Shown here piece after piece: positions 1 to 32,000 of a stretch of 32,000 nucleotides of DNA. The notes under the pieces were generated by a model. That model did not search any database. It was not told the origin of the DNA and saw only the letters and a list, made by a program, of their open reading frames with translations. This DNA is from Candidatus Jordarchaeales archaeon (GTDB lineage Archaea; Asgardarchaeota; Jordiarchaeia; Jordiarchaeales; Freyrarchaeaceae): positions 704,499 through 736,498 of the forward strand of contig JAWAHN010000001.1 of the NCBI GenBank assembly GCA_038889235.1, given 5' to 3'. Position 1 is the first letter of the stretch. Each line of letters opens with the position of its first letter. The translations under genes were made by a program, and so were the position numbers.

Positions 1-1086
1 AGCGCCTTTTCTGTGGACACATAGGACTTTGCTTTCGCCATCAACACGGTGTCTTTCAAGCTTAGCGATGTTGTGAGCCACATCGTATACTACATGTATT
101 CCAAGGTCTTCGGAAGAAGAGGAGAAGACTTTTTCAAACGATTCGCGCACCCAGTGTGTTATGCACTGCCTGTTTGCCCAAGCAAAGTTTGCAGCCGCCG
201 CCATCGCCGCCAAGTAATCTTCACCCTCCCTGCTTTTTCCTGGAACAGCCGCCAGCTCTCTGTCTGGAAGCGAGATACCATACTTTCCCATTGCGTGCTC
301 CATTATCTTTAAATAATCGGAGCATACCTGATGACCTAAACCACGTGAACCGGTATGTATTAGTACTGCTATCTGTCCCTCAAATAATCCCATTTTCTCG
401 GCTGCCCTCGCATCATAAACTTGCTCAACATATTGTATTTCAAGGAAGTGGTTACCGCTACCTAGTGTCCCGAGTTGAGGGGCACCACGATCCTTTGCCT
501 TAGAGGAGACCTTGCTCGCATCAGCACTCTTAAGACACCCCTCCTCCTCACAAAATATTCGGTCTTCATCCCAACCGAAGCCTTTTTCGATCGCCCAATT
601 CACACCGCTTTCAAGTACTTCATTTAGTTCAGAGTGAGAGACTCTAATCTTGCCCTCAGAACCCACACCACTAGGAATCTCTCTGAATAAAACTGCTAGT
701 AACTCTTTGAGCTTGGGAATAACTTCTTTCTTCGAAAGATTTGTCCTGAGAAGACGAACACCACAATTTATATCGTAACCAACCCCTCCTGGAGAAACCA
801 CACCATCCTCTTCAAAGTCGACTGCTGCAACTCCGCCTATGGGGAAACCATATCCTTGATGAGCATCAGGAAGAGCTATGGAGTTTTTCTGGATTCCCGG
901 TAGGCACGCTACATTCATAGCTTGAACTAATGTTTGGTCTTTCTTCATTCCATCGAGAAGTTCCTCATTCGCGAAAATTATGGCCGGAACACGCATACAC
1001 TTCTTGGCATCCTTCGGTATTTCCCATATTAGGTTAGATCTTTTTTTCAGAGGAACCTGGGACACGCCCACCACCCTTCTTTCCAT
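1..1086 (-). CDS. rtcB: RtcB tRNA-splicing (3'-phosphate/5'-OH) RNA ligase; 3' end runs off the window
   Basis: Absent from the ORF track because it has no stop in the window. Manual translation gives an open frame with RtcB motifs LPDAHQGYGFPIGGV, GYDINCGVR, QLGTLGSGNHFLE, HTGSRGLGH, YDVAHN and VHRKGA. The start is ATG 1086 or a downstream GTG (1071/1065). Confidence 0.97.
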   Translation of the reverse strand, partial: MERRVVGVSQVPLKKRSNLIWEIPKDAKKCMRVPAIIFANEELLDGMKKDQTLVQAMNVACLPGIQKNSIALPDAHQGYGFPIGGVAAVDFEEDGVVSPGGVGYDINCGVRLLRTNLSKKEVIPKLKELLAVLFREIPSGVGSEGKIRVSHSELNEVLESGVNWAIEKGFGWDEDRIFCEEEGCLKSADASKVSSKAKDRGAPQLGTLGSGNHFLEIQYVEQVYDARAAEKMGLFEGQIAVLIHTGSRGLGHQVCSDYLKIMEHAMGKYGISLPDRELAAVPGKSREGEDYLAAMAAAANFAWANRQCITHWVRESFEKVFSSSSEDLGIHVVYDVAHNIAKLERHRVDGESKVLCVHRKGA

Positions 1087-1273
1087 TTTAACCTTTTTCC
1101 ATTTTTTAAAAGTTATGTAGACGCTCACTACCGCGTATAGTAACTAGACAAGGATTGATAAACTGTGGAGAAACGTGGGAATTTTTGAGGATACCCGTGT
1201 AGGAGACATTACGAGTGAGGATAAATAAAAGTATCGCGCTTCAAAAGGAAGGTAAATATGCGATGCGGACAGC

Positions 1274-1612
1274 TTAGTACACTCGCCATGTGTGCTTACA
1301 TAAGGTACATCTAAAGAATATCGTTGAAGCCTCATCAGCCCGCCTAGTTTGAACCTGCCAGTAGTAAGCTGTGGTATTGCCGCATTTAGGACAAACGGCT
1401 TTTGCAGTAGGTAATGTCTTCACTTCCAACTCTTCATCCAGAATCAATGTTTTATCTTTCGGCGAATGTTCTATTTCTCTCTTGACAACAAATCTCTCCT
1501 TATAGTTGGATGGGAGATTCTCTTGGTGGCCACAGCTTCGGCATATTAGTTTAACCTCATTTTTCGCTTTCTCGGGATACATTAGCATACCGCATTTGGG
1601 GCAGAAGTTCAA
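1274..1612 (-). CDS. tfs: Transcription factor S (TFS, RpoM/TFIIS-like cleavage factor)
   Basis: Two Zn ribbons (FCPKCG...CRSCG; CPKCG...CTLC) and the QTRRADE acidic hairpin motif; TTG start with SD aggtga. Confidence 0.93.
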   Translation of the reverse strand: MNFCPKCGMLMYPEKAKNEVKLICRSCGHQENLPSNYKERFVVKREIEHSPKDKTLILDEELEVKTLPTAKAVCPKCGNTTAYYWQVQTRRADEASTIFFRCTLCKHTWRVY

Positions 1613-1648
1613 CGGCTATCACCTTTCTAGTGTTACAGTTAGATACGA

Positions 1649-2035
1649 TTAATCCTTATTTTTCTCTTCAACAATTCCTAATTCTTTTATAATGTTTCGT
1701 ATGAGCGATGTGAAGGCAGAGACAAAATTACTGGTGTTGTTTTTAACTGAAAGCTTCGGGTTAATCATCGAGGCGATGAAGTTTGCAGCCTCTTTTATCT
1801 CTATCGCCCCAGTTAGCCAAGCATATCCTATTAAGGCCTCCGCCGCGTCACTCAGCTTATACTTGTCTTGTCTTGGCGGTAAATAGAGACGTAATCCCGA
1901 CGCTCTTAAAGCTTCTGCAAGTATGTAGCCAGGGAGCTTCGTTTTTTTGATATCACCTATCGCTATAAGTAAAGCCAAACTGTACATCAAATTGACTACT
2001 CCATCCCCTATCCTCGCGAATTGCCTGTTAGACAA
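1649..2035 (-). CDS. Archaeal minimal RNase III-like protein
   Basis: Motifs FARIGDGVVNLMYSLAL and LSDAAEALIGYAWL resemble the archaeal RNase III-fold family. The position next to rpo11 and tfs is a familiar archaeal context. Confidence 0.75.
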   Translation of the reverse strand: MSNRQFARIGDGVVNLMYSLALLIAIGDIKKTKLPGYILAEALRASGLRLYLPPRQDKYKLSDAAEALIGYAWLTGAIEIKEAANFIASMINPKLSVKNNTSNFVSAFTSLIRNIIKELGIVEEKNKD

Positions 2036-2062
2036 AACCTTACTGAGCGACTGCAGTATGCC

Positions 2063-2365
2063 CTACCCTCCTGTAGAGGATTTAAAGGCATCCAGAGCTT
2101 TGGAGAAAGATTCACTAAATTCAGTAAAAGTGTTTTTGAGGCGTTCAACAGCGTTCTTCAAAGCCTCTTCAGGAGAGATTGTTTGATTAGTTGTAATGTA
2201 TATTTTCGGGTTCGATAACAAGGGGTGCTCTATTTTGTAACCTGCAAAGACAACGTTCTTGTCCTCCAGTAGAGACTTCTTAAGCAATCCGCATAGCGTG
2301 TGATCCTCTCCTTCCACTTCTAACTCCAAATGGTTTTCTGTACGTTTTATCACGCGCACCTTCAT
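2063..2365 (-). CDS. rpo11: DNA-directed RNA polymerase subunit Rpo11 (RpoL)
   Basis: LEVEGEDHTLCGLL...FAGYKIEHPL motif. ATG 2365 follows SD ggaggtg, so it is preferred over the ORF-track start at 2422. Confidence 0.95.
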   Translation of the reverse strand: MKVRVIKRTENHLELEVEGEDHTLCGLLKKSLLEDKNVVFAGYKIEHPLLSNPKIYITTNQTISPEEALKNAVERLKNTFTEFSESFSKALDAFKSSTGG

Positions 2366-2402
2366 GTACCATACACCTCCTTGCAAACATACTTTTCCGG
2401 GC

Positions 2403-2981
2403 TTACACTTTTGATTTACCATAATCCACAGAAACCTTTCTTTTCTCTTTATTGCCGCAAGATTTACAAACTAAAATACTATTTCCCCTTGACTCCAGTA
2501 CCGAGCCGCACTTGGAGCAAAACGCAAGGATAACTCCCAGATTCTTGCCAACAGTGGATAATTGGACAAACTCGCTTCGTATGTCTATCACCCGTGCTCT
2601 CACTATGTCTCCAGCTTTAAAAGCATCAGAAGGTTTTTCAATAAATTGATTGCTTATCTGAGAAACGTGAATGATTCCAGAACATGGGGAAGTGAGTGTT
2701 TTTCCTCCAACACGCACAATGCTAACTCTACTGAACTTGCCCGTGTTATTTACAACCATTCCTAAGACTAAACTGCCCTTCTTGACTATGGAAGGAGCTT
2801 CAAAGGATACTACTTTAACGCGTCTTTCAACCTTATCAATCAACAGTATTCCCGCATTAGAAGCGAAAATTTTGCCATCCTCGTCGTACGTTCCTTCATT
2901 CGGTGAAAATTCTTCTATAACACCTAACCAATCTCCCGGTAATACGAAACTGCCAGTTTTAGGTCTCTCTGAGCTAACCAC
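2403..2981 (-). CDS. csl4: Exosome RNA-binding cap subunit Csl4
   Basis: N-terminal VLPGDWLGVIEEF, an S1 domain and a C-terminal Zn ribbon (CSKCG...CKSCGNKEKRKVS). Confidence 0.93.
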   Translation of the reverse strand: MVSSERPKTGSFVLPGDWLGVIEEFSPNEGTYDEDGKIFASNAGILLIDKVERRVKVVSFEAPSIVKKGSLVLGMVVNNTGKFSRVSIVRVGGKTLTSPCSGIIHVSQISNQFIEKPSDAFKAGDIVRARVIDIRSEFVQLSTVGKNLGVILAFCSKCGSVLESRGNSILVCKSCGNKEKRKVSVDYGKSKV

Positions 2982-3001
2982 TTAAAGTCACCCCCTTCCC
3001 T

Positions 3002-3631
3002 CTAAACTCTTAAAATTCTATATATGTCAACATCCACGACATGAAATCTCTTGGTATGGAAACTGAAGAGAGCGGGGATAGGTAGCTTAACCGTAACTAT
3101 CTGGTCTATGTATCCACCTTGCTCTGCCACGAACTTCCTAATGAAGCGTCTAACTTTAAAGTTTGCTTTATGAATGGAGTATACAACATTAGCGATTTTA
3201 AGCGCTTTTTCTAGGAACAGTCTATCGCTGAAACGTCTACGGACGCCGAAAGGAGGGTTTTGAACTACAGTGTCTGCATCTCCTCTTAAATTTTTCAGGT
3301 CTATTAAGATCCAATCAACTTTATCATCTACACCTAATTGTTTAGCGTTCAGTTTCGCTATCCTTAGTACATTTGAATCCACATCCACGCCGACAACCCG
3401 CTTTGCACCAAGTATAGCGGCGCCCAAGGCTAGCATGCCGTTACCACATCCGAGGTCATAAACTACTTTTCCTTCGATGTCATTGTAAGTGTATGCTGCC
3501 ATAAAGAGGAGAGTTGATGCTATTCTGCTATGTGTAGGGTATTGTTCCAGTTTAACCTGAGGACATGGATTTCTCTCTAAACTTTCAAGTACGAGTTCAA
3601 GATGTTTGCGCTTTAATTTAACTTCAGCCAT
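3002..3631 (-). CDS. METTL5-like RNA N6-adenine methyltransferase
   Basis: LEQYPT, SAM-binding DLGCGNG and catalytic NPPFG motifs; conserved neighbour of dph2 and csl4. Confidence 0.88.
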   Translation of the reverse strand: MAEVKLKRKHLELVLESLERNPCPQVKLEQYPTHSRIASTLLFMAAYTYNDIEGKVVYDLGCGNGMLALGAAILGAKRVVGVDVDSNVLRIAKLNAKQLGVDDKVDWILIDLKNLRGDADTVVQNPPFGVRRRFSDRLFLEKALKIANVVYSIHKANFKVRRFIRKFVAEQGGYIDQIVTVKLPIPALFSFHTKRFHVVDVDIYRILRV

Positions 3632-4643
3632 TCTCTTTCCCTGCCTCCCTAGTCAATATAGGATATATCTCTGTCCAGTCTCTCCTTCCAAGAACTACTT
3701 CGACTTCATTTGGAGTCAACACGGGAATGGGAAAGCGTGGTCCATCCTCGATTGCAATTCTAGGACATGCCGTCACGACAAGCGCTTCTATATCTTTTAA
3801 ATTGGTGAAGCGTTCAGGGGATACTTCTCTCATGGCTAACAAATAAACTTCTTTCCCCGAAGCGCGCAAGGTCTCTTTCAACTTTTTTACTAATTTTAAA
3901 CGAGTTTGACCAGATTTTAACCCTATAACTATACCGAACTTTTCCGCGTTTTTGGCTCTACATATCTGAGCAAATCTCTCAAGGAGTATGCGTTTAACTT
4001 GTGGCGTCACGTCACACGCTTCCCCCGTGTAAGGGTCTAGCGATATGACACGTTTTCCGGTGAAGAGCGCCATACCCACCGCATGGAAAAAACCACCACC
4101 TATAAAGAGGACAGTGTCGGCTTCCGATGAAAAAACATTAGAGAAGTCGCAGCCTAATACTTGGCCGGGGTAGGGTGCTTTCTTACTACACGCCTTAAGA
4201 ACCACTTTGACCCCAGCGTTTTCTAATGCTTTTTTAACTTTGGGTAGTTTTTTAGCGTGCTGCACTGTTGACGTAAGAATCAAGCGCTTTAATCCAAAGC
4301 GTGACGATACATTAACCGCTTGATCTTCGATCTCGCGTGTCGAAAAACACTCAACGAAAATAACGGGTATAGTGGTGTTAATGGGCCAAGGAGCATGCCC
4401 AAAATGAATCAAGAGGTCTGCTTTAAGAGCGGTAGATTCATGGATTGCTAAATCGCACGCCCCCCAGCATGGGTCAAGCGATATAATAACTTCGGCTCTT
4501 GTCTTTTCCTCTAAGATGGATGCGACTTTTGTTGCGTAGGGAAGGAGACCTTCAGGGAATTGGAGGCAAACCCGCTGAGCCCTTCTCTCTTTAACTTCTG
4601 AAATTACCTTTTCAATTTCAAAGTCGAAGTCTTCCGCGTTCAT
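3624..4643 (-). CDS. dph2: Diphthamide biosynthesis radical-SAM enzyme Dph2
   Basis: LQFPEGL, CWGACD, HFGH, GQVLGCD and ACPRI motifs, which include the Fe-S cysteines. Confidence 0.95.
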   Translation of the reverse strand: MNAEDFDFEIEKVISEVKERRAQRVCLQFPEGLLPYATKVASILEEKTRAEVIISLDPCWGACDLAIHESTALKADLLIHFGHAPWPINTTIPVIFVECFSTREIEDQAVNVSSRFGLKRLILTSTVQHAKKLPKVKKALENAGVKVVLKACSKKAPYPGQVLGCDFSNVFSSEADTVLFIGGGFFHAVGMALFTGKRVISLDPYTGEACDVTPQVKRILLERFAQICRAKNAEKFGIVIGLKSGQTRLKLVKKLKETLRASGKEVYLLAMREVSPERFTNLKDIEALVVTACPRIAIEDGPRFPIPVLTPNEVEVVLGRRDWTEIYPILTREAGKENG

Positions 4644-4753
4644 AACGGGGAACCGCCTGAAACATGCCTGTTCCTACTAATTCTATCAAAAAGGAAAATA
4701 TTTTTTCTTCGTCTTAGACGATATTGTAACTGCTTTCAGACGAGGTGACGGAG

Positions 4754-5989
4754 ATGAGTAAAATAGAGCGCATCGAGGCGCGAAAAATATTTGATTCAAG
4801 GGGGAACCCGACAATAGAAGTAACAGTGTATGCTGGTGGCGTAATGGCGAGCGCGTGTGCTCCTTCTGGTGCGAGCGTCGGTAAATTCGAGGCGCAAGCG
4901 TTTCCTAAAGGAGGAGTTGAACAGTCAATTAAAGTAATCAAGGAACTTTCAGACGTGCTAAGAGGGATGAGTGTAGACGACCAAGCATCAATAGACATGA
5001 CCATCCGTAAATTTGATGGGACAGAGAACTTTAGCAGACTAGGGGGAAATGCTGCGATAGCGCTTTCCATAGCTGTCGCGAAGGCAGCATCTATTGTTAG
5101 AGGAGTGCCTTTATGCAAATACCTTAACAATGAATTAGAAGCACCTTTTCCGCTCAGTAATATAATCGGTGGCGGGGTTCATACTAAAGGAGATTCCATA
5201 GATTTTCAGGAGTTCCTAGTGCTTCCTGTAGGCGCCAAAAGTTTTAGGGAGGCTGCAAGTGTTAACGTAATGGTTCACAGAGAAGTGGCCCGCATTTTAA
5301 CAGAACGATACCCGAAATATGTGTTTGGAAGGAACGATGAAGGAGCGTGGGCAGCCCCTCTGACTATACGAGAAGCTATTGAAGTGCTTTTCTCAGCGAC
5401 GTGTAAGGTTGAAAGTGAAACAAATGTTAAGGTTAGAATGGGTATTGATGCTGCAGCGTCTGAACTTTGGGATGAAAAGAAGAAATCATACATTTACAGG
5501 AAAGAAGGGTTTGAGAAAAAAAGAGAGGAGCAAATTGAATACATATCTTCACTTATAGAAGAATACGATATAGCTTACTTCGAGGATCCGTTTAACGAAG
5601 AAGATTTTGAAGCTTTTGCGAGTTTGAAGAGCTCGCTAAAGAAAAAATGTATAATCACAGGGGATGACCTAACAGTAACCAACAGGAAAAGGATAGAGCT
5701 GGCTATTGAGAGGAGGGCCATAAATGGAGTAATAATAAAACCAAACCAGATAGGAACGCTTACGGAAACTAGAAAGGCTGTTGAGGTGGCTCTGTCAAAG
5801 AACGTTGTCCCAGTGGCGTCTCACAGATCGGGTGAAACGTGTGATCCAGCGTTAGCACATCTTGCGCTAGGAATGAAATGTCCCGTGATAAAGATAGGGA
5901 TTATGGGCGGTGAAAGAATAGTAAAAATAAACGAAATAATGAGGGTCGAAGAAGAGTTAGGGGTCAAAATGGCAAAGCCTCCGATTTGA
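4754..5989 (+). CDS. eno: Enolase (phosphopyruvate hydratase)
   Basis: DSRGNPTIEV, APSGAS, DFQEF, EDPF, GDDL, IKPNQIG and SHRSGET motifs. ATG 4754 follows SD gaggtga; the ORF track starts at GTG 4745. Confidence 0.95.
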   Translation: MSKIERIEARKIFDSRGNPTIEVTVYAGGVMASACAPSGASVGKFEAQAFPKGGVEQSIKVIKELSDVLRGMSVDDQASIDMTIRKFDGTENFSRLGGNAAIALSIAVAKAASIVRGVPLCKYLNNELEAPFPLSNIIGGGVHTKGDSIDFQEFLVLPVGAKSFREAASVNVMVHREVARILTERYPKYVFGRNDEGAWAAPLTIREAIEVLFSATCKVESETNVKVRMGIDAAASELWDEKKKSYIYRKEGFEKKREEQIEYISSLIEEYDIAYFEDPFNEEDFEAFASLKSSLKKKCIITGDDLTVTNRKRIELAIERRAINGVIIKPNQIGTLTETRKAVEVALSKNVVPVASHRSGETCDPALAHLALGMKCPVIKIGIMGGERIVKINEIMRVEEELGVKMAKPPI

Positions 5990-6002
5990 GGGGGTTTACA
6001 CC

Positions 6003-6449
6003 ATTTTTGCTGAGATAGCTGAGTTCATAGAGACAAGGTATCGTAACGCGCGAAAAATAGTTGAAGTGGGTGTTGGAAGAAAATACGAAGTGGCTGCTAG
6101 ACTGGCGAGCAATCTGACTGCAGAGCTTATTTTAACTGACTTAAATCCTAATTTTTTCGTAGGAGTCAGACTTGGAAGAAACGTCAAAATGATTGTTGAT
6201 GACATTTTTAACCCTGATTGGAAGTTGTATGAAGGGGCAGACTTAATATACGCTATAAGACCGAACCCAGAAGTGCAAAATCAGATACTTGAAGTGGCGT
6301 CAAGAGTAGGAGCAGATGTTCTTCTCAATGTCCTAAGCGGAGAGTGGATTGAAACGAACAATAAAAAAATGAAACACGTGTTGATCAATTATAAGGGAGT
6401 CACGTTACACCTCTTCCTTAATGTTTCCCGTAAAAGAGAAGAAACTTGA
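6003..6449 (+). CDS. UPF0146 family protein; start uncertain, possibly ATT 6003
   Basis: KIVEVGVG...ADLIYAIRPNPE pattern. The frame is open upstream of the track's GTG 6066 and encodes the expected N-terminal helix, but contains no ATG/GTG/TTG. Confidence 0.75.
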   Translation: MFAEIAEFIETRYRNARKIVEVGVGRKYEVAARLASNLTAELILTDLNPNFFVGVRLGRNVKMIVDDIFNPDWKLYEGADLIYAIRPNPEVQNQILEVASRVGADVLLNVLSGEWIETNNKKMKHVLINYKGVTLHLFLNVSRKREET

Positions 6450-6491
6450 TTTAACAGAGATTGTTAGCATGTATGTATGTACAATCTAATA

Positions 6492-6507
6492 AAAAAAGGT
6501 TTATAAA
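6492..6507 (+). promoter_or_regulatory. Putative BRE/TATA promoter of ppsA
   Basis: An A-rich BRE-like run followed by TTTATAAA (6500-6507), about 55 nt upstream of the TTG start. Confidence 0.5.
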
Positions 6508-6560
6508 AAAGCAGGAGTCACCCTTTTCATAGAAGGTACGGAATAATAAGGGGTGGGCAC

Positions 6561-8969
6561 TTGTCAAGGAATGAAAGATTTGTACTTTGGTTCGAAGAAG
6601 TAGGAAAGGAAGACGTGGCACTAGTGGGCGGAAAATGCGCGAATTTAGGAGAACTAATGACGAAAGCAAAGGTGCCGGTCCCGCCAGGGTTCGCTGTGAC
6701 AACACATGCTTTCAACTACTTCATTACCAAAACGAAAGTGAAAGATAAAATATTCAAAATACTTGAAGATATTGACGTCAAAGACTTGAAGCAGCTAGAA
6801 GAAGCCTCAAGAGAGATGAGGAGACTAATTGAGGAGGCGCGAATTCCCGAAGAAATAGAGACAGAGATCCTGAATGCTTACGACGAATTAACTAGGAAAG
6901 TTGGTAGAGAACCTCTTGTAGCTGTTCGTTCCAGCGCCTCGGCAGAGGATTGAGTTGGCTTCCCTCAATTGCCGGGCGCCAGCTTTGCTGGGCAGCAAGA
7001 AACGTATTTGAATGTTTGCAGAAGCGAGCTTTTAGAGAAGATTAAGAAATGTTGGAGCAGCCTTTACACCCCTAGGGCAATAGTATACAGAAAAGAGAAG
7101 GGCTTTAAGCACGAACACGTTTCGATAGGTGTTGCTGTACAAGAAATGGTTGATGCGAGATCTGCAGGGGTGATGTTTAGCATACACCCAACTACTGGTG
7201 AGAGGAATAAGATTCTCATAGAGGCAAGCTGGGGGCTCGGTGAGGCTGTTGTGAGCGGAGCAGTAACGCCCGATACGTACATAGTAGACAAAAACACTCT
7301 TGAAATACTTGAAAAACATATTGCTTCTAAGAAAGTTGAGTATGTAAGGGATCCTAAAACTGGAAAGACAGTACATTTAGAGGTGCCTAAGGAAAGACAG
7401 GACGCACCCGCTTTGAGTAACGAAGAAATAAAGACTCTGGCAAAATACGCGCTTCAGATAGAGAGACATTACGGTGTTCCTCAAGATATTGAATGGGCTG
7501 TGGATAGAGACGGAAGGATTTTTATACTGCAAGCAAGACCTGAAACTGTGCACTCGAAAGGCGTGCTTGTAGAGCAAAAACCGGTGGAAAGTGTGAGTGG
7601 AATAGAAGTTTTAGTGAGAGGGTTGCCGGTCTCCCCGGGGATAGGTGCTGGTAAAGTTAAGGTAATTCTTGACGTCAAAGAAATTCATAAAGTTCAGGAG
7701 GGGGACGTTCTTGTTACCAGGATGACAACGCCTGATTGGGTTCCAGCGATGAAAAAAGCGGTCGCGATAGTTACAGATGAGGGGGGTTATACCTGTCATG
7801 CAGCAATAGTGTCTCGTGAATTGGGTATCCCATGTGTTGTGGGTACGGGGAACGCAACAAAAGTGCTTGCGAACGTAGACGCTGTGACTGTGGATGGTAG
7901 TAAGGGATTGGTTTACCGTGGAATAGTAGAGAAGGTTGAAAAAGCTGAGACACCAACCGTCGTCACAACCGCTATGATTCCGACTGCGACCAAAATATTT
8001 GTTAACCTTTCAATACCGGAGATCGCCGACAAAGTTGCAAGCGAAACTATGGCCGACGGTGTTGGACTTCTCAGAGCGGAGCACATGATGATAACTATAG
8101 GTAAACATCCTAGAAAGCTCATAGAAGAAGGTGGAGAAAGCCTAATGATTGAAAGGTTTGCAGAGGGCATCAAAAAAGTTGCTGAAGCATTTTATCCTAG
8201 ACCCGTAGTGTATAGGTTCTTAGACTTCAAACCAGACGAATTCTTAGCTTTGGAAGGAGGAGAAAAATACGAGCTTGAAGCGGGACACGTTGGACCAAAC
8301 CCAATGATAGGATACAGAGGCCAATTTAGATATGTCAAAGAGCCAGACATATTCAGGTTGGAGTGCAGAGCGGTGAAGAAAGTCAGAGAGGAATACGGGC
8401 TGAAAAATGTCTGGGTTATGGTGCCATTCGTTAACACAGTGGAAATTTTCAGAGAAGTTAAAAGAATAATGAAAGAAGAAGGGCTTGACCGAGAAAAGGA
8501 TCCTGACTTTAAGCTATGGATAATGGTTGAGGTTCCGAGTAGCGTCTTTCTCATAGACAAGTTCTGCGAAGAAGGCATAGATGGAATATCATTTGGAACC
8601 AATGACCTCACAATGCTAGTGCTGGGAGTGGACAGAAATGATGCTTCGGTTCAAGAAGTTTACGACGAACGTAATTTAGCAGTACTTAGGGCGATAGCAT
8701 ACACTATAAAGATATGTAGGAAGTACGGGGTAACTACTTCTGTGTGTGGGCAAGCACCCAGCGTGTATCCGGACTACTTGGAGTTCCTAGTGAGACTGGG
8801 AGCCACTTCGATAAGTGTGAATCCAGACGCTGTGAAAAGAACACGTGAAATGGTAGCAAGAATAGAGCAGCAAATCCTCATGGAAAAAGCTCTAGGCATC
8901 AAACCTAGAGTCAAGATAGGGAAATACTTCCTCGAGGAAGTGGAGTTCTGGAAGCTGGCAAACGACTAA
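6561..8969 (+). CDS. ppsA: Phosphoenolpyruvate synthase (pyruvate,water dikinase); exons 6561-6950 and 6969-8969, about 796 aa after splicing
   Basis: [22 protein letters not shown]|[19 protein letters not shown], phospho-His motif [15 protein letters not shown] and FGTNDLT. The two ORF-track pieces are in the same frame, separated by an 18-nt insertion. Confidence 0.93.
6951..6968 (+). other. Candidate bulge-helix-bulge intron in ppsA mRNA (UGAGUUGGCUUCCCUCAA)
   Basis: Outer stems GCGCC/GGCGC and CGGCA/UGCCG; central helix GAGG/CCUC; 3-nt bulges AU|U and AA|U; inner stem GAG/UUC. Cutting after the second nucleotide of each bulge restores GAG GAU UUG CCG (E-D-L-P). Confidence 0.85.
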
Positions 8970-9028
8970 GGAAGCCCCTACATTTTCTTCTCATTCAGCG
9001 AAACGCTTTAAAAACAATTCAGTTAATT

Positions 9029-10465
9029 TTGAAAGTGATTTCAATAGCGAAGGAGAGTGGCATTATTTCGGCGCAAAAATATTATCGTACAATATCCGAA
9101 ATCACCGGTCCACTTGTTATAGTGAGTGGTGTGAAAGACGTAGCTTACAATGAAGTAGTTCTCATAGAACTTCCTAATGGCGAAACAAGAAGAGGAACAG
9201 TTTTAGAAGTTGGGTTAGGTAAGGCTGTAGTTCAAGTCTTCGAGGGAACTAGAGGAATCGACGCCAGGAACACCACTGTCAGATTTACTGGGGAGACGAT
9301 GAAGCTGCCTGTCTCCATCGAGATGATGGGACGCATCTTTAATGGTTCAGGGGAGCCCATAGACGGGGGACCACCAATAATCCCTGAAGACGAGTTAGAT
9401 ATTCACGGTTACCCGATCAACCCTTATGCAAGAGAATACCCCAGAGAGTTTATCCAAACAGGTTTAAGCGTAATAGATGGTTTAAACTCTCTAGTCAGGG
9501 GGCAGAAGTTACCGATATTTTCAGGAGCAGGGTTACCTCACAATAGGATAGCTGTCCAAATAGCTAGGCAGGCTAAAGTTCTGGGGAAAGAGGAAGACTT
9601 CGCCGTTGTTTTCGCCGCAATGGGTATAACAGCAGAGGAGGCAAGATTTTTCAGGGCTGACTTCGAAAGAACTGGAGCGTTAGAAAGAGTTGTCCTTTTC
9701 ATGAACCTTGCAGATGACCCTGCGATTGAGAGAATAATAACTCCCCGAGTAGCCTTAACGGCAGCAGAGTACTTGGCATATGAACACAACATGCACATCT
9801 TAGTGATACTCACAGACATGACGAACTACGCTGAAGCTTTAAGAGAAATAAGCGCCGCAAGAGAAGAAGTGCCGGGAAGAAGAGGGTACCCAGGATACCT
9901 TTACACCGACCTCGCAACAATCTATGAGAGAGCTGGACGCATAAGAGGGAAGAAGGGAACGATAACTCAAATGCCAATTCTAACAATGCCCAACGATGAC
10001 ATTACTCACCCAATCCCAGACCTTACAGGCTATATCACGGAGGGACAGCTAATTGTTGATAGAGGACTTCACAGAAAAGGCATATACCCGCCAATTGACC
10101 CAAGACCAAGCTTAAGCAGGCTCATGAAAGAAGGTATAGGGCCGGGAAGAACTAGGAAAGACCACAGAGAAGTTAGTGACCAATTATACTATGCTTATAG
10201 TGAAGCAGTAGACCTCAGAGCATTAGTAGCTGTCGTAGGCGAGGAGGCGCTCCTTCCGAGAGACAAAAAATATCTAGAGTTCGGTGAAGTTTTCGAAAAG
10301 AGGTTCATTAATCAAGGAGAGTACGAAGAACGTAGCATAGAAGAAACACTGGATCTTGGATGGGAGTTACTAAGCATGTTCCCTGAAAGCGAGCTGAAAA
10401 GGATAGACCCAGAAACAATAAACTGGGCTAAACGAGAAGGAAAGTACACGTACGTCGGAGAGTAG
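9029..10465 (+). CDS. atpB: A/V-type ATP synthase subunit B; start uncertain
   Basis: [45 protein letters not shown] and [15 protein letters not shown] motifs. Confidence 0.96.
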
Positions 10466-10494
10466 TATGCAAGTTTAAGTTGATGAAGAAACAA

Positions 10495-10557
10495 TTATTT
10501 ATTTCACTTTTTATATTACAATTTTTACGATTTTCAGTTTTTAGAATTAAGTACTTT
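10495..10557. terminator. T-rich region between convergent atpB and OSTC-like genes
   Basis: Several oligo-T tracts on the + strand, resembling archaeal intrinsic terminators. Confidence 0.4.
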
Positions 10558-10953
10558 TCAGGAGGCTTGGAAAAGCCAAGGCGCTTTACTAATTAACAAT
10601 AAATGAAGAATTACCACTGCCACTATAATTAAGATCAAACCGACTGCTATCAATTTAGTAGCGTAGCTTGGATTGTACGGGTTTTTTGTACCTTCATACA
10701 TTAAGATGAAGCCTGCAAAACTTGTGAATATTAGTACTGCTACCACAATTCCTTCTACTGCGTATTGATCTTGGAGACTATTACTTATGAAGCCAAAACT
10801 TATTGGGGGAGGGTTTATTAATAAGTAGGCGCCGCCGCTAAGAAGGAACAAAGCAAACACTACTAACATTATTGTTATTAATGTGTTGGGAGGTTGACGC
10901 AGCATGATCCTTTCTCGTATCCATTTCGATATTCGAGCATACATTTTCTTCAA
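10558..10953 (-). CDS. OSTC/DC2-like (OST3/OST6 family) oligosaccharyltransferase accessory subunit
   Basis: Three predicted TM segments. FLLSGGAY, QYAVEG, GFILM and C-terminal KAPWL align by eye with eukaryotic DC2/OSTC (FLITGGIIY, QYIMEG, GFIIL, KLPGYL, recalled from memory). TTG start follows SD ggaggagg. Confidence 0.75.
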   Translation of the reverse strand: MKKMYARISKWIRERIMLRQPPNTLITIMLVVFALFLLSGGAYLLINPPPISFGFISNSLQDQYAVEGIVVAVLIFTSFAGFILMYEGTKNPYNPSYATKLIAVGLILIIVAVVILHLLLISKAPWLFQAS

Positions 10954-10991
10954 TAAGTTCCTCCTCCCTTTCTCGACCAGGTGAGGTTTAA

Positions 10992-11219
10992 TTACTTTTG
11001 GTTTTGCCTCCTAATTAAATCGTCTGCCACTTCTTTAGCCCATTGACCAGTATTTTCGTTCTCTGCTACCCTTCTTAAATATTCCTGCCAACTTATTTGA
11101 AAAGCTTTTTTCCAGTGCGGATACTGTTTCTTTAGGTTTTCATATGCCAGTTGATGTTTTTCACAATAGACGCTGCCCTCCACTCTTTTTTCACCACAGA
11201 TTTGACATTTTTCCCGCAT
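10992..11219 (-). CDS. Small putative Zn-binding hypothetical protein
   Basis: CQIC...YCEKH pattern, 75 aa; ATG begins 2 nt after the topA stop. Confidence 0.7.
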   Translation of the reverse strand: MREKCQICGEKRVEGSVYCEKHQLAYENLKKQYPHWKKAFQISWQEYLRRVAENENTGQWAKEVADDLIRRQNQK

Positions 11220-11220
11220 T

Positions 11221-13284
11221 TCACTTTGCCTCCTGACAGTTCTGCCAATTAACGCAAATTTCCTGAGGACGTCGCTTAGGCCTTTTAATGATAATTATTG
11301 GGAAACCACAATTAGGGCATTTCTTTCGTGTTGGTTCGATGGTTCCTGATTGAGGGAGTGGAGCACTAAAATAGCATTTTGCATTCCAATAGTTAGAGCA
11401 GCCCACGAACCGTTTCTTACTTTTTTTAGATTTAACTATTTTCAATAGTCCTCCACAGATTGGACATTCACCTAAAGTAGACTCTTTTTCCCATAAAACT
11501 ACTAATGATTCATAAAGCGCTTTTCCAATTTCTTTTTCTTTCAATTTAAATTCTTCAAGGATTGGAGTTAGTTTTTCTATCGCATCCATTAATACTTCTT
11601 GTCTCGTTTTTTTCTGTAGTTCTATTTGATTCATTGCTTCTTCGAGTTCACGTGTTAAATCAACTGACAAAACTTTTGGACAGTAGGACGATAAAACGTT
11701 GATCACAGAGAAGCCTAGGTCGGTCATTTCAATTTGTCTTCCGGTAATGTACCGCCTTTCATAAAGTGTTTCTATTATTTCTGCTCGGGTGGCTTTCGTT
11801 CCTATCTGGTTGGCTTCCATTAATTTTAGGAGACTGCTGGGGTTATATCTAGGGGGTGGCGACGTATACTTTTTCTCTGGAAGGACCTCGATTATTTCAA
11901 CTTGATCTCCTTCATTCACGTTGGGAAGCTCCATTTCTTCTATTCTGGCGTATGGCTTGTAAGCGTCTAACCAGCCGGCGTGCTTGGTTTTTATTCCTCT
12001 TATGTAAAAATCATGGGATGAAATCTTTACTACGATTTTCATGCTTTCTCGAATAGAGGGGGGGCCGAATGATGCGAGGAAGCGCCTCACTATTAAATCG
12101 AATATTCTTTCCTCTTCTGGTGAAAGCTTTTCTTCGGGAAGCACTCCTGTCGGATGGATTGGCGGATGCGCTGGATCGTCTTTTTTACCTTCAGTAGGGG
12201 ATAGTTTTCCACTAGAAAGGATTGAAGTGGCTATGGGCTCATATTGTTCACATTTTTTCAGTTGTTCAAGGATGGATGCTAAATCTATTGACAGAGGAAA
12301 CTTTTGACTGCCGGTTCGCGGATAAGAAATCAAAGCTGCTAGGTATAGTCTTTCGGCAATGGCCATTGTCCTACTGGGGGTATAACCGAAGAGAGAATAA
12401 GCCTCTGATTGAAGGCTGCCGATGTCAAATGGGGGTGGTGGATTAAGTTTTCTTTCGGCTGAATGAATTTCAGTTATTACTCCTGTTTGGTTGCTGCATT
12501 CTTCGACGATCCTGTCAGCTTCATCTTTTAGCAATATTTTTCCTTTCCCATATTGCAAAATGTAGGGTTTACCGTGAATTCTAACTTTAATTTTAATCTC
12601 CCAGTAAGGTCTTGGCACAAAACTTTTTATTTCGTACTCTCTTTTTGCTACGAAGTAAAGCGTTGGTCCTTGAACGCGCCCAGTGCTTAAAATAAAATGC
12701 TTTCCGGCGGCGTTCTTTAGTGATGTAGTCATTGCTCGTGACAAATTTACTCCATATATCCAGTCAATTTCATGCCTTGTCCTGCCTGCTTCGATAAGGC
12801 CCCAATCAAGGGATTCTGAAAGGGAGTAGTAGGCCTTGAGAAGTTCTTTTTCGGTTAATGCTGAAAATTTCATCCTTTTTGCTTTTGAAAGGCTGTCTGA
12901 GCCGCAGGCGTATTTGAGTATATTGTAGGCAATTTGGCTACCTTCTATGTCGAAGTCGGTAGCCGAAATAAATAAGTCGGCACCTTTAGCAAGTTTCGAA
13001 ATGAGACTTATGAAGCGCTCAGTGTTGGCGGCGCGTTTGTTAACACGATAGGCAGCAACCCATTCTAAGTTGAAGACAGGGTAAATCCACCCGTCACTTT
13101 TTTGGCGAACTAGGAAAAGATGACCTAAAGCTGGGACTATTATCAATTCATTCTTGTCTCTAATTGCTTTATAATAGCGGATGCCATCTTCTTCATAGAC
13201 TGCTGGGTTACCATTTTCGTCAAGCGCCCTGGCGATGCGTTCTGCGGCACTGGGTTTTTCTGCGATAACTAAAATATAACCCAC
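11221..13284 (-). CDS. topA: Type IA DNA topoisomerase with C-terminal Zn ribbons
   Basis: IAEKPS, GHL, TOPRIM ATDFDIEG, STGRVQGPTL and catalytic ISYPRT motifs; C-terminal CPICG and CPNCG. Confidence 0.95.
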   Translation of the reverse strand: MGYILVIAEKPSAAERIARALDENGNPAVYEEDGIRYYKAIRDKNELIIVPALGHLFLVRQKSDGWIYPVFNLEWVAAYRVNKRAANTERFISLISKLAKGADLFISATDFDIEGSQIAYNILKYACGSDSLSKAKRMKFSALTEKELLKAYYSLSESLDWGLIEAGRTRHEIDWIYGVNLSRAMTTSLKNAAGKHFILSTGRVQGPTLYFVAKREYEIKSFVPRPYWEIKIKVRIHGKPYILQYGKGKILLKDEADRIVEECSNQTGVITEIHSAERKLNPPPPFDIGSLQSEAYSLFGYTPSRTMAIAERLYLAALISYPRTGSQKFPLSIDLASILEQLKKCEQYEPIATSILSSGKLSPTEGKKDDPAHPPIHPTGVLPEEKLSPEEERIFDLIVRRFLASFGPPSIRESMKIVVKISSHDFYIRGIKTKHAGWLDAYKPYARIEEMELPNVNEGDQVEIIEVLPEKKYTSPPPRYNPSSLLKLMEANQIGTKATRAEIIETLYERRYITGRQIEMTDLGFSVINVLSSYCPKVLSVDLTRELEEAMNQIELQKKTRQEVLMDAIEKLTPILEEFKLKEKEIGKALYESLVVLWEKESTLGECPICGGLLKIVKSKKSKKRFVGCSNYWNAKCYFSAPLPQSGTIEPTRKKCPNCGFPIIIIKRPKRRPQEICVNWQNCQEAK

Positions 13285-13388
13285 TTAAGCTGCCTCCTTG
13301 GGGGGGTAAGGTGTACAAAAGGCAGGCAATTGCTTTTTTTATCATCCCACTGTTCTCTCTTAGACTGTTAGAGACTTTTTAAACGTTT

Positions 13389-15764
13389 TTACTGTGCTTG
13401 TTGAAGGAGTTCTGTTTTGAGTTTCAGTGGTAGCTTGTTAAGTTCGTTTAAGTAGATTGTTCTAACTTTATCTCCGAAGTGTTGTTTAAGTTCTGATGCC
13501 AGCTTTCTGTCACGTTCATCGGTAAAAATTATTAAAACAGAAGAGTGTTTTTCGATGATCCTTTTGATTAGCGGTAGTAATCGCTCAATGCATTTCTCCT
13601 TATCAGTTAGTGCTAGTTTAAACGGGCAATTTTCTATAAAACCATCCAATCCCAGCTTTGGATCTTTAAGTTCCACTAACAGTAAACCTGTCTCATTGCA
13701 TATTCTCTCTATTAAATCGTGAGCGTATGACAAAATAACTTCATCTGTTTTTCCGGTTTTTGTTTCAAGGAAAAATACCGGGACATTTTTTCCGTCAAGT
13801 GCAGGTAAATGGACATGTTTAATGTAAAAAATGTTCTTTTCCAGTCGATTTAGTACCTCATGAGCAGTCTCCTTGGGTATTCCAAGAGACTGAGACACAA
13901 CGTCTTCGGTAATGTATGCATGGTTCTCCATGAGTTGTATTATCTTGGCTTCGATATCTATAATTGATTCGTTTTCCAGTGTGAGAGAGGTATTCTGACA
14001 TGTGATGCTGAAAGTTATTGTGGGGCAACCCTTTCTTGAAAGGGAGAAAAGTTTGCTTTTACGGTTGTCAACCACTTCAGCCTCTGTAATTATGGAGTTA
14101 AACTTCTGGAGTATCTGGAAGGGTAGGGTGCCTACCGTTGAAAAAATACTGAACGAAAAGTCTCTGAATATCTTGTCCATTACATGGCTTTCCGTTAGAA
14201 ACGATGCTATCGATGAGGGCGCGATCATTATGAGGGCGTATTCATATCTAGGGCACAAGTCAAGAATCAAAGAGGTTAGAAATTCAATAGTAGTTGGCGA
14301 AAGACTTAGTGTCGAGCCACTTAAATCTAGGAAAATTCTTGATGAGGCAAACAGTTCTCCTAATGTAGGCCTATTTTTTTCGAAGAACTTAGATAGGATA
14401 CCACTCTCTACATCTGAGAGAAACTCCTTTAACTTGTCCTTATGAAGAGCGCTTTCAGACAAGGAATAGACTACTTCTGAAATGAAAGAGACAATATCTC
14501 TGTGGCGTGATGACCTTAGAATCGTTTGGATCATGTCATTCTTTTCAATTGAAACGTTTAACGTTTTTGCTAACTGTTCTAGGAGATGCGTGAAGTAGTC
14601 ATGCATAGGAGTGTTGGATTGAGGCGCTAGGGAGAAAGAAGTAAAGCTATCTTTTTCTGATAGAAGTAATCCTCCTCCCAGCATATTCCTCAACTGCAAT
14701 GCAAGTCCTGAGAAGTCAACAATTAACAGCTTGTGTGACAACTGAGACACTATCTTTCCGAGAAGAGTAACAATAGAACTTTTATGTTTCGCGAGAATCA
14801 AAAGAGGGTTGAGTGTTTTTTCGTCAACTTTAAGGTCAACTGTTCGGTCGTTAATAAGCACTTTTCCTAAGTTAATCATAGAAGCAGTAGTTGAAGTGTG
14901 GGAGTTTAGTAATTGATTATCCGCAAGAGCAGCATAGAACGCACTTATATCTTCTAGGAGGGAATACTTGTTTGAAACGCTGAGACGGCAAATGATTTTA
15001 GAAAGATTTCTCGCCACCACTTTGCTGCTTACAAAGGATGGTTCACTGAGGAAACATGATACTAGAGCACTAAAAGCGCCCACAGCATTCTTTAAAGATG
15101 AAAGATTCCTGCTCAGGAGCACGATGTAGGGCGACGTTTCCAATGCAAAGTTGCCTGACTCAGCTGCCTTTGGGTAGTGAGAAGCTCGTTTGAGTTTTAA
15201 TGGAAAAATTAAGTAGACGTCTACATCGAAGTTTTTTGAAAGAGATTCAAGACGTTCAACTAAATTGCATATTGTTTGGTATGAAACCGGTGTAAAAGTG
15301 ATCAAGGATACATAAAGTGGGGAATCATTGTCCTGTATGCAAAGGATGTTCTTTTCGATATTAGCAGTTCTTATAGTTTTTTTGTTTCCAGAGATTGAGA
15401 GGAGAACATCATTTAGTGAAGAACCCTGCAATGCCTGTGCGCGGCTTAATGGAGGAATGAGGTCTGGCGAGGGACAGTAGAGATACATGAACTTGTGTCG
15501 TTTTCCTTTACTTATCACTAATTCAAGGGATATCTCTACGCCATTTACTTTCAAAAAATCCTCCAGATGCTTATTGAAAAATTCAGATGGAAGTATTACT
15601 CCCACCTTAACAAGTTTCCTGCCTTTCACTACACAAAAATTATTTTTCTTCATAACGATGCAAAGACAATTTCCAACTAAACGGAGGTATAAAGTAACAG
15701 ATATGAGAAGAAGTAGTAATGAAGCCATAAGCGTAAGTGAAAACAATGTCCTCCACCTTTGCAT
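13389..15764 (-). CDS. Large hypothetical protein with N-terminal TM helix; possibly an inactivated HerA/VirB4-like ATPase with a C-terminal winged helix
   Basis: 791-aa open frame with a hydrophobic N-terminus. Segments INLGKV...LLIL...LLIVDFSG and ELFASSRIFLDLS resemble the HerA/VirB4 scaffold but lack Walker A/B residues. The functional call is weak; the ORF itself is solid. Confidence 0.5.
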   Translation of the reverse strand: MQRWRTLFSLTLMASLLLLLISVTLYLRLVGNCLCIVMKKNNFCVVKGRKLVKVGVILPSEFFNKHLEDFLKVNGVEISLELVISKGKRHKFMYLYCPSPDLIPPLSRAQALQGSSLNDVLLSISGNKKTIRTANIEKNILCIQDNDSPLYVSLITFTPVSYQTICNLVERLESLSKNFDVDVYLIFPLKLKRASHYPKAAESGNFALETSPYIVLLSRNLSSLKNAVGAFSALVSCFLSEPSFVSSKVVARNLSKIICRLSVSNKYSLLEDISAFYAALADNQLLNSHTSTTASMINLGKVLINDRTVDLKVDEKTLNPLLILAKHKSSIVTLLGKIVSQLSHKLLIVDFSGLALQLRNMLGGGLLLSEKDSFTSFSLAPQSNTPMHDYFTHLLEQLAKTLNVSIEKNDMIQTILRSSRHRDIVSFISEVVYSLSESALHKDKLKEFLSDVESGILSKFFEKNRPTLGELFASSRIFLDLSGSTLSLSPTTIEFLTSLILDLCPRYEYALIMIAPSSIASFLTESHVMDKIFRDFSFSIFSTVGTLPFQILQKFNSIITEAEVVDNRKSKLFSLSRKGCPTITFSITCQNTSLTLENESIIDIEAKIIQLMENHAYITEDVVSQSLGIPKETAHEVLNRLEKNIFYIKHVHLPALDGKNVPVFFLETKTGKTDEVILSYAHDLIERICNETGLLLVELKDPKLGLDGFIENCPFKLALTDKEKCIERLLPLIKRIIEKHSSVLIIFTDERDRKLASELKQHFGDKVRTIYLNELNKLPLKLKTELLQQAQ

Positions 15765-15860
15765 TAAATCTTTCGCAAGTCTAATTAGTTATAGTCAAAA
15801 AGCAATTTAAACCGCACATTTGAGTTAAAATAAGCGAATTGTAAAAAAGGAAGTGGAAAA

Positions 15861-17135
15861 GTGAGTGAAGTAGAAATTGAGCTTAAAGGCCACATAATCG
15901 ACTCGCTCATTCTACCTAAAGTTTTTGCAACAATATATGATTTAGATGGTGAGTTCGAAATTCTAGAGTTCAGAATTGGAAGAACGAAAAACGAACATTC
16001 GTACGCCAGAATTCTCATTAAAGGAAAAAATGAAGAACACCTTAACATTATTTTGAAAGAGGTGCAAAAAATCGGTGCAGTTCTTGTTAAAGAAATAGAA
16101 GATGTTAAACTAGCACCCGCACCAAGCGATGGAGTGCTCCCAGATAATTTTTATTCAACAACAAGTAATCCAACCTATATTCGCCTAGGAGGAAAATGGG
16201 TTGAGTGTCAGGACATAGAGATGGACAAAGTTATTGTCGTGAAAGATGGAGTGCCTGTATGCATTCCCATGAGGAAAGTTAAGAAAGGAGACTTGGTGGT
16301 GCTAAACGGGTCAGGGATAAAGGTGGTGCCTCCTGAAAGATCTAGAAAAAAGGAGATATTTAGATTCATGAGCAGTGATGTCTCCTCTGAGAAGCCAACA
16401 ATAACCCTAGTCAAGATGTTGGCGAGGGAAATGTACCTCATGAAGAAAGTAAGAAAAGAAAAGATAGTCGTAGTGGCTGGTCCAGCTGTAGTTCATTCCG
16501 GTGCTTCAAATGCACTAGCTAAGCTTATAAGAATGGGATACGTTGATGCGCTACTTTCGGGAAACGCGCTAGCTGTGCACGACATTGAAAAAAGCCTTTA
16601 TGGTACATCTTTAGGAGTGAATATTGAAACGCTTGAAAGTTATGAAGGAGGGCACAGGCACCACTTAATGGCCATAAATGAAGTCAGGAAGCATGGTTCA
16701 ATAAAGAACCTCGTAGAAGCCGGAGTGCTCAAGGAAGGAATAATGTACGAGTGCATAGTTAACAATGTACCATTTGTTCTCGCAGGCTCTATACGTGACG
16801 ACGGACCCCTTCCTGAGGTTATAACAGATGTACTTGAGGCACAGGATGCTATGCGAAAATGCCTGAGAGGAACGAAACTAGTATTAATGCTGGCTACGAT
16901 GCTTCACTCAATAGCTGTCGGTAACATGTTGCCTTCAACGGTAAAAGTAGTTTGTGTGGACATGAATCCTAGTACCGTGATAAAATTGACAGACAGGGGG
17001 ACATATGCGCTAGGTATAGTGAGTGACGTGGGAACATTCCTCCCGCGATTAGTTCAAGAACTAGAAAACATAGAGAAAGAGGTGAGCACAGAAAAATTTA
17101 CAAGTCAAACCTTCTCGGAAAAGAAGGCAGGATGA
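15861..17135 (+). CDS. TIGR00300-family protein (ornithine cyclodeaminase-like, related to the ArgZ/AgrE C-terminal region)
   Basis: LKGHIIDSLIL, DGVLPDNFYSTT, MSSDVSSEKP, GNALAVHDIE and LAGSIRDDGPLP motifs. Confidence 0.82.
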   Translation: MSEVEIELKGHIIDSLILPKVFATIYDLDGEFEILEFRIGRTKNEHSYARILIKGKNEEHLNIILKEVQKIGAVLVKEIEDVKLAPAPSDGVLPDNFYSTTSNPTYIRLGGKWVECQDIEMDKVIVVKDGVPVCIPMRKVKKGDLVVLNGSGIKVVPPERSRKKEIFRFMSSDVSSEKPTITLVKMLAREMYLMKKVRKEKIVVVAGPAVVHSGASNALAKLIRMGYVDALLSGNALAVHDIEKSLYGTSLGVNIETLESYEGGHRHHLMAINEVRKHGSIKNLVEAGVLKEGIMYECIVNNVPFVLAGSIRDDGPLPEVITDVLEAQDAMRKCLRGTKLVLMLATMLHSIAVGNMLPSTVKVVCVDMNPSTVIKLTDRGTYALGIVSDVGTFLPRLVQELENIEKEVSTEKFTSQTFSEKKAG

Positions 17136-17148
17136 GGGAGGGAGAAAA

Positions 17149-18690
17149 GTGGAGTACCTAGTCGCCATAGATGCAGGAACAATTGGTTGCAGAACAATAG
17201 TTTTTGATGAAAACGGAAGAGAGATTGGTAGAGCATATGAGGAGTACCCCAGTTTATACCCATACCCAACATGGGTTGAGCAAAGACCTGACGATTGGTG
17301 GAGAGCTGTATGCAACACAGTAAAGGGAGCGATATCTAGAGCCAAAATAAAAGCCGAGGAAATAGCTGGAATAAGTGTAACTAACCAAAGAGAGACCATT
17401 GTTCCAGTAGACGAGAACGGGAAGCCGTTAAGGAACGCGATAGTTTGGCAGGACAGAAGAACGATTGAGGAGTGCAGGAAAATAAAGGAAGTCCTTGGAA
17501 GCGAAAAAGTTTACGAAATAACAGGATTAACTGTCGATCCATATTTCTCAGCTCCGAAGATACTTTGGATAAAAGAGAACGAGAAAGAAATTTTCGATAA
17601 AACTTACAAGTTCATGCTGGTACACGATTACATTTTAATGAAACTGACTGGGGAGTTTGTCACAGACTGGTCTAATGCGTCAAGGACCATGCTTTTCAAC
17701 ATAAAGGAATTTAAGTGGTCCAGAGAAATTTGCGACGCTCTAGAGATACCGCTAGAAAAACTTCCAAGAGCAGAAGCACCTGCAAAGAAAATAGGGGAAG
17801 TAACTAGAGAGGCGAGTGAGGCAACCGGGCTGGCTGTAGGGACCCCTGTTGTTACGGGAGGGGGAGACCAGCAGTGTGGTGCTGTAGGCATAGGAGTCGT
17901 GAGGGAAGGAAGAGTAAAAGCTACAACTGGAACTGGAACCTTCATTTTGGCGTATTCTGGTAAGCCTGTTTTAGATAAGAAAATGAGGGTGCTCTGTAGC
18001 TGCCATGCAGATCCCGGCAAATGGGTAGTTGAGGCAAGTATTTTCACTACAGGGTCAATATACAGGTGGTTTAGAGACCAGCTTGGACATGTTGAAAAAG
18101 TCGTAGCGGAAATACTCGGCGAAGACCCGTATAACATTCTTAACAAGGAGGCTGAGGCAGTGCCACCCGGCTCTGGGGGAATACTTGTTCTCCCGCACTT
18201 CATAGGAGCCGGAGCGCCATACTGGAATCCGAACTCGAGAGGGGTAATATTCGGCCTAGCGTTAGGACACACAAGAAAACACTTGATAAGAGCACTAATG
18301 GAGGGAGTGTGCTTCGAAATAAGAAAAAACATCGAAGTGATGAGGGAAGTAGGAATCTCTATTAACGAAATGAGGATTACTGGAGGGGCCACACGAAGCG
18401 ACCTCTGGAACCAAATTCAAGCAGACATTTATAACTTACCAATTGTAATAGGGGCCGTTGAGGAGGCTACAGCACTTGGAGCAGCAATATTGGCAGGAGT
18501 TGGAGTAGGAGTGTATAAGTCGATTTCTGAAGCGGCAGAGAGAGCAGTTAAAATAAAGGAGGTTAAAAAACCCGATGCAACAAAGCGAAAGGTATACGAT
18601 AGCTTATATAGCTTGCATGTAGAACTATACGAAGCATTAAACAGTAGAGGACTCTTCGAAAAACTAGCTAAAGTAGCTGAGCTGATGTAA
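17149..18690 (+). CDS. glpK: FGGY-family kinase, probably glycerol kinase
   Basis: IDAGT, TNQRET, NAIVWQDRRT, YFSAPKILW, SNASRTMLFN, GDQQ and EATALGAA motifs; lies directly upstream of glpABC. Confidence 0.8.
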   Translation: MEYLVAIDAGTIGCRTIVFDENGREIGRAYEEYPSLYPYPTWVEQRPDDWWRAVCNTVKGAISRAKIKAEEIAGISVTNQRETIVPVDENGKPLRNAIVWQDRRTIEECRKIKEVLGSEKVYEITGLTVDPYFSAPKILWIKENEKEIFDKTYKFMLVHDYILMKLTGEFVTDWSNASRTMLFNIKEFKWSREICDALEIPLEKLPRAEAPAKKIGEVTREASEATGLAVGTPVVTGGGDQQCGAVGIGVVREGRVKATTGTGTFILAYSGKPVLDKKMRVLCSCHADPGKWVVEASIFTTGSIYRWFRDQLGHVEKVVAEILGEDPYNILNKEAEAVPPGSGGILVLPHFIGAGAPYWNPNSRGVIFGLALGHTRKHLIRALMEGVCFEIRKNIEVMREVGISINEMRITGGATRSDLWNQIQADIYNLPIVIGAVEEATALGAAILAGVGVGVYKSISEAAERAVKIKEVKKPDATKRKVYDSLYSLHVELYEALNSRGLFEKLAKVAELM

Positions 18691-18691
18691 A

Positions 18692-20182
18692 ATGAAAGTA
18701 GAAGTAGCAATAGTGGGGGGAGGGGTCACTGGGCTCGGGATTGCGAGAGATCTTGCTTTACGGGGGGTGAGTGTAGCTCTCTTCGAAAAGGGGGATTTGG
18801 CCTCCGGAACTAGTGGAAGGTCACATGGACTACTTCACAGTGGAGCAAGGTATGCGGTGAAAGACCCTGTATCTGCTAGAGAATGCGCACAAGAAAACAA
18901 GGTTCTGAAAAAAGTAGCAAAACATGTGATAGAAGATACTGGAGGGATGTTCGTTGCTATTGAAAAGAAAGACCTAGAGTACGAAAAAGCATTCTTAGAT
19001 GGCTGCAAGAAAGCAGGGGTGCATGTTGAGGAGCTTAGCGTTAAAGAGAGCTTAGAAAGAGAGCCTTTTTTAAACCCGAACTTGCTTGCGTCGTACTTGG
19101 TAGAAGACGCTGCAATTGATCCGTTTAGACTTGCACTCGCAAACTTCCTTGATGCGAAAAACAATAACGCTCAGATATACACTTATACTCCAGTTAGGCT
19201 TCTAAGGGAGGGAGAGGAGGTTACTGGAGTAAGAATCCTCACCACGGGAGAAATCGTACATGCGGATATAACAGTTAACGCCACGGGGGCTTGGGCTGGG
19301 AAAGTGTGTATGCAGGCAGGCATTAAACTTGATGTCAAGCCGAACAAGGGGACGCTTGTTGTCGTTAATAAGAGATTAGTGAACACAGTTTTGAACAGAT
19401 TAAGGCCTCCATCGGATGGTGACATCATAGTTCCTCACCAGTCAACAATGGTTTTAGGAACCACTTCAATTTACACTAGAACCCCCGAGAACGTTTTACC
19501 TACCAAAAAGGAGATTGCGTTAATTCTGAAGGAAGGAGAAAAGCTGGTGCCGCTATCTAGAAAGCTGAGAGTTATCAGGGCTTTTTCAGGAGCACGCCCA
19601 CTTCTCGAAGGCGGGTCTGGAAGGGAGGCTACGAGGGCATTCATAATAGTAGATCACGAAGAAAACGATGTAGGGGGATTGGTTACTGTTACTGGAGGCA
19701 AGCTCACAACTTATAGGCTTATGGCTGAGAAAACATCAGACATTGTGTGCAGCAAACTCGGAGTAAGGGCGTCTTGTAGAACTGACAAGGAGGAACTGCC
19801 GAAAGTGCCAATTAGAGATACAATTGAACGCTACGAAGTACTTGAGGGAGAACTGTGGAAAGGAGGAGAAGTTATCTGTGAGTGTGAAAGTGTAACGCGC
19901 AGCGAAGTTGAACGGTCATTTAAGGTCCTAGCAGCTAAAACAATAGGAGACGTTAAAAGAAGGACAAGACTGGGTATGGGAGAGTGTCAGGCGCAGAGTT
20001 GTGCTTATAGGGTGGCAGACTTGCTTGTTGAGCTGTTTGGATTCTCAGCAAGTGAAGCGTTGAACATGCTGAAAGATTTTTTGAAAGAGCAGTGGAAGTA
20101 TGGCAAAATATTGGGGGGCATTCAGAGGGCGCAAGTAGAGTTTTCTAAAGCGATGTACAGGATGGTAGGTGGCCTTGAGTAA
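18692..20182 (+). CDS. glpA: Anaerobic glycerol-3-phosphate dehydrogenase subunit A
   Basis: FAD-binding IVGGGVTG, GTSGRSHGLLHSGARY and GGKLTTYRLMAE; C-terminal BFD-like CECE...RRTRLGMGECQ...C. Confidence 0.9.
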   Translation: MKVEVAIVGGGVTGLGIARDLALRGVSVALFEKGDLASGTSGRSHGLLHSGARYAVKDPVSARECAQENKVLKKVAKHVIEDTGGMFVAIEKKDLEYEKAFLDGCKKAGVHVEELSVKESLEREPFLNPNLLASYLVEDAAIDPFRLALANFLDAKNNNAQIYTYTPVRLLREGEEVTGVRILTTGEIVHADITVNATGAWAGKVCMQAGIKLDVKPNKGTLVVVNKRLVNTVLNRLRPPSDGDIIVPHQSTMVLGTTSIYTRTPENVLPTKKEIALILKEGEKLVPLSRKLRVIRAFSGARPLLEGGSGREATRAFIIVDHEENDVGGLVTVTGGKLTTYRLMAEKTSDIVCSKLGVRASCRTDKEELPKVPIRDTIERYEVLEGELWKGGEVICECESVTRSEVERSFKVLAAKTIGDVKRRTRLGMGECQAQSCAYRVADLLVELFGFSASEALNMLKDFLKEQWKYGKILGGIQRAQVEFSKAMYRMVGGLE

Positions 20183-21287
20183 AGAAGTAGACTTACTTAT
20201 TATAGGAGCTGGCATGGCTGGACTAACTGCTGCAGAGACGGCTGGTGGAAGAGAACTTCAAGTGAAGGTGATAGCATCTGGCTACGGTTGCAGTCAAGCT
20301 TCCTCCGGAACAATAGATGTACTTGGACAATACGCTAATAAGAAAGTCGTAGATCTGGAAGAGACTCTTGGGGGGTTCATAGAAAGAAACCCGTGTCACG
20401 TTTATGCGGTAGCAGGGAGAGAAACGGTTCTAAGCGTTCTGTCTGATTTCCAACGTAGAAGTGATGGGCTTTACGTCGGAAAAGATGGACAAAATATGGA
20501 AGTGATAACGCCGCTGGGAACATGCAAAACCACATACCTTATTCAGTTTACGATGCGTAATGCTTCATTTAACTTGCTTTCAGAAGGTAAATCCTTAGTA
20601 GTAGCAGTGCCGGGGTTGCTAGGATATGCACCTCACATCATAAAAGGGAAAATGGAGGAGAAGGGGATAAACGTAAAGATGGCAAAGCTGAAATTAGCTG
20701 TTACAAGCCCCTTCCAGCTGGCAACGTATCTGGAGGCAAATCCAGAGACGTTGATCAGCGAGCTAAAAGAGGCAAATGCAAGTAGTTATGACTGGGTAAT
20801 TCTGCCTCCAATTTTGGGCATAACAAATGTGAAAAAGGTGTGGCAGATAGTTGAGGAATCCTTAAAGACAAATATTGTTGAACTTCCGTCATTTCCTCCT
20901 TCTGTCCCCGGAAAACGGCTTCACATTTTACTTAAGAGACGCTGTGAAGAAAAAGGTGTGAGTGTAGTATTAGGAGAAGTAGCAAAAGAAGTCAAGATTA
21001 AAGAACGAAGGGTGAAAGAAGTTTTAACCAGCAAAGGAAGGTATAGTCCACGAGCCTTAGTTTTGTCAACCGGATGGGCGTTAACCAATGTTTTGAAAAT
21101 TAAGGGAGTCTCCCCGGTTCAGAAAACTAAAGGCAAGAGCCACATGGTTAGACATGAGTACATAGAAAATCTGTTCTTCGCGATATCTCCGGTTTCATAT
21201 GAAGAGAAAGTGGGTTTAGGCGCCGCCATGATTGCAGGATACCTGGCAGGGAAAGCTGCTGTAGATTATTTGGGAGGTGGAAGATAA
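20175..21287 (+). CDS. glpB: Anaerobic glycerol-3-phosphate dehydrogenase subunit B
   Basis: IIGAGMAGL, SSGTIDVLG and ELPSFPPSVPGKRL motifs; overlaps the glpA stop. TTG 20175 or GTG 20169 are possible starts. Confidence 0.85.
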   Translation: MSKEVDLLIIGAGMAGLTAAETAGGRELQVKVIASGYGCSQASSGTIDVLGQYANKKVVDLEETLGGFIERNPCHVYAVAGRETVLSVLSDFQRRSDGLYVGKDGQNMEVITPLGTCKTTYLIQFTMRNASFNLLSEGKSLVVAVPGLLGYAPHIIKGKMEEKGINVKMAKLKLAVTSPFQLATYLEANPETLISELKEANASSYDWVILPPILGITNVKKVWQIVEESLKTNIVELPSFPPSVPGKRLHILLKRRCEEKGVSVVLGEVAKEVKIKERRVKEVLTSKGRYSPRALVLSTGWALTNVLKIKGVSPVQKTKGKSHMVRHEYIENLFFAISPVSYEEKVGLGAAMIAGYLAGKAAVDYLGGGR

Positions 21288-22385
21288 TTGAAGGAAAAAA
21301 TTTTTCGTGAAACCGATAGGTGTCTTCACTGCGGCTCCTGCTTGTCAGTTTGCCCAATAGTTAACGCTGGGGGTGCTGGCAGCCCTAAGAAGATTGGGGT
21401 TTACGCAACTAAGGACGTAAGGAAAGCAGATTACTTGGCTAGTACACCTTTCAATTGTACTTTTTGTTTGGCGTGTGTTAACGTTTGCCCTGTCAACCTT
21501 CCTATACCGGAAGCGGCGAGATATCTTAGGGGGAAAGTCAAGCTTCCGGAAAACGTAGAGGAAATTGTAAATAATATTAAGTCTAGTGGGAACATATTCG
21601 GGATGGGTGATGACGAAAGATGGATCTGGAGCATGGAGCTGAGTTTTCCCCTCGAGAGGAGGTTAGATATTAAAGCAGAAGTAGGATATTTTGTAGGATG
21701 CAACTCAGCATTTTCCCCTTCTCTTCTAGGGATACCTGTAGCAAATCTCACTATCTTCGAGAGAGCCAAAGTCGACTATACGCTGGTTTCTGGCGAGAAG
21801 TGTTGTGGTATGCCGCTCATTATGGCTGGAGAAGAGGAGGAAATCGCAAAACTAGCAAAAATTAATGTTGAGGAATATAAGAAAAGGAAGATTAAAACAT
21901 TAGTTACAGGGTGCCCGGCTTGCTTACGTGTGTGGAAAGAAGTTTATCCTAAATTCGTGAAAGTGCCGTTTGACGTTCAGCATTCAACGCAACTTTTACT
22001 TAAACTGATAATGGAAGAAAAAATTAAGCCTTTGAAAATGAGTCGCAAGGTCATCTACCAGGATCCATGCGAGTTAGCTAGAGGATGCAACATAACGGAC
22101 GAGCCACGTCTTATCTTAAATAAACTCGGATTAAAACTATTAGAGTTCCAGGACAAGGGATTAGATGCAAAATGCTGTGGTGGTGGAGGACTTTTAAGAG
22201 CCACAAATCCTGACGTCTCTGTAAAGCTTGCTTTCTCAAAAATAGAGGAGGCAAAATTGCTGGGAGCAGAAATAATAGTGACTGCTTGTCCTGCCTGCAA
22301 ACAAAACTTGTTGAAAGCGGGAGAAAAAATTTCAGTTTTAGACATCAGCGAGCTACTCCTTACTGCACTCCCTTCTGAGCCTTGA
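21288..22385 (+). CDS. glpC: GlpC/HdrD-like Fe-S oxidoreductase (two 4Fe-4S motifs plus two CCG domains)
   Basis: CLHCGSCLSVCP, CTFCLACVNVCP, KCCG, GCPAC, DPC, CCGGGG and ACPAC motifs; last gene of the glp operon. Confidence 0.8.
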   Translation: MKEKIFRETDRCLHCGSCLSVCPIVNAGGAGSPKKIGVYATKDVRKADYLASTPFNCTFCLACVNVCPVNLPIPEAARYLRGKVKLPENVEEIVNNIKSSGNIFGMGDDERWIWSMELSFPLERRLDIKAEVGYFVGCNSAFSPSLLGIPVANLTIFERAKVDYTLVSGEKCCGMPLIMAGEEEEIAKLAKINVEEYKKRKIKTLVTGCPACLRVWKEVYPKFVKVPFDVQHSTQLLLKLIMEEKIKPLKMSRKVIYQDPCELARGCNITDEPRLILNKLGLKLLEFQDKGLDAKCCGGGGLLRATNPDVSVKLAFSKIEEAKLLGAEIIVTACPACKQNLLKAGEKISVLDISELLLTALPSEP

Positions 22386-22775
22386 AAGCACTCTCTCAAA
22401 AACTCTTAGGCCAACAGCCAGTTTAGCATTTTTAGCCATGAGACAAGCAATCATTATAACATCGAATATTTCGTCAATAGACGCACCTTCATGTAAGGCA
22501 GCTTCAATGTGGAAATCGATGCAATGCTCACAATCTAGAGCTACAGCAGCAGACAACGCGACGAGCTCAGCCAACTTAGGAGATAAGGCCTTTGGTTTTC
22601 TGAGAGTGAATAAAGATGAAAGAGATTCCATGACAAGCAGTTCGGGTCTGTTGCGTCCAATGGACTCCGCTATAAAGGGTACACGTCCATATTCTTCGCG
22701 CATTTTGCAAAGAATCTCACTGACTGTAGAGTCTAAATCTTTAAGCAAGCATTCGAGGAGGGATTTCAAACTCAA
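22353..22775 (-). CDS. Carboxymuconolactone decarboxylase / AhpD-like protein
   Basis: KLAELVALSAAVALDCEHCIDFHIEAALHEGAS motif. TTG 22775 follows SD ggggtga; the ORF-track start at 22898 is probably too long. Confidence 0.85.
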   Translation of the reverse strand: MSLKSLLECLLKDLDSTVSEILCKMREEYGRVPFIAESIGRNRPELLVMESLSSLFTLRKPKALSPKLAELVALSAAVALDCEHCIDFHIEAALHEGASIDEIFDVIMIACLMAKNAKLAVGLRVFERVLSRLRRECSKE

Positions 22776-22911
22776 ACTTTTCACCCCGAACGAAAAGCTA
22801 ATGGAAACGAGAAACAAATAAAAAAATTGCGGTAGGCCTAACGAGATCTTATTCAGCTTCTTTTTAGGGTGAGCAGGTGAATTGATAGGAGACTTCAAGA
22901 GAAACTAGAAG

Positions 22912-22924
22912 GGAAAGTTATAAA
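22912..22924 (+). promoter_or_regulatory. Putative BRE/TATA promoter of tRNA-Leu(TAG)
   Basis: GGAAAG followed by TTATAAA (22918-22924), about 38 nt upstream of the mature tRNA start. Confidence 0.55.
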
Positions 22925-22962
22925 AGAAAATAAAAAGTAATTTTTCCAACGGAGTTACTGGT

Positions 22963-23102
22963 GCGGGGGTTCCCTAGTCTGGTCAATTTAAGTTGGCCAA
23001 AGGGGCCGGGCTTAGGACCGTTTATTAAGGGTAAGAGACCCGGTGGTGTAGGCAGTTAAATGACACAAACCTGCGTGGGTTCAAATCCCACCCCCCGCAC
23101 CA
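22963..23102 (+). tRNA. tRNA-Leu(TAG) with three introns (22987-23000, 23017-23037, 23052-23068) and encoded CCA
   Basis: Acceptor stem GCGGGGG/CCCCCGC, T-arm GTGGG-TTCAAAT-CCCAC and anticodon stem CCGGG/CCCGG with TAG at 23013-23015. Removing three BHB/BHL-defined introns gives an 88-nt class II cloverleaf. Confidence 0.92.
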
Positions 23103-23153
23103 TTATTGCCTTTTTTAAAAAATGCTCGCCAGAAAGGATGGAGGACTTGGTGT

Positions 23154-23945
23154 TTGCCGAGAGATGTTTGGAAGTCGGAAGAGAGAGCTGATCGCGGATT
23201 AATTAAAGAAAAAGACTCCGATCTTTTTAAGACAGTTGAAGGCGTCCTTGACACAAGTACTGTAATGGTACTGTATGAGCTGGAAAATAGAGGATATTTT
23301 AAGAAGCTTTTAGGAGTGGTTTCTACCGGAAAAGAGGCTAATATTTATTGGGGAGTAGGTGATGAACGAGAGGTTGCAGTCAAAGTTTACCGTACAGCAA
23401 CACTTGACTTCAAGAAAATATGGGTTTACATAGTGGGTGATCCTAGGTTTTTCAGGTTCAAAAAAAGTACACGTGGAATGATGTTTATTTGGGCTGAAAA
23501 AGAGTTTAAGAACCTTAAACTGGCATACGAAGCGGGAGTAAGAGTTCCTGAACCTATAGTTCAACACAAAAACGTCCTAGTGATGGAGTTCATAGGTGAA
23601 GACGGCATTCCAGCTCCAAAAATAAAAGATGCTAAACTCTCCCAACAGGAGCTAAAGGAAGCTTTTGAAAAAATAGTTGACTACGTTACTAAACTCTATA
23701 AAAAAGCAGAGCTTGTTCACGCAGATATAAGCGAGTACAACATTCTGTGGTGGGATGAACCCGTACTGATAGATTTATCCCAAGCAGTAATGCTTAATCA
23801 TCCACTGTCGCAGGAGTTCTTGATCAGAGACCTTAAAAACTTGTTATCATATTTTTCACGTGAAGGAGTCAAAGTGCCTTCTTTAGAGGAGTTATATTAC
23901 CAAGTAACAGGAGAGGAGTTGCCATGGAAGCAAGAGAACATGTAA
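23154..23945 (+). CDS. rio1: RIO1-family Ser/Thr kinase/ATPase (small-subunit ribosome biogenesis)
   Basis: STGKEANIY, VAVKVYR, HADISEYNIL and IDLSQAV motifs; TTG 23154 follows SD ggagg. Confidence 0.92.
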   Translation: MPRDVWKSEERADRGLIKEKDSDLFKTVEGVLDTSTVMVLYELENRGYFKKLLGVVSTGKEANIYWGVGDEREVAVKVYRTATLDFKKIWVYIVGDPRFFRFKKSTRGMMFIWAEKEFKNLKLAYEAGVRVPEPIVQHKNVLVMEFIGEDGIPAPKIKDAKLSQQELKEAFEKIVDYVTKLYKKAELVHADISEYNILWWDEPVLIDLSQAVMLNHPLSQEFLIRDLKNLLSYFSREGVKVPSLEELYYQVTGEELPWKQENM

Positions 23946-24481
23946 AAGTGCCAAAAGAACGTATAGCGGTGATAATAGGTAAAAACGGATGCGTTAAGAA
24001 AAGATTAGAGGATGAGACTAAGACTAAGATAACAATAGATAGCAATGAGGGGACAGTCATCATCGAGGCAACAGAAGAAACAGATGACCCTCTCGCAGTG
24101 TGGAGAGCAAGGGACATCGTAATTGCTATGGCGCGAGGGTTCAGCCCGGAAAGGGCTTTCCGTCTTTTGGACGAAGAACAAATGCTAGAAGTGATAGACT
24201 TAACGAGAATCGTTGGAGATTCAAGAAACACGCTTACAAGGATAAAAGGAAGGATAATTGGCGAAGAAGGAAAAAGCAGGAGAATCATAGAGGAAACGTG
24301 TGGAGCAGCAATATCGGTTTACGGACACACGGTAAGTATAATAGGGGATATTGATCAGCTTCAGTGTGCAAAAAAGGCCATAATGATGCTCATTGAAGGA
24401 GCACGTCACGCAACAGTTTACAAGGTAATACAGAAAATGGCTAGAGCAATGAAAATGAAACGAATGCTTTCATCAATTTAA
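23924..24481 (+). CDS. dim2: KH-domain pre-rRNA processing protein Dim2/Pno1
   Basis: Two KH motifs (IIGKNG; GRIIGEEGK) and GFSPERA; conserved position after rio1. Confidence 0.9.
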   Translation: MEAREHVKVPKERIAVIIGKNGCVKKRLEDETKTKITIDSNEGTVIIEATEETDDPLAVWRARDIVIAMARGFSPERAFRLLDEEQMLEVIDLTRIVGDSRNTLTRIKGRIIGEEGKSRRIIEETCGAAISVYGHTVSIIGDIDQLQCAKKAIMMLIEGARHATVYKVIQKMARAMKMKRMLSSI

Positions 24482-24596
24482 ATCTGCTTTTTCTGACTTA
24501 TCAGCATAATTTCTTTCTTTCAAACCAACTTTTTTGAAGGTTAATTGAGAAAAAGTAATAACCGGAAAAAGAAAGCAAACGCTTTTTATTTAGAAT

Positions 24597-24723
24597 TGGT
24601 GCAGGGGGTGGGATTTGAACCCACGCAGGCTTACGCTCCTCATTCGGATCTACGCCACGCGGGCCTCAGCCGCGTTCCTTTGACTTAGCCCGTTATTGCT
24701 ACGTCTGGCTCGGACACCCCTGC
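24597..24723 (-). tRNA. tRNA-Leu(GAG) with two introns (24685-24704 in the D-loop; 24631-24649 in the variable arm) and encoded CCA
   Basis: Acceptor stem GCAGGGG/CCCCTGC and anticodon stem CGCGG/CCGCG with GAG (24665-24667). Both inserts form BHB motifs and their removal gives an 88-nt cloverleaf. Confidence 0.92.
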
Positions 24724-24751
24724 TCCGATTATTAAGTTAAAAAGAATTGTC

Positions 24752-24765
24752 TTTTTATAGTTTTC
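24752..24765 (-). promoter_or_regulatory. Putative BRE/TATA promoter of tRNA-Leu(GAG)
   Basis: On the minus strand, GAAAA-CTATAAAAA lies about 30 nt upstream of the tRNA start. Confidence 0.5.
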
Positions 24766-24785
24766 TTTGAGATGGAAGAAGCAGT

Positions 24786-25493
24786 TTATTGCTTTGATAG
24801 TATTATTCTGGCGTCTACGGCTTTTGCTCCTTTGGAATAAGCGAATATCGGGTTTAAGTCTAGCTGATCTATTTCAGGGTGATCTATGACAAGGCTCGAA
24901 ACTTTCAGGAGGATGTCTATTAAGGCTTCTATATCTGCAGGAGGCTGTCCTCTTATCCCTTCCAATATTGGGTACGCTTTAATCTCTTTTATCATTTCCT
25001 CTGCATCATACCTTGTTATCGGAGCAACCCTGAAAGAGACATCTTTGAGTACTTCCACGAATATTCCTCCAAGTCCGAACATGAGAGCTGGTCCGAATTG
25101 GGGGTCTTTGGCCATGCCTACTATGACTTCTCTGCCTTCCGGACAGAACTCCTGAACAAGCACGCCAACTATTCTCGCATCGCTTTTATGTCTTTTCACG
25201 TTTTCGATTATTTCGTTGTAAGCTTTCACAACTTCGTCTTGATTTTTCAGGTTGACTTTAACTCCTCCTACATCACTCTTGTGAATTATGTCTGGGGAAA
25301 CTATCTTGAGAACAACAGGGTACCCTATTTCTTCAGCACACTTGACAGCTTCGCTTGGATTTTTTGCAACTTTAAACTTGGTCGTCGGAATACCATACGC
25401 TCTGATTACTTCTTTCGCTTCTGGTTCTAGGAGGTAAGTTCTTCCTTCATCCAGAGCCTTTTGTATTATCTTAGAAACTACTTCGTTAGACAT
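24786..25493 (-). CDS. acdB: Acetate--CoA ligase (ADP-forming) beta subunit, ATP-grasp
   Basis: LLEPEAKEVI, GYPVVLKIVSPDIIHKSDVGGV, DPQFGPALMFGLGGIFVEVLKD and DLNP motifs. Confidence 0.92.
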   Translation of the reverse strand: MSNEVVSKIIQKALDEGRTYLLEPEAKEVIRAYGIPTTKFKVAKNPSEAVKCAEEIGYPVVLKIVSPDIIHKSDVGGVKVNLKNQDEVVKAYNEIIENVKRHKSDARIVGVLVQEFCPEGREVIVGMAKDPQFGPALMFGLGGIFVEVLKDVSFRVAPITRYDAEEMIKEIKAYPILEGIRGQPPADIEALIDILLKVSSLVIDHPEIDQLDLNPIFAYSKGAKAVDARIILSKQ

Positions 25494-25608
25494 TTATTTC
25501 AATCCTCTCCGGCAGTGTTATTATGAAATTTGGAATTTAAGGTTTCGAAAAGTTCAGAAGGAGAAGATCCCTATAAAAGTTTCTTTCAGCACAGCATTTA
25601 AAACCAAG

Positions 25609-26370
25609 TTATTTCGACAGCTCACCGCCTGTAAAAATTCGTTCTAATGCCGCTTGAAGATTATCAAACCCTTCGAGTTTTACGGAAGAGACAGGTATTG
25701 GTGCATCAAACATGTGAATTTTCACTAGCGCCTCACATATACCGAGGGACATTTCCCTCTTTATGCCCTGCGTCTCACGATCTATGGCTTCCGTCAATGT
25801 GCGAGGTTCTGTGGCCCAATCTATGATCCTCAAACGCTCGCGCTCAGTCAAAGTATCGCTTTTCGATAATATATTAAGTTGAGGGAGAAAGAAGCGGTAC
25901 TGAACAGAGGCACCCAAGAGCATGACACTTACAAAGCCGTGGGGTGTACGTGCTATGAATGGATCTATTAGGAAACATACCGCACTTTGGTCTCCGCTCA
26001 GTGAAGATGTAACTATTGGTCCGGACTCCCTGAATGCAAATAGTTCTAGTTGTCCGGGCGTGTCTATTAGAACATAGGTTGCTCCAAAGTCATCGATTTC
26101 GCGTTTGATTTCTCCTAAGAAGTTCACCATCATATCGATGCAAGCCACTAGTCCACCATTAGGACCTAGGTTAAAAGCGTCCATCACATCTTCCAGGACT
26201 AAGTATTCCCTTATGTCGACATCAGGTGTGTATGGAATATAACGCGCCCCGGGGTCTAGGTTTACTGTAGCTACATCTATGTTTTGGTCTCCGAGCCATT
26301 CCGAAAATGCACCTACAAGTGTCGATTTGCCACTCCCAGCAGTCCCGACAAAAAAAGTTGTATAGTACAT
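25609..26370 (-). CDS. GPN-loop GTPase
   Basis: GTAGSGKST, VNLDPG, LGPNGG, IDTPGQLE and SKSD motifs. Confidence 0.93.
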   Translation of the reverse strand: MYYTTFFVGTAGSGKSTLVGAFSEWLGDQNIDVATVNLDPGARYIPYTPDVDIREYLVLEDVMDAFNLGPNGGLVACIDMMVNFLGEIKREIDDFGATYVLIDTPGQLELFAFRESGPIVTSSLSGDQSAVCFLIDPFIARTPHGFVSVMLLGASVQYRFFLPQLNILSKSDTLTERERLRIIDWATEPRTLTEAIDRETQGIKREMSLGICEALVKIHMFDAPIPVSSVKLEGFDNLQAALERIFTGGELSK

Positions 26371-26429
26371 TTTCTCACTCTGTCTTTATCTCAAAATAAA
26401 TTAAAAAGAGAGAGGCGAAAAAGCTTTTG

Positions 26430-26588
26430 ATGGAGGAGGAAATCTTGGAGGAGCGCTGTGCAGTCATAAACTGCGGACAAAACTTGAAAGAAAATGAAGG
26501 AATAGAACTTGATGGAAAAAAATATTGCAAAAAGTGTGCCACATTAATTATGAAAGAAGTGATGACAAGATTAATTGAAAGAATTTGA
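26430..26588 (+). CDS. 52-aa putative Zn-finger protein, below the ORF-track cutoff
   Basis: Manual translation MEEEILEERCAVINCGQNLKENEGIELDGKKYCKKCATLIMKEVMTRLIERI. It has C-x4-C...C-x2-C, an upstream purine-rich SD-like run, and fills the gap between the GPN gene and carS. Confidence 0.65.
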   Translation: MEEEILEERCAVINCGQNLKENEGIELDGKKYCKKCATLIMKEVMTRLIERI

Positions 26589-26593
26589 TTTTT

Positions 26594-27277
26594 TTACCAC
26601 GGCTCCTTTTTAAGACGTAAAACGTATGCGCCTGCGTTAGCTAAAAGGTGTATTACCGGTGTGACTATTACTACTACCAATAGGACTTCTACAGGTGGTA
26701 AGTAAAACCATGAAGAGAGCAAAATGGCACCAGCTATGAAGTCGAGTTGATCTAATCCCGGGGCTGGGGTACCGCGATCTAAGTTTAAACGTCGTTTAAT
26801 AAATGAGCCGACCAAGTCTCCTGTCAATGCTCCAAGCGAGAGCAGGAAACCCTTCAGTATGCTGGGCATAATAATTTCTTTTGATGTTGACGGATACCCT
26901 AAGAGAAAGAAAAACAGAGGAGTGAAAAAGAGCGCGTTAACTAGTATGAGGTGAGCATGTTGAGGGCTCAGCGCATTAGCTGCAAATAGGAAGAAAGTTA
27001 CCTGGGGGGAAGATAACAACATAGGAATGCCTACAGTACTTCCAGCTATCGATTGCGCCGCGCCAACGAAAGTTCCAGCGACTACACCACCCACGAAGCC
27101 TCTTAGCGTTTTTCCGTCTCCAAACAATCGCTTTCCATCTATGAAGTTTCTACCTAAATCTAATGGCATGTTAAAGCGCTTACCTCGCCCAAATATCACA
27201 GCTAATCCGTTGGCGGCATAAGCAGGGAGGATATACCAAAGAGCTAGGACAAGTAAAATTAGCAAATCCACGTTCAA
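26594..27277 (-). CDS. carS: CDP-archaeol synthase, with an extended hydrophobic internal segment
   Basis: LPAYAANG, DGKRLFGDGKT, GDLVGSFIKRRL, DQLDF and C-terminal LKKEPW motifs. Confidence 0.92.
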   Translation of the reverse strand: MNVDLLILLVLALWYILPAYAANGLAVIFGRGKRFNMPLDLGRNFIDGKRLFGDGKTLRGFVGGVVAGTFVGAAQSIAGSTVGIPMLLSSPQVTFFLFAANALSPQHAHLILVNALFFTPLFFFLLGYPSTSKEIIMPSILKGFLLSLGALTGDLVGSFIKRRLNLDRGTPAPGLDQLDFIAGAILLSSWFYLPPVEVLLVVVIVTPVIHLLANAGAYVLRLKKEPW

Positions 27278-27331
27278 GCCTCCAATGAGTAGAGGTAAAT
27301 TGTGTATAGATCCTTGTAATAAATTGCCTTT

Positions 27332-28015
27332 TTAAGTTAATCCTCTCTCTGAGAGGATCAGTTCCACACACGACCCCACTTTTCCCGCTTCGCCTTTAAT
27401 TAGCGTTACCTTCACTTTACCAGGTGTAATACGCTCCATTTTCAAGTCTACTGCAGACCAATAAGATACGACATTCTCTCCTACGGGTCGCATTTCCCCC
27501 GTTTCTGGGTCAAAAGTGACTTGATTTGTTAAAAGAACTGCTGAGAAAGTCTTCTGGGCGATAGCCAGTAACTCTGCAAGCTGCATGTTTAGTCTACGAT
27601 TTGCAATTATGTTTTTCTCCTTTTCTTCGAGCTCCAATCGATACATGCTTGCGATGCTATCAATGATTATAAGCGAGTAAAGGGGGGTAGACGCGCTTAG
27701 TTGTTCTATTATTCGTTCCTGTTCCATAAACGAGAACGGCTTTACAACCATAATTTTTCTTAAATCTCCCTTATAGAGTAACAATTGCTGTAGACGTTTT
27801 GGGTGGAGGGAGTGTTCTGCGTCTATGTAGAAAACTTTAGTTCCATAGGAAGAGGCATTAAGAGCGCATTGTATGCTAAAAGTAGTTTTTCCCCCACCTT
27901 TGGGCCCAAAAATGTGCGTTATGAATCCAACTGGGAGACCTCCAGAAAGCAAAGAGTCTACCTTGCCCACCCCTGAAGGAATTTTCTTCATAGCTCTGCT
28001 AGCCAATTTTTCCAC
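27332..28015 (-). CDS. radB: RadB-like RecA-family recombination protein
   Basis: DSLLSGGL, GPKGGGKT, YIDAE, LIIIDSI and LLTNQV motifs; short protein without the RadA N-terminal domain. Confidence 0.85.
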   Translation of the reverse strand: MEKLASRAMKKIPSGVGKVDSLLSGGLPVGFITHIFGPKGGGKTTFSIQCALNASSYGTKVFYIDAEHSLHPKRLQQLLLYKGDLRKIMVVKPFSFMEQERIIEQLSASTPLYSLIIIDSIASMYRLELEEKEKNIIANRRLNMQLAELLAIAQKTFSAVLLTNQVTFDPETGEMRPVGENVVSYWSAVDLKMERITPGKVKVTLIKGEAGKVGSCVELILSERGLT

Positions 28016-28180
28016 CCCGGTTAGGGAACGAAAGTGGTGAGCTGATTGGCGGAAGACGAAAAGATTTCAGATAAAATTATATTGACAAGAACGAATATTG
28101 TTCCCCAAAAATAAAATTAACAAAGGTACTTTGAAAAAGGAGACGACGAACTACGGAATCTTCTAGTCTGAGGGAGATAC

Positions 28181-29455
28181 TTGGAGCGCGTGGAAATAGC
28201 AAACGAAGGCGAATGTCTCTTGATCAAAGGGCCTGCTAACATAGAGATCAAAGAAGGCAAGGTGATGATACTGGGTGGAACCTTCGGGGCAGGAGAATGC
28301 ATAGTGATTCCTAAGGGGAAGGCAATTTCACTAAGGGCATACACTCCTGTCGTATTGAAAGTAACGTCAGGTTGTGTTGAACGAGTAATAGAGGACGTAC
28401 CACCGTACTGGTGGAAAGCCGTTGAGGAACTAGACAGTGTCGAGAAACCAGTAATAACTTTGGTTATAGGCGGTGTCGACATGGGCAAGACAACTTTCAC
28501 GACGTTTCTAGCTAATGCTGCGTTTATAAAGGGGCTTAAGGTCGCCGTAGTAGATGCAGATGTAGGACAAAGTGATGTAGGGCCTCCATGCTTTGTAGCT
28601 ATGGGACTGCTCAGCCATCCGGTAACAGATATGGCAAAAGTGAAATTAGAAGATGCATACTTTATAGGTTCAACTACGCCGTCAACTTACCCTCATAGGA
28701 TAGTTGCAGGCGTGAAATTGATGGTTGAAAAAGCACTTAAACTTGGATGCGAAGCAGTCTTCATAGATACTCCGGGGTGGATTACAGGGCTAAAAGCAAG
28801 AGACTTAAACATAGCGTTATTTAACGTTCTGCGTCCAAACATGGTGATAGCACTACAAGAAAAGAATGAAGCTGAAGGAATACTCAAAGCGCTTTCTGGA
28901 TCGAAGACGCGCATTTTAAGGCTTCCAGCATTGGCAGCGTGTAAGAGAGATAGGGAAACAAGAAAGTTTCTTCGCGAAGCTGCCTACAGACGGCACTTGC
29001 GGGGAAGCGAAAATGTTACTCTGGATTTAAGCAAGGTTTCTGTAGCGTATACAGCACTTTTTAGCGGAGATAAGTTGGACGTTGAAGAAGAAAGAAAAAT
29101 CTCGGCGGTTTTGGGCTTCAACCCAGTTTACGCTGAATCTTCTCCTGATGTCTTAACTATAGTTCTGCCGAGCGAGAAAAACGTTAAAAGAGAGAGCATT
29201 GAAGCACTTAAAATACTGTTTAAAGGTAAAGAGATACACTTGGTCAATGAAAACGAGTTCGAGAACCTTTTAGTGGCATTATTGAACGAAGACGACAAAT
29301 ACCTTGGGATAGGTATCTTGAAGAAGCTTGATTACGCTGCGAAAAAGGTAACAGTCTTTACACCCGTTCCTCCTGAAAAGGTAACAAAGATACTTTTCGG
29401 GTCTGTGAAAGTTATAGAAAACGGTGTAGAAATAGGTCCCATACGACACAATTAA
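28181..29455 (+). CDS. clp1: Clp1/Grc3(Nol9)-family polynucleotide 5'-OH kinase
   Basis: GGVDMGKTT, DADVGQSDVGPP, IDTPGW and RETRKFLRE motifs; 424 aa with extra N- and C-terminal domains. Confidence 0.88.
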   Translation: MERVEIANEGECLLIKGPANIEIKEGKVMILGGTFGAGECIVIPKGKAISLRAYTPVVLKVTSGCVERVIEDVPPYWWKAVEELDSVEKPVITLVIGGVDMGKTTFTTFLANAAFIKGLKVAVVDADVGQSDVGPPCFVAMGLLSHPVTDMAKVKLEDAYFIGSTTPSTYPHRIVAGVKLMVEKALKLGCEAVFIDTPGWITGLKARDLNIALFNVLRPNMVIALQEKNEAEGILKALSGSKTRILRLPALAACKRDRETRKFLREAAYRRHLRGSENVTLDLSKVSVAYTALFSGDKLDVEEERKISAVLGFNPVYAESSPDVLTIVLPSEKNVKRESIEALKILFKGKEIHLVNENEFENLLVALLNEDDKYLGIGILKKLDYAAKKVTVFTPVPPEKVTKILFGSVKVIENGVEIGPIRHN

Positions 29456-29464
29456 CTGCAAACT

Positions 29465-30643
29465 TTACTTTAATCCAAGCCATATTATACCTTTAGGTTC
29501 CGTGCATTCTTCTATAATCTTGAACGCTTGCTTCATCACTTCTAATTCTTCTTCGAGTGTAACGTCCCGGCCGCCTAGTCCCGCTATACATTCTAGAATC
29601 AAAGGTTTTTCTTTGATTCCGTAAAGTGATGCTTTAAGCTCTGATGCTACAGCCCCACCTTTCCCGGGGCTGAGATTTCTATCGATGACCAAAATACACT
29701 CTGTCTTCCTCGCAATGCGGCAAAGCTCTTCCTCTGGGAAGGGTCTGAAGGATCTAAGTTTTACAGCTCCAGCCTTATAACCTTCTTCCCTTAACACATC
29801 CACAACTAATTTTGCTTGGTCAGCTAACGACCCCATGGAAAGAAGGACAACATCGGCGTCACTGCACTTGTATTCTTCCACGAGGTGTCCATGATTGCGG
29901 CCAAAAATTTTTTCGAATTCTTCGGAGCAACGGACTATTTTTTTCTTGGCGGTTTCCATAGCCTTGTGTAATAGGAACCTGAACTCGTAAAACCAGTCCT
30001 CGGGCATTTGGAGATTTCCGTGAGTTATTGGATTGTCGATGTCTATCGTAATATGCTTCCATGGTTCATGTGGAATGAAGGCGTCAACATCTTCTTGGTT
30101 GGGGAGTAACACTGGTTGAGCCGTGTGGCTTAGGACGAAACCTTCAAGGCAAACCATTACTGGAAGAAGAACCTCTGGGTCCTCTGCTATTTTATATGCT
30201 TGAAGAATTGTGTCGAAAGCTTCCTGATGGTTGCTTGTATAAATTTGAATCCATCCTGTATCCCTCTGAGATATCGAGTCGCCATGTTCAGCCCAAATGT
30301 TCCAAGGCGGACCTATGGCACGGTTCACTACGGCCATAACTATCGGAAGCCTAGTTGCTGAAGCCCAATGAAGCATTTCGTGCATGTAGGCCAGTCCATG
30401 ACTACAAGTGGCTGTAAATGTCCTTACTCCAGCTAAACTTGCTCCTATACATGCCGCCATAGCTGAGTGCTCTGACTCGACAGGCACAAAGACCGCATCC
30501 AACTCACCGCTTAGAATGAACTCCGCCAGTTTTTCCACAATCTGAGTCTGGGGGGTTATAGGATAACATGAGACAAAACGCGCCCTAGCCATTTTGACAG
30601 CATACGCGACAGCGTGATTCCCCGTCAAAATTAAAGTTTCCAT
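29465..30643 (-). CDS. porA: 2-oxoacid:ferredoxin oxidoreductase alpha subunit (POR/VOR family)
   Basis: GNHAVA, YPITPQT, VESEHSAMAACIGAS and LRSFRPFP motifs; ATG at 30643. Substrate specificity cannot be determined from the sequence. Confidence 0.9.
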   Translation of the reverse strand: METLILTGNHAVAYAVKMARARFVSCYPITPQTQIVEKLAEFILSGELDAVFVPVESEHSAMAACIGASLAGVRTFTATCSHGLAYMHEMLHWASATRLPIVMAVVNRAIGPPWNIWAEHGDSISQRDTGWIQIYTSNHQEAFDTILQAYKIAEDPEVLLPVMVCLEGFVLSHTAQPVLLPNQEDVDAFIPHEPWKHITIDIDNPITHGNLQMPEDWFYEFRFLLHKAMETAKKKIVRCSEEFEKIFGRNHGHLVEEYKCSDADVVLLSMGSLADQAKLVVDVLREEGYKAGAVKLRSFRPFPEEELCRIARKTECILVIDRNLSPGKGGAVASELKASLYGIKEKPLILECIAGLGGRDVTLEEELEVMKQAFKIIEECTEPKGIIWLGLK

Positions 30644-30659
30644 GAACACACCCCTCTTC

Positions 30660-31574
30660 CTATTTTTTCTCATCAACAACCATGCGTATAGCCTTCCTCG
30701 GACACTCGTTAAAACATACGCCGCAGCCTTTGCAGTAGTCGTAATCTATCTCGGGAAAGCCTTCTTCGTTAACATTTACTGCTGCTTCAGGGCAGTACAT
30801 CCAGCAAAAGAGACACTTAGTGCATTTTTCTTTATCAATTACCGGCATATGTGTACGCCAGTCACCTGTTTTACCAATACTTCCTTTACTTGGAGTCGAG
30901 ACGGGGACTGGTGGTAGGTCGGTCCAGTGGCGGAATTCAGGTATTCTTTCGGGTCTTGAGGGGGGAACGGGAGGGATGTATTGTTCAGGGGTTATATGAA
31001 CCTTTAACGTGGAATAATAAGCTTTCTCTATGGCTTTCATGTTTTTCTCAACTAACACTGATTCAAAGGACGATTCTACTGCTTTCCTAAGGCCTTTGAG
31101 ACTTATGAGTCCTGTAGCCTTGGCAAATGCACCCAGCATTGGCATAGCTAAAACATATAATCCAGCAGCTTGCAGGCCCAGTTCTAGGCATATTGAGGTA
31201 GCATCAACTACATAGACAAGACATTCCTCTGGTACACGGATAGACGGAATGACTTTTGTGCCAGCAGTATTAATTATAAGGAAGCCACTCTTTTTCAGCC
31301 CACGAATGACAACATTGTTATTTCTGGTTATCATTGAGGGGTCGACTACGACCACGGCGTCCGGTGAGTAAACTTGGGAATGCAGTAAGATAGGCGTACG
31401 GGAAATCCTGTTGTAAGCTTCTATTTGTGCACCTCTCCTCTCGGCTCCAATCCATGGAATGGATTGGACCCCTGCAAAACCTTCATTGAAAGCGGCAATC
31501 GCAAGTATTCTAGATGCTGTGACTACTCCTTGTCCGCCACGGCCATGCCATCTTACTTCGAACATTTCGTGCAT
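30660..31574 (-). CDS. Fused gamma-delta subunit of 2-oxoacid:ferredoxin oxidoreductase
   Basis: N-terminal HGRGGQGVVTA and GAERRGA (gamma); C-terminal TGDWRTHMPVID plus two CxxCxxCxxxCP motifs (delta). Confidence 0.9.
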   Translation of the reverse strand: MHEMFEVRWHGRGGQGVVTASRILAIAAFNEGFAGVQSIPWIGAERRGAQIEAYNRISRTPILLHSQVYSPDAVVVVDPSMITRNNNVVIRGLKKSGFLIINTAGTKVIPSIRVPEECLVYVVDATSICLELGLQAAGLYVLAMPMLGAFAKATGLISLKGLRKAVESSFESVLVEKNMKAIEKAYYSTLKVHITPEQYIPPVPPSRPERIPEFRHWTDLPPVPVSTPSKGSIGKTGDWRTHMPVIDKEKCTKCLFCWMYCPEAAVNVNEEGFPEIDYDYCKGCGVCFNECPRKAIRMVVDEKK

Positions 31575-31589
31575 ATAGGATCCCTTCTT

Positions 31590-32000
31590 CTAGAAGAAGA
31601 GCGTTTTTCCATCAAGTTCAGCTACTTTTTCAAGCTTCTTGTCGATTATTTCCTGAAGAGACTTTATTTCTTCATCACTCATCCTGCTAAAACGTTCTTG
31701 CGCCCTGATATATTCTCTCACTGGAATACGTTTCTCGGGCTTCTCTATAATGGTTCTGCTCGGCGGGCTTAGGCGGAAAACGCCATTTTCAACTTCGTAT
31801 AAAAGCCACATTCCAGATTGGACAGCCAACCTACCGATTTTAACCGTTAATCCGGTGTCGAAGCGCCATCCCGGAGGACATGGAACTAAGATGTGGATGT
31901 ATCTCATACCTTTAATGTTCTTGGCTTTCTTGGTTTTATTGTAAATATCGATAGGGTATGAAGAGCACGTTGTAGCCACGTAAGGAATCCTGTGAGCAGC
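31590..32000 (-). CDS. porB: 2-oxoacid:ferredoxin oxidoreductase beta subunit, C-terminal part; 5' end outside the window
   Basis: AAHRIPYVAT, HILVPCPPGW, LAVQSGMWLLYE and YIRAQERF motifs. Confidence 0.9.
   Translation of the reverse strand, partial: AAHRIPYVATTCSSYPIDIYNKTKKAKNIKGMRYIHILVPCPPGWRFDTGLTVKIGRLAVQSGMWLLYEVENGVFRLSPPSRTIIEKPEKRIPVREYIRAQERFSRMSDEEIKSLQEIIDKKLEKVAELDGKTLFF

Follow-up and report, generated by a model that had tools for sequence, protein, structure and literature searches.

The window analysed here is a stretch of 32,000 nucleotides, and its source organism is a hot-spring Asgard archaeon of the Jordarchaeia ("Freyarchaeia"). The forward strand carries the sole ppsA/PPDK gene of the genome, which encodes a PEP synthase and is broken by 18 nucleotides (6951-6968, forward strand) within the conserved motif RSSAxAED-LPxASFAG. 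The first codon of the insert is an in-frame TGA. Upstream of it lie 130 N-terminal codons ending in ...RSSASAED (exon 1, 6561-6950, forward strand), with the TTG at 6561 chosen as start by the ORF finder, and downstream of it 666 codons and a stop codon (exon 2, 6969-8969, forward strand). The NCBIfam PEP synthase profile NF005057 matched the ORF at 6561-6950 with its positions 3-131 and the ORF at 6969-8966 with its positions 132-796 (E = 2.6e-257 for exon 2). Since the two matches abut at 131/132, the PEP synthase is complete apart from the insert. Excision of 6951-6968 rejoins the reading frame, ...SSASAED being followed directly by exon 2, and the conserved E-D-L-P is regained; the junction once spliced would read GCAGAGGAU followed by UUGCCGGGC. 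The protein product is identical whether 6951-6968 or 6952-6969 is removed. An earlier reading made from the sequence only, hereafter the sequence-only reading, had expected annotation pipelines to call ppsA as a split gene, and this is what the database holds: the N-terminal part is named as a separate 'PEP/pyruvate-binding domain-containing protein' by NCBI and the rest is given as a truncated synthase.

In the RNA, the insert and its flanks form a bulge-helix-bulge (BHB) of the kind found at tRNA introns. The outer helix h is formed by 6934-6944 (exon codons S-A-S-A, with U6939 unpaired) and 6970-6979 (exon 2 codons L-P-G-A), through pairing of GCGCC 6934-38 with GGCGC 6975-79 and of CGGCA 6940-44 with UGCCG 6970-74. 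The central helix H of 4 bp joins GAGG at 6945-6948, in the exon, with CCUC at 6963-6966, in the intron, and is flanked by the bulges AUU (6949-6951) and AAU (6967-6969), all elements being on the forward strand. The inner helix h' with its 5-nt loop (6952-6962; GAG 6952-54 with UUC 6960-62) lies wholly within the intron. The archaeal splicing endonuclease cuts between bulge residues 2 and 3 (PMC2738675), which places the 5' splice site after 6950, from the minimum free energy (MFE) fold and the cut rule, and the 3' splice site after 6968, from the MFE fold and an RNA contig described below. The insert coordinates, the TGA and every pairing and bulge had been proposed in the sequence-only reading and all of them held when the sequence was re-checked. 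The unconstrained MFE fold of 6928-6985 was likewise helix-bulge-helix-bulge-helix (-24.5 kcal/mol, z = -2.05, with 7 of 200 shuffled sequences equally stable) and differed from the proposed pairing solely by a slip of 1 nt in the inner stem. As the inner stem of strain L115 is GAG/CUC, the proposed register is favoured over the slipped one. For any one site and length, a BHB of minimal size (4+3+2 pairs) would arise by chance with a probability of ~1.7e-4, as estimated from the genome; the ppsA BHB, with 7+4+3 pairs, exceeds this minimum and stands at the single position set by the protein alignment.

In the DNA run X1 the 18 nucleotides are retained, on a single contig of 61.7 kb with a depth of 84, so that the insertion which the sequence-only reading wished to see confirmed in DNA is present there. 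Contig record 4 of the metatranscriptome X4 (283 nt, depth 11) covers 6883-7183 and lacks exactly 18 nucleotides at 6951. It derives from a strain ~96 % identical to the window (11 of 283 positions differ), in a sample of another study, and the DNA evidence is that of X1. The junction predicted from splicing was met in RNA, with exactly the predicted 18 nucleotides missing, but in a ~96 % strain rather than in the organism of the window. This contig was the sole RNA contig across the site, and it was fully spliced; Logan contigs by their nature cannot show either unspliced precursor or excised intron. The absence of the ppsA intron from mature RNA is largely supported, the X4 contig being open to the other reading of an intron-less allele in the ~96 % strain. 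In the X4 strain, 33 of 38 SNPs were synonymous. The raw-read metatranscriptome of the source study (X6) gave 0 reads on ppsA with 3 % of the run read, and the RNA run X8 gave no match to ppsA. P0002/L115 was considered as DNA of the X4 strain and rejected, being of a different species, 86 % identical, with 15 of 39 X4 alleles matched. Record 3 of X4 ends in a 30-nt tail corresponding to 7154-7183, joined beside 6561; the tail matches the colinear sequence at only 10/30 positions and was rejected as a repeat, and it was rejected too as a second BHB of a circular RNA (central helix unpaired, assessed by hand).

Inserts of 18, 19, 20, 29 or 30 nt are found at the same site in 15 ppsA sequences, 14 of them distinct, from three genera and two families of Jordarchaeia; L004 (G001) was left out, having a run of N across the intron. 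The inserts belong to four unrelated sequence types, and 15 of 15 have the BHB geometry, cuts between the second and third bulge residues regaining the conserved motif for each of the five lengths. At 79 loci of other lineages, archaeal and bacterial, the motif is contiguous. The comparison of orthologues proposed with the sequence-only reading came out in its favour: every distinct sequence of the class that was used has an insert able to form a BHB, and paired positions covary. In the alignment of the 14 distinct sequences, 91.6 % of BHB cells were paired, compared with 45-58 % in controls with slid partners. The inner helix h' was paired in 100 % of cells, with both-sided changes in two of its three pairs, and the central helix H in 98.2 %. 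In the outer helix, 14 of 14 sequences form GCA/UGC beside the central helix together with all but one of the five distal GCGCC/GGCGC pairs; the remaining distal pair forms in 11 of 14, and no more than 6 of 14 have the two middle pairs. Compensatory changes also occur within types (GAGAC/GUCUC and GAGGC/GCCUC; AAUGG/CCAUU and AAUUG/CAAUU). In the group with 29 or 30 nt the outer helix is reduced to 3 bp beside the bulge, followed by an internal loop, and in L012, a complete Freyarchaeia genome (CP147778.1) with a 30-nt intron, CCCC in the central helix gives an A.C mismatch; the BHBs there are thus somewhat relaxed. The free consensus from RNAalifold took a slipped, continuously stacked register and not the BHB, for which reason BHB pairing was scored explicitly. 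Synonymous sites in the exon part of the helix are unusually conserved, 4 of its 11 codons being identical over five lineages, compared with 7.5 % gene-wide (P ~0.007). The conserved BHB, the covariation and this synonymous constraint argue for selection on the RNA structure, which would be sensible only if the structure is used. The ancestor shared by the sampled Jordarchaeia already carried the intron, which later diverged in sequence and length, with the BHB kept.

The genome encodes, at L111:1192-1779 and L112:1474-2058, two full-length EndA paralogues (PF01974 and PF02778), their lengths being 196 and 194 amino acids and their identity 33 %, one of which lacks the catalytic His; they are probably of the alpha-beta type, acting as an (alpha-beta)2 heterotetramer. 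One RtcB RNA ligase gene was found, the 3' part of which lies at the start of the window (1-924, reverse strand; PF01139, E = 1.6e-180) and runs off it, the full locus being G000:C1:704115-705422(-) and the window beginning at C1:704499. The kae1 and cbf5 genes of the same genome are each split by a BHB-type insert of 14 nt, which supports the suggestion in the sequence-only reading that mRNA splicing is wider in this lineage. ARAGORN predicted only 14 tRNAs, 10 of them intron-bearing; in sister Freyarchaeia, introns occur in 92-95 % of tRNA genes (PMC11291895). A genome-wide BHB screen (4+3+2 pairs, 11-150 nt, removal fusing two open frames that each have 50 codons or more) recovered ppsA, kae1 and cbf5, but gave 4,404 matches where a mirror-image 'anti-BHB' decoy gave 4,317, and the motif was not enriched at any of the stringencies used. 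The signal is drowned by ordinary junctions between genes, and the screen, of a kind recommended with the sequence-only reading, is therefore unfit as a census even though it finds the three split genes.

From the conserved structure, the inserts whose lengths are not multiples of three, the X4 contig and the EndA and RtcB genes of the genome, it is very probable that the pre-mRNA of ppsA, the one PEP synthase gene here, carries at 6951-6968 a BHB intron of tRNA type, cut after the second bulge nucleotide so that E-D-L-P is regained, as first proposed; the interpretation given in the sequence-only reading is largely supported overall. In the proposed mechanism, the codons for S-A-S-A-E-D would pair in the transcript with those for L-P-G-A and with CCUC of the intron, giving the outer helix, the 4-bp helix and the two bulges, while a short hairpin of the intron would provide the inner helix. 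The splicing endonuclease, probably (alpha-beta)2 of the two EndA paralogues, would cut each bulge between nucleotides 2 and 3, and RtcB would ligate the exons to ...GAGGAU-UUGCCG..., encoding an intact PpsA of 796 residues, the 18-nt intron probably being set free as a small circle or degraded. EndA and RtcB as the acting enzymes, the fate of the intron and constitutive splicing are the inferred parts of this scheme. In an unspliced mRNA the TGA stops translation once residue 130 has been added, and a functional enzyme therefore cannot be made unless the transcript is spliced. The further claim that the splicing machinery would control gluconeogenesis found no support: splicing is required, but no sign of regulation was seen, and the sole RNA contig is fully spliced.

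The alternative that survives best, although improbable, is that the insert is real and that the X4 RNA comes from a strain that lost the intron from its DNA, the gene of the window perhaps being spliced poorly or never. The X4 contig, from another study, has 11 differences to the window in 283 positions, and cases of cbf5 intron loss are known from Crenarchaeota (PMC2738675), which counts for such an event. Against it, the intron is found in 14 of 14 distinct sequences of the class, and no intron-less ppsA occurs among them even in two same-genus strains whose nucleotide identity is as low as 86 % and 78 %. The conserved BHB, its covariation and the synonymous constraint, moreover, mark an RNA structure under selection in a gene that is the sole ppsA/PPDK and is itself under purifying selection.

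Still less probable is a split gene whose two polypeptides assemble, or a decaying pseudogene, with the hairpin incidental. Annotation pipelines do call two genes, and a TTG is present at 6969. The break, however, falls within an invariant motif, and the second piece is without a conserved start codon, gene callers placing its start differently from strain to strain, from overlap with the first gene to ~55 nt downstream. Throughout the class, purifying selection acts on each half of ppsA, with 62-84 % amino acid identity while the codons of conserved residues are identical in only 37-49 % of cases, and this speaks against decay. Neither version accounts for a BHB kept through four unrelated inserts or for an RNA that lacks exactly the insert.

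Translational recoding, with UGA read as selenocysteine or the 18 nucleotides bypassed by the ribosome as in T4 gene 60, is very unlikely. It would suit the insert of the window, which keeps the frame and opens with TGA, and Jordarchaeia possess Sec machinery and recode UGA as Sec in some genes (PMC9723677). Inserts of 19, 20 and 29 nt, however, shift the frame and start with AGA, AGG or AAA in place of a stop, and the gene is therefore not rescued by read-through. Six additional residues in RSSAxAEDLP are present in 0 of the 79 other PpsA, UGA is confined to the 18-nt type, and no SECIS or other Rfam match was found in 6300-9400. For a bypass, the take-off and landing codons are unmatched (GAU and AAU, with CAA or AAU before landing), and the orthologues have no stop after GAY. 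The X4 RNA contig without the 18 nucleotides also speaks against either form of recoding. An assembly or sequencing artefact is just as unlikely, since, apart from the general fact that metagenome-assembled genomes can hold errors, nothing specific points to one, and the insert stands at depth 84 in the single 61.7-kb DNA contig and recurs in no fewer than 13 further independent assemblies, among them the curated complete chromosome CP147778.1. A self-splicing intron of group I or II was rejected, since such introns have a ribozyme core that runs to hundreds of nucleotides and the inserts are of 18-30 nt, with no Rfam match.

The intron of ppsA, read as a tRNA-type BHB intron, has its closest counterpart in the cbf5 pre-mRNA of Crenarchaeota, known from Desulfurococcales and Sulfolobales (Watanabe 2002; Yoshinari 2006; Yokobori 2009, PMC2738675). 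Both are short BHB introns in a coding sequence, cut between the second and third bulge residues and splitting a conserved motif of the catalytic region, and both are restricted to a lineage, vary in sequence and length between species and occur in hosts with hetero-oligomeric EndA. Unlike cbf5, ppsA belongs to central carbon metabolism and not to RNA modification, and its host is an Asgard archaeon and not a member of the Thermoproteota. Most cbf5 introns have relaxed BHBs, whereas that of ppsA is a strict hBHBh' with 3-nt bulges and a 4-bp helix, its splicing being predicted. The sequence-only reading rightly named cbf5 as the well-characterised case but missed a second archaeal mRNA substrate, HVO_1309 of Haloferax volcanii, whose 5' UTR holds a BHB intron, shown by knock-down of EndA in vivo and in vitro (Schwarz et al. 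2020, PMC7714728). The ppsA transcript resembles it in being an mRNA on which the archaeal splicing endonuclease would act and in which removal of the intron matters to expression; in HVO_1309 the intron lies in an untranslated leader and leaves the frame intact, whereas in ppsA it lies inside the coding sequence and its removal is obligatory for the protein.

Non-canonical and multiple tRNA introns have been described in Freyarchaeia and Atabeyarchaeia (Valentin-Alvarado 2024, PMC11291895; bioRxiv 10.64898/2026.10.13.758758). The ppsA intron shares with them the lineage, the motif and the size of 10-30 nt, and presumably processing by EndA and RtcB too, but it lies in a protein-coding gene, and neither paper reports introns of that kind. 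In eukaryotes, HAC1 and XBP1 mRNAs undergo non-spliceosomal splicing in which Ire1 cuts within stem-loops and tRNA ligase or RtcB joins the exons. Like these, ppsA has a short intron in the coding sequence, handled by an endonuclease and a tRNA-type ligase, with splicing altering the protein made; unlike them, it would depend on an EndA/Sen-type enzyme and not on Ire1, and shows no sign of the regulation that belongs to that stress response.

In the literature searched, BHB introns in archaeal coding sequences were previously known only from crenarchaeal cbf5, with one further case in a Haloferax 5' UTR, and for Asgard archaea no published report of mRNA introns was found, the searches returning papers on tRNA introns only. 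The ppsA intron looks like the first of its kind found in a gene of central metabolism, and a case of the rare splicing of archaeal mRNA. With it the phenomenon reaches a housekeeping metabolic enzyme and the Asgard archaea, which among prokaryotes are the nearest kin of eukaryotes, and it presents splicing of a protein gene conserved over class-level divergence, with a mark of selection on synonymous exon sites. Because ppsA is annotated as two pieces, metabolic reconstructions may mis-score gluconeogenic PEP synthesis, and further BHB-split genes are probably mis-called too.

A broader possibility, which we hold only tentatively and think rather doubtful, is that a genome-wide population of introns has spread from tRNA genes into many protein genes of Jordarchaeia, ppsA being one member. 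If so, expression of the proteome in an Asgard lineage would routinely depend on RNA splicing, the balance of EndA and RtcB or temperature-dependent folding of BHBs could gate pathways such as gluconeogenesis, and these archaea would offer a natural prokaryotic model, among the closest relatives of eukaryotes, for the invasion of coding genes by introns. The ppsA site itself provides a compact substrate of 46 nt for work on the specificity of Asgard EndA.

The ppsA gene, encoding PEP synthase (pyruvate, water dikinase), lies on the plus strand at 6561-8969, and a TGA at 6951 interrupts its reading frame. Positions 3-131 of the NCBIfam profile NF005057 are matched by the upstream ORF (6561-6950), and positions 132-796 by the downstream one (6969-8966; E = 2.6e-257), so that PpsA is complete apart from an insert of 18 nt (6951-6968) inside the invariant motif RSSAxAED/LPxASFAG, the slash marking the site. 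Across the class Jordarchaeia, amino acid identity is 62-75% in exon 1 and 70-84% in exon 2, with only 37-49% identical codons at conserved residues. A pseudogene was rejected, since both halves are kept across the class and the genome has no other gene of the PPDK_N family. As anticipated in the sequence-only reading, annotation pipelines split the gene; it is now called as two, which therefore has practical consequences for metabolic reconstructions.

All the pairings listed in that reading for a bulge-helix-bulge arrangement (BHB), the tRNA-type structure cut by the archaeal splicing endonuclease (EndA), are found in the sequence, and an unconstrained MFE fold of 6928-6985 independently gave the same structure (-24.5 kcal/mol, z = -2.05). 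On the plus strand, 6934-44 pairs with 6970-79 as the outer helix, U6939 being left unpaired, and GAGG 6945-48 with CCUC 6963-66 as a central helix of 4 bp; two 3-nt bulges (6949-51 and 6967-69) and, innermost, a small hairpin within the intron (inside 6951-6968) complete it. Each bulge lies 3' of its own central-helix strand, matching the geometry of canonical tRNA BHBs. Cleavage between the second and third bulge residues, the rule for cbf5 introns (PMC2738675), takes out exactly 6951-6968, as had been claimed, and leaves ...GAG GAU/UUG CCG..., read E-D-L-P; excision of 6952-6969 instead gives an identical product. The insert has all the defining features of a BHB pre-mRNA intron examined here. 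No Rfam family matches 6300-9400. A chance origin was rejected: a minimal BHB at a given site and length has a probability of about 1.7e-4 in this genome, yet the motif is seen in four independent sequence types.

The GTDB class Jordarchaeia, of the Asgard archaea, is represented by just 11 species genomes, from 3 genera; that under study, which has the window at C1:704499-736498, is of 2.14 Mb and 95% complete, and the runs containing the window DNA are hot-spring metagenomes. Named contigs of its nearest relatives belong to hot-spring MAGs of Candidatus Jordarchaeales and to Candidatus Freyarchaeota, among them the complete chromosome CP147778.1. The comparison of orthologues that had been proposed from the sequence alone found insert and BHB, with covariation, in every readable ppsA of the class, always at the identical site. 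Together with metagenomic strains found via an N-terminal fragment, the set consisted of 15 sequences, 14 of them distinct, with four unrelated intron types: A (18 nt, inner region GAG-loop-YUC), B (20 nt, GAGRC-loop-GYCUC), C (19 nt, GGUU-UUCC-AGCC) and D (29-30 nt, AAG...CUU enclosing an AAUGG/CCAUU stem). The BHB is present in all 15, and one cut rule restores the conserved motif throughout. Since 19, 20 and 29 nt do not divide by three, read-through cannot rescue the frame in the genomes with inserts of these lengths, and there the insert must leave the RNA.

When the BHB was scored explicitly on the alignment of 14 sequences, standard pairs filled 91.6% of its cells, versus 45-58% in controls with the 3' partners slid by 1-3 columns. 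The central helix was paired in 98.2% of cells and the inner helix in 100%, with two-sided changes in two of its three pairs. Compensatory changes occur within types (GAGAC/GUCUC versus GAGGC/GCCUC; AAUGG/CCAUU versus AAUUG/CAAUU), and a G.U of the window is G-C in the intron of strain contig L115. Among the exon nucleotides that form the helices, synonymous sites vary unusually little: of 11 conserved-residue codons, 4 are identical in five lineages, versus 7.5% gene-wide (binomial P about 0.007). The motif is uninterrupted in 79 ppsA loci of other lineages (Baldr-, Odin-, Kor- and Bathyarchaeia, Hydrothermarchaeota and many bacteria); interrupted loci were found in Jordarchaeia only.

Several smaller features were seen around the ppsA junction. 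The 30-nt intron of CP147778.1 (loci L012 and L036) has CCCC for CCUC, giving an A.C mismatch in the central helix, the sole departure there among the 14 sequences, and the 29/30-nt group has a 2x2 internal loop in the outer helix after 3 bp. Intron-bearing PpsA reads RSSASAED (window 6937-6944 for the S-A before E-D) and the 79 intron-less proteins RSSAT[ASGT]ED; the 18-20-nt group owes nucleotides of its outer helix to the change from Thr to Ser (ACN to TCN). Either the protein or the RNA structure may have been fitted to the other. In a MAG of the same genus (L004, G001:C46), a run of N covers the intron directly after GAGGACAGAGG, representing either a scaffold gap or bases withheld right where the hairpin lies.

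Four sequencing runs were mapped on 6500-9000. One DNA run (X1), probably the source, yielded a single 61.7-kb contig of depth 84 which spans all of 6500-9000 and keeps the 18 nt. The raw-read RNA run of the source study gave 0 reads on 6500-9000 with 3% of the run sampled. In a metatranscriptome of a sediment sample from another study (X4), the sole contig crossing the site (record 4, 283 nt, depth 11, 6883-7183) lacks exactly 18 letters at 6951 and differs from the window at 11 further positions. Of the 38 differences that the X4 contigs show in ppsA codons, 33 are synonymous, so the RNA represents a transcribed, selected ppsA of a strain about 96% identical to the window. The gap in the contig falls at the junction predicted by the BHB rule; less probably, the strain may carry an allele without the intron at the DNA level, the closest DNA compared (L115) being that of a different species. 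L115 is, however, also intron-bearing, and no intron-less ppsA was found among members of the class. A second X4 contig (record 3, covering 6561-6874) carries a 30-nt tail matching 7154-7183 (28/30) rather than the colinear upstream sequence; the window has neither a repeat nor a fitting BHB for it, and possible origins are a chimera, an artefact of the assembly graph or a back-joined RNA.

A split enzyme of two polypeptides leaves both the conserved BHB and the X4 contig unaccounted for, and the second piece has no conserved start in the strain contigs compared. Selenocysteine read-through of the UGA, a recoding which occurs in some genes of the lineage (PMC9723677), fails, as the majority of orthologous inserts lack a UGA and throw the gene out of frame, and six extra residues would be placed inside the invariant motif. 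Translational bypass of the gene-60 type fails on unmatched take-off and landing codons, and an assembly artefact is excluded, as the insert stands at a depth of 84 and is found again in at least 13 further independent assemblies.

The genome encodes two full-length EndA paralogues (196 and 194 aa, 33% identical), each with N- and C-terminal domains; the Tyr...His...Lys pattern is intact in one, and its His is missing from the other. Judged by sequence, the pair has the signature expected of a catalytic alpha and a structural beta subunit of the (alpha-beta)2 type, which has a broad substrate range (PMC5829648); two paralogues occur in 44 of 60 Asgard genomes (bioRxiv 10.64898/2026.10.13.758758). 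The single gene for RtcB, the RNA ligase that would be expected to seal exons cut at a BHB (window 1-924, G000:C1:704115-705422, minus strand) lies about 6 kb upstream of ppsA, a nearness that is probably coincidence. ARAGORN, which models anticodon-loop introns only, found just 14 tRNA genes in this 95% complete genome, 10 of them intron-bearing and one with a 1,333-nt 'intron' call; most presumably escape detection through having several introns or non-canonical ones. The low count fits Freyarchaeia and Atabeyarchaeia, where 92-95% of tRNA genes are interrupted by introns, in many cases more than one and in many cases at non-canonical positions (PMC11291895).

Wider mRNA splicing in the lineage, as had been supposed, would be consistent with two further BHB-split genes found in a genome scan (locus L114). 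In kae1, an insert of 14 nt at C1:846098-846111 (minus strand) separates Kae1 profile positions 1-78 and 80-323, and its removal would restore ...SQGPG/LGPCLR...; another of 14 nt in cbf5 (C1:835917-835930, plus strand) separates Cbf5 positions 2-68 and 73-322, with 8 residues unaligned at the junction, so that its exact register may be off. Because similar introns sit in unrelated housekeeping genes, lineage-wide tolerance or spread of BHB introns is suggested, not a pathway-specific switch. Splicing is a prerequisite for the enzyme; the idea that it places gluconeogenesis under regulatory control found no support, the only transcript seen being spliced.

Among known systems, the pre-mRNA intron in cbf5 of Crenarchaeota (PMC2738675) comes closest; the ppsA intron differs from it in its host gene, a central-metabolism enzyme, in its Asgard host lineage and in its strict canonical motif, the relaxed BHB being typical of cbf5. 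The 5' UTR of Haloferax HVO_1309 was the second endonuclease-processed mRNA, cbf5 having been the only case before it (PMC7714728). Searches of PMC and bioRxiv turned up papers on tRNA introns in these Asgard lineages and none describing introns within their protein-coding genes.

Upstream of ppsA (window 3624-6449) lie genes for diphthamide synthase (minus strand), enolase (4745-5989, plus) and a UPF0146 protein (6066-6449, plus). The order enolase-UPF0146-ppsA, a small PEP-metabolism cluster, recurs in all five strain contigs with the upstream flank recovered (L115, L119, L120, L122, L123); a further three (L116, L117, L118) share UPF0146-ppsA.
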